Shown: positions 1 to 64,000 of the stretch, in pieces
How the letters are laid out: the number at the start of each line of letters is the position of its first letter
Numbering within the stretch: the first letter of the stretch is position 1
IMG/VR virus record: IMGVR_UViG_3300027413_000002
DNA length: 64,000 bases
Source: a virus
Reading direction: 5' to 3' (one strand)
The notes under the pieces: generated by a model
Database searches by the model: none
What the model saw: the letters and a program-made list of their open reading frames with translations, nothing else
What the model was told of the DNA's origin: nothing
Position numbers and translations under genes: made by a program

Positions 1-356
1 TTAGTGAGGATACGATCCTGATCAGGTTCCATCTCATCATAATACGCTGTTACAGCTGTATACACAACATCAGCATAACCCTCAACTAATATCTCAGAGA
101 CTCCGCTCTTCACATAGTCGGAAGGATTGTCGGAGTCGATACTTCCCACCACATTAGTGTCGGTATCATACCCTGACCATTTCAGGACTTGGTTTGCATA
201 TTTTACTGCCCCATCGATCTTTGGGACTGTGTAAGGTCTACAGCTTTGACCACGTTTCTTACACTCTTCATATATGATGTGCCAGAGGACGGCACTATCC
301 CAACCACCTGAAACACAAACTGCTATTCGTTTGCCTTCAGGTATATTAGCCTTCAC
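1..356 (-). CDS. PP-loop ATP pyrophosphatase (QueC/TilS-like), 3'-truncated by the window edge; absent from ORF track
   Basis: Manual translation from GTG at 356 (overlaps nrdA stop): MKANIPEGKRIAVCVSGGWDSAVLWHII..., open to position 1; SGGxDS PP-loop after a hydrophobic strand. Confidence 0.75.
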   Translation of the reverse strand, partial: MKANIPEGKRIAVCVSGGWDSAVLWHIIYEECKKRGQSCRPYTVPKIDGAVKYANQVLKWSGYDTDTNVVGSIDSDNPSDYVKSGVSEILVEGYADVVYTAVTAYYDEMEPDQDRILT

Positions 357-2145
357 ATGCGATACATTCTTCATCATTCACCAACGCACTCATATCAAGT
401 TCATTTATCACTTGGCGTTCAATCCGCTTCGAGACTCTATCAGCTTTACCGAGTTTTTCAGATCGGCAGTAGTACAGAGTCTTCAATCCTTGCTTCCATG
501 CCAAGTAATGGATTGCGTGGAGGTATTTAATGTTGACGTCAGGACGGAAGAATAGATTGAGTGATTGTGCTTGGTCAATGAATGATTGACGATCTGCAGC
601 ATGCTCAATCAACCATCTTTGATCGATCTCCATAGAGGTCTTGTATATATACTTTTCATCATCTGTGAGACACTTGAGATGCTGAACAGACCCATCGTTC
701 GCGATTATTGACGACCAAGTTTCATCATAATCCAGCTTTGAATCTTCCTCACATTTTGCTTTAATGAGTTGATCCAGATACTTGTTTTTGTTAAGAAAAG
801 CTCCCGATAGAGTGTCCTGTCGATAGGCATTCGCTCTAAAAGGTTCAATAGAAGGGCTAGTGTTTCCCATAATAATAGAGGAGGAAGCATTAGGAGCGAT
901 AGCCATAACATGGCTAAATCGCTTGCCTGTTCCTTTAGCGTCTGGGGCTTCTCCTCGCGCCTTCCCCAATTGAAGATTTGCTTCATCGAGTTTACTCCTG
1001 ATGAGTCTGAACATACGCATATTCGCACCCTTGGCGATTGCGCTTTCCCACGCAATACCTTTCTTCTGAAGATATGCATGGAATCCCAGAGCACCGATAC
1101 CGATGGAGCGTTCACGTGTAGCACTAAACTTTGCTCGTGCTACAGAGTCAGGAGCATTATCAATAAAGAACTGAAGTACATTGTCGAGCATCTCAGCCAT
1201 ATCTTTCAGGAACATAGGATCTTTCGACCAAGCATCATAATTTTCTAAGTTCACTGAAGACAGACAGCAAACTGCAGTTCTTTCTTCGTTTGTGGGGAGA
1301 ATAATCTCTGAACAGAGGTTAGACTGGTGGATTTTAAGACCGAGTTCTTTTTGGAACTCAGGCATTTTTCGGTTGCTTTGATCAATGAAATGAATGTATG
1401 GTTCACCAGTTTCCATACGCAACTCGAGAATCTTTTGCCATAGTGCCTTTGCTGACACTGTTTCGCGGACTGCACCGCTATGTGGGTCACATAAATTAAA
1501 CCCATCATCTGCATCAGGGTCTTGCATGCATCGCTCAACAACTTCCATAAAGCGATCGCTGATATTGATACCATGGTGCAAATTGAGTGCACGCATATTC
1601 TGGTCGCCAGTCGGCTTCCGCATTTCGAGGAACATCATAATATCTGGATGTGAAATGTCTAAGTAAGCGGCATAACTTCCGCGTCTAGTTTTGCCTTGTC
1701 GATATGCAAGGGAACTTGCATCATAGGTTTTGAGGTGAGGCATAACGCCCACAGACTTCTCATCGGCTGAGCGAATGCCAAACCCAATACCAACACCGCC
1801 ACCAAGCATAGAGAGCCATGCTGTCTCACTGAAGTTCTGAACAAGACCATCAGCCGTGTCCTCAATGTAGTTGAGAAAACAAGAGATAGGCATACCACGC
1901 TTAGAGCGACCATATGAAAGGATAGGAGTTGAGTATGAGAGCCAATGTTTACTGCTGTATTCATATAATCTTTGTGCGTGTTCTGGATTTGACGAGAATG
2001 ATTTACTGACATATGCAAACCTCTCTTGAGGTGTAGTTTCTTCGTCTCGCATATAGCTTTCTTGTAGACGCTGAATACCTAGTTTGTCAAATAAATCGTC
2101 GCGGGATTCATCGATCTGAATCCCCATATATTCTCGTTTTGCCAT
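346..2145 (-). CDS. nrdA: Ribonucleotide reductase class I alpha subunit (no N-terminal ATP cone)
   Basis: SNLCSEI active site, APNASSS, tandem YY (TLYYCRS), C-terminal CIAC redox pair. Confidence 0.95.
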   Translation of the reverse strand: MAKREYMGIQIDESRDDLFDKLGIQRLQESYMRDEETTPQERFAYVSKSFSSNPEHAQRLYEYSSKHWLSYSTPILSYGRSKRGMPISCFLNYIEDTADGLVQNFSETAWLSMLGGGVGIGFGIRSADEKSVGVMPHLKTYDASSLAYRQGKTRRGSYAAYLDISHPDIMMFLEMRKPTGDQNMRALNLHHGINISDRFMEVVERCMQDPDADDGFNLCDPHSGAVRETVSAKALWQKILELRMETGEPYIHFIDQSNRKMPEFQKELGLKIHQSNLCSEIILPTNEERTAVCCLSSVNLENYDAWSKDPMFLKDMAEMLDNVLQFFIDNAPDSVARAKFSATRERSIGIGALGFHAYLQKKGIAWESAIAKGANMRMFRLIRSKLDEANLQLGKARGEAPDAKGTGKRFSHVMAIAPNASSSIIMGNTSPSIEPFRANAYRQDTLSGAFLNKNKYLDQLIKAKCEEDSKLDYDETWSSIIANDGSVQHLKCLTDDEKYIYKTSMEIDQRWLIEHAADRQSFIDQAQSLNLFFRPDVNIKYLHAIHYLAWKQGLKTLYYCRSEKLGKADRVSKRIERQVINELDMSALVNDEECIACEG

Positions 2146-2170
2146 TTATAACTCCTGAAGGTAAATCTAT

Positions 2171-3025
2171 TTAGTCAATCTTAAAGTTTGATTTTTTTAA
2201 CCGATCGTAGACTTCTTTGTGTGTCATTCGATAGGTCGTGAATCGAGCCATAACTCGATGTGTGTCTGTTTTATTGAATACCACGTGTGGTTTGTCTACA
2301 TTTAATACACCGATGCGGTAGTGCAAAGAATCATAGTCGCCAGAATCATTAAGAAATGTGACGGGTGTTGCTTTCGCATTATTCTCATCCAATACAATGT
2401 TAATTGAAGCGCGTGGTGCTTCGTCCATCCATTTATCATAAAAATCGTCACTGATCAGCCGTTCAAAGTGATCCTCGTCTTCGAGGAGATCCCACTTCAC
2501 ACACCAACGATATAGATTATCAACGATATTCTTGCTGATGTCGTTTGGATCAGATGCATCACGATTTATCATCATCTGGAGATCCATCCAAGACTCACCC
2601 ATATTGGTGGAGTTTTGTCTGCCTTTCTCCAAAAATTTATTCCACTCAGTCATGTCGTTTCTATCCTTGAAGAATATAGACGCCATGATGTCAGTGTGTA
2701 ATGCAAACGATGAATTTGGATTCTGTATCGTATACGAACTACCCATTTCCATCGGGACTTGTAACAAGTCCTGCAATTGTTCTTTGTGCTTTTTCAGCAC
2801 TGGCAACCATTCGCCCTTTTTCATATCATATGGCGAAACAGCTGAATAAGAGTTTACATCATCCACATTCGAGTTTTCGTGTGTGGGTAATGCAGCACCC
2901 ATAGACAAGGCATTTTCTTTGGCGGTTTGCTTTACATCTATATCTTCCAGATATTCAGCAACCTCAGACCGTAGACCGTCATAATCGACATCCCAATCTA
3001 TCTCAAAGACCTTATCTTGACTCAC
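2171..3025 (-). CDS. Putative 2OG-Fe(II) oxygenase-like protein with internal insertion
   Basis: HxD (LHTD), SINIVL strand, distal His (NVDKPHVV) and Arg (THRVM). Confidence 0.5.
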   Translation of the reverse strand: MSQDKVFEIDWDVDYDGLRSEVAEYLEDIDVKQTAKENALSMGAALPTHENSNVDDVNSYSAVSPYDMKKGEWLPVLKKHKEQLQDLLQVPMEMGSSYTIQNPNSSFALHTDIMASIFFKDRNDMTEWNKFLEKGRQNSTNMGESWMDLQMMINRDASDPNDISKNIVDNLYRWCVKWDLLEDEDHFERLISDDFYDKWMDEAPRASINIVLDENNAKATPVTFLNDSGDYDSLHYRIGVLNVDKPHVVFNKTDTHRVMARFTTYRMTHKEVYDRLKKSNFKID

Positions 3026-3687
3026 TCCTCGAGAGCCTTAACAATGTCTGGGAAGTGCTGTCCGATAATTTGCCAGCACTGATCAGCTACAATCATATGT
3101 TCTTTCTGCGTACCATTAGCACGTCGCAGGTCGCAGTAGTGAATCCATGAGCGTAATGAGCCAGCCATATATAACGTAGACATCGTGTTACCTTCTGGGA
3201 GGACAGCACGTGCTTGTTCTTTTGCAATGCCGCGCTCCAGTGCCCAATCGTATGCTTCTTTTGCTGCATGAATTACTCTTGTTTGTTGCATATTCCAAGA
3301 CTCTTGTAACATTCTATCTTCGGTCTCAACCGAGTTCTGTCTGTTTTTAGGATCTTGGAGTCTAGCTTCACGTGTTTCCCATTCAGTCGCCTCAGCATAT
3401 CGCTGACTAAACTCTTGGAAAGAAAAGGATCGGTGTCGTAGGATCTGACGAGCGATATCTCGTGTCGTCTTAATTTCCATCGTCATATGAACCATCTCAA
3501 ACGGTGACCAGTGATCCTCGCGCATCAAATAACTCAATAACTTTGGGGCAGTCTTTTTATTGCTTTGATTTCCTGGATTGCTTACACGCGCAGTATACGC
3601 CACCAATTCACTTGCTGTGCTGCAATCAGTTGTCGCTGACGGTTTACTCAGCGCGACTAAACTCACTTGACTCATATTTTTCTCCAT
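3022..3687 (-). CDS. thyX: FAD-dependent thymidylate synthase
   Basis: HWSPFE, RHRSFSFQEFSQRY ThyX signature, EQARAVLP. Confidence 0.96.
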   Translation of the reverse strand: MEKNMSQVSLVALSKPSATTDCSTASELVAYTARVSNPGNQSNKKTAPKLLSYLMREDHWSPFEMVHMTMEIKTTRDIARQILRHRSFSFQEFSQRYAEATEWETREARLQDPKNRQNSVETEDRMLQESWNMQQTRVIHAAKEAYDWALERGIAKEQARAVLPEGNTMSTLYMAGSLRSWIHYCDLRRANGTQKEHMIVADQCWQIIGQHFPDIVKALEE

Positions 3688-4688
3688 AACGAATATTTTG
3701 CTTTAGCGGAAAGACCACTAAAAGTGTTCTCTTGTATTAATTTATAAGAATCAATACCCTCGTTCTCCATCTCATTGATGTCTTTACCGCTGACATTATT
3801 TGGCCAGATAACCACATTATAACCCAGATTTATGTACTTGTCAAGCAAATTACACACCTCTTTATTTCGTGGTTGGTTGTCGAACACGATGGTAGTCTGC
3901 TCCTTAATCAACCCCAACTCATCAATCTTGTTGAAAGAAGTGCCAGCACAAGCGATGCTGTTGGGGATGAATAGACTGTCAAGTGGTGCTTCAACGACGA
4001 TAACTGGCTTGTTCTTATCGACCGTATCCATACCGTAGACAGTTGGAGCATCCTCGTTCACCTTCACGAGAATGTACCGTAGAGCCTCTCCGCGCATGCC
4101 TCGCAGCGATACAGCAGTCAACCTACCACTAGCATCCATAAATGGTATGGCTAGTCTTGGCTCAGTGGTTTTTATAGATTCTTTGTATTTCTCATTGAGA
4201 CCAACCACGTTTTGGACATTGTCCACATAATATAGTCTGCTCAGAGATTCTTTTGGTAGTCCTCGACCAAGAGCATATTCAACTGCCTCATGGTCTCGGG
4301 GGAGGATAGACAACTTATCCATCAGCTGATCAATAAGCGTCTTCTTCTTGAAGACTGGTTTGAAGTCCATCACCTTCTGAGGTTTAGAATGACCCTTACC
4401 TCTGCCAGTCTCGCCATCAGCAAACCGTTCAAGGACATACTGCTTGTAGAGAATGGTGTCGATCTCTTTCAGTAACTTACCGAACGAGCCAGACCACTGG
4501 CAGTTATGGCATTTATAGAGGAGGTCATTATTCTTCTTGAAGAGATATCCACGCATCTTGCGCTTGTTCTTCTGAGAATCGCCACAGATTGGGCAACGGA
4601 CATTGAATAGATACTCTCCCTTTCGCTTGAATAGTTCGAAGCGAGAGGAAGCCATATTCAGGTATTTAACATCTACATATAAGGACAT
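3672..4688 (-). CDS. gp61: DNA primase (T4 gp61)
   Basis: CPICGDS...CHNC zinc finger; TOPRIM VEAPLDSLF, FDN, KDIN. Confidence 0.95.
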   Translation of the reverse strand: MSLYVDVKYLNMASSRFELFKRKGEYLFNVRCPICGDSQKNKRKMRGYLFKKNNDLLYKCHNCQWSGSFGKLLKEIDTILYKQYVLERFADGETGRGKGHSKPQKVMDFKPVFKKKTLIDQLMDKLSILPRDHEAVEYALGRGLPKESLSRLYYVDNVQNVVGLNEKYKESIKTTEPRLAIPFMDASGRLTAVSLRGMRGEALRYILVKVNEDAPTVYGMDTVDKNKPVIVVEAPLDSLFIPNSIACAGTSFNKIDELGLIKEQTTIVFDNQPRNKEVCNLLDKYINLGYNVVIWPNNVSGKDINEMENEGIDSYKLIQENTFSGLSAKAKYSLWRKI

Positions 4689-4695
4689 AATGGAT

Positions 4696-4724
4696 ATTAT
4701 GCCCCATTTCTATCTAAAAGACAA
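4696..4724 (-). promoter_or_regulatory. Sigma70-like early promoter (primase)
   Basis: TTGTCT-17 nt-CATAAT, 7 nt before the primase ATG. Confidence 0.6.
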
Positions 4725-4732
4725 GGATTATT

Positions 4733-5221
4733 TTAAGAAAAGATTTCAGAGATCCAGTCGAATGCACCAGCGATGAAGCCACCCAGAGCAGCAACACCCA
4801 TCATAAAGTACCCTCTTTTCTCGATGTCGTTGATACGTTGTTCGAGTTCCTGTTGATCAGAACGGATACTTTCTTCGCGGGAATCTATTGAAGTCTTGAG
4901 TTCGTCTATCGCTTCCATAATACGGGCAGCAGTATTATGCATATCTTTAGCCATCTCTTTATTCCCTGTTGTGATTCGAGAGTGCAGTTCTTTCAGATTT
5001 TCATCATTCTCAGAGCGTCTTTTCTCGACCAACTTTGTGAGATCCTCAGTATCTTGAGTTTGGCTTTTTATTTCTGTTTCATGGACAGCCAGCATCTGCT
5101 GGATGGCAATAGAGATTGTGGTCATCTTGTCGATAGATTCGTCCAATTTTCCGAACAGATCTTTCATTTGACCAACTTCCGTGGATAATACGGCTAATTT
5201 AGTTTCGACTGCTTGGGGCAC
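4733..5221 (-). CDS. Coiled-coil protein with C-terminal transmembrane helix
   Basis: Heptad-rich body; hydrophobic tail YFMMGVAALGGFIAGAF. Confidence 0.6.
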   Translation of the reverse strand: MPQAVETKLAVLSTEVGQMKDLFGKLDESIDKMTTISIAIQQMLAVHETEIKSQTQDTEDLTKLVEKRRSENDENLKELHSRITTGNKEMAKDMHNTAARIMEAIDELKTSIDSREESIRSDQQELEQRINDIEKRGYFMMGVAALGGFIAGAFDWISEIFS

Positions 5222-5732
5222 GCTTCTTTTTCCTTCTTACGAGGGGCATGAAACGTGGATTTCTTCCAGGCTCACCCTTTGGTCCAACTCCAATTCCGTC
5301 AATAGCACCACCGCCTGCACTATTTGCAGCGAGGTCTTCGGTCATGAAATTATTAAATGATAGAAGATTAGAACTTTCTAATAGTTCCGCTTGTTTAATT
5401 ACTTCTTCATCTTCCATAAAGACTTCTAATAAAGCATCAACATTATCTTCATCATCTTCGGTATACTCTTCTTTAAGTATAGCCATTGCAGCTGCAAAAG
5501 TCAACAACCTTTTTGCATTGCGGTCGGGTGATTTCATTAGGGATTTTTGTACTTTGAATACAAATCGTTGAAGGAGGGAATATGCGTCCATTTCCTGAGA
5601 TGAAACTGGGTCTTTCACCTTGGTTCCATCGCGGTCAATGATGCCCATTTTGAACGCATCACTGCGCTCTATCGGGGTAGCCAACAAGCGTAGAAGCCTA
5701 TAAGCAACAACTGTATCTACGAATCTTGACAT
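5199..5732 (-). CDS. Conserved T4-like hypothetical protein
   Basis: Coupled to neighbours; AFKMGIIDRDG motif recalled from T4-like phages; internal SFNNFMTE. Confidence 0.6.
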   Translation of the reverse strand: MSRFVDTVVAYRLLRLLATPIERSDAFKMGIIDRDGTKVKDPVSSQEMDAYSLLQRFVFKVQKSLMKSPDRNAKRLLTFAAAMAILKEEYTEDDEDNVDALLEVFMEDEEVIKQAELLESSNLLSFNNFMTEDLAANSAGGGAIDGIGVGPKGEPGRNPRFMPLVRRKKKRAPSSRN

Positions 5733-6100
5733 TATAGCTTCCTAAGTTCATCCAATATATTGGCGTCTAGTGGTATATCAGAATACTCATTAGACCCAAT
5801 AATTTCTAGTGGTACTCTATTTAGGTACACCAGAAAAGACTTTAATATAGCAAAGTGTTCTGGGTCTGTTTTGTAGAATAGCAACTCAGTTGCATTAGAC
5901 CCGAAAACATTATACAATACAATCAAATGATTGATGATCAGACGTTCGCTGAGAATACCATTCTTCTCATAGCGACGAAAAAGACGTTTAAGATATTTGA
6001 ATCTTTTTAGATCTTCTTCTAAATCTTCCATGCCCTCGCATTGAGGGTTATTATATTTTTTTATAGCGTAGATCAAAAAATTTGATTCATTCAATTGCAT
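5732..6100 (-). CDS. Conserved T4-like hypothetical protein
   Basis: YNNPQC...EDLKRFKYLKRL...NHLIVLYNVFG recalled from marine T4-like phages. Confidence 0.65.
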   Translation of the reverse strand: MQLNESNFLIYAIKKYNNPQCEGMEDLEEDLKRFKYLKRLFRRYEKNGILSERLIINHLIVLYNVFGSNATELLFYKTDPEHFAILKSFLVYLNRVPLEIIGSNEYSDIPLDANILDELRKL

Positions 6101-6116
6101 AATATATTTTTTTCTT

Positions 6117-6563
6117 TTAGTTGGTAACTGCGGCAGTGCCTCCTACGACCCACCACTTAGACCCAATATATATTAGAGTCGCAGTGTCACCTTTTTCGTT
6201 GAAAACAACCGTGTCATGACCGAGATCCGAATCATCTAATGTCAACACATTACCTGTTGTATTAGATATCATCGCAATAATCTTGATTTGACCAGTCGTT
6301 CCTGCTGCAATAGTCAATGTTCCAGTCGCTCCTGGATCGCTGAGAGTTGTCACAGTCTTTGCGACCGAAACAACCCCAGCACCAGTAAGAGATTCAGAAT
6401 CATCGATAGCAACTGTTGAACCAAGTTTGACTGGAGTGTCAACATCGGCAAACAGATTTGCTATCGTGACCTTCTGACTAGCACCGCCCTTGACCAGATA
6501 CAGAGTATCGGCAGAGGCGGCAGTAGTTGCGGCAGTTAATTCACTTAACTTTTGATCAGCCAT
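6117..6563 (-). CDS. Putative virion structural or fibre protein
   Basis: MADQKLSELTAAT fibre-type N-terminus, Thr/Ala/Gly beta-rich, late promoter at 6587-6594 and SD. Confidence 0.55.
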   Translation of the reverse strand: MADQKLSELTAATTAASADTLYLVKGGASQKVTIANLFADVDTPVKLGSTVAIDDSESLTGAGVVSVAKTVTTLSDPGATGTLTIAAGTTGQIKIIAMISNTTGNVLTLDDSDLGHDTVVFNEKGDTATLIYIGSKWWVVGGTAAVTN

Positions 6564-6586
6564 TTAAATACTCCTATTGTTCAAAG

Positions 6587-6594
6587 TATTTATA
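6587..6594 (-). promoter_or_regulatory. T4 gp55 late promoter TATAAATA
   Basis: Exact consensus; further exact copies at 7407, 9365, 14518, 17068, 19511, 21044, 27934, 39874, 48431, 48766, 50488, 51719, 55622, 58469, 63296 (left coordinates), all just upstream of genes. Confidence 0.85.
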
Positions 6595-7374
6595 TTAGCT
6601 TGTAGTCAGTGTGGCAGCGTCAGATGTTACATCATCTGCGCCTGTTTTACTAACTACACAACGATACTTATTAGTTGTAAGACCAGTGTTGTCTGAAATA
6701 TTCAAGGTAGCTGTTGTTGCTGTAGAGTATACACCGCCATTTGAGATGTTACCAAACGACCCTGTACCGCCTGTCTGCAACTGCCACTGGAAGGTAATCG
6801 TGCCACCAGTTCCAGTAGATGCAGCCACTACAGTGAATGTCTCTGCTTGTCCAGCAGCTTTAGTGCTGTCAGCAGGCTGAGTAGTGATAGACAGTAAGAA
6901 GTCTTCAAACTCTGTATCTTCAGCATCACCAGTAATGCCGTTTTTCGACAATGCTACAAGTGTTTCCGAAATCTTGCGAGTACCATTTGTGCGAACGTGA
7001 ACCCAACCAGCATGACCTGCGCCAACAGCTTTGTTAGCTGCCATTTCGTTTTCGTCAACACCGAATACTGTTTCAGAAGTGAAACCAGTAACCGAGTTTG
7101 CAGCAATCATTCCTGATGGCTTTTCACTCAATGTGTAGTTTTCACCAGCACCAATAGCAGCGATTGCCGCTCCTGCTGTATCAGCATTTACCACAGTACA
7201 CGCGGTATTTGAAGCAATTGCTGTGATTCTAAAATCAATGCTGTTTGCTGTAAGAATATCTCCTACTGCTGCAGCTGTTGTAAAGGCGGTGCTATTTCCT
7301 GTAACTGCACCAGTAGTTGCCAACGCAATACTGCCTGCGCTTGTTTTATCGTCTGCTTTTCCCCAACCTGACAT
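6595..7374 (-). CDS. Virion structural protein with C-terminal Ig-like domain
   Basis: ITTQP...FTVVA...FQWQ...ATLNIS...YRCVVS...TSDAATLT Ig pattern; late promoter at 7407-7414. Confidence 0.7.
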   Translation of the reverse strand: MSGWGKADDKTSAGSIALATTGAVTGNSTAFTTAAAVGDILTANSIDFRITAIASNTACTVVNADTAGAAIAAIGAGENYTLSEKPSGMIAANSVTGFTSETVFGVDENEMAANKAVGAGHAGWVHVRTNGTRKISETLVALSKNGITGDAEDTEFEDFLLSITTQPADSTKAAGQAETFTVVAASTGTGGTITFQWQLQTGGTGSFGNISNGGVYSTATTATLNISDNTGLTTNKYRCVVSKTGADDVTSDAATLTTS

Positions 7375-7401
7375 TTTGTCTCTCCTATAATTGGATATTG
7401 T

Positions 7402-9327
7402 TTAACTATTTATATGTTTTTGGAATGAATCGTGTGAATCGTGAGCACTGTGCATCTTTTCTTTATCAGCAGGTCTAGCTGCAGCAGTATACTTTGACAA
7501 GTATTTATGCGCGTCTGCTTTACTGATATTATGCGAACTGCCGTCTTTAAATTTGACTGGCTTGTTAATGGTAACAGCTTTACGGAGTTGCATAACGATA
7601 TGACCGCCATGGCTTTCGTCTCCAGCTTTCTTACCTTTGTGCTCACCATCATCTTTAGTATCTTTTTTGGTGGTAGCCAAACCCTTAGAGTCTGAACGTG
7701 CATGGCGTCTTGCGTCTGCAGCTGCATCTTCTTTTACTGCAGCTTTGTAACCAGCATCAGTTTCTCTTTCTTGTCTGGCTTTCATTCTAGACAAACGCAT
7801 CAGTTTGCGTTGTGTCTTTGAGCGCATCTCCTCGGAGTCACCTGCCATATCTTCACTGACAGAATGCACTTTATAGTTGCCACCAACCTTATCCATCTTA
7901 TTACCCTTCATAGCGCGTTCCTTGGCTTTATCAGCCGTCATCGCTTTTGAAGAGTTTACGTGATTGCCCTTGCTGTCGGTATACTTCACGACATGGGTTG
8001 CGTCTTCGGAATAAGACGCTTGAATTGTTGATTTCCCGCCCATTCGTTTGCCTTGGGTAGCACTTGTATTGTGCGGGAACTTATCGGCTGGCTTCTTCTT
8101 GAATGTTTCCAGACCCGAGCCTTTGACTTTCTTAGCACCAAGACGTTCTTTCTCAGACGCTTGTGTAGCCATTCTGCTCATTGCGCCTTCTTCAACTTCT
8201 TTGTTCTCTCGGAAATCAGGGTAAGTTTTCATGCCCAGCTTTTTGCGCTTATCTTCTCTAGCTTTCTTTTCAGCTGGTGTCATCTCAGATGGTCGCTTTG
8301 CCAATGGTGCTGTAGACTTCATTAAAGATGCACGGGCTGCTGGATTGCTCATGTTGCTTTTACCAGCATCAGGACCAAATCCTCTTAACTTGATAGCTTC
8401 GTCAACTGATTCGTCTTTGGCTTTATGTGCGCCATCAACCTTATTGAAGAATGCTTTCTTTTCTTCGTCAGACATATCTTTGAGAGACTTACCAGCTTTC
8501 TTCAGCATTGCGTCAAACTTGGCTTTATATCCATCTTTGGCAGATGCAGCCATGTAGCCATATTCGTCAAGCGATTCTTCAGAGACATTCGCGCCTCGAC
8601 CGTGCTTCACAAGATACTTACCAGATGCGTCTTTGTGGACAACACCGTTATTTTTCTTGGCATGAGATGCTGCAGTTGATTGGTCAAAGGTTCCAGCGTT
8701 ATGATAGTCGCGACCTTTCTCACCTTTAGCACCGATATAGCCTTCTTCAACTTCTTCCTGACCATATTGTGCTTTTAATTTTTCGTGCTCAGCTTTTCTG
8801 TCTTTGGCTCGCTGATCAAGGTCAACACCTTTCTTCTTCAGATTCGCTTTTAATTTATCTGCAGCAGAACCCTCTTCAATTTCTTCTTCGTTCATTGAAG
8901 GTTTGGCAGCTTGGTAGGTTTTGGTTTGTTTTCTTTCGTTATGCTCGTCTTTGATTTGCTTCATGCTATAGCTTCCGTGTGGGACGCCTTTAGTCGCATG
9001 AAACTTCAACCTAGAATCAGACATCTTTGAAATTTCTTCAACTACAACTTCTTCAGTCTGATAGCGATTCTTTTGAGTGTGTTGTTTTGCCTTTTGGAAT
9101 ACTTGACTGTCACCTGTTACAATATACATCATAGACTTCATGACTGTATTGACAGCATCGCGCTCTTGTGGATTCAACGCCTTACCAGAACTCATCTTAT
9201 CCAAGCCACGGTGTAGCATCGGGAGTTGAGCAGCGGGAAGCATTCCTTGTCGTACAAGCTGATCCAGCTTCTTGTAGTCTGCAGCTTCAGCGATAAACTT
9301 AGCGCGGATTTCTTTCTCAAGTGACAT
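7402..9327 (-). CDS. Putative head-internal polyprotein (Lys/Glu-rich modules)
   Basis: Late promoter at 9365 plus SD; basic modules separated by FIAE, IEE, VEE, VSE, LDE, VDE, VKE resembling gp21 cleavage sites. Confidence 0.55.
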   Translation of the reverse strand: MSLEKEIRAKFIAEAADYKKLDQLVRQGMLPAAQLPMLHRGLDKMSSGKALNPQERDAVNTVMKSMMYIVTGDSQVFQKAKQHTQKNRYQTEEVVVEEISKMSDSRLKFHATKGVPHGSYSMKQIKDEHNERKQTKTYQAAKPSMNEEEIEEGSAADKLKANLKKKGVDLDQRAKDRKAEHEKLKAQYGQEEVEEGYIGAKGEKGRDYHNAGTFDQSTAASHAKKNNGVVHKDASGKYLVKHGRGANVSEESLDEYGYMAASAKDGYKAKFDAMLKKAGKSLKDMSDEEKKAFFNKVDGAHKAKDESVDEAIKLRGFGPDAGKSNMSNPAARASLMKSTAPLAKRPSEMTPAEKKAREDKRKKLGMKTYPDFRENKEVEEGAMSRMATQASEKERLGAKKVKGSGLETFKKKPADKFPHNTSATQGKRMGGKSTIQASYSEDATHVVKYTDSKGNHVNSSKAMTADKAKERAMKGNKMDKVGGNYKVHSVSEDMAGDSEEMRSKTQRKLMRLSRMKARQERETDAGYKAAVKEDAAADARRHARSDSKGLATTKKDTKDDGEHKGKKAGDESHGGHIVMQLRKAVTINKPVKFKDGSSHNISKADAHKYLSKYTAAARPADKEKMHSAHDSHDSFQKHINS

Positions 9328-9367
9328 TATCGTAATCTCCTAGGATTATTCTTTATGATTATAGTAT

Positions 9368-10981
9368 TTATAAACTCAGCTTCTTCCACTTGTAGTCTTC
9401 AATAAACTCTTCAGTGCGATCCATCATCTCATTTATGTCAATATTAGCTTCTGGAGTCTGTATCAGGTCTTCATATGTACCCATTCCAGTGGTATGATAG
9501 TGGTGGAACCACCAAGAACCAATACCGCCACCATCCCATCCTCTATTTTTTTCGGGATCAAACAATGTTTTCCCCCACTCTAAATGGGCTGTCCACCAAT
9601 TAAATCCATCATGCTTCCATCTTGCACTTGTCATTGTTGAGTATTGGTTCCAGATATATTCTTGAGCCTCCCTTGGTGCATTGATATCAGACATTTTAGC
9701 ACCAACCTCGTGGTCGTGAGTATATTCAGAGAATAATCCAGATTCTTTCCATGTACGATCAAACTCAGACTGTGCACCTTTGAACAATACATCACTCTGT
9801 TCTCCTGTTATAAACAAAGGGAAAGAGACCATATGCTCTTTTGGCATATTTTTTCTCCACCAGTTGATTCCATCCCAATAAGTCTCTGGAGTTTCGTATG
9901 GCAGACCGCAGATAAAAGAACCTGTTGCTCTATATCTTCCGCTGTTATTAGTTTCAAAATATTTTCTAGCATCAAGAAGACCTTGTTTCATTTTCTCGGT
10001 CTGTAACCCCTTACCAATAGATTTTGCAGAGGCATGGTTTAGAGATTCAATCCCGTAGAAATGTCCCCAGAATCCCATCTCACAAAGAAGTTCTTTATCC
10101 TCTGGTCTTGCTGCGAGTAGATCTGCTCGTATATACCCAGCCATATCAAGGTTGAACGGTAATTTGTTTGTTTCAGCAACAATTGCTCTCATCTTATCTT
10201 GGCTATCATTGAATGTCTCATCAGCAACAGAATATGAGGTCAGTCCCCAAGAATCATAGTTTCTCCGTAATTCGTCACCAAGATTTTCCATATCTCTGGT
10301 GTAGTCACCCTTGACACCGATTAGATTGTACGCACAGAATTTACAAGCAAACTTACACCCACGGGCAAACTCCAACGTCATATGCTCATTCGGCATAATG
10401 AAGTCTCGGTCTTCATATATTACAGTGAGGTCTTTTTGAGGAGCGCAGATGTGGTGTTTATCGCAATCGACATATTTTATTTCGTCGTGCTCAATCGTAT
10501 ATGTAACGCCAGCAGGTTTAGATTCGATTACAACAGAGGAGGGTTTACCGAGGATATGTTTCATGAGTTCGTTAAACCCATATTCCCCATAACCAAACAC
10601 AAAATAATCCACGTATTCGTGAAGATATATTCCTGTGTAGATGGCTTTACTTCCACAGACGATAGCAACATCTGGATATGTTCTTTTAATCCAAGAAAGA
10701 TAGCGGAGTGCAGTTTCTACATTCTTTCCAGTGATTGGGAATGTGAGGCTGAGACCAATAAACTTTGTATCTTTTGTGACGCGAGAACTGATCAGTTCCT
10801 TGAATTCTTCGTAATCAAATCTCAACCAGAAGTCTAACACCTCAACATCCCAGCCTTCAGTCCGCATAAAGTGCGCGATTTTATACGCACCAGCTGCTCT
10901 CTTCACGCTAGTCCAATTGGAATCTCTGATATGCATATGAGATGCTTGGAAAATTCCAAGTATCAATCCATGGTGTTTCAT
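9368..10981 (-). CDS. B12-binding-domain radical SAM enzyme
   Basis: LEFARGCKFACKFC CxxxCxxC, ADETFN, YGIES, FICGLPYET; N-terminal B12-binding-like domain (GYGEY). Confidence 0.85.
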   Translation of the reverse strand: MKHHGLILGIFQASHMHIRDSNWTSVKRAAGAYKIAHFMRTEGWDVEVLDFWLRFDYEEFKELISSRVTKDTKFIGLSLTFPITGKNVETALRYLSWIKRTYPDVAIVCGSKAIYTGIYLHEYVDYFVFGYGEYGFNELMKHILGKPSSVVIESKPAGVTYTIEHDEIKYVDCDKHHICAPQKDLTVIYEDRDFIMPNEHMTLEFARGCKFACKFCAYNLIGVKGDYTRDMENLGDELRRNYDSWGLTSYSVADETFNDSQDKMRAIVAETNKLPFNLDMAGYIRADLLAARPEDKELLCEMGFWGHFYGIESLNHASAKSIGKGLQTEKMKQGLLDARKYFETNNSGRYRATGSFICGLPYETPETYWDGINWWRKNMPKEHMVSFPLFITGEQSDVLFKGAQSEFDRTWKESGLFSEYTHDHEVGAKMSDINAPREAQEYIWNQYSTMTSARWKHDGFNWWTAHLEWGKTLFDPEKNRGWDGGGIGSWWFHHYHTTGMGTYEDLIQTPEANIDINEMMDRTEEFIEDYKWKKLSL

Positions 10982-11008
10982 AATATAATTTATACTGGTT
11001 AAAAGGGG

Positions 11009-11602
11009 TTACGATTCGACCTTCGAGGAAGACCACTGACGACAAGACCAATAACCTGCCTTTGTTTTGTCTTTCTTATTTGCGCAATCATGTCTTGCAC
11101 GGAAGTTTGCTCGCCTTCCTGGATCGTCGCGCTTAATTTCCATATTTGGATCACCGAAACGAACTACTTTAATCTTCTTCGTTGATGGGTCGCGAACATA
11201 CACTTTAAACTTCTTGTTTGGATTCTCAGAGGTGCGAATGATATTGTTCAACTTCACACCTTTCTTTTCGCCATCTTCCATGATGGTGACGTCTTCCAGA
11301 TCTAACACTTCATCAAGATGTGCGCAATCATCGCAGCAAGCATCTTCGAGAACCATATCCTCGTCATATTCAGTATGGGCGAGGTCAGTGTCGTGATTCA
11401 ACCCACCCTTTTTCTTTTTGGTGATAAAGGCATTTACACGAGCATGACCCCATTGCTGTGGAGTGGTTCCTGGACGGTGACCAGTCTTCCAAGCAGCAAC
11501 GCCACGGTTGTAAACTTTGCGGAGAGTTGCGACCGAGATGCCTGACTTCTTAGACTTGTCAGCCATTGCACCTTCGATGAGTTGATCTTGAAAACTAAGC
11601 AT
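11009..11602 (-). CDS. Two-module basic protein, putative head-internal
   Basis: Likely start MLSFQDQLIE (11602); modules VYNRGVAAWKTGHRPG...WGHARVN and VRFGDPNM...FRARHDC...AGYWSC. Confidence 0.6.
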   Translation of the reverse strand: MLSFQDQLIEGAMADKSKKSGISVATLRKVYNRGVAAWKTGHRPGTTPQQWGHARVNAFITKKKKGGLNHDTDLAHTEYDEDMVLEDACCDDCAHLDEVLDLEDVTIMEDGEKKGVKLNNIIRTSENPNKKFKVYVRDPSTKKIKVVRFGDPNMEIKRDDPGRRANFRARHDCANKKDKTKAGYWSCRQWSSSKVES

Positions 11603-11606
11603 CTTC

Positions 11607-12074
11607 TTATCCTTTATGCATTTTACTTGAGTCATACTTGATAGCATGAACAGGGGTCACTCTAGACCCATGGTAAGTGTTATGTGTAAGACGAGTATTA
11701 CCAGCCAACAGGTGAGTGTGACCTGTATGTGTATCATGAAGAACGATAGGTTTTTGCATCGATTTACCAGACTTGAATTGTTTAGTGACTCGAGCGTGTT
11801 TCGTCTTATCAATATCTCCTAGTTTTGGTCTAGAACCAGCATCAGTATTACCGACTTTCTTAGCAGACATCGGTGTAATCTTCATTGGTTTACCAGACTT
11901 CATAGCCTTATGATAGTTCTCAGGATTCTTCAAATGATTCAACATTTTATGAACGTGATGTGGGTATGCACCGTGTGGATCACCAGCCTGTGTGTGCACT
12001 TCATCGTGCTCGTCAGTATGGTGAGGTGTTTTCCATTCGCGGTCTTCAATAAAAAAATCTCTAAGTCTTTTCAT
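11607..12074 (-). CDS. ParB/Srx-like domain protein
   Basis: KPIVL...HLLAGNTRL GxxR motif; N-terminus MKRLRDFFIE. Confidence 0.55.
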   Translation of the reverse strand: MKRLRDFFIEDREWKTPHHTDEHDEVHTQAGDPHGAYPHHVHKMLNHLKNPENYHKAMKSGKPMKITPMSAKKVGNTDAGSRPKLGDIDKTKHARVTKQFKSGKSMQKPIVLHDTHTGHTHLLAGNTRLTHNTYHGSRVTPVHAIKYDSSKMHKG

Positions 12075-14512
12075 TTTCCTGCCTTTTTAATCTTGAATTT
12101 CTTTGCCTTATATTTAGAAGCATTGCCACCCTTCTTGATAGAAAACTTCTTAGCTTTCTGTGATGCCATACCACCGCGCTTGTTCTTTAGGCGACTCATC
12201 TCTGCTTTACGGATAGTCGGAACAAGTCTCACTGCGATACGAGCAATAAGAGGTTGGAACCTAGTGATCATCTTCTCTAGACGAGCCTTCTCGGATGGTG
12301 GAAGTGCACCCTTATCGCGACCACGGAGCAAACGCTTATACATCATATTCCTTGCGCCACGAGTAGCACGCATCTTAACACGGGCATTACCACCTGCACG
12401 CTTCGATGCACGGATACGAGCGAGTTTCAATTTTGTTTTGTTGCGTCTTGCAGCCTGTCTACGTTTGATGCGACCCATCGGTGTAAGTGCTTCGGTGACT
12501 TGAATATCGTCTGCATAATCTTCGTCTTCGATTTCTACCTCAACGACCTCGTCTGCGTCTAGGATTCCTAGATCTAACATATCGTCTACGCTGAGATTAT
12601 CAGCCTGAAGCATCATATCTCGGATATCTTTTTCGTCTAGAACTGTGTCGATTGGTTCAGCGATAACAGGTTTGCCGTTATCTTCTAGGTCTTCAAGCAA
12701 ACCAGCATACAAACGATTGACGTGTTCAATTGCCTCGGCAACACTTTCTCGAACGATATATCCATCGCCTCGGTCTTTATACCCCTCGGGAATGGGCATA
12801 CACGCTTTACGTTGTCTGCAGTAATACTTACCCTCACCACACATTTTGCCATCTTCTTCGTTCACTACCTTGTAATGTCTCTTTGAAGATGTCTTATTTT
12901 TCTTCGTGGTTTTTCCTGGTTCTCCTGGAGTCATAGCTTTCATATATGCAGTTGCTTCAGGAGTTCCTCGTTCGTATTTGGCTTCTTCACCCAAAAGGTC
13001 TTTCACCTGTTGACCAAGAATCCTAGAATTCAGTTTCTCGCCACCGCGCATCATGCGCAAAATTTCTCCAGAATGGTAAAAGATGTCGTGTCTCGCTCTG
13101 CCGCCACGACTCTTTTTGTCTTTTTTGTAATCAGCAAGAACTGATTTCGCCAGTTTTGCATACTTGTCTTTGTAGATCGTCTTAGACTTGACGATATCTG
13201 ACATTGAAATTTCTTCAAGTTCTTCTTGCTCGTCAATCTTAATCTTATCGAATACTTTGGTGTCTTTCACACGCTGTTTGGAAACACGCTTCTTCACGTT
13301 GCGGAGTTTACCAATCTGCGGTAGAGCCATTGGGTCTTTCTTGGTCTTTGGATCGACCAATACATCTTCAGATCCCTCGGGAACACAATTAGGAACGACC
13401 TTGTCTTTCTTCTTCTTCATTCCCTTTTGCTTATACCCATCCCAGCATGCCTCATCGACTTCTGGTTTGTCGTGAGTATAACCCAACTTCTTCATACGCT
13501 CGTGGTCGGCAGGTTTGTATGCCTTGTAACCTTTGCCAGTCTTTGGGTCGTACATCATATGCGGCTCAAAACCTTCTTGCTCCAACATCCTGTCTACATA
13601 CTTGGTGTACTTAGATGGTTTGGTCTTTGCAGTCTTATCACCTGCCGCTGGTTTGTATGCCTTTGGATCGCTGTCCGACATTTTTGATTGGCGTTTGAAT
13701 TGTGCATCGCGTTTCTGTTTGGTAGACTTATTTAGACCAGCATGATACTTAGCAGGTTGGCTACCTTTTCTTTTCGCGATATCTTTGTCCTGTGGGACTT
13801 CTGTTTTCTCATCCATAGCATCCAACTCTAATTTTTCGTTCATCTTTTTTCTAGCTGCATGCTGATCATCGATCCATTTCTTGGCGATATGGGATCTAAC
13901 AGGGGCATCAATAAACCGCTTCACATCTCTGAATGCCTGAAGCATACGTTTGTCTGTATCCACCGCGTCGCTGTTATCAACAATAATCATATTGTGTTTA
14001 AAGATCTGTTGGAATGCACCTATGTTATTCTGGACACCCTTCCACATCTGAGATACATGCTGATCAGGTAGCTGACGAGGACGCGATCGGTTTCTTTGCA
14101 ATGCTGTCTGCTCATCGGTGTTTACAAAAACGATAGCAGTTTCATACCCCAGACTTTTCAGCTTGGCGTTCTGTGTTTTAATCTTTGCAAGGTTTTTACC
14201 AGTGCCATCTATAACTAAACCCAACCGCCCTCGCACAGCAAGAACCTGTTGCGTTGTCGTCATGGCTTTTGCAGTGGCACGGATTCCCTGCCCACGAGGT
14301 GAATAGATATTGTCTGGTGTTGGCAGCATACCCTGTTTATCAAGAAGACGCTCAAAATTATCGTCGGAATTTATCAGCTTCAAACCTTGTGATTGTAATG
14401 CTGTATTACCGACAACAAATGATTTGCCAGATCCTGGACCACCTGCAAGGAATACTGCCTTGAAAATGGCTGGGTCGTTTACGCCTTCTGAGATGTATTC
14501 TTTAAAGTCCAT
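12071..14512 (-). CDS. Multidomain protein: N-terminal P-loop kinase (Pnk/zeta-like) plus small basic modules
   Basis: FLAGGPGSGKS Walker A, INSDD, LVIDGTG, ALQRNRSR lid; CWDGY...PNCVPE module; late promoter 5 nt upstream. Confidence 0.75.
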   Translation of the reverse strand: MDFKEYISEGVNDPAIFKAVFLAGGPGSGKSFVVGNTALQSQGLKLINSDDNFERLLDKQGMLPTPDNIYSPRGQGIRATAKAMTTTQQVLAVRGRLGLVIDGTGKNLAKIKTQNAKLKSLGYETAIVFVNTDEQTALQRNRSRPRQLPDQHVSQMWKGVQNNIGAFQQIFKHNMIIVDNSDAVDTDKRMLQAFRDVKRFIDAPVRSHIAKKWIDDQHAARKKMNEKLELDAMDEKTEVPQDKDIAKRKGSQPAKYHAGLNKSTKQKRDAQFKRQSKMSDSDPKAYKPAAGDKTAKTKPSKYTKYVDRMLEQEGFEPHMMYDPKTGKGYKAYKPADHERMKKLGYTHDKPEVDEACWDGYKQKGMKKKKDKVVPNCVPEGSEDVLVDPKTKKDPMALPQIGKLRNVKKRVSKQRVKDTKVFDKIKIDEQEELEEISMSDIVKSKTIYKDKYAKLAKSVLADYKKDKKSRGGRARHDIFYHSGEILRMMRGGEKLNSRILGQQVKDLLGEEAKYERGTPEATAYMKAMTPGEPGKTTKKNKTSSKRHYKVVNEEDGKMCGEGKYYCRQRKACMPIPEGYKDRGDGYIVRESVAEAIEHVNRLYAGLLEDLEDNGKPVIAEPIDTVLDEKDIRDMMLQADNLSVDDMLDLGILDADEVVEVEIEDEDYADDIQVTEALTPMGRIKRRQAARRNKTKLKLARIRASKRAGGNARVKMRATRGARNMMYKRLLRGRDKGALPPSEKARLEKMITRFQPLIARIAVRLVPTIRKAEMSRLKNKRGGMASQKAKKFSIKKGGNASKYKAKKFKIKKAGK

Positions 14513-14526
14513 AGTCCTATTTATAC

Positions 14527-14988
14527 TTATTCTGGAAGTCCAACACTGTATTGTACCTTACCATCAACACGTTGAGCAGTAAGACATGCCTTACGATTAT
14601 CTTCGTTCTTATATGATACGTGAACCCAACCAGAAGATGGATCTCCATCTTCATAAAACTCAGAGATCAACTGATCAAACTCTAGATTATCTCTAATCCA
14701 TTGAGCGACTTCGAGGTTGTCTGCTTTATCACATTCAATGTCAACTGCCTCGCCTTTACAATGCTGTGAGCGAGTAGATCCACCGACTGCTTCGTTGAGT
14801 TCTGGACCACGATATCCAGAATTGATACGAGTAATTCCAAAGTGTTCTCTGACTGGTTGAACAACATTCTCGAATAACGCTTTCGCTGCTTCGAGGTGTT
14901 CACCTTCAGGAGTGTTATCAATACCCAAACGAGTTGCAGTCATCGACTTTGTAAACTCTTTGAGTGTAAAATTATTACTTAACTTCAT
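14527..14988 (-). CDS. Peptidase M15A, putative endolysin
   Basis: LSNNFTLKEF, INSGYR, SQHCKGEAVDI, WVHVS zinc ligands. Confidence 0.88.
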   Translation of the reverse strand: MKLSNNFTLKEFTKSMTATRLGIDNTPEGEHLEAAKALFENVVQPVREHFGITRINSGYRGPELNEAVGGSTRSQHCKGEAVDIECDKADNLEVAQWIRDNLEFDQLISEFYEDGDPSSGWVHVSYKNEDNRKACLTAQRVDGKVQYSVGLPE

Positions 14989-14990
14989 TA

Positions 14991-15578
14991 TTAATCCTTC
15001 AAGAATTGTGAAAATGATACATATGTTTCGTTCAATTTCATGCCATCACGCACATCATTGAATAGTTGTTTTGCTCCACGATAACCAGTAGGCAAGCCAC
15101 GCTTGAACCCATTGAAGTCATCGTTCTTTGCTAGAAGTCTCATCTTACTGGCACTCATACCAGAGACACCATCAGCATCAGGATCTCTCTCGCCAGCGGA
15201 AACAACCTTGACTGTCTTGAATGTAAAGTCCTTGCCATTGTATTTGTCGAGTAATCTCTGGAAGTCAGGCACACGGTCAGAGCCAGCAATCATTATAACG
15301 TGGTCGTACTTCCCAGTCAACAATTTAAGCTGGGAAATGAAGTTAGGATGCATTTTATCTGATAGCTTGAAGTTGGTGTTCGGAAACATACCATTGAGGT
15401 GTTTCAACTTCAGCTTTGGATCTAGAGGATTCTTTTTACTCTCGAAAGAGTGACTGGCAATGATGAGGTGATCAGCGCGATTAGTAGCAGCAATGCGCTT
15501 CACCTTCTGAACCAGTTTACCGTGACCGACGGTCGGAGGATTCATGCGTCCGAATGCGAATACTAATGTCTTGCTCAT
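14991..15578 (-). CDS. Cytidylyltransferase-like (HxGH family) nucleotidyltransferase
   Basis: FGRMNPPTVGH, AGSDR, MSASKMR; ATGA overlap with upstream gene. Confidence 0.85.
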   Translation of the reverse strand: MSKTLVFAFGRMNPPTVGHGKLVQKVKRIAATNRADHLIIASHSFESKKNPLDPKLKLKHLNGMFPNTNFKLSDKMHPNFISQLKLLTGKYDHVIMIAGSDRVPDFQRLLDKYNGKDFTFKTVKVVSAGERDPDADGVSGMSASKMRLLAKNDDFNGFKRGLPTGYRGAKQLFNDVRDGMKLNETYVSFSQFLKD

Positions 15579-16819
15579 TTGTCCCATGCCTTTATAGCGG
15601 TGAAGTTATTGTAGCTGAATTCCATTCTGTCAACAAGTTTAACAGCATTACCACCAACACGGTCGATAGCAACATACCCTTCTGGGTTTGTGACCTTGAA
15701 TCCATTAGTTGTTCTGATGAATGTGCCGATACTCTTTACTCTGTCCAGTTTGTTCACAATCATATTCTTTGCAGAGACGATACCAGCCATAAACTCAAAG
15801 ATGTTGCCAAGTAACTCTTGGTATTCATCTGCAAGTTGAGTCGCGGCAGTCTTCTTATCAGTGAGTGCCTGTTGAGATTTCTCAGTCTTTAGTTTGGCGA
15901 TTTCTTTGTCGTACTTTGCAGCAACAAATGCTTTGTAACCTGCAGCATGAGACTTCTTCAAGTCTGCTTGCTCTCTAACCTTTGAGTTGATGTAGGTCTT
16001 CACACTTGCACCCACCATCTTACCAGTAAACCCAGCTTGATAGTTTAGGAATGCATTTAGTTTGTACGCATCAATTTTTCTGAAGGTATTACCCACACCT
16101 GAGAGGACAGCAGTTATTTGTGCGGTCTCTTGTTTAGTGAAGGTTGCTGTTCCCGATTCATCTTGGTATGTAGCATCATCCATCCAAACGGAAGACGACT
16201 TACGAAGATTGCGAATGTTAGCACCAAATGATGCTTTCATTTCGGGGAGGGAGCGTCCAGAATATGTTGTATGCCAAACTACACCGATCTTTGCTTTTTT
16301 AAATTTGGCGTCCAGTGGCGATCCCTGAGGAACTGCATAGACGATCGTATTTGGTTGGAAAGTCGTGTGACGTTGACCATCAATCATATCGGACTCCAAG
16401 TCAGCCGATGTAAACATCAGATCACCTTGGAGGACATTCGTAATACCCAGCTTCGAGAACTCGCGCAGGGCAATACTGAATTTTGGTTTGAGAGACGCAG
16501 GTAGTTTGGGGTCGGAAGAAATATCCGCTTGCGTCTTATAAAGGAGTGGTGTCTTGTTAAAAACAGATTTCTTGGCAATGAAGAACTTACCATCTGAAGG
16601 ATCGATACCTGCAAAAATGGCTGGTGCGCCATCCCACTTGACCGTCATATTGATCGAGGATCGCGAATTACCAGCCAACATATCTCTTAGAGATCTGAGA
16701 AAATTGATAGAGCCACGTGCACCACCAATACCGAAGTTGAGGATCTCGTCCTCAATGTGCTCTAGATGCAGATTTTTACCGTTCGCATCCTCACTCAGAA
16801 ATGTCCTTAGACTTTGCAT
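15575..16819 (-). CDS. Conserved T4-like protein with ATP-dependent (RNA) ligase-like motifs
   Basis: TVKWDG (motif I), VLQGDL (III), PEGYV (IV), VKLVDR (V); N-terminus MQSLRTFLSE. Confidence 0.6.
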   Translation of the reverse strand: MQSLRTFLSEDANGKNLHLEHIEDEILNFGIGGARGSINFLRSLRDMLAGNSRSSINMTVKWDGAPAIFAGIDPSDGKFFIAKKSVFNKTPLLYKTQADISSDPKLPASLKPKFSIALREFSKLGITNVLQGDLMFTSADLESDMIDGQRHTTFQPNTIVYAVPQGSPLDAKFKKAKIGVVWHTTYSGRSLPEMKASFGANIRNLRKSSSVWMDDATYQDESGTATFTKQETAQITAVLSGVGNTFRKIDAYKLNAFLNYQAGFTGKMVGASVKTYINSKVREQADLKKSHAAGYKAFVAAKYDKEIAKLKTEKSQQALTDKKTAATQLADEYQELLGNIFEFMAGIVSAKNMIVNKLDRVKSIGTFIRTTNGFKVTNPEGYVAIDRVGGNAVKLVDRMEFSYNNFTAIKAWDK

Positions 16820-17057
16820 TTTTTGGCGTTCTCTTCTTTAGCTTATCAAGTTCTTTTGTTTTATGGCTCAATTGTTCTTGGGTTAAAATCAACTGGGTGT
16901 TCAAATGCTCATTAATTTTTAACACTTCATTGTATTTAGTCGCAATGACCTTACCTTGTGCTAATGCCCTGATACGATCTTTCTGAAGAGACGCTAGATA
17001 TTCTCCTAACATCTCATCGTATATCACATTCGTCAATCCTTCAATTTCATCTGCCAT
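16791..17057 (-). CDS. Hypothetical coiled-coil protein
   Basis: Late promoter at 17068-17075; heptad pattern. Confidence 0.55.
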   Translation of the reverse strand: MADEIEGLTNVIYDEMLGEYLASLQKDRIRALAQGKVIATKYNEVLKINEHLNTQLILTQEQLSHKTKELDKLKKRTPKNAKSKDISE

Positions 17058-17076
17058 GGTGTTATCCTATTTATAA

Positions 17077-17202
17077 TTATTGTTTATCAGCGTTTTGAGC
17101 GAGTTTAGATGCAACCTCGAGCCAATAAGATTTAGCCCATTCAGACGTAGAATTGTTATATGCTGTGATAGCATTATACCACAATTTGGTGTAATCAAAC
17201 AT
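17077..17202 (-). CDS. Small hypothetical protein (41 aa), absent from ORF track
   Basis: MFDYTKLWYNAITAYNNSTSEWAKSYWLEVASKLAQNADKQ; fills the gap and overlaps the upstream stop. Confidence 0.5.
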   Translation of the reverse strand: MFDYTKLWYNAITAYNNSTSEWAKSYWLEVASKLAQNADKQ

Positions 17203-17341
17203 CTTCGGGTTTCTTTCCTGCTCGTTTCATCGCTTCAACCATCGGAACCTTTGTTGGACTTTGGTTTTGAATCTTGATTGCCTTTTTGCGAAGTTTACGC
17301 AATTCGGTTTGACGTAATTTTTTAGCAATTAAATTGTTCAT
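17195..17341 (-). CDS. Small basic hypothetical protein (48 aa), absent from ORF track
   Basis: MNNLIAKKLRQTELRKLRKKAIKIQ...; SD AGGAG upstream. Confidence 0.55.
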   Translation of the reverse strand: MNNLIAKKLRQTELRKLRKKAIKIQNQSPTKVPMVEAMKRAGKKPEDV

Positions 17342-17350
17342 AATTATCTC

Positions 17351-17854
17351 CTATGAAAATGTTATAGTATGAATATTGAGATGGTCTTGTAAAACGAAGT
17401 CGATCACATCACACATGACAGATAAATCTTTACCAGAGTAACCCGTCATCCTCGTGTTCAGAGTTGCTGGCTTTATATTGGTGATCGGTTTACCGAGGCA
17501 GAAATCGTCTAATGCTTTTTTATCTGCTTCATATTGTATAGTGATAGCATCTTTATCGTATTTAAAATCGGTGACTGCAGAAGATATATTAATAATTTTC
17601 TTATCGTTCGAATGAGTCATCTTCAGCAACTCTAGCTGAGAACCATTACCCATGTTGTGATAATCATAGGCATTATTAATGAACACGTCATATTCAACTG
17701 CCATGATTCGTTCTCTATCTTCTTGTTTAGAAATATCATAACCATTCGACAAAGAGAATCCAGTAACATCGGCACTCCACTTATCTCTGAGATGATCAGC
17801 TAATACCTTACCAACACCGTTTGTGTGCCCTGTGATCGAAACTTTCATGACCAT
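17351..17854 (-). CDS. Short-chain dehydrogenase/reductase (compact)
   Basis: TGHTNGVG (TGxxxGxG), FINNA, NISS, YEADK (YxxxK). Confidence 0.8.
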   Translation of the reverse strand: MVMKVSITGHTNGVGKVLADHLRDKWSADVTGFSLSNGYDISKQEDRERIMAVEYDVFINNAYDYHNMGNGSQLELLKMTHSNDKKIINISSAVTDFKYDKDAITIQYEADKKALDDFCLGKPITNIKPATLNTRMTGYSGKDLSVMCDVIDFVLQDHLNIHTITFS

Positions 17855-17865
17855 ATCCTAGTTAG

Positions 17866-17942
<77 letters not shown>

Positions 17943-17946
17943 ATAA

Positions 17947-18168
17947 TTATTTGAGTTTTTGTTTAGTGCGTTCGATACGCTCAACAATACGCTCATCTTC
18001 CCATGCTAGGAAGTTATGCATTTTACGCAACACCCAAAGTTGAGTTTTGCGAAGAGTCTTACCTCGAGGTGTTGTCCACCCGAGAAGGTATGCAATAATG
18101 ATAGCGTAAAAACTAACCACCACATTCACAAGTTGTGCAATAGGATCATCCATGATATTATACTCCAA
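17947..18168 (-). CDS. Small membrane protein
   Basis: One hydrophobic helix followed by a basic tail; true start may be about 18153 (GGAG upstream). Confidence 0.55.
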   Translation of the reverse strand: MEYNIMDDPIAQLVNVVVSFYAIIIAYLLGWTTPRGKTLRKTQLWVLRKMHNFLAWEDERIVERIERTKQKLK

Positions 18169-18178
18169 AATATTTCTT

Positions 18179-18210
18179 CAAAAAAGTACTGATTAACCGT
18201 GGATCAGCGC
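18179..18210 (-). terminator. Possible intrinsic terminator
   Basis: GCGCTGAT-9 nt-ATCAGTAC imperfect stem followed by T-run. Confidence 0.4.
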
Positions 18211-18232
18211 GAGACTATTTGTAGCGTCCAAC

Positions 18233-18556
18233 CTATTCTTTAGTAGAAATGTCGCCCATCCGACGTTGGACTTTCTGGACAGCATTTCTTACTGTAACGG
18301 ACTTCTTGTCCTTCTTACCGTAATCGCTGGCAAGTTTAGAATTTGGATTGGCATCAGAAATTTTAGAAAGGACTTCTTTGAAGCCATCATTCGGTTTTGT
18401 TCTGTCGCCAAGTCCACCCTTATTTAGAGACGGTGCTTTAATGTATGCACGTTCCAAGTGAGGATTGTCAATTAGAAATTGGTCGTAGTCTGACATAGAT
18501 ACGAACTTCTCTTCGTATTCCCCAGTTTCCGTGTTTTTAAAATCATACAGTGGCAT
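18233..18556 (-). CDS. FmdB-like small protein (Cys-less variant)
   Basis: MPLYDFKNTETGE N-terminus, NPHL, GFKEVLSKI typical of T4-like FmdB-like genes. Confidence 0.6.
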   Translation of the reverse strand: MPLYDFKNTETGEYEEKFVSMSDYDQFLIDNPHLERAYIKAPSLNKGGLGDRTKPNDGFKEVLSKISDANPNSKLASDYGKKDKKSVTVRNAVQKVQRRMGDISTKE

Positions 18557-18575
18557 TACAAATCCCTAAGTTATT

Positions 18576-18652
18576 TGGTGCATCTGGTAGGACTCGAACC
18601 TACAACTCTCAGCTTAGAAGGCTGATGCTCTATCCAGTTGAACTACAGATGC
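18576..18652 (-). tRNA. tRNA-Arg(UCU)
   Basis: 77-nt cloverleaf, anticodon arm TCAGC-CTTCTAA-GCTGA, GGTTCGAGTCC, encoded CCA. Confidence 0.95.
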
Positions 18653-18658
18653 ATTTAT

Positions 18659-18838
18659 TTAGGCAGTATGAGTGCTAACCCATTCACCAGAAGTGTTGAA
18701 GATGGCAATTGCTTTGCCTTTCGCAATGTCAAACTTATTGCGGATGTAGTCGATGTCACCATCGGAGGGGAAGTTTGTCAAATCACGCGACAATTTTACC
18801 ACAAAGATCTCGTCCAGATCTTTTTCACTTTTAGCCAT
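18659..18838 (-). CDS. Small hypothetical protein (59 aa), absent from ORF track
   Basis: MAKSEKDLDEIFVVKLSRD...; TAATG coupling and GAGGA SD. Confidence 0.6.
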   Translation of the reverse strand: MAKSEKDLDEIFVVKLSRDLTNFPSDGDIDYIRNKFDIAKGKAIAIFNTSGEWVSTHTA

Positions 18839-19107
18839 TATAATTCCTCATCAAAAAGGCGTTGCTCATTTAGTTCGTCAGTCATCAGCACCAACTCAGA
18901 GTCAGTGAAATGATCGATCGAACCGTTGTGTCGGACGCCATAGCATCCTACCCATGCTTCAGCAAAGGCAATCTCAATATTATGGCGAGCAAACTGGTCG
19001 ATAGTTTCGACACCTTTGTGTCGCCAATAAGTAGCAGTGGTTTGAAGTTTGAAAACTCGGTCTTCGTTCAACTCATCAATATATTCAAGTAATGCATCCA
19101 TAATCAA
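18838..19107 (-). CDS. Hypothetical early protein
   Basis: Directly downstream of a consensus early promoter. Confidence 0.55.
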   Translation of the reverse strand: MIMDALLEYIDELNEDRVFKLQTTATYWRHKGVETIDQFARHNIEIAFAEAWVGCYGVRHNGSIDHFTDSELVLMTDELNEQRLFDEEL

Positions 19108-19128
19108 TCTCTCTCTAATTTATACCCC

Positions 19129-19157
19129 ATTATGGAGCATTCAGAGAGAAAAGTCAA
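19129..19157 (-). promoter_or_regulatory. Sigma70-like early promoter
   Basis: gcTTGACT-17 nt-CATAAT with AT-rich upstream tract. Confidence 0.8.
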
Positions 19158-19183
19158 GCACTTTTTTGAAAAAAGTTGTGCGG

Positions 19184-19492
19184 TTACTTCTTGCCGCCAG
19201 TATTCTGAAATCCGAAGAATGCCGATACGATAGCGGCAACCGAGAGGAAGTAGATTGATGCGATATCTCCGATGAGTTCTGCTGCCTTGTCCAGACCGAA
19301 CATGACAGTGATGAAGATACCGCTTGGATAGAACAACATACCGACTAGAGAGAACCAAGCCATTTTGCGTTGCGCGTCTCTCATTGCATCAGCATCTTCA
19401 AGTTCCTTGCGTTTAAACTCGAGATACATTTTTTGTTCTTCGTCGGAGACTTTACCGTCTCCATTGGAATCTGCGGGGTGATGATCAGCCAT
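19184..19492 (-). CDS. EF-hand plus two-TM membrane protein (holin-like)
   Basis: DSNGDGKVSDEE canonical EF loop; two hydrophobic helices; late promoter at 19511. Confidence 0.6.
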   Translation of the reverse strand: MADHHPADSNGDGKVSDEEQKMYLEFKRKELEDADAMRDAQRKMAWFSLVGMLFYPSGIFITVMFGLDKAAELIGDIASIYFLSVAAIVSAFFGFQNTGGKK

Positions 19493-19530
19493 TATTCTCT
19501 CCTATTAATATATTTATAGGAGAGAGGTTT

Positions 19531-20115
19531 TTAGATAGCTTTACAGTCTCGGTCGCGGTGACCATTCCACGCCACAAACCCACCAATTCTCAATGCCCAG
19601 TATGCCAGTTTGTTTAGGAAGTGAAATCCATTCTGCTCGATGCCAATATCACGGAACAATGCATCAGCTTCTTTCTGAGTCATTGGTTCAGAAGTTGCCT
19701 TCTTACCCTTCTTCAGAAGCACGGTGTACTTGTAAGCATAATCGTGAACCAGACCACCTACAAGAAGCACACCAGTCGGTGACAGCCACGAGGCGAGGAA
19801 TTTAGGAACAGAAGCACCATCAAAGACAAACCCTTTAGGGATGACATAGTTCTCGCCATTCAATGAGTAGTTCCAGTCTTTAGAGATTTCCCAAGTGCGG
19901 ACACCGAGTAGCCACATTTTAATCGCTCCCCAGAATCCTTTACCAGCGGTTGGGATGGTGATAGGTTTCATATGCGGCATCTCACCGAACTTCAGACCAA
20001 CGAGGGGTTCATCCTGATCAACACCAAATAGATTGATTATGAAGCCGACGATAACAAGTACGCCAAATACAGTAAACTGCCAAAAATTAATTAGTTGATC
20101 GATAATGAATTCCAT
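19531..20115 (-). CDS. DUF1353-family protein with N-terminal TM helix
   Basis: IPKGFVFDGASVP, LVHDYAY, EADALF motifs. Confidence 0.75.
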   Translation of the reverse strand: MEFIIDQLINFWQFTVFGVLVIVGFIINLFGVDQDEPLVGLKFGEMPHMKPITIPTAGKGFWGAIKMWLLGVRTWEISKDWNYSLNGENYVIPKGFVFDGASVPKFLASWLSPTGVLLVGGLVHDYAYKYTVLLKKGKKATSEPMTQKEADALFRDIGIEQNGFHFLNKLAYWALRIGGFVAWNGHRDRDCKAI

Positions 20116-20525
20116 TATTTTTCCTCTGTTTCTTCTGTTTCTTCTGGTTCAGGTTCTGTACCAGAGATTGAATTTTCATAGTAGATGATTATTTGTTTCT
20201 GTTGTTGGAGATATCTACCAACCTCAGCAACATTTAGTGCCAGCGTCTCATAAGAGCGAACAGCCATTGCGTAGAATACCCACGGATCGCCATTCTCTTT
20301 CTTATACTTCTCGATAAACTCATCCCAGTTATCAGCCGTGACAACATAGAAGTTTGCATCACCCAGCGTTACAGGTTTCGGGTTACTTTGCAGAGGAATT
20401 TTTCTTTCGACTTCGACACTTTGCACGACCACTTGTTTTTCTGGTGATCGAAACATAGAACAACCACTAATCGTTATTGATAGCAGTAAGACGCTCGATA
20501 TCATCAAAAACTTTTTTCGTTGCAT
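20115..20525 (-). CDS. o-spanin-like lipoprotein
   Basis: Signal peptide with lipobox ISGC; overlaps upstream i-spanin-like gene. Confidence 0.7.
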   Translation of the reverse strand: MQRKKFLMISSVLLLSITISGCSMFRSPEKQVVVQSVEVERKIPLQSNPKPVTLGDANFYVVTADNWDEFIEKYKKENGDPWVFYAMAVRSYETLALNVAEVGRYLQQQKQIIIYYENSISGTEPEPEETEETEEK

Positions 20526-20853
20526 TGTTCACCCTCCTTTCAATTAATCCAGGTTTTGCAAGAGACAATCTAGACAAGTCGTGCTTCTGAAACTTCGACA
20601 ACAGCTGGTCTTTATATTCTTCTGCTTTCTGCAGGTTGGTTTGGAGAGCGAGGTTTTGTTGTTCCATCTGAGATGCAAATGCAGCAGACTTTTGCAGTGC
20701 TTCCATATTTGCCTTTGCTACTGTTTCCAGCTTGGCATTATTATCGCGCAATGTGGCAATGCGGCTTTGCATGTCTTTGTACTCGAAATAAGCACCAAAC
20801 AAAACCGCACCGACAATGCCGAATACTGCTAAAAAAGCGTAAACCTTAAACAT
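20467..20853 (-). CDS. i-spanin-like protein
   Basis: N-terminal TM followed by coiled coil; KPGLIERRVN. Confidence 0.7.
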   Translation of the reverse strand: MFKVYAFLAVFGIVGAVLFGAYFEYKDMQSRIATLRDNNAKLETVAKANMEALQKSAAFASQMEQQNLALQTNLQKAEEYKDQLLSKFQKHDLSRLSLAKPGLIERRVNNATKKVFDDIERLTAINND

Positions 20854-21020
20854 TATTCATCCGTGTAGATTGTCCACGCTCCATAAAAAATGGCAAACAT
20901 GGCAATCAAACTAGCTAATGGTTTAAACATTAAGAATGCAAGACCTGCGACAATCAATACGACACCATCGTGACCTTTACGCTCCGAGAGTTTCATCTTA
21001 ATTAAATCAAACATATTCAT
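20853..21020 (-). CDS. Small two-TM membrane protein (55 aa, holin candidate), absent from ORF track
   Basis: MNMFDLIKMKLSERKGHDGVVLIVAGLAFLMFKPLASLIAMFAIFYGAWTIYTDE; late promoter at 21044, SD AGGAG, TAATG coupling. Confidence 0.65.
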   Translation of the reverse strand: MNMFDLIKMKLSERKGHDGVVLIVAGLAFLMFKPLASLIAMFAIFYGAWTIYTDE

Positions 21021-21046
21021 ATGATTCTCCTGTTATAGTTCTCTAT

Positions 21047-22438
21047 TTATACTTTGAAATCGTCATAGTTACTAGACATTTTCGTACTGAATGTGCCGCT
21101 ATCAAATGTTGCGTTACTTTTGTTCTGACCACTATCGGTGATTTGATTCTGCACTTCTTCAGTCAAATCAAACAGACGCATCTTAGATCGGTCTACGCCA
21201 ACCATGAACCTCTTGTTAGATGTCGGATCGGCATACCGATTCTTCAACTGCTTTACCATAATCTGTTGTTGTTCTTCAAGTTCTTCTGTACTTATAAGAG
21301 CAAACATAAGGTCAGCGGTGGCAGGTAGACCGAATGATTCCGAGGTATCAGTCAACTCAACATCGCTGTTACCATATCCAGATCGAGTCGTCTGTGTAGC
21401 AGAGACAATAGGAAGGTCGTGTTCAACAGCTAGACCGCGAAGTTCTTCAGCAATACTCTTGATGATTGTGTAGGAGTTTGCATTAGAACCTGCCTTGAAC
21501 CGACTACTATTACAGATGTTTAGATAGTCAATGAAGATAATATCGGGAGCAAAGTCACGCTTCAGTTTCAGTTCTTGTAGTAATGCTTTGAAGTGACCAG
21601 CATGAGCAGATGCAGTTGGATACTCTTTGATGATGAGTTTACCATCAATCTTGTTTTTGATTTTAGTTATCCGATCGTCAAACATCTTCTTCGGAAGGTC
21701 TTTCAAATCACCGATGGGGACATTCATCATATTCGCATCAATACGTTCAGCGATACGTTCCTCTGCCATCTCTAGAGTGATGTACAAGACGTTCTTACCC
21801 TGCGTGATACAAGCTGCTGCCATGTGACACATAAACAAAGATTTACCAACACCAGTACCAGCAAGAGCAATATTGAGTGTCTTGTTTGGCAGACCACCCT
21901 CAGTGATTTTGTTGAAATATTCTAGATCGAATGCGATCTTTTCTTCCACTCTATTGTAGAATTCATATCGGTCAAGAGAGTTTTCTATGTAGTCGTGACC
22001 GACATTATTATCGAACCCAACAGCAAGTGCATCAGAGAGAAGGGAAGGGAGTGCATCTTTTGAACGCTCCTTGTCCGAACCATCAATGATTTGAATACTA
22101 TCCATAATAGCATTATAGACTGCCTTGTCTTTACAAAACTTCTCAGTTTCATCAACCAACCATTTGTCGTCTGCATCTGTGGCGTTTAACCCATTGATCA
22201 AAGTCTCGCATTGAACATACAAGTCTTCACTAATCTTTCGGTCATCCTGAAGTGCAATCAACAACGCACTTTTGGCTGGGGCATTATTATACTTTGCAAC
22301 ATAATCGAATATCTTCTCAAATACAATCCTGTCGTCAGACTCAGTAAAATAGTCTGACTTCAGAAAGGGAATGACTTTACGAACATACTCTTCATTAGTC
22401 ACTAGATTCGATAAAATTTGGGTCTCTATTCTCATCAA
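21047..22438 (-). CDS. gp41: Replicative DNA helicase (T4 gp41)
   Basis: AGTGVGKS, ITLEMAEE, IDYLNI, SATQTTR, KQLKNRY. Confidence 0.96.
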   Translation of the reverse strand: MMRIETQILSNLVTNEEYVRKVIPFLKSDYFTESDDRIVFEKIFDYVAKYNNAPAKSALLIALQDDRKISEDLYVQCETLINGLNATDADDKWLVDETEKFCKDKAVYNAIMDSIQIIDGSDKERSKDALPSLLSDALAVGFDNNVGHDYIENSLDRYEFYNRVEEKIAFDLEYFNKITEGGLPNKTLNIALAGTGVGKSLFMCHMAAACITQGKNVLYITLEMAEERIAERIDANMMNVPIGDLKDLPKKMFDDRITKIKNKIDGKLIIKEYPTASAHAGHFKALLQELKLKRDFAPDIIFIDYLNICNSSRFKAGSNANSYTIIKSIAEELRGLAVEHDLPIVSATQTTRSGYGNSDVELTDTSESFGLPATADLMFALISTEELEEQQQIMVKQLKNRYADPTSNKRFMVGVDRSKMRLFDLTEEVQNQITDSGQNKSNATFDSGTFSTKMSSNYDDFKV

Positions 22439-22598
22439 TAAATTCTCTTCTCACATCTTCAACACAGGTTTCACACAACGCCACCTCACCAGAAAGTTCT
22501 ATTACATTTCCCTCGGTGGCGGTATTGTGAAAAACCAAAGCAGTTTCATCATCAGGTATTATACGCGAACACCTGTCACAAGTCAAGGATTTACTCAT
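22395..22598 (-). CDS. Small zinc-finger protein
   Basis: CDRC...CETC; likely start MSKSLT; lies between uvsX and gp41. Confidence 0.55.
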   Translation of the reverse strand: MSKSLTCDRCSRIIPDDETALVFHNTATEGNVIELSGEVALCETCVEDVRREFIDENRDPNFIESSD

Positions 22599-23646
22599 AA
22601 GCGTTTGCGATATCCTCGTCAGATACCTCATCTTGCATAATAGCACCAGTAGAAATCAAATATCGTTGTTCAATCCAGTCAGTGAATGTCTTGTCAGATA
22701 GGATCGGCAACCAGAAATCTTTGTTGTAGGTTTCTTTGGCGCGATAGTTCTTACTGTCTGAACCATCAGAGGCAACTTGATACCAACCAACTTTAGGTTT
22801 GACCACATGACCAGATTCCAACGCCATATCGAGTAGACCAGACCATTTACTGATGCCGCCTTCGAATGTTACCTCGATTGGGATCTTAGACTTCTCACGG
22901 ACATACCGAGACTTCTCAACATTGATGATGAAATTGTATCCTGTAATATCTGTGCCAGTTTTTTCTTGCTGACGACCAATGATATAGATGTTATCGGCAG
23001 AATAATAGATACCTGTACCACCCGATACAACTGCTTTCGGGAACATACCAATTTCCATATAGGTATGATTCACAACAATTGCGGGAATATCTTTAATTGT
23101 AAGATGAGGGGTAATCATTCGGAACAGAGACTTCATCTGTTTGGCGCGAGTCATATCCGCGACTGACTTACCATCAAGCGCATCATCAACTTCTTTCTTG
23201 GACGCCAAGTTACCGACTGAGTCGACAACTACAATCACGTGATCACCACGCTCAATACCATTCAACTGAGACATCACATCGTGCTTCAGCTGTTCGATGT
23301 CTGTGATTGGTGTATGAACAATGCGGTCTGTATCAATGCCGAAGCTGTCGAAATAGCCCTGTGGCGCACCAAACTCTGAGTCATAGAACAACACAACAGC
23401 ATCATCATACTTGTCTAGATATGCTTTAATCATCAACATAGCAAATGCAGTCTTGAAGTGTTTACTTGGTCCAGCAAAGACTGTCAATCCTGGAGTCAGA
23501 CCACCATCAAGGCGACCACTCAATGCCACATTCAATGCAGGGACTGATGTTTGAATCAGATCCTTTGTATTAAAAAATTTAGATTTAGATAAAATATTCG
23601 AATCTTTGATTGTCGAATTCTTTTGTAGTTTTTCGATTAAACTCAT
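22591..23646 (-). CDS. uvsX: RecA-like recombinase
   Basis: AGPSKHFKT, YDSEFG, VDSVGNLASKKE. Confidence 0.96.
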   Translation of the reverse strand: MSLIEKLQKNSTIKDSNILSKSKFFNTKDLIQTSVPALNVALSGRLDGGLTPGLTVFAGPSKHFKTAFAMLMIKAYLDKYDDAVVLFYDSEFGAPQGYFDSFGIDTDRIVHTPITDIEQLKHDVMSQLNGIERGDHVIVVVDSVGNLASKKEVDDALDGKSVADMTRAKQMKSLFRMITPHLTIKDIPAIVVNHTYMEIGMFPKAVVSGGTGIYYSADNIYIIGRQQEKTGTDITGYNFIINVEKSRYVREKSKIPIEVTFEGGISKWSGLLDMALESGHVVKPKVGWYQVASDGSDSKNYRAKETYNKDFWLPILSDKTFTDWIEQRYLISTGAIMQDEVSDEDIANAYE

Positions 23647-24002
23647 AATCCCAATGCCTCTTTCACGTTTGGTTTAAAATATGTATCTGGCTTCATTACC
23701 TTCCCTGCTTCGTTCTTGATAACTTTGCCATCCACACACTTGCTCATATTAGATGCTTTGACTTCACGCCACACATCATCAAAAGGAATGTTCAGTGTGT
23801 TTGCCATTCCTAGAATTACCCAGACCATGTCTGCCAATCCATCGGCGACTTCAACAATATCGCCCTTCTCGAACCCATCAATGGTTTCTTGCCATTCTTC
23901 TTTGATGAGATCCATATATAAATTTGCTTGTGCTGATTTCATTCCAACATCGCTGGGCTGTTCACAAGCGTCCATAAACTCTTTAACGTCAATTTGATAC
24001 AT
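23643..24002 (-). CDS. MazG-like all-alpha NTP pyrophosphohydrolase
   Basis: IKEEWQE...EVADGLAD, SNMSK, GKVMKP; start coupled (TAATG) to gp43. Confidence 0.8.
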   Translation of the reverse strand: MYQIDVKEFMDACEQPSDVGMKSAQANLYMDLIKEEWQETIDGFEKGDIVEVADGLADMVWVILGMANTLNIPFDDVWREVKASNMSKCVDGKVIKNEAGKVMKPDTYFKPNVKEALGL

Positions 24003-26521
24003 TACGAAAATAAATCCTCTAGTGTGGCAACTGGTTTGGGTTTCCAACCGATGCTCTCTGCGACAGTATTTAGTGGTTCAATAAATGCCTTCTCGAACAT
24101 CAACTCATAATCAACATACTTATGTAAGTCGAACTCGGGAGGGACTTTAGATGAGAATGCGATAACATTCTCGCCTAGTGTGTTAGGTTCTTTGAGATAA
24201 ACAAACTTGATTTTATCGCCCTCGTTGATCAGAGGATACTTCATGTCAAGATTATTTTTCTTGAGCAGATCGTTATACAACAATGCACCCCGAACCTGAA
24301 TTGGTGTTCCCTTCTGATATATGTCAGCAGTGGAACCATATTTAATAAGATTGTTACATCCACGAGGGAATGAAATCTCTTCAACAGGTCTTGCTTTGAA
24401 GTCTTGCCAATTATCATCAACAAACTTTTGCAGCGCAGACTCATCTCCCGTCAAACAAATACCGACTGCCGACTTCAAACTTTCTCGGACAGGAGCAGGA
24501 GTTGACGACCGAACGATCTCAAGACCCATCGCCTTCAGCTTTGGTTCCTCATAACGAACACCCTCGTTGTCCCAGACGTTGAGAGCATATCGCTTTTTAG
24601 CAACCCAAATACCTTTGTCGGCAATAGCTTCACGTTTGAAGAAGATCTTTTCCTCATAGGCATTTGTGTATTCAGCCAGTTTTGTCATCGCCTTTGCGAT
24701 GGCTGGCTCAATCTTTTCTTCACCGATCTTGTCGAGTAAGTCGACAATTTTCGATTTAGGAAGACCATTATAATACTTTTTGACCAATTTGTCAAGGGTA
24801 ATATAACAGGAATCTGTATCTGAATAGAAAGAGTAGACCTCACCCTCAGTACCACAAACCTCATTCAGATATTCATCGAGTGCCTTTGCAGTCTCGCGGA
24901 TGATAAACTGACCAGATAATGTAATACCCTCTGCAATCCGATCATCATAATATCTGAAGTACTGATTAGCCATCGCACCATAGAGACTGTTCAACTGAAT
25001 TTTACGAGCCATTTGGAAGTTGTTGTACTTTGCGATCTTGGCTTTGAGTGATGGATCTTTTGTCTTCTCAAACTCGCGCTCGGTTTGTTTCATCAGCTTC
25101 TTATACTTCTGGCGGTCGTCAAAGAATGTCTGAGTTATCTCAGCAAACACGCCCTGTTTACCACGAGTAAATGTAGCACCGTTTGCCGCCATGGCATTCT
25201 GTGTAGTGATGTCAGTATCTCGATTGAGTAACTTATCGACAGTCGTATCAATCGGTGCTTCATCAGACACAAGAGTCTCGGGAGACATATTGTATTGCAT
25301 AATGATAGATGGATACAGTGACGTGGCATCGAAACTCAAGACCCAATCGTAACCGCCAATCTCAGGTTGCTGAACATATGCACCTTCAATCGTTCGACCC
25401 TCGTTCTCACGCTTCTGAGGAATCATAATGTTTTTCTTCAGCAGGTGATTGTAGAGCAAGCAGTCCCAAGTCCGAACCGAGGAATAGATGTCACCGAGAT
25501 TACACTTGGCATCATACGCCATTGTGGCAATCAACTCAATCAGTTTCATCTTGTCTTCGAGTTCGTCAACAAGTTTACTATCGATGATGTTATAATCTAC
25601 GAACCGATTCCAATCTTTCTCGTAAAACTCTCTGAATGTATCATAATTGTTTTCGAGTTTCTTGTGACCGAGTTCGACCTCAGCAATGTAATCTAGTTTG
25701 TACGACTCTCGGACTTGATAGGTAAACTTCTTGTAGAGATCTAGATAGTCGAGTTGGGCAACACCTTTGATGTCATACAGAGTGTGTTCGCGACCCATCA
25801 TCTTCACGCTTTTCTTGCGTGTCATATTGAATGGGCTGAATCCGTTTTTGACTTTGTTTTGTTTCTGCTCATCCTGACCACCAAGAACTCTCGCACATCG
25901 GCTCATCAGATACGGAATATCGAAAAACTCGATGTTCCAGCCAGTAATAATATCTGGCGTATTCTGGAACCACCATGTACCAAACTTGGTCAGCAACTCA
26001 TACTCATCAACACAAGACTCATATGTGACATTGAGGTTCATCACCTCATCAGACTCAGGAGTCCAGTCACCATCGCCCCACGTGAAGATCTCTTTGGTGT
26101 TGTTATTCACCACAGTGATCAGAGTGATTCGCTCTTTAGGATTATCAACATCAGGGAACCCATGCTCAGTCGTTGTCTCGATATCGAGAGACTGGATGTT
26201 CATCACAGACATATCAAACGGAACTTCATTTGGGTATCTGTCGGACAGATATTGATAGGTCAGATCGGTCTGACCATAGATAGGATAGTTACCGATCCCG
26301 TTGTAACTTTGCACAAACTCCCGACAATCAGAGGCACTGGTAAACTCAACTGGCTTTAGGTTTTCGCCATAGAGTCCCTTGATTTCTGATTCTTCGGGAG
26401 ATCGAACATACAACTTTGGTTTGAAGGAAGGGTCACTTTCAGTGAATGCAACCCCATCGCGGTATCCTCTGGTCAATACGTTTTTACCGTACTGCCAACA
26501 ATATGTATAAAATTCAGTCAT
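24002..26521 (-). CDS. gp43: Family B DNA polymerase (T4 gp43)
   Basis: DIET ExoI, DATSLYPS, KIQLNSLYG, YSDTDS, KKRY; likely start MTEFY at 26521. Confidence 0.97.
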   Translation of the reverse strand: MTEFYTYCWQYGKNVLTRGYRDGVAFTESDPSFKPKLYVRSPEESEIKGLYGENLKPVEFTSASDCREFVQSYNGIGNYPIYGQTDLTYQYLSDRYPNEVPFDMSVMNIQSLDIETTTEHGFPDVDNPKERITLITVVNNNTKEIFTWGDGDWTPESDEVMNLNVTYESCVDEYELLTKFGTWWFQNTPDIITGWNIEFFDIPYLMSRCARVLGGQDEQKQNKVKNGFSPFNMTRKKSVKMMGREHTLYDIKGVAQLDYLDLYKKFTYQVRESYKLDYIAEVELGHKKLENNYDTFREFYEKDWNRFVDYNIIDSKLVDELEDKMKLIELIATMAYDAKCNLGDIYSSVRTWDCLLYNHLLKKNIMIPQKRENEGRTIEGAYVQQPEIGGYDWVLSFDATSLYPSIIMQYNMSPETLVSDEAPIDTTVDKLLNRDTDITTQNAMAANGATFTRGKQGVFAEITQTFFDDRQKYKKLMKQTEREFEKTKDPSLKAKIAKYNNFQMARKIQLNSLYGAMANQYFRYYDDRIAEGITLSGQFIIRETAKALDEYLNEVCGTEGEVYSFYSDTDSCYITLDKLVKKYYNGLPKSKIVDLLDKIGEEKIEPAIAKAMTKLAEYTNAYEEKIFFKREAIADKGIWVAKKRYALNVWDNEGVRYEEPKLKAMGLEIVRSSTPAPVRESLKSAVGICLTGDESALQKFVDDNWQDFKARPVEEISFPRGCNNLIKYGSTADIYQKGTPIQVRGALLYNDLLKKNNLDMKYPLINEGDKIKFVYLKEPNTLGENVIAFSSKVPPEFDLHKYVDYELMFEKAFIEPLNTVAESIGWKPKPVATLEDLFS

Positions 26522-26527
26522 GTACAC

Positions 26528-26556
26528 ATTATGCCCCAATCAGAGGCAAATGTCAA
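26528..26556 (-). promoter_or_regulatory. Sigma70-like early promoter (gp43)
   Basis: gcTTGACA-17 nt-CATAAT, 6 nt before ATG. Confidence 0.8.
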
Positions 26557-26564
26557 GCACTGAT

Positions 26565-26885
26565 TTATGTGATTATACTTTGTTTTTTAGGGGTGATGAT
26601 ACTGCTACCGTAGTGAGTATTGTACTCGTCCTTCATCTGGGAAGTCGGTTGCATAACAGCAATGACGTGCTGAGGCATAATATGCATTGTGTTCTCGTGT
26701 GCATATGGCGCGTATGGCGCAAGACCAATACTAAACTTACCGTCATTTTCAGTTGGCTGTAGGACAATCACTGCTGGCTTTTGTAAGACGATGATTTGAC
26801 GCTCATCTACAACGATGTCAGTAACCTGACCGATTACTTCCTCGCCAGAGGATAATTTTAAGATTTGGATTTGTGGTTCGCTCAT
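26565..26885 (-). CDS. Conserved T4-like hypothetical protein (Sm-like fold likely)
   Basis: ILKLSSGEEVIG N-terminus; usual position between hsp20 and gp43. Confidence 0.6.
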   Translation of the reverse strand: MSEPQIQILKLSSGEEVIGQVTDIVVDERQIIVLQKPAVIVLQPTENDGKFSIGLAPYAPYAHENTMHIMPQHVIAVMQPTSQMKDEYNTHYGSSIITPKKQSIIT

Positions 26886-26904
26886 GATATATTTCCTGAT
26901 TGTT

Positions 26905-26925
26905 GGGGGAGCAATGCGCTCCCCC
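26905..26925. other. Perfect GC-rich hairpin (terminator or stabiliser)
   Basis: GGGGGAGC-5 nt-GCTCCCCC just after the hsp20 stop; no U-tract on the sense strand. Confidence 0.55.
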
Positions 26926-26933
26926 TTATTTAT

Positions 26934-27389
26934 CTACTCTTGTAGAAACTGTTTTTTGATTGCAATGGTTTTTGGCTTACGTTCTTCTGGAATGATATGT
27001 TCTAGAGAGATTGTAAGAATACCATCATTAAAGTTTGCACCTGCGACTTCAACGTCCTGATTTAATGCAAATGTCTTGGTAAAGTTTCTCGCGCCAATGC
27101 CCTTGTGGACAAATTTACGATCGTCTTCAGCACCCTGAATGCCTTGCACAACAAGTTTGTTTCCTTCTGGGACTTGAGTGATTGTCAACTCTTCATCGCT
27201 GAATCCAGCTGCAGCAAATTCAATAGTGTATTTGCCATCGCCTTCATCGACAATGTTATAGGGTGGATAATTGTTGGAAAGTTCTGCCACATTATTTAGA
27301 TTCTCGAATACTTGGTCGAATCCAATAGTGAATGGGGCAAGGTTTGATGCGATCTCATGGAGATCTCGTGCTCTGAATTTAGTAACCAT
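26934..27389 (-). CDS. hsp20: Small heat shock protein (IbpA-like)
   Basis: NYPPYNI, AAAGF, HKGIGARNF, DGILTI, IPEERKPKTI. Confidence 0.93.
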   Translation of the reverse strand: MVTKFRARDLHEIASNLAPFTIGFDQVFENLNNVAELSNNYPPYNIVDEGDGKYTIEFAAAGFSDEELTITQVPEGNKLVVQGIQGAEDDRKFVHKGIGARNFTKTFALNQDVEVAGANFNDGILTISLEHIIPEERKPKTIAIKKQFLQE

Positions 27390-27447
27390 AATGGTCTCCT
27401 TATATTAAGCGAGTTTTAATTGTTGCGATCCTTTCGGCATCGCATTC
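27390..27447 (-). promoter_or_regulatory. ROSE-like RNA thermometer in hsp20 leader
   Basis: Hairpin GCGAT-GCCGAAAGG-ATCGC, then CTCGCT-TAATAT-AAGGAG occluding the SD. Confidence 0.6.
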
Positions 27448-27479
27448 TATATATAATACTTTACGACAAAAATGTCAAG

Positions 27480-27896
27480 CTATTTTTTGCCAATATTATA
27501 TTTGGTTATAAGTTCCCAATCGCCCTTTTCTTTGAACGAGAGAACTTTAATCTGACTCAGCGGTGCTTGTTCAGCATGCTGCTCTTCAGACATAATTGTC
27601 ATCAATCCCCAATCGGAAAGTAATTTCGCGATTGTATTTCTGCGTTCTAAATCACCTTCACCAAAGTCTGCTGCCTTTCCATCAAGCGCAAACAGTTCTT
27701 TGAAGTGTGTGATGAAGTATCTACCTTGCTTGTGTAAAATATGACAAGACTGGTATAAAACTTGTTCTTTTCTGGAAGCAACGCCAATGCGGGATAAGGT
27801 TTCTCTAATCTTTAGAAAGTCATCTGCATCTTTTAAAGTGATTTCTAGCGGTGCGTATCCAGGATATTCAATCTGGAAGAAATCTTCACTCATCAT
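27480..27896 (-). CDS. regA: Translational repressor RegA
   Basis: DFLKIRETLSRIGVAS, LYQSCHILHKQGRYFITHFKELF. Confidence 0.96.
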   Translation of the reverse strand: MMSEDFFQIEYPGYAPLEITLKDADDFLKIRETLSRIGVASRKEQVLYQSCHILHKQGRYFITHFKELFALDGKAADFGEGDLERRNTIAKLLSDWGLMTIMSEEQHAEQAPLSQIKVLSFKEKGDWELITKYNIGKK

Positions 27897-27933
27897 AAAT
27901 CCTATTCTTTTTCTTTTTAAGAGTGTCTGGATT

Positions 27934-27945
27934 TATTTATAAATA
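27934..27945. promoter_or_regulatory. Palindromic bidirectional late promoter
   Basis: TATTTATAAATA contains TATAAATA on both strands, between divergent genes. Confidence 0.7.
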
Positions 27946-27950
27946 TCAGT

Positions 27951-28613
27951 ATGTCAGCAACTCACCAATACTTTTTTCCCTGTAAGGATCTGCTTTCTCC
28001 TGAGGAGAGAATCATTCTCAAAAAACTTTGTGATGAAATATCGAGAGTCGGTGACCAATTACATGGTGGTGGTTATGAAGAAATTGCAGATCCACATTTC
28101 ATTGCTGAGATATCCAAAGTTCACGAAAACACCACCAGTAAAAATTGGTCTGGTATATCAGAACCCAGCATGATACAATCTATCCCAGAGTTTAAGCAGA
28201 AGTATCTTGACACAATCAACAACATTGTTGAGAGATACAACGGGGATGGTTGGAGATTCCTTGGGTCAAGAAATGACGAAGAATGTATTGCAATACACAG
28301 GGATCCAAAAATGGGATACATAACAAATATATCTATTCCACTCATTCCCGACTATGCATTTTTCAGACCAACAAATTTCTACACCGATCTCAATAAAGAG
28401 AGCCTGATACACCAAGCCAATTATGAGGTATTTAGATCTCCTGCGATTTTAAATATGAGAAAACCACATAATGCAGGTAATTTTTTCAGAGAACATTTGC
28501 TTGGTGTTTACAATGGTTCTAGTATAACATTTCAGGTTATGTTTCTGGACTCATATGATAACGTGAAATCAAAATTCAAACAGAAAGGTTGGTTATCGAC
28601 CACCCCTTTCTAA
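27951..28613 (+). CDS. Putative 2OG-Fe(II) oxygenase-like protein; only credible plus-strand gene
   Basis: IHRD (HxD), NISIPL, ILNMRKPHNA distal His; fills the gp62-regA gap. Confidence 0.6.
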   Translation: MSATHQYFFPCKDLLSPEERIILKKLCDEISRVGDQLHGGGYEEIADPHFIAEISKVHENTTSKNWSGISEPSMIQSIPEFKQKYLDTINNIVERYNGDGWRFLGSRNDEECIAIHRDPKMGYITNISIPLIPDYAFFRPTNFYTDLNKESLIHQANYEVFRSPAILNMRKPHNAGNFFREHLLGVYNGSSITFQVMFLDSYDNVKSKFKQKGWLSTTPF

Positions 28614-29039
28614 TTTTTTCCTTATAACTTCCAACTGCTGATCAGTCAAGATTCTCAACGCACCCTGAGCATGGGTGTCATTGTACCCATAATACTCTTT
28701 GACGATAGCCAAGTCTTCTTCCTTGATAGGTTTCAACCATTTGTTAAATCGTTTCTTGGGTCGAACAACGCCACGGAGGAAGTCAAACTGTGCCTTCTTA
28801 TCGACATGAGGTCGGCTGTTCATTTCATTACAAGCAATCACCGTGTCAGCACCATAGCTGAGTGCCTTGTTGATGATGAACGCATTGTATTGTTTCTCAG
28901 ACCAGTCGTCAACAATCATATCCGCTTTGGTGTGGTGGATGGCATTGACGAAATCAAATGGGCTGATTGTCTTTTTCTTTACTTTAAATTGTTCTTCGTC
29001 CAGCTGTACAACTGGATCTCCCATACCCTCAAGTGTCAT
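28593..29039 (-). CDS. gp62: Clamp loader small subunit (T4 gp62)
   Basis: SPFDFVNAI, FIINKALS, EMN, KEYYGY. Confidence 0.9.
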   Translation of the reverse strand: MTLEGMGDPVVQLDEEQFKVKKKTISPFDFVNAIHHTKADMIVDDWSEKQYNAFIINKALSYGADTVIACNEMNSRPHVDKKAQFDFLRGVVRPKKRFNKWLKPIKEEDLAIVKEYYGYNDTHAQGALRILTDQQLEVIRKKLERGGR

Positions 29040-29818
29040 AATATATTCCTGTAATCGAATGCAATCCTGTGCAGTAATCTGTTTTCCATTCCAGCAAACT
29101 TATGTCTCTTATGCAGCGATAACCACTGCTCGCTGATTACAATGTCGCCATCTTTCCAGTGATGGTGGTATTGATAGAATGGGTCTAAACAAAATTCTTT
29201 TAACTCGTCAAAAAATGGATCATATTCCTCATTGAATATTTGCAAGAACGGGAAATATAATCCCTCAACGCCTGCATCATTCTTATGGTAAATATCGAAT
29301 GGCTCCTCACCAACATGGTCGAAAAAATATTCGCTGTCACTTATTCGCCCTTTTTCATAACCACACCAGATCTTTTTTGTTTTTGCAGTTTCTTTCATAT
29401 GCTCTGGTAGATCTTCCCAGACCTTCGCCATATTCAACCAGCTTGTAACAGAACCCTCAGAACCTTTAACAGCATACAACCAAATGAGTGGCCATCTTTT
29501 TTTATTTGAGGTTTGATTGGCATGCCAGTCTAACTCGGATACATGTCCAAACAGACCTTCCTTACCATCTTCGTCTTTTGCCCCAGTAACCCGAAGAACA
29601 TTTTCGTTAACAGCAATTGGTTTTGTAAAATGTTTGATGTGTTCTTGTTCGTGATAATTCTCAACCTCACCAATCATCTTACAGAATCTGACTTGATCTT
29701 CTGGTGTCAGGTTTTTTTGGTCTTTAATTACGACAACTATATTTTCAAGTAATGCTTCACCGACTATTTCAGCCGTTGCTTCAGTAGCATTTTTTATATC
29801 AACTTCTAAGTTCAACAT
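29036..29818 (-). CDS. TauD/TfdA-family dioxygenase
   Basis: VVVIKDQ..LTPEDQVRF, LDWHAN, HHWKDGDIVI, LHKR, RLLHRI. Confidence 0.82.
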   Translation of the reverse strand: MLNLEVDIKNATEATAEIVGEALLENIVVVIKDQKNLTPEDQVRFCKMIGEVENYHEQEHIKHFTKPIAVNENVLRVTGAKDEDGKEGLFGHVSELDWHANQTSNKKRWPLIWLYAVKGSEGSVTSWLNMAKVWEDLPEHMKETAKTKKIWCGYEKGRISDSEYFFDHVGEEPFDIYHKNDAGVEGLYFPFLQIFNEEYDPFFDELKEFCLDPFYQYHHHWKDGDIVISEQWLSLHKRHKFAGMENRLLHRIAFDYRNIL

Positions 29819-30740
29819 TCGCCATAATCTCCGTGAGGCAAGCAGTCAAATTAATTTCCTGGTCGGCAACAAAAGCTGCCTTGTATTGATAGTCTGCAAT
29901 GAGAAGAACAAGTTGTGGAACTTGCGCTGCTTTGTCCAAGAGCGTATCGTAGATCTTACGATAAACACCTTGCGGGTCTGCGTCAACATTGTTGGCGACC
30001 CATTGGCGCATTTTCTTCCAGTCCTTGTCACGCAGACTATCAACCAGTGCTTTGGTATTTACTTCAGCGAGGTTAGAAAGGATTCCCTCGTCAATTTTAC
30101 CAGACACACTATAGCGTTGCAATTCATTGAGGACACGTCGATAATCAGGAAAATGTTTCATCAAAAGTTCAGCAAGGACTTTTTCAGAATACTCAACATT
30201 TTCTTGGTCGAGGATACGAGCCATTCGCTTCATAAAGCGAGCCGCCATCTGTTGGCGATTGGTCTTATCGAGTTTAAAATCCACGACCGTGGTTCGACTG
30301 TGTAACGGATCGATAATCCTGTTCTTAAAGTTACAGGTAAATATGAACCGACAGTTTGATGAGAACTCCTCAATGAATGCACGCAAGGCAGGTTGTGTTG
30401 AATTAGGATTCAGATAATCTGCTTCGTCAAGAATAACCACTTTTGGCTTGCCCACAAAGGACATAGTACTGGCGAAGTCTTTGATCTTTGTCCGAAGAAC
30501 ATCAATCCCAGACTCCTCAGAGCCATTGATAATAATATAGTCACATCCTAATTCATTACACAACGCACGAGCGACCGTCGTCTTGCCCGTGCCAGCAGTA
30601 CCACATAACAGCAAGTTCGAAATCTCTCCAGCTTCCACGAACTGTTGGAATGTATCCAAGAGAGAGGAGGGAAGAATACATTCCTCCAGTGTTTGTGGGC
30701 GGTATTTTTCAACCCAAAGAAATTCGTCTTGCTTCATCAT
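29799..30740 (-). CDS. gp44: Clamp loader large subunit (T4 gp44)
   Basis: WVEKYRP, GTAGTGKT, ILDEAD, LHSR. Confidence 0.96.
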   Translation of the reverse strand: MMKQDEFLWVEKYRPQTLEECILPSSLLDTFQQFVEAGEISNLLLCGTAGTGKTTVARALCNELGCDYIIINGSEESGIDVLRTKIKDFASTMSFVGKPKVVILDEADYLNPNSTQPALRAFIEEFSSNCRFIFTCNFKNRIIDPLHSRTTVVDFKLDKTNRQQMAARFMKRMARILDQENVEYSEKVLAELLMKHFPDYRRVLNELQRYSVSGKIDEGILSNLAEVNTKALVDSLRDKDWKKMRQWVANNVDADPQGVYRKIYDTLLDKAAQVPQLVLLIADYQYKAAFVADQEINLTACLTEIMANVELRS

Positions 30741-30749
30741 ATAATACTC

Positions 30750-31355
30750 CTATCCAATTTTATCTTCAGAACCTATACCATCTGATAGGTTCAACTGTAA
30801 CGCTTCACCACCTGTATCATACTCCCTTCCTTCCAAAAAGGCAAGGATATTCTGCGGAGAAGATACACCATATGGGTCGTCCAAAGCATTGTTTGTAAAA
30901 CCTCGTTCAACGAACGTCTGTTCGATCTCAAAGTTCTTCACAATCATAGCATAACGCCATGAACGAATACCGAAGCCAAGGTTGTCCTTGTAAACATCCA
31001 TTCCCATGGAAGAAGTAAACTTACCAGATCCATCTGGGATTACTTTGACGTGTTCAAGTCCTTGATCTTCTGCCCACTTATTCATCACAAAGGTATCATT
31101 TACTGATACACAGAAGATGTTTTCAACACCTGCCTTCTGAAACCGAGGATATAACTCCTCGAAATCAGGAAGCTGGAATGTAGAACAAGTGGGAGTGAAG
31201 GCTCCAGGAAGTGCGAAGATAACACACTTCTCTCGACCTACAATCTCATGGGATAATTGCATTTCCCATGCGAAAGGATTATCACCACCAACGGATTCAT
31301 CTCGAACACGGACGTGGTGTACCACATTTGGAATGCGGTGTGGAAATAAAGGCAT
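30750..31355 (-). CDS. Peroxiredoxin (Prx5 type)
   Basis: LPGAFTPTCS, SVNDTFVM, RSWRYAM. Confidence 0.92.
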   Translation of the reverse strand: MPLFPHRIPNVVHHVRVRDESVGGDNPFAWEMQLSHEIVGREKCVIFALPGAFTPTCSTFQLPDFEELYPRFQKAGVENIFCVSVNDTFVMNKWAEDQGLEHVKVIPDGSGKFTSSMGMDVYKDNLGFGIRSWRYAMIVKNFEIEQTFVERGFTNNALDDPYGVSSPQNILAFLEGREYDTGGEALQLNLSDGIGSEDKIG

Positions 31356-31364
31356 GGTGTCTCC

Positions 31365-32021
31365 TTAAATTACAGAGTTTGGCTCGAGAGCCAGCCAGTA
31401 TTTCATAGTCCCTGATTCATTTTCAAGGAACATAAACTTCTTTTGTGACAAGACGATCTTATAAGAATCGGCAATCACTTTGAAGTTCTCAACAGCGAGA
31501 CGGCAATCAAACTCTTTATCAGTCTCACCAATAACCTGACGGAAGGTGTTACTACGAGGAGTTGATGGGTCACCGACAGACAATGTCACTTCACCGTCAC
31601 GACCAACAACACTCATTACTGGTGCACTGATAACAGAAGCAGCACGAGTGATAGTCGTGATTTGCTCTTTATCCATCGTGAATTCAAAGAAGTTATCGAC
31701 ATCAATAGTCTTGTCAGGGGCAGCAGTAATGATAGATGGGTCTGCGTAGAAATACTCAAACTCAGCACCACCGCTGTTGATTTTTAAACTCCCTTCACCA
31801 AGATCAAGATCTGGAGTATCAGTGAATGTCAGCAAACCCAACAGGCTGTTGAGGTCATAGATAGCGAACTCTTTGTCAAAAGATTCCGTCACTGTGGCGC
31901 GGGAGAAAATGTTCTTGCCAGCACTGATAGTGGCAAGGGTGTTACCTTCACGAACTAGAATGTTCGAGTTAATCGTTGCGAAGTTTTTTAAGACTTCAAG
32001 GGTTGGTTTAGAAATGTTCAT
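31365..32021 (-). CDS. gp45: Sliding clamp (T4 gp45)
   Basis: LKNFATINSNI, FAIYDL, YWLALE; likely start 32021. Confidence 0.93.
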   Translation of the reverse strand: MNISKPTLEVLKNFATINSNILVREGNTLATISAGKNIFSRATVTESFDKEFAIYDLNSLLGLLTFTDTPDLDLGEGSLKINSGGAEFEYFYADPSIITAAPDKTIDVDNFFEFTMDKEQITTITRAASVISAPVMSVVGRDGEVTLSVGDPSTPRSNTFRQVIGETDKEFDCRLAVENFKVIADSYKIVLSQKKFMFLENESGTMKYWLALEPNSVI

Positions 32022-32056
32022 AATATAGTTCCTCTTTCTTTTCAAGTAGTTTCATA

Positions 32057-32085
32057 ATAATACATCATTAGTGCGCAATAGTCAA
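32057..32085 (-). promoter_or_regulatory. Sigma70-like early promoter (gp45)
   Basis: gcTTGACT-17 nt-TATTAT. Confidence 0.7.
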
Positions 32086-32405
32086 GCATCTTCTTCATAT
32101 TTTTTCAACTCAAATGTCAAGTTCGGATGTATCTCGTAAAAATCTACATCTTCTTGATTGACAGTTTGAGAGAAAAGGTTGATAATTTCTTCGAGTTGAT
32201 CTTCATCACTCAATTTAATGGTAGTTGTGAGAGAAAGACCATCGATTGATATATGTTGTGAAAACATCCCAGAGTATTCGTCAACTTTTATTTTTATTTC
32301 TTCATAAATTCTTATAGTATCAACATTGGGTTCAGATGGACCAAACATATCACCAAGAGAATTTCGAGTTATTATATAATCTATGCAGTAATTTCTTGAA
32401 GACAT
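32082..32405 (-). CDS. Small acidic hypothetical protein
   Basis: 107 aa, Asp/Glu-rich, overlaps upstream gene; last of the five-gene cassette. Confidence 0.55.
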   Translation of the reverse strand: MSSRNYCIDYIITRNSLGDMFGPSEPNVDTIRIYEEIKIKVDEYSGMFSQHISIDGLSLTTTIKLSDEDQLEEIINLFSQTVNQEDVDFYEIHPNLTFELKKYEEDA

Positions 32406-32968
32406 TTTAAAATTTCTTTCTCATAATCGTCATAGTTTAGATACAGTGCAGTCTGTTCAGTGTACTTATAATTCACAGGTGATTCATATTCCACGAATGG
32501 CATATTAGGAAATACCGTGTAGTCATTCTTCTTTGGATCGACAGTTTTTGACAAACTCTTCAATCTCCACCTATTATGCTCGTTCACAAAAAACATCATA
32601 GCGCGGTAATCATCTTTTGCAAATCTTACAACGTGATGAACAAGTTTTTGAATCACAGTTATACTTTTCTTTATGCCTAGATCTGGTATCACGTATAGTC
32701 TGACAGGGCAGACGAATATATTCTTATCGCCTTCATATGGATAGAACCCCATACCGCCAAGATACTTATCGTCTTCTTCGTATGCGAAATATCCACCCTC
32801 ATCATACGCCTTCTGTTTGAAGATCTGGTGCAGCAATGTTTCTGGGCGATCCCACCAATCTAAGAATTCTATGTTTTCAGCGGTTGGGTCTGTATTAAAC
32901 TCAGCGGTCTTACACATATCAAAGAGTTTATTATCAACAATGTGTTGACTATCTATCCTCACGAACAT
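32381..32968 (-). CDS. Putative GNAT-like acyltransferase
   Basis: YFAYEEDDKYLGGMGF beta hairpin then RLYVIP, later MFFVNEHN; fold inferred only. Confidence 0.4.
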   Translation of the reverse strand: MFVRIDSQHIVDNKLFDMCKTAEFNTDPTAENIEFLDWWDRPETLLHQIFKQKAYDEGGYFAYEEDDKYLGGMGFYPYEGDKNIFVCPVRLYVIPDLGIKKSITVIQKLVHHVVRFAKDDYRAMMFFVNEHNRWRLKSLSKTVDPKKNDYTVFPNMPFVEYESPVNYKYTEQTALYLNYDDYEKEILKCLQEITA

Positions 32969-33668
32969 TCAGAAACCTTATAAAAAATTGGTATGGCGCG
33001 TCGATCAAACCGAACCTTGGGATTCCTGGATTCTTATGATGGAACTGATGGTACAACTCACCGCTATATAATATTGAGAGGAGAGCATTGTTGACTGGTT
33101 TTTTATTTGGATGGCCAAGAAGATTCAAGGTGACTTGGAAAATATATGCAACACCAATCGTTGCCGCCCAGAAACCACCCAGACCAGACGCGATCATTAA
33201 ACCCCCAGAGAGGATTGCAATTTCCCAATACCATCTTGCCTGAAATCCATATAGTCTATCTCTTATCATCCATCTCGGTATTGATGTTACAGATGGTACA
33301 CCATTGAATACCATAAAATTATCGAAAACACTATGTACGTTTCCATGTGGATCCTTTTCCGTGTCTGTAAATCTATGATGGTTTCTATGTACGGATGCCC
33401 ATCCCATACTCGGTGTCAATACGAATGCGTTACATAAGAACAGACTGACAATCTCTACAAACCTCGATGGTTGCCAAGACTTATGAGAACAGTATCGATG
33501 TTGAAACCCAGAAATAAGATATCCAACAAGAAGATTACTCGCGACCAACCAAACCAACAACTCAAAGATAGGCAATGTCGGTATCCAAAAGACTGAATAT
33601 AATGTGCACATAACGTAGAACGCTGTGTGCATATATCCTGTCTTGTTACCGATTAGGGTTATTAGCAT
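32949..33668 (-). CDS. Membrane fatty-acid desaturase (delta-9/OLE1-like)
   Basis: Three His boxes HRYCSH, HRNHH (HHRFTDTEKDPH), HQFHH; NLLGH; TM helices. Confidence 0.9.
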   Translation of the reverse strand: MLITLIGNKTGYMHTAFYVMCTLYSVFWIPTLPIFELLVWLVASNLLVGYLISGFQHRYCSHKSWQPSRFVEIVSLFLCNAFVLTPSMGWASVHRNHHRFTDTEKDPHGNVHSVFDNFMVFNGVPSVTSIPRWMIRDRLYGFQARWYWEIAILSGGLMIASGLGGFWAATIGVAYIFQVTLNLLGHPNKKPVNNALLSILYSGELYHQFHHKNPGIPRFGLIDAPYQFFIRFLNVREDR

Positions 33669-34843
33669 TATACTTCCAGAACTAATGAGGACGATTTACC
33701 ACCAAAGGCAAACGAATTCTTCACTGCAATTTTTTTAGTTAGTTTCTGTTTGTATTTATACACATATTCCAAATCACAATCATCGATGTTGAAATTTTTT
33801 GGTATGACGCCATTACACAAACACATCACACTATAGATTGTCTCGTTGATTCCACTCGCTGCAAGAGAGTGACCGATCTTAGACTTAAAACTCAACACAG
33901 GAGTTTCAGGAATGACTGCTTGTATTGCTGCATACTCTAGGTCATCGCCAATTGGTGTTGAAGTGCCATGTGCGTTTACGAATGCAACATCATCAAGATC
34001 AATACCATTTGTAACAGCAGACATCGATGCTTTCGCGCCAGTCATACTTAAATCAGGAGAGGTGGGGCTACCGAGCGCACCATCTGTGTGGTGTGAGATG
34101 TTGTTTATGTAAGCGATTATTCCAGCACCACGTGCCTTTGCGTCAGACTCTTTTTCTAGGACGAGACAACCAGCACCCTCACCCATAATGAATCCATCTC
34201 GGTTACTATCAAAGGGACTCGATTTTGTACCGAGAGCACCCAATTGATTGAAGAGATACATATCATCGTCTACAGCAGGAGTATCTGTGCCGCCAACAAT
34301 TACATACTTGTGAGTCTTTAGAAGGTGTGTTGCATAGTCGATCGAATATAACCCTGTTGCGCATGCTGCATCCATACTAACACAAGCACCGCGATAGTCA
34401 AAGGTTTGACTGATCAGTCCAGCTGTAAAATCATTTAGATATTGGACAGCAGTTCTTGGTGACAGACGTTTACCATCACGCATCTTGTCAATGAATGGTC
34501 CAGCCTCAGTTTGTGGTTTGGCTGCAACCGAACTGAATACAACAGCTACATCGGTGCTGTCCATACCTGCAGTCGCCTGTTGCACAACGTGGAGTGCATT
34601 CTTAGAAGCCACAGTAAGAGAATTGTGCATCGGTTTGCGGATGCCTTCTGGAATATTGTATTCGGGAACAGAAGTCTTAAAACACTTCAACCCTTTGAGA
34701 GATTCAATCTCTGTCTCAAACTCTACAGGATCGATATATTCTTCACTCAACATATTTTCGAAACATTCCATCGGACTTGTTCCGAGGTTGTCAACGATTC
34801 CCACACCTGTTATTACAATTCTATCATTCATTTCCATACTCAA
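33668..34843 (-). CDS. fabF: Beta-ketoacyl-ACP synthase (FabF/FabB family)
   Basis: IVITGVG, AACATG (Cys), NAHGTST and KSKIGHSL (His pair), RDGFIMGEGAG, NSFAFGG. Confidence 0.9.
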   Translation of the reverse strand: MSMEMNDRIVITGVGIVDNLGTSPMECFENMLSEEYIDPVEFETEIESLKGLKCFKTSVPEYNIPEGIRKPMHNSLTVASKNALHVVQQATAGMDSTDVAVVFSSVAAKPQTEAGPFIDKMRDGKRLSPRTAVQYLNDFTAGLISQTFDYRGACVSMDAACATGLYSIDYATHLLKTHKYVIVGGTDTPAVDDDMYLFNQLGALGTKSSPFDSNRDGFIMGEGAGCLVLEKESDAKARGAGIIAYINNISHHTDGALGSPTSPDLSMTGAKASMSAVTNGIDLDDVAFVNAHGTSTPIGDDLEYAAIQAVIPETPVLSFKSKIGHSLAASGINETIYSVMCLCNGVIPKNFNIDDCDLEYVYKYKQKLTKKIAVKNSFAFGGKSSSLVLEV

Positions 34844-35594
34844 TCATCATTGTCTTGATGTTATCTAACATTTTATTGTTTTTGATCGACTCCATAACCT
34901 GACCATCATCAGAGAAGTCATACATATACAGGAAATCCTCATCAGTCGAGGAGATCTCATGCACCTTCAGTAACTTTTTAACTTGAAGGAAATGTAAAAG
35001 ATCCTCGGCAATGTCGAGGCTCTCATTGAATTTATAATTTGCCGCAGCACGGCTGTATAGAAGATACCGATTAAATGGCTCTCCATTGAAAGTCTGAGAA
35101 CGAATAAACTCTTTGTATTTGAAGTAATAGTCTAGATCTTCCTTTTCCCAAGTCAGACCGTGGCGCATAATCTTGGGCAGTGTTTCAATATCGCTCAATG
35201 TGATCTTCTTACCGCTAGAGGATATTGCATATCCGTTAGTCAGGCATGCAACATCAAACTCGTTGTTTTCGATCTCCTCATGTAATCGAGCAATACAAGT
35301 TTCAGAAATGTAATCATCTCCATCGATCTGAAGGAGATAATCAGCGTCAGTAGCGAGGAAGTATCTCAGGACAGAGTTCTTTCCCATTCCTGGAGTCCCG
35401 TTCGACTTTGTTTTTGTCACAGGGAATCTATGATCAAAAGAAATTTGGGTCGCCAGAGAAGAGTAGTCGGCATCAGTTGTATTAATAACGACGATCCGCT
35501 CATGAGGAGAGAGGTTTGAGTTCACGGATTCCAAACACCGCTTCAACTTCTCTGGCTTCCCATTGGTCAGGATAGCGACCAAAACTTTAGCCAT
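34824..35594 (-). CDS. Glycosyltransferase family 2 (GT-A)
   Basis: LVAILT...LKRCLESV, GKNSVL, IDGDD (DxD), AED; likely start MAKVLV. Confidence 0.78.
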   Translation of the reverse strand: MAKVLVAILTNGKPEKLKRCLESVNSNLSPHERIVVINTTDADYSSLATQISFDHRFPVTKTKSNGTPGMGKNSVLRYFLATDADYLLQIDGDDYISETCIARLHEEIENNEFDVACLTNGYAISSSGKKITLSDIETLPKIMRHGLTWEKEDLDYYFKYKEFIRSQTFNGEPFNRYLLYSRAAANYKFNESLDIAEDLLHFLQVKKLLKVHEISSTDEDFLYMYDFSDDGQVMESIKNNKMLDNIKTMMIEYGNE

Positions 35595-35904
35595 CTGAAT
35601 GTTCCTTGTCGTGAACATACAGAGCAATTAAACCATAATGCAAGACTTTCAGTAAGTCTTTGCGATTGTATCCATCTTTGTTTCCATAGCGTTGAGCATA
35701 CTTCATAATGTTGCCGATGGTGAAACCCTCACCATGACCGCCATCAATAATAAACTCAGTGGCTTGAAATTTGTTTTGCGAATAATGCTCGCCATACGTG
35801 GCATCAACATACTTCTGAAGGTCAGCCATCAACTGACCCTCATTGTATTTGTAATCAATCAATCCATATTCCTCAGCAGTTATTTCCATAGACTCGGACA
35901 TCAC
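35587..35904 (-). CDS. Conserved T4-like protein (DUF3310-like)
   Basis: HYSQ, GNIMKYAQRYGNKDG...DLLKVLHY. Confidence 0.7.
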   Translation of the reverse strand: MMSESMEITAEEYGLIDYKYNEGQLMADLQKYVDATYGEHYSQNKFQATEFIIDGGHGEGFTIGNIMKYAQRYGNKDGYNRKDLLKVLHYGLIALYVHDKEHSDG

Positions 35905-35907
35905 TTT

Positions 35908-37062
35908 CTACTTTCCAAATAATTCATCTAATTCATCTTGAGACGCAACAACAGTCTCATCATCAGTCAGCGCACCAGCATCGACCTTGGTATACAGGTC
36001 AATGAATGCCGCACGAGTATCTTCATCGAAGCGATTCACGCACATCTCGATCGCTTTAAGGCGGTCATCGAACATAGCGTAGGCATTGACGATGTGCTCA
36101 ATACGACGAGTTGATACGAGGTCATCGATCGCGCCTTCGTTAAAGGTCTTGCGGATAACGTCAGCCCAGCGAACCAGCTTCTCAGCGAAGTCCTCATCGA
36201 CCTTACCGACACGCTGCATCTTGCCAAGCACGATACGCTTCTCTTGTGATTCAGTAGGAAACTGTTGCTCAATAGTGATAGCAAAACGCTCAAGGAATGC
36301 CTCATCAAGAATCTGGGCAGAGATAAACTTGCCATCATCAGAGCCACGACCCTTGGTGTTAGCAGTAGCGACAACAGTGAAGCCAGCAGAAGGTGCGACC
36401 ATCTCACCAGTCTTCTTGTTGAAGTATGGCTTACCCTCAAGGATAGCCTGCAGACACATCAGCTTGTTAGAGCCACGATCCAGTTCGTCTAGAATCAGAA
36501 CCGAGCCACGCTTCATGGCGGTCAAAACTGGACCTTCACGATACACGACATTGCCATCAACCAGCGTGTTACCACCGATCAAATCATCCTCGTCAGTCTC
36601 AACAGAGATATTGACGCGGATCGCTTCACGCTTTAGTTTAGCGCAAATTTGCTCGATCATCGTGGTCTTACCATTACCTGATAGACCAGAGATGAAGGTA
36701 GGATAGAACAGACCAGACTTGATAATCTTGGTCAGGTCTTTGTGGAAGCCGAACGCCACATAGGTGGGGTCGACCACGGGGACGAGGTTATCAACCTCAA
36801 CTGCAAGTTTGGCTTGCGTCACGACTTTTGCATCCTGTACTGGGGCAGGAGCGGTCACAGGAGCATTATTGCTCACAACAACCTTCAACCCTGCTGCATC
36901 TACAGCGTATTTATTGTATCCAACTTTGTTCTCGCGAAAGAACCAGTGGGGGTATGATATGCCGAGATCCTCAACGATCTGGGCAACTTCTGGACGACTG
37001 AATGTCTCTTGACTCTTGGCATTCAGGGCTTCAAATAGCTTCTCACGATTCAACTTACTCAT
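35908..37062 (-). CDS. cobS: CobS/MoxR-like AAA+ ATPase
   Basis: GLSGNGKT, DEDDLIGG, LDELD, TANTKGRG, AFLERF, STRR. Confidence 0.9.
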   Translation of the reverse strand: MSKLNREKLFEALNAKSQETFSRPEVAQIVEDLGISYPHWFFRENKVGYNKYAVDAAGLKVVVSNNAPVTAPAPVQDAKVVTQAKLAVEVDNLVPVVDPTYVAFGFHKDLTKIIKSGLFYPTFISGLSGNGKTTMIEQICAKLKREAIRVNISVETDEDDLIGGNTLVDGNVVYREGPVLTAMKRGSVLILDELDRGSNKLMCLQAILEGKPYFNKKTGEMVAPSAGFTVVATANTKGRGSDDGKFISAQILDEAFLERFAITIEQQFPTESQEKRIVLGKMQRVGKVDEDFAEKLVRWADVIRKTFNEGAIDDLVSTRRIEHIVNAYAMFDDRLKAIEMCVNRFDEDTRAAFIDLYTKVDAGALTDDETVVASQDELDELFGK

Positions 37063-37094
37063 AACATAATCCTCTCTCATCAAGTTATATACAT

Positions 37095-37123
37095 ATTATC
37101 GCTCATTCGAGCACAAAAGTCAA
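37095..37123 (-). promoter_or_regulatory. Sigma70-like early promoter (cobS)
   Basis: gcTTGACT-17 nt-GATAAT. Confidence 0.75.
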
Positions 37124-39375
37124 GCGATTTTTTCAATAAATTTACCTAAAAATTTGCGCGAGGTAGTCTTTTTCTTCTGGAACTTCTTGAATCCACGAAC
37201 CAGATCACCTTTCTTATCACCTTCTACCTCCAACTCAGACTCCTCTCCGAGGTCTTTAGAGCGAAGGATGAACGCTGTCGGGAAGCCATCCAGACCATCC
37301 ATTTGGATGTATCCATCACTCAACCACTCTGTCTTCCAAGACTTCTCGAAGGCTTCTCCAGCATTCCAACCGTGCATATTTGTGTGGTATTGCCTGATTT
37401 GGTTCTTGCCTGCGTCACTCAGGAAGTAGTTTACAGTGCGAGACCCAGTGGTCTTGTCATAGTGAGCAATCAGCGTCTTACAGACCACATCGTTGAACCG
37501 CGAACTGTACAAGCGATCCGAGTGATTGCTCATGGTTGTCATACCGTTCTCACGGATAGCCACGCGATCACTGCCATAGACATATGAGCGACTCGGAGAC
37601 GACTGATTCCCCATACCAAGATGTCCAGTATTACCGCCATCTGTCAAGAACAGAGTGTTCAGAACATCAATGCGGTTATTGTTGCGGAAGTCGATAGCGA
37701 TATCGCGCATCAATAGGATAGTAGAGTCCAGCGGTGTACCACCAAGACCAAGATGATTTGGTAGATCATACTGATTACAGTATGGCGCACCCGACTTGCG
37801 AGTCCTATAGTCAGAATATGCAGAGCCGACCATAAGCATCATCTGGTGTGCTTTCTTATACATCGTTGAAGACATACCAGAGTGAAGCAGACGATTGATG
37901 CTCAGGTCTGTATCGACCAACTGAAGATCGCCTTCCTTTTGATTGTCGATATGATGTCTAGCATTCGGATTACCGTAGTATCCACAAGTGAAAGAGTAGA
38001 CCTCAAACGGGATACCAACCTTGCGGCAGAAGGCAACTTGAAGTAGCATCTGCTCAATGGTGGCTTGCATCTTGTTGTACATAGAACCAGAGAAGTCAAT
38101 GACCATCAACATACCATGGTTCTTGCCATCAGGAGTAACAGTGCTGGACAGGAACACATCCTCAGTCAGCTTGGTTGCCCACAACTTGTTCATGTTCAAG
38201 TCACCAGTCTTGTGTTCACGAGACTTGGCAAGTTGGTTTGCTTTACGCTTGGCTTCGAACTGGGAGACCATAAGGTTCAGGAAGGGACGATTCTTCTTGT
38301 TAAAATTGTTTACAAGAGTCTTTCCGCACTCATCAAACCCAATCCGATCAGCATCATCAAACCAGCTATGCTTCATGGTATCTGTAGAATAGAATTTATT
38401 GATGTCACGAAGATGTTTCTCAACACCATCGAGAGCATTCATATTCACGAACTTTTTGTAGTCCAGCTTGGGGAAGTTTACCCACTGGATATCACCACGA
38501 GTATTCTGGTCGATCAACTTGCCTTCGTTGTTGCGGAAGTTTTGGTCAGTGACAGAGACTGGCTCATCAGCATAGTCATCTTCCATCGAGTCAAAGGATT
38601 GCTCATCATCTTCTACAGAGGATTCTGAGTCAGAAGAGTCAGACTCTTGCTCTTCATTAGACTCACCAGAGTCATCAGAGTCGTGGGTCTCACCCTCATC
38701 GCTCTCCTGATCATCTTGTGTCTCAGAGCCAGAAGTTTCAGAAGGTTCAAACCCATCTTCGTCTGACTCTTCATCTTGATCACCGTGGAAGGCATCAGAA
38801 AGATTCGTCTCTGTATCTTCTTCTTCTTTGGCATAGTCATACAATTCGTTGGAGACATCGACAACATCATCCCAAGTCTCACAGCGAGCAACACGGTCAA
38901 CAAAGACCTGCTCTTCAGAGGTAAACTCGACATTGGCGAACATACCAACTTTGTAGAACAGATTGATTCGATCGATCAGGGGATAATCATTGATGTTGTT
39001 ATCACCGAGACCGAAGAAGTCCATCTCAAACAACTCGCGATATCCTTTGAAGAAACTCTTGGTGAGTCCAGGAAAACGCTTCTTGATGTCACGCTCGATA
39101 CGGGCATCTTCAACAACATTAAGGAAGGACTTGAAGCCGCGACCCTTTGTCTCAATAGAATCGTGCCAACCCTCAAGTGGGGTATTCAGCGCATGGCTGA
39201 CTTCGTGACCGATGAAGAGATCATACAGCTCATTGCTGATGTCAGACTTCAAGATAGGAAGGACGACTTTGCGCTCTTTCAGGTCAAAATATGCGGTGGG
39301 GACTTTCTTATGCTCGAGAGTAATATTCTCAGTAGCGAGCAATTTAGCCAGTGTACTTTTACGTTCGATTTCCAT
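37120..39375 (-). CDS. CobT-like protein: HExxH metallopeptidase-like domain, acidic linker, vWA domain
   Basis: HEVSH...NVVEDARIE; DFSGSM MIDAS, GGTPL, LTDG. Confidence 0.85.
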   Translation of the reverse strand: MEIERKSTLAKLLATENITLEHKKVPTAYFDLKERKVVLPILKSDISNELYDLFIGHEVSHALNTPLEGWHDSIETKGRGFKSFLNVVEDARIERDIKKRFPGLTKSFFKGYRELFEMDFFGLGDNNINDYPLIDRINLFYKVGMFANVEFTSEEQVFVDRVARCETWDDVVDVSNELYDYAKEEEDTETNLSDAFHGDQDEESDEDGFEPSETSGSETQDDQESDEGETHDSDDSGESNEEQESDSSDSESSVEDDEQSFDSMEDDYADEPVSVTDQNFRNNEGKLIDQNTRGDIQWVNFPKLDYKKFVNMNALDGVEKHLRDINKFYSTDTMKHSWFDDADRIGFDECGKTLVNNFNKKNRPFLNLMVSQFEAKRKANQLAKSREHKTGDLNMNKLWATKLTEDVFLSSTVTPDGKNHGMLMVIDFSGSMYNKMQATIEQMLLQVAFCRKVGIPFEVYSFTCGYYGNPNARHHIDNQKEGDLQLVDTDLSINRLLHSGMSSTMYKKAHQMMLMVGSAYSDYRTRKSGAPYCNQYDLPNHLGLGGTPLDSTILLMRDIAIDFRNNNRIDVLNTLFLTDGGNTGHLGMGNQSSPSRSYVYGSDRVAIRENGMTTMSNHSDRLYSSRFNDVVCKTLIAHYDKTTGSRTVNYFLSDAGKNQIRQYHTNMHGWNAGEAFEKSWKTEWLSDGYIQMDGLDGFPTAFILRSKDLGEESELEVEGDKKGDLVRGFKKFQKKKTTSRKFLGKFIEKIA

Positions 39376-39399
39376 AACATCTCCTCAACTCTTACACCT

Positions 39400-39428
39400 A
39401 TTATCGTTCATATTGAGGTAAATGTCAA
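39400..39428 (-). promoter_or_regulatory. Sigma70-like early promoter
   Basis: gcTTGACA-17 nt-GATAAT, then SD GAGGAG. Confidence 0.8.
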
Positions 39429-39477
39429 GCGTTTTCTGCTATTTCATTGAAAAAAGATTTCCTGTAAAATCAACAAC

Positions 39478-39858
39478 TTACTCAAATTTGTCAAAATATC
39501 TTGTGAGAGCCTTGATTTTTTCGATCTGTTTGTCGATAATCACAGCCCGATTTGGCCATCTGATGATGTCTTTCTCGGGATTCTTCTTTAGATTCAGGAG
39601 GAGGGGGAGGATTAGGTCTTCAACGTCTCTTAGCTTTACCGCCACATCCTGCTCCACGAGAGCACGGTGTTCGTTAACAGCACCTGAGTTATCGGATGAA
39701 AGGATACGAGCATCAAGCTGCTCGAGTTTATCCATAATGGCGTCAATCTGGTCAGAAGGGATCTCAGCCTGAACAGGTTGTTGTGTGGCGGTCGACACTT
39801 CTAGGTCGTCCTCGTCCACCATTGTGAACCCAAAATCATAATCGTCAGACATATTCAT
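39478..39858 (-). CDS. Conserved T4-like hypothetical protein
   Basis: DFGFT...ILPLLLNLKKNPEKDII.WPNR; late promoter at 39874 plus SD. Confidence 0.65.
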   Translation of the reverse strand: MNMSDDYDFGFTMVDEDDLEVSTATQQPVQAEIPSDQIDAIMDKLEQLDARILSSDNSGAVNEHRALVEQDVAVKLRDVEDLILPLLLNLKKNPEKDIIRWPNRAVIIDKQIEKIKALTRYFDKFE

Positions 39859-39881
39859 TGCTCCTCTTCTTTCTATTTATA

Positions 39882-40076
39882 TCAGGTGTTGTCGCCATCT
39901 GAATATTTCACTTTACTTTTATCATACAACTTGATGTGCTTACGGAGACGTTTGTTATATCCACGTTTGATTTTCTTCGCCACACCTGATCTTGAGAGGT
40001 AGCAATAGAACCGTTTCGCGTCAGTCAGAGCGTCATACTCTGCACCGCCTTTCATTTTTATTCTTAACTTCTTCAT
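39882..40076 (-). CDS. Small basic hypothetical protein
   Basis: MKGGAEYDALT...KIKRGYNKR; ATGA coupling. Confidence 0.55.
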   Translation of the reverse strand: MKKLRIKMKGGAEYDALTDAKRFYCYLSRSGVAKKIKRGYNKRLRKHIKLYDKSKVKYSDGDNT

Positions 40077-40588
40077 ACAAGTGACCTTGCCTTTTTCCGA
40101 ATGTTCTTAACTGTCTTCTTCTTGATTGATTTTATCGCACGATCAAGTTTCAGCTTCGAAGCACGCTGAGTAAAATTCTGTCCAATCATATGGTCGTATT
40201 CGTGTAGGACAACTCTTGCCGCGAGATCTACAAATTCCTCAACGACATCTTCACCTTCTGTATTCTGATACTTCAATGTAACTCGAGTCGGACGACGAAT
40301 CATAAGGAATACTTCTGGTAATGATAAACAACCTTCCTTCACTAAATCAGTCTCCTCACCAACACCCATAATAACTGGGTTGATGATGTATCTTGTAATG
40401 TCCTTGCCATCACCAAACACAAATACTTTCGCGTCTAGACCAACTTGGTTTGCTGAAAGACCAATGCCTCCCAATTCCTGTTGCTTCTTAAACAACGCAT
40501 CACAAAACTCTTTAGCATCATGCTCTTCAAAGTCAAACTCTTTTGGCTCGCGCTTCAAGAGTTCATTACCAAAATCTATTAATTCCAT
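40073..40588 (-). CDS. def: Peptide deformylase
   Basis: GIGLSANQVG, EGCLS, HEYDH. Confidence 0.95.
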   Translation of the reverse strand: MELIDFGNELLKREPKEFDFEEHDAKEFCDALFKKQQELGGIGLSANQVGLDAKVFVFGDGKDITRYIINPVIMGVGEETDLVKEGCLSLPEVFLMIRRPTRVTLKYQNTEGEDVVEEFVDLAARVVLHEYDHMIGQNFTQRASKLKLDRAIKSIKKKTVKNIRKKARSLV

Positions 40589-42258
40589 TATACCATCACC
40601 GAATAGTTTTTTCTTTTCTCGAATTTTATCACGGATCTAAACTTATCAAACAACTGATCACCTTTGTGGCTGATCACGAATACGTTTGTGTCGTCTCCAA
40701 TTGTATTTAGTAGAGTCATAACGTAATCCGTTCCGTTATTATCCAACGAACTATCAAACACCTCATCGAGAATCAAAAGGTTGGTGCTTGCGCTGTTCTT
40801 CATCTTGGCTATAGTTCTCCAAGTAAACAACAGTGCCAAGTCGATACGTTGTTTCTCGCCCTCGCTGAACGAGGCATATGAGAACTTGTCGCGACCACGA
40901 GACTTAATCGTCTCATTAAACTTCTCATCTAAATTAAAGTTCACAAAGAAGTCCATTGCTGCAAGATACTTATTTGCCAATGTATTAATAGCAGGAAGAT
41001 ACTGCTTGATGATTCTGGTCTTGATGCCAGTATCTTTCAGCAGTGCCGCCACAGCTTGCATATAATGCATCTGCTCATTCTTCTCTGAGCGTACACCATT
41101 TGCGGCAGTTACTTCTTTTGCGAGTTCTTTGAGTTTACTCTGCTCGGACTCGATATCAGCCACTCTGCTTCTTGCATCGCCCAACTCCGCATGTAAGCGT
41201 TGAAGATATTTTTGATTAGTTGTAATCTCATTGTTCGCCTCAATTATTTCAGACTGTAGATCTTGGTATTCAGTTATCAGACGATCCACTCGTTCGAATT
41301 CGTCTTGCATTTCTGAGGACGCTGTTTCGAGTTCTTTAATTTTGCCCACTCTCTCACTTTGTATTTCTTCTTTATGCTCGTGGGGAATACCCTGCTTACA
41401 GGTTGGACAGTCGTCGTGCTTTTCATAGAATTCTAATTCTTTGTTTATTTTTCTGACTTGGGAGATAAACTTTTCGTTGATGGCTTCGAGTCTTCTTCTT
41501 TTTGTGGGCGGGTCGCCCAGATTCTTCGCCTGCTCTGACTTAACTGCTGTGTCCGCTTTAATGTCCTCGATCTTGCCGTCCAACTCATTTATCTCTCCTT
41601 CGATTTCGCTGATTTTGTCAGCCTTATTATTTTCTAGAGTTTCGATGTATCGTTTCTGGATAGTGGCTTTTTGTTTTGCAACCTCTACCTTTGATTCGAT
41701 ATCTCTAATCTCTCCTTGGATACCTGTCAGCTGTTGTTTCAACAGCCCATTCATAGTCGTGAAGATCTGGATATCAAGGATATCTTCGATCACCTCGCGC
41801 CTAATATGTGCAGGGAGTTGCATAAATGGTGTGAACGAAGCACTCCCCAAAATAACAATCTGTGTAAACGACTTGTAGTTCAAATTCAGAATAGATTCTT
41901 CAAGATACTTTTGTGTATCCTTCAGAGCAGCATCCTGATCAATCATCGTGCCATCGCGGTGAACCTCGAAGAAGTTTGGTTTGACACCGCGCATAACTTT
42001 ATACTGCGACTTCCCAACACGGAACTCGACTTCAACCAGCAACCCCTTTTGATTGATAGAGTTTACCAACTGCGGTTTATTTATATTTCTGAATGGTTTG
42101 TTAAACAATCCAAAGCATAAAGCATCAAGGAAGGTAGACTTACCTGCACCATTATCACCCACAATAAGAGTGCTAGGAGAGCGAGTGAAGTTTACTTCAG
42201 TGAAGGCATTACCAGTCGACAGAAAATTCTTCCAGCGGAGTTTTTCAAAATAAATCAT
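40588..42258 (-). CDS. gp46: SbcC/Rad50-like recombination ATPase (T4 gp46)
   Basis: GDNGAGKST, CPTC hook, FSEGE, LDEVFD, ISH. Confidence 0.96.
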   Translation of the reverse strand: MIYFEKLRWKNFLSTGNAFTEVNFTRSPSTLIVGDNGAGKSTFLDALCFGLFNKPFRNINKPQLVNSINQKGLLVEVEFRVGKSQYKVMRGVKPNFFEVHRDGTMIDQDAALKDTQKYLEESILNLNYKSFTQIVILGSASFTPFMQLPAHIRREVIEDILDIQIFTTMNGLLKQQLTGIQGEIRDIESKVEVAKQKATIQKRYIETLENNKADKISEIEGEINELDGKIEDIKADTAVKSEQAKNLGDPPTKRRRLEAINEKFISQVRKINKELEFYEKHDDCPTCKQGIPHEHKEEIQSERVGKIKELETASSEMQDEFERVDRLITEYQDLQSEIIEANNEITTNQKYLQRLHAELGDARSRVADIESEQSKLKELAKEVTAANGVRSEKNEQMHYMQAVAALLKDTGIKTRIIKQYLPAINTLANKYLAAMDFFVNFNLDEKFNETIKSRGRDKFSYASFSEGEKQRIDLALLFTWRTIAKMKNSASTNLLILDEVFDSSLDNNGTDYVMTLLNTIGDDTNVFVISHKGDQLFDKFRSVIKFEKRKNYSVMV

Positions 42259-43319
42259 TATAAATTTTTTGCTTCAACATATAGACCCTTAACTACGTCC
42301 TTGAGTTTCTTGCGGTCTAAGTCAGTGTGGATGTTGTCGATATAATCATCGAGCAACGTGATAGTATCTTCAAGATTGAGATTGTCAGCATCAATAGCGT
42401 CATCCTCGAACTCCGAGAAGTCTTCAATGATTTTCATCTCAATCAAATCGCAAGATTCGAGTTTATCTATAAAGGTATCAAATGCAGAAAAATCGCTCTT
42501 GTTTACAACAACTACTTTTACCGAGCCACCAATAACGCTATCATAATCAACAGCGTCGAGACTTGATCGAGAATCATCGTCTGCGTCATTGTAATAGAAT
42601 TTATGGAAGATGTTAAATGGGTTTTGAATAAACTCAAGTTCGTTTGTTCCTGTATCATAGATATGAAATCCTCTAGGGTCGTCATAATCGCTCCAAGTAA
42701 TTTCATAAGGATTACCAAGATAAGTGATGTTACCATTACTGCTGCGGTGATGGAAATGACCAGAGCAGACAAGATCGAATTTATTAAATACTGCTGGATC
42801 CATGCCATGGTCATTCGCGTGACCTTTATACATCTGGAAACCAGAGAGTTCATAATGTCCGAAGCATACTTTAGCGTCTGTTTCATCTATTGCCTCCATC
42901 GTTTGCTTATAATTGTCAGAACAAATCCAAGGAGTGAATAGAATATCTCTGTTGTCAAAAGATAACTTTGTTACCTCTGGGTATATGGTGATGTTGTCAT
43001 AGTCCTTCAATAACAACTCAGGGGAGTTTACCTCGTTGGTGTTCTTAAAGTAAGTGTCATGATTTCCAGGAATCATATGCATATCAATGCCAAGATCTCT
43101 GCACTTGTCAAAGAAATACTCTCGGCATTTTTTATATGTATTGAAGTTAATAAACTTGCGACGATCAAAAATATCGCCCAAGTGAATGATGGTCTTTATC
43201 TGCCGCTCTTCCAATTCAGGAAAAAACTTCTCTGTATAAAATTTCTCAAAGAAAGTGTCAAATGGAATAGAGTCAGACCGCGCACCGAAGTGCGTGTCAG
43301 TAATCAACGCAATTTTCAT
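42258..43319 (-). CDS. gp47: SbcD/Mre11-like nuclease (T4 gp47)
   Basis: DTHFG, GDIFD, GNHD, GHFH. Confidence 0.96.
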   Translation of the reverse strand: MKIALITDTHFGARSDSIPFDTFFEKFYTEKFFPELEERQIKTIIHLGDIFDRRKFINFNTYKKCREYFFDKCRDLGIDMHMIPGNHDTYFKNTNEVNSPELLLKDYDNITIYPEVTKLSFDNRDILFTPWICSDNYKQTMEAIDETDAKVCFGHYELSGFQMYKGHANDHGMDPAVFNKFDLVCSGHFHHRSSNGNITYLGNPYEITWSDYDDPRGFHIYDTGTNELEFIQNPFNIFHKFYYNDADDDSRSSLDAVDYDSVIGGSVKVVVVNKSDFSAFDTFIDKLESCDLIEMKIIEDFSEFEDDAIDADNLNLEDTITLLDDYIDNIHTDLDRKKLKDVVKGLYVEAKNL

Positions 43320-43326
43320 AAGTTAC

Positions 43327-43869
43327 CTATGTTGCAAAATACCAGCTTGGTGTTTCACGTTTCGTCCACACAGCCATCTTTGCTTTGGCGATGCGATAGT
43401 ATTCACGATATGCTTCAATGGAGTCAGACTGTTTGAATTCGTCTGGCATTGCTTGGGGCATCTTGGTCATTGGACCATCTTTGATACCCATTGGTGCATT
43501 CTTTAAGATATGTTCTAACTTCTGTTGAGTCAGATGCACTCTACCATAGCGGTGTGTGTATTCCTTACAAAGTTCTTCCCACAAAGAATACAACCACATA
43601 TAGTTACTGAATGACTCCCTCGCCCAGATACCAGAGGGGTGATTGATGTGTGATGCTTTGTAGAGAATTTGATCTTGCTCTGAGTTGGGATGCTCCCAGC
43701 GAGCGATGCGTCGACCAGCGGCAGTCTTGTCATACCACTGAGTGCCATCGATGACACGGTGTGCTGTCGACATAAGTTGAGCATACTCGATAATCATTTT
43801 GACGACGTGTTTGTCGAGGTGTTGTTTAGCGGCAGTTTCGTAGTTCTCATCTAAGTAAAATATATTCAT
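43327..43869 (-). CDS. Pyrimidine-dimer DNA glycosylase-like protein (DenV family)
   Basis: MNIFYLD...DKHVVKMIIEYAQL, HINHP, EYTHRYG. Confidence 0.75.
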   Translation of the reverse strand: MNIFYLDENYETAAKQHLDKHVVKMIIEYAQLMSTAHRVIDGTQWYDKTAAGRRIARWEHPNSEQDQILYKASHINHPSGIWARESFSNYMWLYSLWEELCKEYTHRYGRVHLTQQKLEHILKNAPMGIKDGPMTKMPQAMPDEFKQSDSIEAYREYYRIAKAKMAVWTKRETPSWYFAT

Positions 43870-44057
43870 CTCATCCTCCTGAATACTTTAGTCCAATGAT
43901 TATGCATCACTTTGCGTGCTAAGTCAAGATCTTTTTTTACTTCTGGATATGCAACAATACCGTTGTTGTAGTCTCGCTCATACGTCTCAATTATACGACG
44001 AGCGTCCGTCAAGGGCATCTTTAATTCTTCTTCGGGCATCTCTGTCTCCGAGTTCAT
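43866..44057 (-). CDS. Small hypothetical protein (start uncertain)
   Basis: ATGA coupling downstream; early promoter upstream. Confidence 0.4.
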   Translation of the reverse strand: MNSETEMPEEELKMPLTDARRIIETYERDYNNGIVAYPEVKKDLDLARKVMHNHWTKVFRRMR

Positions 44058-44202
44058 ATGCTTGTAAGAGTAAATTATACAACTCTTCAGCTGAAAAGTC
44101 AAGCACATTTTTGCGTTCAGCCTTGCCGCGCATATCTCGAATATATGCTATGAGATCGTCTTTACCAGTGCGATATTCGATGTCTTCAATATTTCTTATC
44201 AT
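43987..44202 (-). CDS. Small hypothetical protein
   Basis: ATGA overlap with the exonuclease; partly overlaps the next ORF. Confidence 0.45.
   Translation of the reverse strand: MIRNIEDIEYRTGKDDLIAYIRDMRGKAERKNVLDFSAEELYNLLLQAYELGDRDARRRIKDALDGRSSYN
44074..44102 (-). promoter_or_regulatory. Sigma70-like early promoter (intragenic)
   Basis: gcTTGACT-17 nt-TATAAT. Confidence 0.75.
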
Positions 44203-44750
44203 GTCCGTAAAATCTTTACCAGAGTGTTGGTTTGGCTGATAGCATCATCCAGAGCATTATGATGTGTATCGTCTTCAGTTGCTCGGATCTTTGCGTTGCT
44301 GACTCCGACCAGATTAGTCGCAGTTTTGAAACAATGGATATGCCAGTATTTCCAAGGTGGTTTCTCGTGTCCAATAGAGTACATGGCAGACTCTAGGATT
44401 TGCACATCAAACCCTGCGCTGTTACCCCAGATAGGGATAGACTTATCGCCATACCAATCACGGAACTCATTGATGGCTTTCTCAAACGGCATTGTGTCGA
44501 CCATAAGTTGTTTCAGAGCATGCTTATTCTGCTTGCTCCACCATTCAATTGTACCTTTATCAATATGTCGATCGTACTTCTTTGCTGTCGAAGCATCGAT
44601 GTTTTGATAATAGGTATCAATAACACCTGTCTCGATATTGAATTTGGTCGCTCCAATAGATAGGATAGCTGCATTACCTCTCGTGCTGAGAGTTTCGATA
44701 TCAACCATCACCTGATATTGTTTTGGATCCATGAAAAGTTGTGCGCTCAT
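44199..44750 (-). CDS. DEDDh 3'-5' exonuclease (DexA-like)
   Basis: VDIETL, WGNSAGFD, HNALDDA. Confidence 0.85.
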   Translation of the reverse strand: MSAQLFMDPKQYQVMVDIETLSTRGNAAILSIGATKFNIETGVIDTYYQNIDASTAKKYDRHIDKGTIEWWSKQNKHALKQLMVDTMPFEKAINEFRDWYGDKSIPIWGNSAGFDVQILESAMYSIGHEKPPWKYWHIHCFKTATNLVGVSNAKIRATEDDTHHNALDDAISQTNTLVKILRT

Positions 44751-45367
44751 TAGTCTTTTGTTTCCTTGTCCATATCTTGCATTACTTCAAGTTTCTCTTT
44801 GGCAAGTTTCAATGCTTCTTTGTCATCGAGGTATTTTGGTCTGCGCTTCTTCAATCCAGCTTTCTGATCAGCATGTTTCTCTTCTAGTTGTGCTGCTTCG
44901 TCAACTGCTTTTCGGATATACTCTAAATACTCGGTGTTTCCGTCATTGCCATCAGTATCAGACATCATCAATTCTTGCATATCTAGACTACCGATAAACT
45001 TCTTCTTCGTATCCATCTGTTTCTTTTCTTTCTGAATACGACGAATGAATGCATAATAAGTAATCTGTGTGAAATATGCAAACGGATTTTTTGATTTCTC
45101 TGGATCGAAGTTATCAATATATGTGATACAGTTTTCGATACCGTCGAGAATCATCTCATCGCGGAATGTATAGTTTACAAAGTTGGATTTATATGCGAGG
45201 TGGTTGCCGATCTTCACCATACATTCACCGAGATATTCGGTTACTCGAGGTTTTTGCTCACCAGCAGCTTTTGCAGCTTGCACTCGCTCCCTGTATGCGG
45301 TAATCGCAACAAGGAATTCTTTGTTGTCAACATAGTGTCGACTATTGGGATCTCTTCTTTTAGCCAT
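44750..45367 (-). CDS. gp55: Late transcription sigma factor (T4 gp55)
   Basis: HYVDNKEF, NFVNYT, NPFAYFTQI, RIQKEK. Confidence 0.95.
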   Translation of the reverse strand: MAKRRDPNSRHYVDNKEFLVAITAYRERVQAAKAAGEQKPRVTEYLGECMVKIGNHLAYKSNFVNYTFRDEMILDGIENCITYIDNFDPEKSKNPFAYFTQITYYAFIRRIQKEKKQMDTKKKFIGSLDMQELMMSDTDGNDGNTEYLEYIRKAVDEAAQLEEKHADQKAGLKKRRPKYLDDKEALKLAKEKLEVMQDMDKETKD

Positions 45368-45376
45368 AATATCACC

Positions 45377-45405
45377 ATTCTACATTATTAATACAAAAAT
45401 GTCAA
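45377..45405 (-). promoter_or_regulatory. Sigma70-like promoter (gp55)
   Basis: gcTTGACA-17 nt-TAGAAT. Confidence 0.75.
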
Positions 45406-45440
45406 GCATAGTTTTATTTTAATTTTAATCAAAGTAATGC

Positions 45441-45469
45441 TTGACTATTACTAAGATCGTTGGTATAAT
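45441..45469 (+). promoter_or_regulatory. Sigma70-like promoter facing antisense
   Basis: gcTTGACT-17 nt-TATAAT with extended -10 TG, back-to-back with the gp55 promoter. Confidence 0.7.
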
Positions 45470-45497
45470 CAGCATGTCGCTGTTTGAAAGAGAAGTA

Positions 45498-45902
45498 TTA
45501 ATTAATCTTATTATTGTTCTTAGCTTCTATGTAATCAAGCAGGTCATCTGGACTCAGGGCATCAGCCATAGAGTTTGTTGTGGCTCTTTGCTGTTTGTCT
45601 TCAAAGAATATCTTTTTGACACATTGTTCGTATCCAGTAATGTGCGACTCTATCAGTTTAGCGACAACGACGATTGAGGAGGTCGACACTGTGAACGCAA
45701 CGTCATCTGACAGACCCATCCACCCCTTCAACATATACGACTCACTTAGATAATCTTCATCTTCGTCTACACCGCCAGAGTATATCTCAATCGGATACAT
45801 CAAATTAACAAATGGAGTTGAGAGGTCATACTCTTTCTCGAGACATGCAACTATCTGAGATCCATCTGCAAACCGTATTACTCGTATCTTATCAAAACTC
45901 AT
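45498..45902 (-). CDS. Conserved T4-like hypothetical protein
   Basis: IRFADGSQIVA Sm-like start; usual position between uvsW and gp55. Confidence 0.6.
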   Translation of the reverse strand: MSFDKIRVIRFADGSQIVACLEKEYDLSTPFVNLMYPIEIYSGGVDEDEDYLSESYMLKGWMGLSDDVAFTVSTSSIVVVAKLIESHITGYEQCVKKIFFEDKQQRATTNSMADALSPDDLLDYIEAKNNNKIN

Positions 45903-47380
45903 TTGTCAACCTTAACAAGTTTATATTTAAAACCTTCTTCATTATATAATTTAATCCGTTCAACTAAATGATCAAGAGTGTAATTTTTCTTAGACTTCCA
46001 AGATAGGTCATCACCAATATCAAAGAGATTGCAAGCAACCTTATTATCTCCAAGACGTAGACCCCGACCGATCGACTGCAAATTTCTTACTCTGCTTTTC
46101 GATGGTGAGGAGAACACCACATTATGCAGGTTCCTTATATTTATACCTGTCGAGAAAGTGCCATACGAGGCGACAATTATAGCGTCATCGCACTTCTCCG
46201 TCAAGGCACGTATCTCTTCGCGTTGCTCCGTATCAGTACCACCATAAACAAAATACACTGGTCTGTCTTTTGCTGCTTTCTTCTTAATCATATCATAGAG
46301 GACGTTTCCGTGTTTCTCCACAAACTGATATAGAACCAAGCTGTTTCCCTTCTGATCAATCACCAGATTGCTGATCAGATTATTTCTCCAATGATCGCGT
46401 ACCAGCCAGTCAACTTCCTCCTGATACTTCATGGTCTTCATCGCCTTTCGCTCTTCATCTTTGTGTTGTAGCAATAGGCATGTGATGTTTAGATTTGCGA
46501 CCTTACCATCTTCCATAAGTTCTTTGGTGGTGATAACCTTTGTCACATTACCGAAACAACCTTCCAGCACGAGGCGGTGAGTCTTTGTCCCGTCTAGCGT
46601 ACCAGTGGTTCCGAATCTCCAATGTGCGTTCTGACACTTGTCAAGGATCGATGTAAGAGACTTCGCCTTGAACAAATGCGCTTCGTCTCCATATACAACA
46701 TCAAACTTCTCGAACCATTTCTTCGGAAACTTGTAGATAGATTGCCAAGTTGAGATGGTAACAGGGAATTCGTTTGATTTTTCTTTACCGCCATAGATTC
46801 GATGGCAGTTTTCGCTCGCTTGCCAATCAACAGCACTCGCGTAGTCTTGGAAGTCACCATACATCTGCTCGACCAGCGAGGTCGTTGGAACAATAATCAG
46901 CTGCTTCTTATTTCTCTCTTGGTAGTACCGCATGAGAGTATAGATGATAAGAGACTTACCAGAAGCAGTGGGTGATAACAACAAAGACCTTGCGCCTTGA
47001 ATACCTTTACGGACAGCTTGCACCTGATAATCTCTTATCTCGATCGGCTTTTCGCCACCATGTAGGTTTAGCTTCTTCGCAAAGTTCTCAATGTATTCAG
47101 TCGATACTATGTCACCCTTTGACTCAATGCGGTTGTCTACGGTGTACTCCAGCTGTGCAGAGAAGTCTAGGAGGTACTTTATCAGCCCAACAGGTAATTC
47201 TTTGTTGAACATATTAAACAGTCTTGCTTTACCGTCCCACATCCTTGATCTATATGCAGGCATGAATTTGGCTCCTGGAACATCAAATGTGAAGAAGTCA
47301 TTTAGTTCCTGAAGTATTCCTGTGTCACACTCAACGTGCATGTGCACTGCATTTTTGTATGTGACAGTTATGTCAGCCAT
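45899..47380 (-). CDS. uvsW: SF2 helicase UvsW
   Basis: RDYQ, PTASGKS, DEAH, TGT, QSIGRGLR. Confidence 0.95.
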   Translation of the reverse strand: MADITVTYKNAVHMHVECDTGILQELNDFFTFDVPGAKFMPAYRSRMWDGKARLFNMFNKELPVGLIKYLLDFSAQLEYTVDNRIESKGDIVSTEYIENFAKKLNLHGGEKPIEIRDYQVQAVRKGIQGARSLLLSPTASGKSLIIYTLMRYYQERNKKQLIIVPTTSLVEQMYGDFQDYASAVDWQASENCHRIYGGKEKSNEFPVTISTWQSIYKFPKKWFEKFDVVYGDEAHLFKAKSLTSILDKCQNAHWRFGTTGTLDGTKTHRLVLEGCFGNVTKVITTKELMEDGKVANLNITCLLLQHKDEERKAMKTMKYQEEVDWLVRDHWRNNLISNLVIDQKGNSLVLYQFVEKHGNVLYDMIKKKAAKDRPVYFVYGGTDTEQREEIRALTEKCDDAIIVASYGTFSTGINIRNLHNVVFSSPSKSRVRNLQSIGRGLRLGDNKVACNLFDIGDDLSWKSKKNYTLDHLVERIKLYNEEGFKYKLVKVDK

Positions 47381-47823
47381 TACATAAGTCCATTTGTAAA
47401 TTTAGTCCACTCGATACCATTCTTAATATCCCAAGTCCTGCTGTGGAGGGATCGCATAACTCGGTCGAGGAAATCAACGACAGTGCGGATATACTCAACC
47501 TTGTTCATCTGTTCTTGTAAGTCATCGTCTGACTCAATCATCTCTGCCATGTCGTTTTTTAGAGGTTTGTTGCCGAGCCATTGATCCCAGCCAAGAGTTT
47601 CAAGTTCCTGTTTGGATAATTCTCCGCGCCAGTATTGTTGCTTGATTCTTCTCAGCTTGTAGAATGCACCCTCCGATTTTCGGAGTTGCAGCTTGAAGTT
47701 GGAAAGGTGGTTTAGATATTTTGAATGCAGTTCAGCAGTCTTGATTGTTGCTTTTCCGAGTTCTAACTCGTCAATCTTGCAATCGACTGCCCACGATTCT
47801 TGGAGTTCTTTTAATGTAATCAT
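47380..47823 (-). CDS. uvsY: Recombination mediator UvsY
   Basis: LHSKYL, RTWDIKNGIEW; synteny with uvsW. Confidence 0.88.
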   Translation of the reverse strand: MITLKELQESWAVDCKIDELELGKATIKTAELHSKYLNHLSNFKLQLRKSEGAFYKLRRIKQQYWRGELSKQELETLGWDQWLGNKPLKNDMAEMIESDDDLQEQMNKVEYIRTVVDFLDRVMRSLHSRTWDIKNGIEWTKFTNGLM

Positions 47824-47838
47824 AATATAATGTATTTA

Positions 47839-48426
47839 TCACGTCAAATTTTCGATCTTGAAAGTCCTGTATCTGAACCCTGCGATACCAGTGAAGTAGT
47901 CACCAGCACCTTGTGTGATATCAAAGTCAAGACCTTCCAGACTGGTTGGGAAGGCATCAAAGAATGTAATCTTGATAGTTGGGTTATTGTTTGAATCAAG
48001 AACAAATAGGTCAGCATCACTCACTTGGGCGATTGCTTCTTTTTTGCTCTTCTGTGCGGTGGCAGTCCTATACTCTTGCGACTTAATGAAGTCGGTAAAC
48101 TGCTGATTTTTATCTGGGAAACCAAGACCAAACAGCCAGTTATACAATTCCTGATAGTTCGCCATGTCCTCTTGCACTAGGAATCTGATGATCAATTCAC
48201 CAAACTGGATCTTATCTCCAGGAAATGGTAATGTCGCCAGAGGTGTTTCCACCTGTGGAGAACCGAGAGATATCTGTGGGATATTCGCAGCTTGACAGAA
48301 AAAAGAAACTTGGGGAATGTTAGCGATCTGAAATCGGAAACCATTTGGGCGCAAGAAATCTAGTTCAGCAGGATTGTTCTGACTGAAGTCTGATTCTGCA
48401 ACATCTGTAATAGGGTTATATGCCAT
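47839..48426 (-). CDS. gp3: Tail completion/tube terminator (T4 gp3)
   Basis: FFCQAANIP, PGDK, FLVQEDMANY, AFPTSL. Confidence 0.85.
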   Translation of the reverse strand: MAYNPITDVAESDFSQNNPAELDFLRPNGFRFQIANIPQVSFFCQAANIPQISLGSPQVETPLATLPFPGDKIQFGELIIRFLVQEDMANYQELYNWLFGLGFPDKNQQFTDFIKSQEYRTATAQKSKKEAIAQVSDADLFVLDSNNNPTIKITFFDAFPTSLEGLDFDITQGAGDYFTGIAGFRYRTFKIENLT

Positions 48427-48442
48427 ACTCTATTTATACGAG

Positions 48443-48760
48443 TTATATTGTGAAACTCTCTCCGCAACCACAACGTGATTTCTCTAATGTATTAACGAAT
48501 TCAAATCCTTCATTAAGTCCATTCTTTTGATAGTCAACTGTGATTCCTTCAAGAATTAAATTATCCTTTGGGTCAATCAAGATTGAGAAACCTTCATATT
48601 CATTTTGAATGTCTCCTTCATTGATTGTGTCTGCATACTCGAGTTTGTATGCATAGCCGCTACAGCCAGTGGTTTCAATACCTATACGAATGCCAATACC
48701 TTTACCGCGATTGGATAAGTAAGATTTGAGTTTGTCTTTTGCGATGTCTGTAACTTCCAT
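48443..48760 (-). CDS. iscA: A-type Fe-S cluster carrier (IscA/HesB)
   Basis: GCSGYAY and CGCGESF; likely start MEVTD at 48760. Confidence 0.92.
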   Translation of the reverse strand: MEVTDIAKDKLKSYLSNRGKGIGIRIGIETTGCSGYAYKLEYADTINEGDIQNEYEGFSILIDPKDNLILEGITVDYQKNGLNEGFEFVNTLEKSRCGCGESFTI

Positions 48761-48779
48761 ATCTGTATTTATATACGCG

Positions 48780-48808
48780 CAAAAAAAAGGGGACTTCACG
48801 TCCCCTTT
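48780..48808 (-). terminator. Rho-independent terminator
   Basis: AAAGGGGAC-GTGAA-GTCCCCTTT followed by T-run. Confidence 0.85.
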
Positions 48809-48811
48809 CCT

Positions 48812-49018
48812 TTATTCTTCTTCTGGTTTGGTTGCATCTGTGCCAGTCTTGGTAGCAACATCTTTAATCAAATTTGATGTTACATCCAATACACCTGCGG
48901 TTACACCAAAGACATCTGAACCGACACCTTTAATAACACCACCAGTACCATCGATAGTTGCATCGACAGTTGAACAAGCAGACAAAACTAATGCGAATGC
49001 AATTGCAATAAAACGCAT
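48812..49018 (-). CDS. Small lipoprotein (entericidin-like)
   Basis: Signal peptide with lipobox LSAC, amphipathic Gly-rich body; SD AGGAG. Confidence 0.7.
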   Translation of the reverse strand: MRFIAIAFALVLSACSTVDATIDGTGGVIKGVGSDVFGVTAGVLDVTSNLIKDVATKTGTDATKPEEE

Positions 49019-49128
49019 AATATTCTCCTGTTTTCTATATTACTGGATAACCAGATTCCGAACGCTTACCCATATAGGGCATCCCCACACTGTTACTTTG
49101 TTCAGTTCGTGAACACATATATGTATAC

Positions 49129-49159
49129 AAAAAAAAGAGGCGATCCGAAGACCGCCTCT
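49129..49159 (-). terminator. Rho-independent terminator after gp23
   Basis: AGAGGCGGTC-TTCG-GATCGCCTCT plus T-run; cUUCGg tetraloop typical of T4. Confidence 0.9.
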
Positions 49160-49197
49160 CTCAAATAAGTGGTTGGTTGACCCAACTCTTATTATTT

Positions 49198-50442
49198 TTA
49201 CATCAAGTTTGTTACTTTAACGCTTCTGTAGTACTGGTTACGATCAGCAGTGAAAGTAGCAGCATCAGTAGTTCCGTCAGCTTGGGTAACGAATGGATTA
49301 GCAACCATACCGTAACGAGTCTTGAAGCCGATTTTTGGCTGGAAGTCGGCAGGATCGATTGCACGTACTTGCTGCAGCGGCACATATGGGCAGTAGAAGA
49401 TACCAGCATCATATGCCGAAGTACCTTTGTAGCCAACTGTGTAGAACTGAGAAGCAGCACCAGTGTTAGCGGAGTATGGATCGATGTACACTTTGTAACG
49501 ACCGTTCAATACACCAGCAAAAGTGTTACCAGTATCATCAACATTCAGATCTGTGTTCAGTGCTGGAGCATAATCCAGAACACCAGCCATTGCCAGAGCA
49601 GAAGCAACATCAGAAGAACATACGATGAAGTTACCTTTACCGCGACGAGTCTCTTGAGCAATTACGTTGGCATCACGTTCAATGTTGAACAGAAGACCTT
49701 TGAAACGCTCAACCGACCAACGACCGTTAGAGTCGACGTCAAGGTCAAAAGTACCAGCAGTAGCAGTAGAAGCAGAACCAGGTTTTGCAACTTTATAGAT
49801 TGTGCGGATCACCTCACGGTTGATTTCAGCCAAAATTTCCTGAGACAGAATGTTCGACAATTCGCTCTCAGCGTCAAGACCGTGGATTGCTTTCAAGTCT
49901 TGTGCCAGTTCGATTGTGTACTCTGCTTTCAGTGCGCGTGTCTTAGCAGTTACAGAAGTTTTCTCGATCGAGAATGCCATCTCTGCAGGGTCAAGTGCTT
50001 CACCAGTGGCAGTAGCCATGCCAGTACCAGTTGTGTAAGTACCGTCAACTGGGTTAGAACCAGCGTGAGTGCCAGTACCAGAGAAGTCTGTGTCAGCTTC
50101 GTTGAACAGGGCTTCAGTACCAGTTTTGCTAGTGTAGTGCGATTTCATCGCAAAGATCAGTCCAGTTGGACCAGTCATTGGCTGAACACCACAAACATCG
50201 TATGCCATCAAGTTTGGCAGCGCACGACGAACAAGGCTGATCAATACGGGATCGTAGTTGTCAGCGTTTGCTACAGCGTTTTCGCTTTCGTGAAGAGCAA
50301 CTTTCTCTTGACGAAGAGCTTTTTCTTGGTTTTCAAGAATAACAGCAGTCACATTTCTGCGGTGCGCATCCTTAATTTGTGGAAGTTCTGGGTGGTCCAG
50401 TACTGGAGCCCATTTTTCCATTTGTGATTCTGAAAGATACAT
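49198..50442 (-). CDS. gp23: Major capsid protein (T4 gp23)
   Basis: GVQPMTGPTGLIFAM, KTRALKAEYTIELAQDLKAIHGLDAE, YCPYVPL, IGFKTRYG. Confidence 0.98.
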   Translation of the reverse strand: MYLSESQMEKWAPVLDHPELPQIKDAHRRNVTAVILENQEKALRQEKVALHESENAVANADNYDPVLISLVRRALPNLMAYDVCGVQPMTGPTGLIFAMKSHYTSKTGTEALFNEADTDFSGTGTHAGSNPVDGTYTTGTGMATATGEALDPAEMAFSIEKTSVTAKTRALKAEYTIELAQDLKAIHGLDAESELSNILSQEILAEINREVIRTIYKVAKPGSASTATAGTFDLDVDSNGRWSVERFKGLLFNIERDANVIAQETRRGKGNFIVCSSDVASALAMAGVLDYAPALNTDLNVDDTGNTFAGVLNGRYKVYIDPYSANTGAASQFYTVGYKGTSAYDAGIFYCPYVPLQQVRAIDPADFQPKIGFKTRYGMVANPFVTQADGTTDAATFTADRNQYYRSVKVTNLM

Positions 50443-50499
50443 CTTTCGTCTCCTTGCTTTTTGGTTGTTTTAAGTTTTAACTATTATTATTTATAAAAA

Positions 50500-51684
50500 T
50501 TATCTTTTTACCGATTTCGAAATCGCTTGGGCATAGATGCTGATTGGTGAAGAATCTTCATTGATCACAACACTTTCGTCGTCAATCAATTTGTCTTCTT
50601 CCTGCAATGCTTTCTGTGTAGGGAAATAATTTTCCTTAATCACACTCAGCTTAACAGAGTAATCGCCATCAAACTCAACGTCTTCAACGAGTTTCGCAAA
50701 CTTCTCAGCTTCAGTTACAGTCAAGTCAGCAGTTGCTTCTTTGAGTGCAGCATCTCTTGAGAGGTCTACATTGGCAGAGGATAGGGCGACTTTCTCTTCA
50801 GTCGACTCATCCAGCTTGGCTTTGAGTGATTCAATTTCACCCTGCATTTCGCCCAGAACATCGTATTTCTCTTCAGGAATATCAATGTAATGCTCGGCAA
50901 AAACTTCTTTCAAGGAGCCGACGAATGATTCAGTGATCTCGTTGCGCAGACCGCGCTCAATAGCGAGTTCATTTTCTTTCATCCAGTTTTCGGCTACATA
51001 GTTCAGATAACCATCGATTTTCTGTACCATATCTTCCATGAATGTATCTTGTGCTAGTGCAGCTTCTTCAGCGAGTTCAGCTTTAATGTCTTCCATTTCA
51101 GAAGTAACACGGGCTGTAACAACAGCTTCAAACAAGCCAGCAGCTTTAACTTTAAATTCTTCCGACAGATGCTCTTCATCAGCGAACAAGTTAGTCATGT
51201 CATCTTGGAACAATGTATCTTCTTCCAATACTTCATCGACTTCTTCAGCAGACTCTTCTTCGAGTTCAGCTTCAACTTCTTCGTCTGTGATTTCTTCTTC
51301 AAGAACTTCGTCTTCAGACTCAGTGTCTTCAGCTTTTACATCAGCTGAAGTTCCAGGCTTATTTACCTGACCTCCAGTAGATGCAGTTTTCGAAGAACCT
51401 TGAGTTGGTGAGGTTTGATCGCCAGCAGTAGGACTAGAAGCGTTCTTGCTACTGTCTTTCTTTGCTTTAGCGGTGGCAGATTTTCCTGCAGTAGCACTCA
51501 ACCCATCAGTTTCCAGTGTTTCTTGTTCTGGATTAGCGTCTGATGAACCTTGTGCTGGAGCAGAAGCATCGCCTTGTGATCTGTCTGCGGGACGTGATGC
51601 AGACTCGTCTAGTTCATTGACTTCTTCAGTCACCATTTCTGGCTTACCTTTCAGAAGTTCTCTGATTTTGCTTTCTACAGCCAT
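50500..51684 (-). CDS. gp22: Prohead core scaffold (T4 gp22)
   Basis: Acidic coiled coil; LSEEFK, YLNYVAENWMKEN, KENYF; synteny. Confidence 0.9.
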   Translation of the reverse strand: MAVESKIRELLKGKPEMVTEEVNELDESASRPADRSQGDASAPAQGSSDANPEQETLETDGLSATAGKSATAKAKKDSSKNASSPTAGDQTSPTQGSSKTASTGGQVNKPGTSADVKAEDTESEDEVLEEEITDEEVEAELEEESAEEVDEVLEEDTLFQDDMTNLFADEEHLSEEFKVKAAGLFEAVVTARVTSEMEDIKAELAEEAALAQDTFMEDMVQKIDGYLNYVAENWMKENELAIERGLRNEITESFVGSLKEVFAEHYIDIPEEKYDVLGEMQGEIESLKAKLDESTEEKVALSSANVDLSRDAALKEATADLTVTEAEKFAKLVEDVEFDGDYSVKLSVIKENYFPTQKALQEEDKLIDDESVVINEDSSPISIYAQAISKSVKR

Positions 51685-51731
51685 TTTATTCTCCTTGTAG
51701 AGTTCGTTTTGCTAGTTTTATTTATAATATC

Positions 51732-52385
51732 TTAAATCTTTGATACTTTGTTAAGGAATGAGCTAAACACCGCCATCTTGGTGGCTTCTAGTTCATGGGA
51801 ACTGGCTTCTTTGATAATCTCTTGAGCCCTTTCCATTTCTCTTCCTTGCCAGATACCGTCAACCATAACCCACTCACGGCTTTCCATAATACCTTGTACA
51901 AAGGCATCGGGAGCAGATGGGTCTGATACGATATCAGCAGCAGTTGCCAACATAAAGTCGTCTTGTACTTCGCTGATGCCTGACTTCTCACGGATAGATC
52001 CTAGACCACGAGAACTTACACCAAGCTGACAACCTGCTTCAATTAAACCTGCAGCAATCTTACCCATAGGAGTGTCAAGGACTTTTGCCTTACCGATCCA
52101 GTTGTCTCCATCTTCTTTAAGAGAGACAATCATATGAGAAACGCGATCAAGATTTACCGTTGGACCATCTGGATGACCCAATTCGCCTAGAGCACGGTTC
52201 TTATTGATGCAGTCTTCGGTGTAACGTGCAACTTCTTTCGCCATAATCTCTTTAGGATATACACGACCGTTGCGGTTTTTTAGATTGGATTGTAGAAAAA
52301 CACCTTCGATGAAGAGTTCTTTCTTCCCGTCTTTTTCTTCGAGGATGTATTGAACATCCTCTACGAGTTCTTTAATAAGTTTCAT
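51732..52385 (-). CDS. gp21: Prohead protease (T4 gp21)
   Basis: NRNGRVYP, GELGHP, GVSSRGLGS, DPSAP; likely start MKLIKE at 52385. Confidence 0.95.
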   Translation of the reverse strand: MKLIKELVEDVQYILEEKDGKKELFIEGVFLQSNLKNRNGRVYPKEIMAKEVARYTEDCINKNRALGELGHPDGPTVNLDRVSHMIVSLKEDGDNWIGKAKVLDTPMGKIAAGLIEAGCQLGVSSRGLGSIREKSGISEVQDDFMLATAADIVSDPSAPDAFVQGIMESREWVMVDGIWQGREMERAQEIIKEASSHELEATKMAVFSSFLNKVSKI

Positions 52386-52771
52386 TATCCTAGATCTCCT
52401 TGATTCTGATGCTGCTGAGAACCATATCCAGAAACTTTGGCGCACTCTACAATAACTGTGCCGCCTGCACCGCCAGCAATTACAATTGCGATGTCTGATG
52501 TGTTCTCATCGTTGTCTGTAAACCCATAAAAGTCCATACGACCTGTAACTTGAAGTTCGTATAATACTTTAGAATTCCTTGTTACCTGCGCAGAAGCACC
52601 GCTTGATAATGCCCACTGAATGTTCTTGATATTCACAGTAGGCGATGCTTGCGTTTCTGTAGACTTCTTCAGAGTTGTAGCCAACGCAATCGTCCCAGTA
52701 GCGGCAGTCCCTCGGACAGCGACCACGCCATGGGTTTGCGTCAATTTTAATGTGTCAACTGTGACTGCCAT
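52385..52771 (-). CDS. Hypothetical protein in head gene cluster
   Basis: Beta-rich 128 aa, TAATG-coupled to gp21. Confidence 0.6.
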   Translation of the reverse strand: MAVTVDTLKLTQTHGVVAVRGTAATGTIALATTLKKSTETQASPTVNIKNIQWALSSGASAQVTRNSKVLYELQVTGRMDFYGFTDNDENTSDIAIVIAGGAGGTVIVECAKVSGYGSQQHQNQGDLG

Positions 52772-52775
52772 TTAA

Positions 52776-53813
52776 TTATTCCTCTACTGGTTCTAGTTCC
52801 CAAACTGGGATACGTTTTAATGATTCTTTGAACATAACTTCAGCAACAGCATCAACGCCTTCGCCCATAGTAGCAAGAACATTTCCCTTACCTTCTTTGG
52901 CGTGCATTACTTGAGCATTTGGAGCCATGTAAAATTTGGTTGTGTCGGAACTGCCTTGCGTCGGAGGAGTTTTATCTCCTGCATTACCTGCCTCTGCTGC
53001 ACCATGGTTCGCAGTTGGCTCTTCAGCTTCTGGCTTATTGACACATTCCTCTTCTTCTGTTAGAGCATAATTTTCATTAACACCGCGACCTTTTGGGTGG
53101 CTCAAACTAGATGTATGATTTGCTTCCATATGCTTATGGTATGCTTTATGAGTAGCAGAACCATGACCGCCTAAATGAGTTTTAACAAAACTCTCATGGG
53201 AGTTCTTAGCGGTAGTGGAAGCGTTGCCGTCACCAATAGCACCGACGTTATGGGCAGCTTCGTGGGAAGCATTTGCGTGGATAGCGTTGGCAACCTCTGC
53301 ACCGTGTTTCTTAATATTGGCTTGGTGTGCCATCTTAACAGCAGCATGACTGCCCTCACCGATATTATGATCAATCATGTGTGCAGTGAGGTTTGCAGAA
53401 GATTTTGCAACTTCGCTTTCTGTTAGAACATAACCTTCAGAAATGCTGTCCATATACTTCTTTTCCATATGCTTATGGTAATCTTTGTGACCAGCAGAAC
53501 CGTGACCGCCTAAATGATTTTTAACAAAGTCGTTGTGTACTTTATGCCCAGCAGATCCAACGCTAGTAGCATTATGTGCTGCTTCATGATCAGCATTTGT
53601 GTGAATGGCTTTGGCGACCTTTTCACCATGTTTCTTAATATTGGCTTGGTGTGCCTTATTAACAGTGGCTTCACTGCCATCGCCAATATATGCGTTTGTT
53701 CTCAGTCTTGCCATATGGGCAGCATCTTTTGCGACACTTTCTTTAACGACTGGATGTGCGCCTTTCATTACTCGGCTTACTACATCAACTAAATCTTTAG
53801 GTAGTGGTTTCAT
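52776..53813 (-). CDS. His-rich tandem-repeat protein, putative prohead core
   Basis: Two ~100-aa repeats (AHQANIKKHG...HEAAHN...FVKxHLGGHGSA.HK.YHKHME); between gp20 and gp21. Confidence 0.65.
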   Translation of the reverse strand: MKPLPKDLVDVVSRVMKGAHPVVKESVAKDAAHMARLRTNAYIGDGSEATVNKAHQANIKKHGEKVAKAIHTNADHEAAHNATSVGSAGHKVHNDFVKNHLGGHGSAGHKDYHKHMEKKYMDSISEGYVLTESEVAKSSANLTAHMIDHNIGEGSHAAVKMAHQANIKKHGAEVANAIHANASHEAAHNVGAIGDGNASTTAKNSHESFVKTHLGGHGSATHKAYHKHMEANHTSSLSHPKGRGVNENYALTEEEECVNKPEAEEPTANHGAAEAGNAGDKTPPTQGSSDTTKFYMAPNAQVMHAKEGKGNVLATMGEGVDAVAEVMFKESLKRIPVWELEPVEE

Positions 53814-53814
53814 T

Positions 53815-54081
53815 TTATTCTTCCGTTTCTGGTTCTGTTGGAACTGCAGCATCAACATCGCCAGCAGTCGGTTCTGGTAATTCTATTTGTTGATTGAACA
53901 TACTTCCAGCAACTTCAGCTTTTCTATCAGCTACCATTGCATCAGCACGGTCATTCATCATACTATTGAATGTATCCTGAGCATCTGTCAGTTTACCATC
54001 CTTCCACTGATCCATCATATTACGAACTGCGTCTGCACGTGCATTTTCAACTTCACGTTCTACGTTTTCTTCACTCATCAT
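53815..54081 (-). CDS. Small acidic prohead core protein (gp67-like position)
   Basis: Acidic, immediately after portal. Confidence 0.6.
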   Translation of the reverse strand: MMSEENVEREVENARADAVRNMMDQWKDGKLTDAQDTFNSMMNDRADAMVADRKAEVAGSMFNQQIELPEPTAGDVDAAVPTEPETEE

Positions 54082-55588
54082 TTCCACCTTCATATTGTTG
54101 CGGCTCGACCTTCAAGGACTCACCATCTATTTGCTTGTTGATTGCGTCGATTTCATCATCGCGCATTTTTAAAATTTCTTTTTGCACATACTCTTTAGAG
54201 AAGTATTCACCGACATAGTTAGATAGACCATTCAACACTTCTACCCGACTACGCAAGATCTCTTGCTCTTTAGACTCAGTGTAGTATGCATCGGAAGCAT
54301 ACTTATATTGTAGACCATCGCGGATACTTGGCCAATCATCTTCTGTGATTATGCCTTTAAGAATCAGCTGCGTCTTGACCAAGTCGTCAAACATTGCAGA
54401 AAAACGTCTACGAAGTTTTGCGATAAACTTGGTAAACTTTAATTCATCTCTGCTAATCTCAGCACTACGTCCGAAATTAAGACCTTGTTGTGCACCTTCT
54501 AATCTAGAGATGGGGACATTCAACGCTTGATAAAGTTTGCGTTGGAAGTAATCTACGTCACCAGTTTCTCCGAGATTAGAACCTCCTGGAAGTGTTTGAA
54601 TCTCTGTGCCTCTACCGCCTTCGCGTCTTGGCATCCAGAAGTCTTCAAGCATCGACATAAACTTCTTGTCGTCACGGATCTCTCCAGACTCACCATCATA
54701 AACTAATTTGTTACGATAGCGATTCATAATATCTTTGAGATACTGCTCTGCCTTCATTGTGGGCAGATTACCAGTATCTACATAAAAAACTCTGCGCTCT
54801 GGAGCGCGGGTAATACGGTATACAACAACAGCATTCTCCATCATTCTCAGCTGATTTGCTGGACGGATAGCTTTGTGTAAATATGACAACGGGATATTTT
54901 TATCTTGGTCTAAGAGACCTGAGGGAATGTAGGTAACAGCATCCTTCGAGATCTTCAGAGATTTATCGTTAGCGTTTCCTGCTTTATACTGTCCAGGTTT
55001 GTTAGCGATACCCTTGTCGTCATAAATGAAATACTCTTTTACCTCTTTGACCATACTGACGCCAGTCTTAGGATCTTTTTCCTTCTTGACATCACGCACT
55101 TTCTTTATTTTGCGTGGGTCAATATACCTGACATCGTGTAGACCTTTTCTTGGGTTGGTTTTATCGACAACTTTGTGGAAGTAAATTCTTCCATCGATGT
55201 ACCAACGTCTGTAGTAATCTTGTGCACGATTGTTGAAGTCCATCAACGATAATACATTGTCAAATTCATCAGCGATTGCTTTCTTAACAGCTGTTGACGC
55301 TGGGACACCATCTGTGTCAATCGTTACTGGCTTTTCGTCGTCAAGGTTCGAGATACTATCATTGACAATATCTTCGATTGCAGTGTCGATATCGGCATAC
55401 ATTGATATGTCCCGATAACGCTTGATGAGTTGCTCTTCAGTATTAGCAACTCCCTCGACATCGAAATAAGTGCCATAGTAACCACCACCACGGATGGCTT
55501 CCAATGCACCATCAGAATCAGGAGCAACGAAAGACTGTGCAGCTTTCGGCTCCTTTTTCCGATTGATTTCAAATCCAAACAATTCCAT
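54071..55588 (-). CDS. gp20: Portal protein (T4 gp20)
   Basis: RRWYIDGR, YRITRAPERRVFYVDTGN, EDFWMPRREGGRGTEI. Confidence 0.97.
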   Translation of the reverse strand: MELFGFEINRKKEPKAAQSFVAPDSDGALEAIRGGGYYGTYFDVEGVANTEEQLIKRYRDISMYADIDTAIEDIVNDSISNLDDEKPVTIDTDGVPASTAVKKAIADEFDNVLSLMDFNNRAQDYYRRWYIDGRIYFHKVVDKTNPRKGLHDVRYIDPRKIKKVRDVKKEKDPKTGVSMVKEVKEYFIYDDKGIANKPGQYKAGNANDKSLKISKDAVTYIPSGLLDQDKNIPLSYLHKAIRPANQLRMMENAVVVYRITRAPERRVFYVDTGNLPTMKAEQYLKDIMNRYRNKLVYDGESGEIRDDKKFMSMLEDFWMPRREGGRGTEIQTLPGGSNLGETGDVDYFQRKLYQALNVPISRLEGAQQGLNFGRSAEISRDELKFTKFIAKLRRRFSAMFDDLVKTQLILKGIITEDDWPSIRDGLQYKYASDAYYTESKEQEILRSRVEVLNGLSNYVGEYFSKEYVQKEILKMRDDEIDAINKQIDGESLKVEPQQYEGGNDE

Positions 55589-55624
55589 TATATTTTCCTC
55601 TATACCTAATAGATGTTATATTAT

Positions 55625-56140
55625 TTATACTACATCATAATGGGTATATTGGAAGGTCACCGTAAACTCTTCAAAGATATCGTTCTGTGCATACTGCAAG
55701 GTGATTTCCGACATATTGATTGGGAAGCAATTACGCAAGGTATACTTACCTCCAACCAACACTTCATCGTTACGATCCAAATGCTCGACACCAATGTCAG
55801 CTTGGTATTCGCTTGGAGTGAGGATACCAGTATTGTCTTCACGATTATTCAAACCATTCATCCACTGCTCGAATGGCTGGCGTAGTGAGAAACCAGAGTC
55901 GTTCACGATTGTTACGGTGAACGGGTCAAAGATTCTTTCACCAGCCAGTTTGATCTCACGACCACGATACTGGATGATTGCAGGGTTTACGTTAGAGGCT
56001 GGAAGTGCCGCCCCAGTTACCAAAAGACTATAGCTTGTGTCAACATTAGGCACATAGCTTGGGAATGCTAGGCTTACGCGAAACTGATTTGGTCTCGCTC
56101 CACCCGCACCTAATCTAGCCTTAAATTCTTCAATATTCAT
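55625..56140 (-). CDS. gp19: Tail tube protein (T4 gp19)
   Basis: GGARPNQF, YRGREIKLAGER, EEFTVTF. Confidence 0.93.
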   Translation of the reverse strand: MNIEEFKARLGAGGARPNQFRVSLAFPSYVPNVDTSYSLLVTGAALPASNVNPAIIQYRGREIKLAGERIFDPFTVTIVNDSGFSLRQPFEQWMNGLNNREDNTGILTPSEYQADIGVEHLDRNDEVLVGGKYTLRNCFPINMSEITLQYAQNDIFEEFTVTFQYTHYDVV

Positions 56141-56162
56141 TTCTGTCTCCTATAATTCTAGA

Positions 56163-58406
56163 TTAAGCACCCAGCTCTTCGAACGAGATACCTGTTCGAG
56201 TCGCTACGAATGTCAAAGTGATAAAGTTGATTGATTTCGCTGGCTTAATAAAGATGTCAGCGCGGAATTCGTTGCTGTCAATAACCTGTCCAGTGTTATT
56301 TGTTTCGTCACAAACAACGCGGAAGTCATAAACACCGCGACGACCTTGTACATCACGCAAGAACGGTTCTACCAGAGAACGGAACTGGGCACGAGTAAAG
56401 GCATCGTTGAATTCAAACAACTGGAACTTAGCAGCTGCCGCCACTGCTTTCTCGATAACGATAAACAGTCTACGAACATTGATACGGTTAAATGCGCTGG
56501 ATCTAGCCAGTAGAGTCTTATCACCGAACAAGATAATACCTTGCTGAGACGACTGAACGATTGGGTTCACGCCAGCAGAGTATAATGTGTCGCGGTCAGA
56601 CTTCTTAGGATTGAATGCCAACTTAACAGCGTTCTTGATAGAACCGCGATTTACACCAGCAGGTGAGAACCATGGATCAGCTTCAAGGTCAGCAGTTACA
56701 CAGCAACCAGCAGTGTCAGCATTACAAGGAACCCACGCATAAGCATCGTTGTATCGGTCATACATATACTTCCAACCACTATCCATGACAGCGAAAGAAG
56801 ATCTTGTGTAGTTTGCCAACTCAGCTTTGATGTCAGTTACTTCAGAACCTGAGTTATTTACAACACTTGCTTTTGCAGGGGAAACAAACGCGAGGCAGTC
56901 TTTACGGATCTCAGTGATATTGTCGATGATATAATCACCAACAGTCGAACTATGAGCACCAGCAAAGATTAAGCTAACATCAGTTTCTTCGTCATTAGCG
57001 AACTTCAAGTAAGAAGCCTGCAGATCTCCATCAGTCGGTGAAACATGTACACCACCAGAGAAAGACCAAGCAACCACGTCATTCGAAGTTAGAATTCTTG
57101 GATACGGTTGTGACGTACCAGCAGCTGAAATATTAGCTAATGTTGTCGCCAAGTCTTGTCCCCAAGGAGTACCAACAGAAGTTGCTGTTGTGTCAACCTG
57201 ATCAGTGAAACGAATCCACTTAGATTTTGCATTAATCGCGTCTTTGTAGTAATTTACGGAGTTGTCATCAGCGCGAGCACCTTGAATTTTTGAGAGTCCT
57301 TCATACTTCTCAAGAACAGTTCCAGCTTTACCAGTGATAGCACCGTTTTCGTCAATTACGATAAGATGTAATTCGTCAAAGTTCACACCATTAGAATTCG
57401 CCCAGTCAGTAGTTCCTGGAACTGTATCAAACTCTTTCTCATATGTCCACTGTGTTACCAAAGTTACAGTAGCTGCAGCACCTGTGCCACCGCCACCAGA
57501 GAAAGTGACTGCAGGAGCAGAAGTGTACCCAAATCCTGGATAGGCAATTGTAACACTACTAACAGCGTCACCAGTTAGAGCAGCGACACCAACAGCAGTA
57601 CCGCCATTGGAAGGCGAGGCACCGATTGCTACAGTAGGAGCAGAGGTATAACCAGAACCACCAGCACCTATAGTGACAGTCATTGAAACGCTAGTACCGA
57701 ATGTTCCGATGTCACCGACAGAAACCTTCAGGCTGTTTCCGAGTATGCCTGCATATTTTGCGGCAAATGGACCAACACCATTAGTTTCACCAGCGTACGA
57801 TGCGTCATATTCATCATCGTTTCTGATCAGCTTACCGATTGGGTTGGCGTCATCGATCAAAACAGTAGCAGTTGCACCAGAACCACCGCCACCAGAAATG
57901 GTTACGACTGGGTCAGTGCCATCGATTGCATAACCGAAACCTGCATCTGTGATAGTGATTGCTGATACTGCTGCGCCTGTGATAGTTGCTGTTGCCGTTG
58001 CAGCTCGACCGCCATTTGCTGGTGTTACACCAGTTGGATCAGCGATTGTGACTGTTGGGGCAGAGGTATAACCAGAACCAGCAGCAGTTACTGTCGCAAC
58101 ACCAGTCAAAGCACCGTTTGCCGTTGCAACAGCGTTTCTTGCAGTTGCGCCAACTTCTCTCGATACAAGAAGGTTTGAACCGTATGCTAAGAAAGATGAA
58201 GCTGTAAGGAAGTCTACATTGTTTGCTTTTGCTGGCTTGCCGAAACGCTCAACTAATTCGTTTTCACCTGAGATTGAAACTAACTCCCTAGCTGGACCCC
58301 AAGCGAAATCGCCTGCAAACCCACCGACTGTAGTTCCAACAGCAGGAACGACAGCTGTCGCGTCTTGTTCTCTTACGAGAACTCCTGGACTTAATTGAAA
58401 TGCCAT
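56163..58406 (-). CDS. gp18: Tail sheath protein (T4 gp18) with two inserted beta domains
   Basis: LSPGV, FAWGP, WFSPAG, RINVRRLF, FEFND, IKPAKSINFI; inserts with GSGYTSAPTV. Confidence 0.96.
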   Translation of the reverse strand: MAFQLSPGVLVREQDATAVVPAVGTTVGGFAGDFAWGPARELVSISGENELVERFGKPAKANNVDFLTASSFLAYGSNLLVSREVGATARNAVATANGALTGVATVTAAGSGYTSAPTVTIADPTGVTPANGGRAATATATITGAAVSAITITDAGFGYAIDGTDPVVTISGGGGSGATATVLIDDANPIGKLIRNDDEYDASYAGETNGVGPFAAKYAGILGNSLKVSVGDIGTFGTSVSMTVTIGAGGSGYTSAPTVAIGASPSNGGTAVGVAALTGDAVSSVTIAYPGFGYTSAPAVTFSGGGGTGAAATVTLVTQWTYEKEFDTVPGTTDWANSNGVNFDELHLIVIDENGAITGKAGTVLEKYEGLSKIQGARADDNSVNYYKDAINAKSKWIRFTDQVDTTATSVGTPWGQDLATTLANISAAGTSQPYPRILTSNDVVAWSFSGGVHVSPTDGDLQASYLKFANDEETDVSLIFAGAHSSTVGDYIIDNITEIRKDCLAFVSPAKASVVNNSGSEVTDIKAELANYTRSSFAVMDSGWKYMYDRYNDAYAWVPCNADTAGCCVTADLEADPWFSPAGVNRGSIKNAVKLAFNPKKSDRDTLYSAGVNPIVQSSQQGIILFGDKTLLARSSAFNRINVRRLFIVIEKAVAAAAKFQLFEFNDAFTRAQFRSLVEPFLRDVQGRRGVYDFRVVCDETNNTGQVIDSNEFRADIFIKPAKSINFITLTFVATRTGISFEELGA
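57872..57902. repeat. 31-nt exact direct repeat, copy in gp18
   Basis: TTGCACCAGAACCACCGCCACCAGAAATGGT identical to 60723-60753. Confidence 0.85.
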
Positions 58407-58471
58407 TTTTTATCTCCTCGATATTATGGATAATCGTTATTATTATGCTAAATTGCTTTTACTGAAATTAT

Positions 58472-60109
58472 TTATAATAATGACGTTTTCTCTTGGTTTA
58501 TCGTATACCAGATATCACCGCCCATAATCTCTACTTCTTCCTCTGTTCCATCTACTATTTGACCAAAAGGAGTTAAATCGTTCTCAATCATACGCATCTC
58601 AGCGTTGAATAATCCTTCCCGAACATTCACATTAGTTAGATCTGTGAAGAATGAGTTGGTTGTAACCCAACCAAACAACACTAATGTCATCGCGAGGTCA
58701 TCGTTATACCCCTCGTCGGCTTGGAAAGTCTGTCCCTTTTCTGTGAAAACAGATAATTCACCGATAACTTCAGCATCGTGAATCAATAATTTGGTATCTT
58801 CAACAAGAGATTTAATTGCAAAACAACCCTGACGTTTCACTGCCTTGGATGTTGTAACACCGAGTTTTGCTGAACGACCAAATCCAGGAGTTAGATATTG
58901 CTTTCCGTTCTCAGTCAGAGTTGTAAAGATATTCTCATATTCTTCTTCTTGGTGTAAAATATCTAATACTTGTTGACCGATATCGTTCGCTTCAACTAAC
59001 ACATACGCATTGTTAAAGTCTTTTCCGACTTTGGATATGATACTAGGATATAACATCGGAGATATTTTATTATCTTTATACTTACCGACTAACCGATATG
59101 GCATCTCTGTTACATCAATCAATGTAAATGCTGAATAATCACCACCAACTCCTCGAGCCACGTCTACCGTCATCATATAGTAGTGGTCGGGTATTGGATT
59201 CTCATATAGATCTAAGCCATCTTTGCTGTATTCGGGGTTTTTCGCAGACATAACCGCCAATGTTTTACCATTGATCAGCGTATTTGTAGAACCCAAGAAC
59301 TCACAAAGAACTTCCTGATTAAATTTCAAATCGCCAAGAAGTTTATTTTGTTCTTCTGCCCATGCCTCATCCCTTCCTGGAATTTCACTATAGTGAATGA
59401 ACATTCTCTTGAATCCATTCTCGCCATTCTCAGCTTCATTCCAGAATTTCCAAAAATGATTATAACCGAGTGGCGTAGAAGTCAATAGAATCTTTGTAGT
59501 TTGACCAGCAGAAATGGTTGGATAAACAGCGGTGAAAAACTCTTCAGCAATATTATTTGGGATGATTGCTGCCTCATCGATGTACAGCCAGTTTACCGAC
59601 TTTCCTCGAATACCAGAAGATGTTGTTGCCGCAGTAAATACAACAGAGCCATTTTCTAGATCGACATTACCTTTGTTCCAAGTCTTTACGCCCTGTTGCA
59701 TCCATATTGGAAGACCCTCGTACATAATCTGGTATCGAGAAAGAACTTCTCTCGCTGCTGCTGTTTTGTTGGCGAGGATCGCGACGGTTTTATTTTCTTG
59801 GAAGATACTATAGTGGAGGATACAGGCTGCAGCTGTTACAGTTTTACCTTGCTGACGACCCTCCATCAAGATAGTCTGCCGATTATTCATGATGAAATCG
59901 ACTTTTTCTTTTTGACAGGGATATAACTTAAATGGTTGCAACCCCTTATCCAGAGTTACAATCTGACAATAGTTCTCAATGAAATAAATTGGGTCATCTT
60001 TGCACTTCAGGAGTTCGTTTATTTGCTCCTTTGTGAAATCGTGTTGATGACCAATAGATTTTAAATTTGGATTTCCGTGATAGGAAGTTTCTTCAGTCGG
60101 TATTGCCAT
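58472..60109 (-). CDS. gp17: Terminase large subunit (T4 gp17)
   Basis: GRQQGKT, YIDEAA, TSTP, VDVARG, DDLAM. Confidence 0.97.
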   Translation of the reverse strand: MAIPTEETSYHGNPNLKSIGHQHDFTKEQINELLKCKDDPIYFIENYCQIVTLDKGLQPFKLYPCQKEKVDFIMNNRQTILMEGRQQGKTVTAAACILHYSIFQENKTVAILANKTAAAREVLSRYQIMYEGLPIWMQQGVKTWNKGNVDLENGSVVFTAATTSSGIRGKSVNWLYIDEAAIIPNNIAEEFFTAVYPTISAGQTTKILLTSTPLGYNHFWKFWNEAENGENGFKRMFIHYSEIPGRDEAWAEEQNKLLGDLKFNQEVLCEFLGSTNTLINGKTLAVMSAKNPEYSKDGLDLYENPIPDHYYMMTVDVARGVGGDYSAFTLIDVTEMPYRLVGKYKDNKISPMLYPSIISKVGKDFNNAYVLVEANDIGQQVLDILHQEEEYENIFTTLTENGKQYLTPGFGRSAKLGVTTSKAVKRQGCFAIKSLVEDTKLLIHDAEVIGELSVFTEKGQTFQADEGYNDDLAMTLVLFGWVTTNSFFTDLTNVNVREGLFNAEMRMIENDLTPFGQIVDGTEEEVEIMGGDIWYTINQEKTSLL

Positions 60110-60539
60110 TTTTTACTTCGCCTTCGATGACTTTCTCGTCATCTTGTTTCAATGCTTTCATCAGATCTGATGTGCTTCCATTAAATAGAACATTGGTCTG
60201 GTGACCGATGCTGGTGGCGGCTGGTTTTATTCCATCTGCTTGATCTATTTTCTTTTTCTTTTGTTGCAACTCTAAAATATCTTTGGCTTGATCACCAAAC
60301 ATTTTAATCAACTGACCAGCAACTTCATACGCTCTCGGATTGTCGCTGTTCTCGGCAACATTGACAATGCCCTGAAGTGTCGACTCACTGTATGCCATGG
60401 CTCTTTTTAGCGCACCACGCGCCTCTTCAAAATCTTCTTCGACATTACCATTTGTGACCACTGGTGTTGTGACCTCAGTAGACTTCGTTGAAGTCTCGAA
60501 GGTTTTATCTAAGGCATCAAATACTTTATTTTTACTCAT
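60093..60539 (-). CDS. gp16: Terminase small subunit (T4 gp16)
   Basis: PRAYEVAGQLIK, FNGSTSDL; likely start MSKNK at 60539. Confidence 0.9.
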   Translation of the reverse strand: MSKNKVFDALDKTFETSTKSTEVTTPVVTNGNVEEDFEEARGALKRAMAYSESTLQGIVNVAENSDNPRAYEVAGQLIKMFGDQAKDILELQQKKKKIDQADGIKPAATSIGHQTNVLFNGSTSDLMKALKQDDEKVIEGEVKNGNTD

Positions 60540-61554
60540 AAGTCTCATCAAACTCTTCAAGGAATCGGTATGCATCATCCACACCCTGATTACCTGAATC
60601 TGGTGCTTCGAATGTAACCGTTGGTACGGAAGTGTATCCACTACCGCCATCATTAATAACTACGTTCTTGACTCTGTACTTTCCAGTATTTATAGGATCG
60701 ACTTCCATGACAACCGATGCTCTTGCACCAGAACCACCGCCACCAGAAATGGTAACATTTGGTCCATTCTCTCCATAGTTGCCGCCTGCATATGTAAGAG
60801 ATATTGTATCGACTGACTGGCTTAATAGCGTTGCAACCCCAGTAGTTGTCGCTGCCACCACAGTATATTGTTGAGTGGTACGCGCTCCAGCCAAATCTGG
60901 ATTTTGGAATATATTGGCAACTGCTTTCTTAATAACATTTTGGTCGCCCACATGACCATAGAAATTAAGTTTCATATTGAATGTGAGAGTCCAGACGATA
61001 CTCGCTCTGTCTGCAAAAGTTCCTTGTGACTGGTCTTCGTACGCAACTGAATCCAATGTGAGTTTGATGTCGCGTTTGATACCCAACTCAGGTAGATCAT
61101 TGACAGTTATACTGAAGTCTGGATTGAAGAACGGAAGGATTTGTTCGATTATTTGCAATCCATCGTCTTGGTTTTTTGCAAACACATACAGTTGTAAACT
61201 GAGGTCATATGGTGTAGATGTGAATACGCTCTTTACAGAAGTTGCCGATCCCGAACCCTTTTTATGGTGGTGGATGGGAGAGACCCTTCTTGCTGCATCG
61301 TATTGCAGTGAGATGATTTCAAACCCCATACGAGGAAGTACAATAGCGACTTCACCACGACTTTCAACAGTCGGGACTTGCTCAATTCTAGAGATAAATT
61401 TTTGTTTTGTGGAATACGCAAGAGGCACTCTCAATGTCTGGGCGACAGAACCAGAAGAGTCTTTTCTCTCTATTATGATGTTGTTGAATATGGTTCCAAA
61501 TGCCGCGACTGCTTTACGGACATGAGAGTGATAAAAATTCTTACCCTTAAACAT
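60532..61554 (-). CDS. gp15: Tail sheath stabiliser/terminator (T4 gp15) with inserted beta domain
   Basis: AFGTIFNNI, VPLAYS, LPRMGFE, QIIEQILPFF; extra GGSGYTSVPTVTF domain. Confidence 0.92.
   Translation of the reverse strand: MFKGKNFYHSHVRKAVAAFGTIFNNIIIERKDSSGSVAQTLRVPLAYSTKQKFISRIEQVPTVESRGEVAIVLPRMGFEIISLQYDAARRVSPIHHHKKGSGSATSVKSVFTSTPYDLSLQLYVFAKNQDDGLQIIEQILPFFNPDFSITVNDLPELGIKRDIKLTLDSVAYEDQSQGTFADRASIVWTLTFNMKLNFYGHVGDQNVIKKAVANIFQNPDLAGARTTQQYTVVAATTTGVATLLSQSVDTISLTYAGGNYGENGPNVTISGGGGSGARASVVMEVDPINTGKYRVKNVVINDGGSGYTSVPTVTFEAPDSGNQGVDDAYRFLEEFDETYE
60723..60753. repeat. 31-nt exact direct repeat, copy in gp15
   Basis: Identical to 57872-57902. Confidence 0.85.
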
Positions 61555-62297
61555 TATAAGTCTCCGAATGGGTTAGATTCAGTGAAGTCAAGGATATTAC
61601 TAGCAATCTCTGCTGCTTTGAAATCGTCTCCCTGAACAGAAGGTTTGATTGCATAGTCTTCTTTAATGAGAGAGCCGCCATCTTCCAGTGTAAGATTACC
61701 TGAAGCATCTTCGAGAACAAGTTCGAACAGAAGTTGATCGACTGTATTGTCGTCCTCGATCTGATCAATTGCAGTATTACCTGTGTCGATTCTTTCAGAA
61801 CCATACTCGAACAACTCACATTTGAGTTTAAACACATAGATCTTACCGAGTTGGTAGAAAGGATCTTGGAATTCAACAAATTTGATTTCCATGAGGGATC
61901 TGGTTTTGGGAAAAAATAATAGATCTCCCTCCATCGGTCTGTCACCGCCACCGACAAACGTGCTTCCATCAGTGTTGTTAACAATATCGTTCCATCTCTT
62001 TCTAGACAAAACGAATGTTGCTTGGTCTCTTATCTCAAGACCAAACCGCTGGAATAATTCTCCGTCTCCCTCGAATCCTTCTGCGTTTTCTAGATACATT
62101 TCAACTGGGTATGCTTGTTCGAATTTAGATAATGCATCTTCGTCAAAGATAGTATCAGTATTCACGAATGTACGAGGCATATAGAAAATGTCATGACCAT
62201 AAATCTTCAACGACTCGACAACAAGATCCTCCACTAGCCGTTGTTCAGCAGTGGTTCCAGATGTGTCGCCCGATTGAAAGTAGAAATTGGTAGCCAT
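61554..62297 (-). CDS. gp14: Neck protein (T4 gp14)
   Basis: ESLKIYG...YMPR, RPMEGDL, PFYQLGK, FTESNPFG. Confidence 0.95.
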   Translation of the reverse strand: MATNFYFQSGDTSGTTAEQRLVEDLVVESLKIYGHDIFYMPRTFVNTDTIFDEDALSKFEQAYPVEMYLENAEGFEGDGELFQRFGLEIRDQATFVLSRKRWNDIVNNTDGSTFVGGGDRPMEGDLLFFPKTRSLMEIKFVEFQDPFYQLGKIYVFKLKCELFEYGSERIDTGNTAIDQIEDDNTVDQLLFELVLEDASGNLTLEDGGSLIKEDYAIKPSVQGDDFKAAEIASNILDFTESNPFGDL

Positions 62298-62300
62298 TTA

Positions 62301-63260
62301 TCAACCTGTCATGAATGTTGGGGGCAATTCGTATCTTACTTGCATCTCTTCTTCAATTTGACCTATCTCAGCAAGAGCCTCGCCAAAGATAACGTCACCG
62401 TTGAGAGTAACACCACCAGGAAGTTGGATTCCTCCGAACTTCTTCATGTTCTCTCCCCATTGCCGCTTGATCAATGCAGTAGCATATTTCTTCAACCATA
62501 AGTCGTTGTAGACTTCTGAATAGTCTGTTCCAGCTACAAGAGCATAACCTTCTGCTACAATGAAGTCACCGATATCGAAAGTCTTGTCCATATCCGTGTC
62601 GATATACATTTTGTTCGTTTTGCGATTGAATCTGATTGCGCGATCATTCACAAACAAACTCTCAAGGAGATTCATATGAGTCTTCACCATTGAGTAGTAT
62701 GTGACGTCTGCGCTGAGTAGATTGTACAGATCGTTTTGAGCAAATTGATAGTCAATATCAAACAGACCATCAGAGTTAGATGTCGAGCCAATACCGCCAA
62801 ACTTAAACATTTTTGTCACACCGAGTATCTCATTACCGATAGTGATGTAACCGTTCTCGATATCGCCTTTTACGATTGTGCTGATTGTTGCAGTAAGTGC
62901 TGAGTCAGAACCAGTGATTGTCTCTCCTGCAGCGAACTTTGCAGCACCTTGTACGTTTTCATAGATTACTTTGTCGCCCGAACTGCTTTTATCGACAGTA
63001 GCTTTCGCTCCTGATGTGCCACCTGTAACTGTTTCACCGTCAATAAATGCAACAGAAGCGGATAGATTTAGAGTAGAACCTTCAAGTGCTTTCTTAATAT
63101 ACACACGTTCTACGCCATCAAAATGGTATTCCTGCCATAACTGTAATGCATCATCGATGCGATCGCTAACCTGATCTTCATCCACGTTTATTTCGATTAC
63201 AGGGAATCCCAATCTTCTGAGGCAGTAATCTATTAGTTCTTGTCTAGTTGATAGAGCCAT
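62301..63260 (-). CDS. gp13: Neck protein (T4 gp13)
   Basis: YCLRRLG.PVIEINV, EYHFDG, KRQWGENMKKF, LPGGVTLNG. Confidence 0.95.
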   Translation of the reverse strand: MALSTRQELIDYCLRRLGFPVIEINVDEDQVSDRIDDALQLWQEYHFDGVERVYIKKALEGSTLNLSASVAFIDGETVTGGTSGAKATVDKSSSGDKVIYENVQGAAKFAAGETITGSDSALTATISTIVKGDIENGYITIGNEILGVTKMFKFGGIGSTSNSDGLFDIDYQFAQNDLYNLLSADVTYYSMVKTHMNLLESLFVNDRAIRFNRKTNKMYIDTDMDKTFDIGDFIVAEGYALVAGTDYSEVYNDLWLKKYATALIKRQWGENMKKFGGIQLPGGVTLNGDVIFGEALAEIGQIEEEMQVRYELPPTFMTG

Positions 63261-63307
63261 CTGAACCCCTAATGAATTTGTTTAAAGTCTGGTACTATTT
63301 ATAAGAC

Positions 63308-64000
63308 TTATGATTGGTCATAAGAATACAACAGAGCCTTCAGTGCATTAATTTCTTGTTGGACAAAGGCAGTTGTTGCAATTTTAGTTGTATTATCGCC
63401 TGTTGACTGTGTTGTCGACGTGGTTACTGACGTGAGGTATCCAGCTGATGCGTGATTACCCCAGCCATGCGCTGTATCTGCTTTAGTTCCCTGTGCAGCT
63501 GTTGCGTAGTCTGAAGAATCAAATGCTTTCACTTCCGCGAGGTTTGTGACCTCTGAATCCATCAACGCTCCAGCTGCCGTCACGTTTGTCGCGTCTGTAA
63601 CATCCGCTGATGCCTCTATACCATTTAGCTTTGTGTGATCAGCATCAGTAAAGTTATTTTGTGTGAGACCACCATCACCTACAGTGTATGTAGTATTTGT
63701 ATCAGCCGAACTAATAGTTCCATCGGCTGCAATGGTAACATTAGTCCCTGCTGTCAATGCCGCGACCACATTAGCTGTGTCAGTTACATCAGCCGATGCT
63801 TCAATGCCATCTAGTTTAGTGTGGTCAGCATTAGTGAAATCATTTGAGACAGTTGGTATAGTTGGCGCACCTGATAACGAACTATATGCGCCATCGAATG
63901 CATCAGTTATACCATAGCCATTTATTGTCGTTGGTTTGCTGGTAATATCTGCAAACTCCACATCTCCACCACCGCCACCAGAGATAGCGATATTTCCGCT
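63308..64000 (-). CDS. Fibre or fibritin-like structural protein, 5'-truncated by the window edge
   Basis: Frame stays open to 64000 (SGNIAISGGGGGDVEF...); duplicated FTxADHTKLxGIEASADVTD; KPTTINGYGITDA and TTKIATTAFV fibre motifs. Confidence 0.75.
   Translation of the reverse strand, partial: SGNIAISGGGGGDVEFADITSKPTTINGYGITDAFDGAYSSLSGAPTIPTVSNDFTNADHTKLDGIEASADVTDTANVVAALTAGTNVTIAADGTISSADTNTTYTVGDGGLTQNNFTDADHTKLNGIEASADVTDATNVTAAGALMDSEVTNLAEVKAFDSSDYATAAQGTKADTAHGWGNHASAGYLTSVTTSTTQSTGDNTTKIATTAFVQQEINALKALLYSYDQS

Follow-up and report, generated by a model that had tools for sequence, protein, structure and literature searches.

A five-gene cassette encoding a ketosynthase, a desaturase and a GT2-GNAT-fold-barrel trio in a viral DUF3310-gp45 slot

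Five overlapping genes between DUF3310 and gp45

The DNA analysed here is a viral stretch of 64,000 nucleotides (IMG/VR record IMGVR_UViG_3300027413_000002; hereafter the window), which carries cobS, cobT, gp45, gp44, gp62, gp43 and gp46/47 together with a gene for peptide deformylase, and which probably derives from an uncultured marine T4-like phage of the pelagimyophage type. No gp45 of a deposited phage exceeds 43% identity to that of the window. Between DUF3310 and gp45, the minus strand holds five genes that encode a family-2 glycosyltransferase (GT2), a beta-ketoacyl synthase (KS), a desaturase, a 195-aa GNAT-fold protein and an acidic 107-aa protein, and every junction within this cassette is an overlap or an abutment (Table 1). 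All five reading frames and both neighbours lie where the initial annotation had placed them. Its further impression, that the cassette is more AT-rich than cobS and cobT, holds only weakly (GC 0.401 for the cassette, 0.421 for the window, 0.483 for cobS and 0.456 for cobT), and the GC content is clearly low only in the two small cassette genes (0.31 and 0.38). The best explanation of this arrangement is a translationally coupled five-gene operon in the variable DUF3310-gp45 slot of the replication module.

Table 1. Positions of genes and promoter elements at the locus.
Feature	Position	Strand	Remarks
Sigma-70-like promoter 5' of cobS	37095..37123	-	TTGACT-17-GATAAT, 10/12 matches
DUF3310 gene	35587..35904	-	PF11753; left neighbour (anchor) of KS or GT2
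GT2 (GT-A) glycosyltransferase, 267 aa	34824..35627	-	PF00535; probable ATG start 35594
KS, KAS-I/II-type beta-ketoacyl synthase	33668..34843	-	PF00109 + PF02801; ATG start probably 34837 or 34831, overlaps GT2 stop
TATAAATA, T4-type late-promoter motif within KS 3' end	33753..33760	-	85 nt upstream of desaturase ATG
Desaturase, short SCD/DesC-type membrane di-iron fatty-acid desaturase, 239 aa	32949..33668	-	PF00487; start overlaps KS stop (TAATG)
GNAT-fold protein, 195 aa	32381..32968	-	Assigned by fold; 20-nt overlap with desaturase gene
Small acidic protein, 107 aa	32082..32405	-	Ferredoxin-like b-a-b-b-a-b, dimeric alpha+beta-barrel (ABM/DABB) type; 25-nt overlap with GNAT gene
Sigma-70-like promoter of gp45	32057..32085	-	TTGACT-17-TATTAT; right edge of cassette
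gp45	31365..32045		Right-hand neighbour of cassette

The sigma-70-like element upstream of cobS is likely to be the early promoter for cobS, DUF3310 and the cassette, and no convincing terminator was found downstream of it on the minus strand. The late-promoter motif TATAAATA occurs 21 times in the window against 2.35 expected, with 20 of these copies on the minus strand. Of 13 loci from KS clades A1, B and L013, 12 have a copy at the position of the one embedded in the KS gene here, as does L061. The motif is kept as a nucleotide sequence even across changes in the encoded protein: in L013 and L061, other codons and amino acids surround it.

Families, folds and catalytic residues of the cassette proteins

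Both Pfam domains of the KS (91.5 and 77 bits) exceed the gathering score of 20.8. The Cys-His-His triad that had been read from the sequence is borne out by alignment, in which AACATG, AHGTST and IGHSL coincide with the active-site Cys, His and Lys/His of FabF from B. subtilis, and C161, H292, K320, H325 and F380 correspond to the triad residues, a conserved Lys and the gatekeeper Phe of the FabF structure 4ls5. These five residues, together with D300 and E303, do not vary among 37 distinct viral KS homologs. Against the NCBIfam fabF equivalog model TIGR03150, the KS scores 217.6 bits with a cut-off of 493.75; among 185,579 species genomes the closest cellular FabF reaches only 27-36% identity, and in the KS tree the protein falls into a clade of viral and metagenomic sequences only, whose stem measures 1.63 substitutions per site. 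Given this low score, low identity and long stem, a housekeeping FabF activity should not be assumed.

The desaturase passes its Pfam threshold as well (34 bits, gathering score 29.7) and retains the three expected His boxes (HRYCSH, HRNHH and HQFHH) in addition to NLLGH. Of the solved structures, the acyl-CoA delta-9 desaturases 4zyo and 4ymk match it best, and it can be aligned to SCD1. The eight His of the boxes and the additional His and Asn ligands, comprising H57, H62, H94, H97, H98, H186, H207, H210, H211 and N182, are conserved in 19-20 homologs; N182, the DPH motif and eight His do not vary at all among the 19-20 viral homologs. The catalytic residues of the two enzymes are unchanged across 37 KS and about 20 desaturases of viral origin despite sequence identities of just 29-80%. 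Hydrophobic segments of the desaturase span residues of about 25-55, 70-88 and 150-168, and the spacing of its motifs, taken with the nearest solved relatives, suggests that the regiospecificity is probably delta-9, with acyl-lipid, acyl-CoA or acyl-ACP as candidate substrates. A tblastn search against deposited cyanophages gave no match to the desaturase at E <= 1e-3, and the sole match in an isolate is to Pelagibacter phage Mosig (28%), in an unrelated gene context.

The glycosyltransferase matches its Pfam family with an E-value of 6e-9 (36.5 bits, gathering score 23.3). The DxD motif noted earlier lies in the sequence QIDGDDY, which is invariant in seven relatives (D102, D104 and D105). 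Solved GT-A enzymes match only the N-terminal half (6p61, E 2e-7) and do so as generic GT-A folds. The protein is soluble and has no hydrophobic segment, and with only generic GT-A matches it does not fit a processive membrane GT2 of the NodC/chitin-synthase type.

For the 195-aa protein, a GNAT-like identity had been guessed and structure prediction proposed; the resulting AF2 model (pLDDT 91) has a GNAT core fold. Foldseek returned only GNATs as top matches (E 2e-7), and in VIA GNATs fill 50 of the 50 top rows, the best being 3gya (Z 12.8, 140 residues, rmsd 3.4 A). The whole protein superposes on the GNAT superfamily and differs from it in a Pfam score below the cut-off (PF00583, 16.4 versus 20.7 bits; E 0.001-0.011 in three of six members) and in an unconserved pyrophosphate-binding loop, where the acyl-CoA signature Q/RxxGxG/A is replaced by PDLGIKK, the Gly of which is not conserved. 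No Pfam family other than PF00583 appears even at E <= 10, which also led us to reject membership in the NodA family, and no PDB entry matches at the sequence level, profile searches included. The motifs RPETL, GxGxYPxExD and YKxTxQ are invariant, specific to this family and without a nameable counterpart in other GNATs. Based on the model, membership in the GNAT fold holds while the cofactor is uncertain. The nearest structures are small-molecule or protein acetyltransferases, with AHL synthases ranking lower (Z 9.9 versus 12.8), and nothing in this degenerate loop motif or elsewhere supports the use of a long acyl chain.

The 107-aa protein has a net charge of about -14, and its sequence gives no family. 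Its AF2 model (pLDDT 83) is matched best in VIA by 2od6, a DABB protein from a marine metagenome (Z 8.8, 101 of 110 residues), and ABM-type proteins dominate the matches. Y6, R14, L17, F21, G56 and L57 are invariant in nine aligned sequences of the group-A loci described below, in which positional homologs were present wherever sought, as they were in the KS-less loci L204 and L207. The question raised by the initial annotation, whether this protein is a carrier with a modifiable Ser, is answered negatively by the model: an ACP is a four-helix bundle whose phosphopantetheinylated Ser belongs to a DSL motif opening helix 2, whereas this protein is an alpha+beta sandwich without a PP-binding match, and its conserved DGL(S/T) lies between two model strands and not at a helix start. 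The earlier statement that no ACP motif is evident agrees with our scan of the cassette and of 10 small ORFs of the window, and the cassette yielded no gene for an ACP or for a reductive step of FAS. The SDR at 17351-17854, suggested as a source of ketoreduction, is unconfirmed, having no Pfam match at E <= 0.001.

Modularity and block exchange among related phages

The cassette is a composite of two separable modules, KS plus desaturase on the one hand and GT2 plus the GNAT-fold and small barrel proteins on the other. For the linkage of FabF, desaturase and GNAT a database search had been recommended; in all 11 viral contigs where one scan found relatives of the 195-aa protein, KS and desaturase lie directly upstream. 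Adjacent KS and desaturase genes occur in three settings, namely these group-A contigs, the eight contigs of group B and the locus L013, with looser linkage in L022, L058 and L060. In groups A, B and C, which represent three different phage backbones, DUF3310 is the neighbour of either GT2 or KS, and the backbone of group B reads UvsX-gp41-thymidylate synthase-DUF3310. Each module also stands without the other. DUF3310-KS-desaturase lacks GT2 and GNAT in other T4-like phages, as does the KS-desaturase pair in L003-L013, where L013 places it among PhyH, FkbM methyltransferase, sulfotransferase-like and GT1 genes. Conversely, on the same backbone (82-83% identity in gp45), L204 and L207 have GT2-GNAT-small protein and neither KS nor desaturase, and L088-L090 read GT2-Coq4-GNAT, with a Coq4-like gene in the middle and without KS, desaturase or small protein; hhalign identifies the L088 protein as a GNAT homolog with 98.9% probability. 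The unlinked occurrence in related phages that had been named as counter-evidence to a joint pathway is therefore found in part, for two sets of genes and not for each gene. Where the modules meet, KS and desaturase are placed precisely between GT2 and GNAT in either type of cassette, with KS from different subclades. L008 and L009 keep KS-desaturase-GNAT beside a GT2 shortened to 153 aa, and L001 has an unrelated kinase/cytidylyltransferase-like gene between GT2 and KS.

Near-identical backbones carry versions of the cassette that are just 30-50% identical. L070, for example, matches the window in gp45 (99%) and peroxiredoxin (99.5%), yet its KS, desaturase and GNAT are only 45%, 30% and 49% identical. 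The exchanged block is bounded by sharp breakpoints near 35281 and 32117. On the right, nucleotide identity is regained at about 32115-32117 (L070, 98.7%, from 32117; L023, 90%, from 32115), and on the left the switch falls inside GT2 (L074, about 35281), whose N-terminal nucleotide-binding half tracks the backbone while the C-terminal half tracks the variable cassette. As the swapped block of L074 starts just past the DxD motif, the acceptor half of GT2 co-varies with the downstream genes. In about 60 more distant backbones the same slot holds other content. Among relatives, what the slot contains measures between about 0.4 and 4 kb. A plain metabolic booster would not usually vary to this degree, and hypervariability of this kind is commoner at loci of host interaction.

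Possible roles and comparison with known systems

We consider it somewhat better than an even bet that the two modules have separate roles, with KS and desaturase altering host fatty acids and the GT2-GNAT-barrel trio modifying another acceptor. KS and desaturase most likely rewire fatty-acid elongation and unsaturation in the host, and the target of the trio is most likely a different acceptor, probably a glycoconjugate. As to substrates, use of host ACP, regiospecificity and physiological aim, we infer a scheme in which the KS, acting by a decarboxylating KAS-II-type mechanism, would condense host acyl-ACP with host malonyl-ACP, host FabG, FabZ and FabI would complete every elongation round, and the desaturase would then add a cis double bond, probably at delta-9, thereby shifting the acyl chains of the infected cell towards longer and unsaturated species. 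Late transcription from the KS-embedded TATAAATA would also reach the desaturase and the genes downstream. The trio, which stands alone in sister phages, would form a hypervariable set for glycosyl and acyl or acetyl transfer, most likely onto a glycoconjugate or other acceptor of the infected cell. Against this reading stand the distance of the KS from cellular FabF, the lack of ACP and reductive FAS genes in the cassette, the hypervariability of the locus, and the position of KS-desaturase between GT2 and GNAT.

The initial annotation proposed instead a single pathway that elongates and desaturates host acyl-ACP and transfers the product. Its four family or fold assignments and the co-synteny stand; with two independent gene sets, no carrier, a degenerate GNAT loop and an unconfirmed SDR, such a pathway is possible rather than probable. 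In its fullest form, by analogy with NodE, NodA and NodC, KS and desaturase would build a special unsaturated chain on host ACP, the GNAT-fold enzyme would move it to an amine, GT2 would supply or glycosylate the acceptor and the barrel protein would tailor or chaperone the product, giving a phage-made lipo-glycoconjugate or N-acyl lipid. The single overlapping operon in 11 contigs and two deeply diverged versions argues for it, as does the co-variation of the GT2 acceptor half, and GNAT-fold enzymes of the LuxI, FeeM and OlsB types do use acyl-ACP. The nesting of KS-desaturase between GT2 and GNAT, together with the neighbours in L013, hints at glycoconjugate coupling, and in L088 another lipid-related gene, the Coq4-like one, occupies that place. 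However, the halves evolve alone (L204 and L207; group B), GT2 is truncated or separated from KS in L008, L009 and L001, homology of the flanks alone can explain block exchange, and the nearest structures of the GNAT are acetyltransferases, so that we regard this full scheme as rather unlikely. We also hold it unlikely that the modules cooperate, with the virus-specific KS and desaturase making a dedicated unsaturated chain that the GNAT-fold, GT2 and barrel proteins place on a sugar or amine of a phage-made lipo-glycoconjugate; if this were true, the fast replacement of alleles would be the mark of an arms race fought at the surface of one of the ocean's most abundant bacteria.

The exchange of alleles at sharp breakpoints in 99% identical backbones, and the other content of the slot in more distant ones, would also fit a hypervariable host-interaction island (superinfection exclusion, envelope or receptor alteration, counter-defence), in which the five genes alter the cell surface, for instance by acylation and glycosylation of LPS or lipid A, and not bulk lipid supply. 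A role of pelagimyophage glycosyltransferases in modifying the host O-chain against co-infection has been proposed (PMC7029224). This seems improbable to us, however, as PADLOC gave zero matches, no cassette protein other than the desaturase has a hydrophobic segment of membrane-spanning strength, LPS enzymes are not directly linked, and KS of this clade are also common in other contexts that do not vary, group D being one in which they are highly conserved. That the genes are unrelated passengers gathered in a recombination hot spot, some decaying or without a role in infection, would accommodate the variable slot size, the truncated GT2 and the additional gene of L001; we judge it very improbable in view of catalytic residues unchanged over deep divergence, overlapping reading frames intact in every version and the conserved embedded promoter motif.

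Among known systems, the gene set invites comparison with the rhizobial Nod-factor genes, which comprise NodE (KS), NodF (ACP), NodA (N-acyltransferase) and NodC (GT2), and with the AcpXL/FabF-XL/LpxXL lipid A cluster. The likeness serves as a working logic only, that of a dedicated FabF-like KS beside a family-2 glycosyltransferase and an acyltransferase some 195 aa long. In contrast to Nod, the cassette has neither Pfam matches to the NodA and NodC families nor an ACP, its GT2 is soluble and short, a desaturase stands where Nod has NodF-dependent chemistry, and the modules are separable. The 107-aa protein shares topology and size (about 100 aa) with ABM/DABB proteins such as ActVA-Orf6, YgiN, LsrG and MupZ; it differs in middling Z-scores (7-9), identities of at most 14% and the lack of mappable catalytic residues. 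Like FabF/KAS II of bacterial type II fatty-acid synthesis, its best match in both NCBIfam and the PDB, and like FabB/KAS I, the KS is a two-domain condensing enzyme of the thiolase fold, and it has the same Cys-His-His, Lys preceding the second His, gatekeeper Phe within FGG and GD..E motif as FabF, from which it differs in being about 20 residues shorter, in a divergent N-terminal third and in an identity of only about 30%. Unlike the fabG-acpP-fabF sets reported from Rhodobacteraceae prophages, it has no neighbouring acpP or fabG (PMC8224337).

The vFAD of cyanophages has been demonstrated to be a delta-9 lipid desaturase (Roitman et al., 2017; PMC5776448). Like vFAD, which is likewise phage-borne, and like SCD1/DesC, the desaturase of the cassette is a membrane di-iron protein with three His boxes, and its motif spacing and DPH motif agree with both acyl-CoA and acyl-lipid delta-9 enzymes; it differs from vFAD in its length of only 239 aa, its translational coupling to a KS and the embedded late-promoter motif on its 5' side. 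A precedent is found in freshwater pelagimyophages, T4-like phages of SAR11-type hosts, for which fabF and a stearoyl-CoA desaturase have been listed (Zaragoza-Solas et al., 2020; PMC7029224). That report gives the pair one sentence, which calls it unique to the freshwater group and does not give linkage, phylogeny or partners. In the group-D loci, which resemble the freshwater group, there is no desaturase within 6 kb of the KS. The window has cobS, cobT and peptide deformylase in common with the pelagimyophages, and the same two kinds of gene are here adjacent, in what we infer to be a marine-type phage, and nested within the GT2-GNAT-barrel trio.

Organization and predicted transcription of the cassette

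The minus strand between DUF3310 and gp45 carries five open reading frames whose ends abut or overlap (see the table below). The stop codon of the family 2 glycosyltransferase (GT2) gene falls within the first codons of the ketosynthase (KS) gene, TAATG is common to the KS stop and the desaturase start, and overlaps of 20 and 25 nt join the desaturase gene to the gene for a 195-aa protein and the latter to the gene for an acidic 107-aa protein. Three of the five genes belong to Pfam families, and the 195-aa and 107-aa genes match no family in Pfam, PHROGs or NCBIfam. The surroundings are a T4-type replication module, with gp46/gp47-like genes, peptide deformylase, a cobT-like gene, cobS and DUF3310 upstream and gp45, peroxiredoxin, gp44, a TauD-family dioxygenase and gp62 downstream, gp43 lying further on. 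The dioxygenase (TauD/TfdA) sits between the clamp-loader genes, and the peroxiredoxin keeps its position in all related backbones. A foreign origin based on GC content was rejected, cassette GC being near the window mean, and defence or anti-defence families were set aside, with no PADLOC match.

We found no convincing terminator on the minus strand between the cobS and gp45 promoters, which suggests that the five genes are probably co-transcribed with cobS and DUF3310. In addition, the window holds 21 copies of the motif TATAAATA where 2.35 would be expected, and 20 of them are on the minus strand, which fits T4-type late promoters along its whole length. One copy is embedded in the 3' end of the KS gene. 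Of the 13 loci of clades in which a desaturase follows the KS, 12 have the motif 91-100 nt ahead of the KS stop, and the KS-only groups lack it there. Its retention in two viral loci (L013 and L061) despite different codons and amino acids suggests that the nucleotide motif itself is under selection, and the desaturase and the genes after it would probably be transcribed both early and late.

Coordinates of features in the window and in related viral loci (L numbers, IMG/VR scans)
Feature	Locus	Position	Strand	Remarks
Cassette, five ORFs	window	32082-35627	-	
GT2	window	34824-35627	-	PF00535, E 6e-9
KS	window	33668-34843	-	PF00109, E 9e-26; PF02801, E 1.5e-21
Desaturase	window	32949-33668	-	PF00487, E 3e-8
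195-aa protein	window	32381-32968	-	
107-aa protein	window	32082-32405	-	
TATAAATA copy	window	33753-33760	-	KS 3' end, 85 nt before desaturase ATG
Sigma-70-like promoter, predicted	window	37123-37095	-	precedes cobS
Sigma-70-like promoter, predicted	window	32085-32057	-	precedes gp45
Peroxiredoxin	window	30750-31355	-	Redoxin, E 1e-22; directly after gp45
gp44	window	29799-30740		
Dioxygenase	window	29036-29818	-	PF02668, E 7e-27
gp62	window	28593-29039		
Proposed SDR	window	17351-17854	-	no Pfam family at E <= 0.001
Insert between GT2 and KS	L001	5201-6001		266 aa
Truncated GT2	L008	5536-5997		153 aa
Pair with tailoring genes	L013	1485-7848		
Group D region	L045	5594-8387		
Tandem desaturases	L058	1137-2691		259 and 262 aa
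Coq4-like region	L088	4899-7018		PF05019, E 2e-14; 105-kb contig
95-aa ORF	L204	5024-5311		
95-aa ORF	L207	5018-5305		

The ketosynthase-desaturase pair

The phage KS appears to represent a single, old, virus-only clade with its chemistry intact. Its top matches are FabF enzymes (TIGR03150, 217.6 bits, far under the equivalog cut-off of 493.75 bits; PDB 4ls5, E 9e-37), and in an alignment with B. subtilis FabF the active-site cysteine, both histidines, the lysine and the FGG gate are all in register. Across 37 distinct viral homologs, only 37-80% identical, neither these catalytic residues nor D300 and E303 vary. A pattern-based scan of 185,579 prokaryote species, with one genome per species, returned cellular relatives that are, among the matches listed, at best 27-36% identical and spread over unrelated phyla, and the best 150 matches in a search of representatives were mostly multi-KS megasynthases, only five being stand-alone. 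In a maximum-likelihood tree of 76 sequences (quick search), all 52 viral and metagenomic KS fall into a single clade (SH-aLRT 100), and a stem of 1.63 substitutions per site sets them off from the 24 cellular FabF.

The desaturase, at 239 aa, is a minimal version of its family, its only solved relatives being the acyl-CoA delta-9 desaturases 4zyo and 4ymk. It carries the motifs HRYCSH, HRNHH, HQFHH, NLLGH and DPH, the ligands are all kept in 19-20 viral homologs, and the hydrophobic segments are placed as expected of a four-helix membrane desaturase. In another phage group (L058 and L060), the KS is followed by gp32 and has a tandem of two desaturase paralogs about 4 kb away on its upstream side.

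The enclosing trio and exchange of the slot

The 195-aa protein is predicted to adopt a GNAT fold, as the initial annotation had guessed. A model built with 13 metagenomic homologs (pLDDT 91) was identified as a GNAT by Foldseek (E 2e-7), and GNATs filled all 50 listed rows of an exhaustive structural alignment (Z 12.8 over 140 residues, rmsd 3.4 A). Three of six family members match PF00583 just under threshold, and the family profile found no match among PDB sequences. Because the family does not preserve the customary acyl-CoA loop motif, acyl-CoA is no more than a candidate donor. The 107-aa protein, for which a carrier function had been raised, is ruled out as an acyl carrier protein (ACP) by its fold: the model (pLDDT 83) is b-a-b-b-a-b, a dimeric ferredoxin-like protein of marine source superposes best (Z 8.8, 101 residues), and the match list is dominated by ABM/DABB proteins. 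Ten other small ORFs of the window yielded no ACP either. Positional homologs of this small barrel protein are present, wherever sought, in loci with the window-type backbone and cassette (group A), both cassette types included. A 116-aa gene downstream of the desaturase in group B, described below, was rejected as a relative (hhalign probability 0.3%).

Scanning IMG/VR with the KS gave 62 loci; such pattern-seeded scans may miss divergent relatives, and counts are per contig. Together with a scan for the 195-aa family, this placed KS, desaturase, GNAT and small protein in that order in eleven distinct contigs of the cobT-cobS-DUF3310 ... gp45-peroxiredoxin backbone, with GT2 upstream of KS wherever the region was covered. 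The co-synteny expected in the initial annotation thus holds in these contigs, but pair and trio also occur separately. KS and desaturase are found without GT2 or GNAT in L013 and in eight contigs of a UvsX-gp41 helicase-thymidylate synthase-DUF3310 backbone (group B), whereas in two contigs that share the backbone of the window (L204 and L207, gp45 82-83% identical) GT2 and GNAT are direct neighbours, in the order cobS-DUF3310-GT2-GNAT-small protein-gp45. The cassette therefore looks like a pair nested in a trio of GT2, GNAT and barrel protein. In three further contigs (L088-L090) the order is GT2-Coq4-like-GNAT, the last being a homolog of the 195-aa protein (hhalign probability 98.9% in L088), so a different lipid-related gene takes the place of the window's KS and desaturase. 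DUF3310-KS alone was seen in six loci, and in about 35 loci (group D) the KS has other neighbours again, none of which, out to 6 kb, is a desaturase.

Several of these loci hold further genes. L204 and L207 share a conserved 95-aa ORF between DUF3310 and GT2 that has no window counterpart. L001, the closest relative, carries a kinase/cytidylyltransferase-like gene (APS-kinase-like P-loop, weak cytidylyltransferase-like match). GT2 is reduced to its N-terminal half in L008 (same contigs also L009, L086 and L087), the other four genes being intact. Group D (L045 and about 30 similar loci) is highly conserved, with a DUF7695 protein preceding the KS and a short GDSL-like lipase/acylhydrolase two genes downstream (PF13472, E 1.6e-6, below cut-off).

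All five genes are missing from about 60 relatives at greater distance (gp45 52-67% identical), whose DUF3310-gp45 interval varies from 0.4 to 4 kb where both genes are in the locus; this varied gene content suggests that the slot is a recombination hot spot. The DNA of L070 is 98.7% identical to the window from 32117 onwards (gp45 99%, peroxiredoxin 99.5%) and shows no nucleotide similarity to its left, where KS, desaturase and GNAT are 45%, 30% and 49% identical as proteins. Likewise, the identity of L074 to the window is 100% between cobS and about 35281, just past the GT2 DxD motif, and about 70% beyond, and identity in L023 switches at 34838 and 32115. Within the window's phage lineage, trio proteins of different cassette versions are only 23-40% identical. 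In the KS tree the window's type groups with group B (support 99) and the second cassette type with the KS-only group C (support 86), which argues that the two alleles were drawn from different viral subclades.

Possible functions and relation to known phage genes

We believe that the cassette is best read as two modules, a fatty-acid pair and a glycosyl/acyl-transfer trio, and consider this reading somewhat probable. The KS would add two-carbon units to host acyl-ACP, host enzymes would complete each elongation cycle and the desaturase would put in a cis double bond, while the trio would carry out glycosyl transfer and acyl transfer on some acceptor. The proposed role of the pair is consistent with the delta-9 activity demonstrated for cyanophage desaturases (PMC5776448) and with the naming of fabF and a stearoyl-CoA desaturase among the genes of freshwater pelagimyophages (PMC7029224).

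The initial annotation had proposed a single acyl-glycoconjugate pathway, with host ACP presumed and a short-chain dehydrogenase (SDR) perhaps supplying ketoreduction; the latter gene found no family support. Such integration would fit the position of the pair exactly between GT2 and GNAT in both cassette versions, the co-variation of the acceptor half of GT2 with the exchanged block, and the surroundings of the pair in L013, where a 2OG-Fe(II) oxygenase precedes it and PhyH-like dioxygenase, FkbM methyltransferase, sulfotransferase-like and GT1 glycosyltransferase genes follow, an island that could point to a lipo-glycoconjugate product. However, block exchange by itself is no proof of functional coupling, since the breakpoints fall where flanking homology starts, and with pair and trio each found alone we regard a single pathway as unlikely. 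We keep a host-interaction role of the whole slot, in surface remodelling or an arms race, as a rival because a simple metabolic helper would seldom show such cassette turnover between almost identical backbones; we rate it as less probable still than the single pathway, and that the five are passenger genes seems to us very improbable.

A SAR11 host is our inference for this uncultured phage: the presence of cobS, cobT and peptide deformylase agrees with the description of pelagimyophages (PMC7029224), and the only isolate match of the desaturase, at 28% and in an unrelated island, is in Pelagibacter phage Mosig. No deposited phage has a gp45 more than 43% identical to that of the window, and megablast returns next to nothing. 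None of the deposited phage genomes has the KS (the matches, all about 30% identical, are to bacterial-type fabF/fabB in records that are mislabelled or contaminated) or the GNAT, and GT2 has two weak matches. If the hosts are SAR11-type, infection could shift the fatty-acid composition of a large part of the biomass in the surface ocean.

Among auxiliary metabolic genes, phage desaturases are a recognised class, and fabF is present in catalogues of viral genes; to our knowledge, no phage condensing enzyme has been characterised. Viral desaturases are already known, and the fabF-desaturase pair has been noted once. The literature searched describes no virus-only KS clade or its tight coupling to a minimal desaturase, and no embedded promoter, GNAT/barrel/GT2 trio or nested block-exchanged architecture. 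To what is known, our analysis adds an apparently old virus-only KS clade of intact chemistry that is repeatedly coupled to a desaturase, a predicted late promoter embedded in the pair itself and, in one marine lineage, the placement of the pair inside a fast-evolving glycosyltransferase/GNAT/barrel trio, a modular, block-exchanged architecture which offers natural controls in phages that carry the trio alone, the pair alone or the two together.
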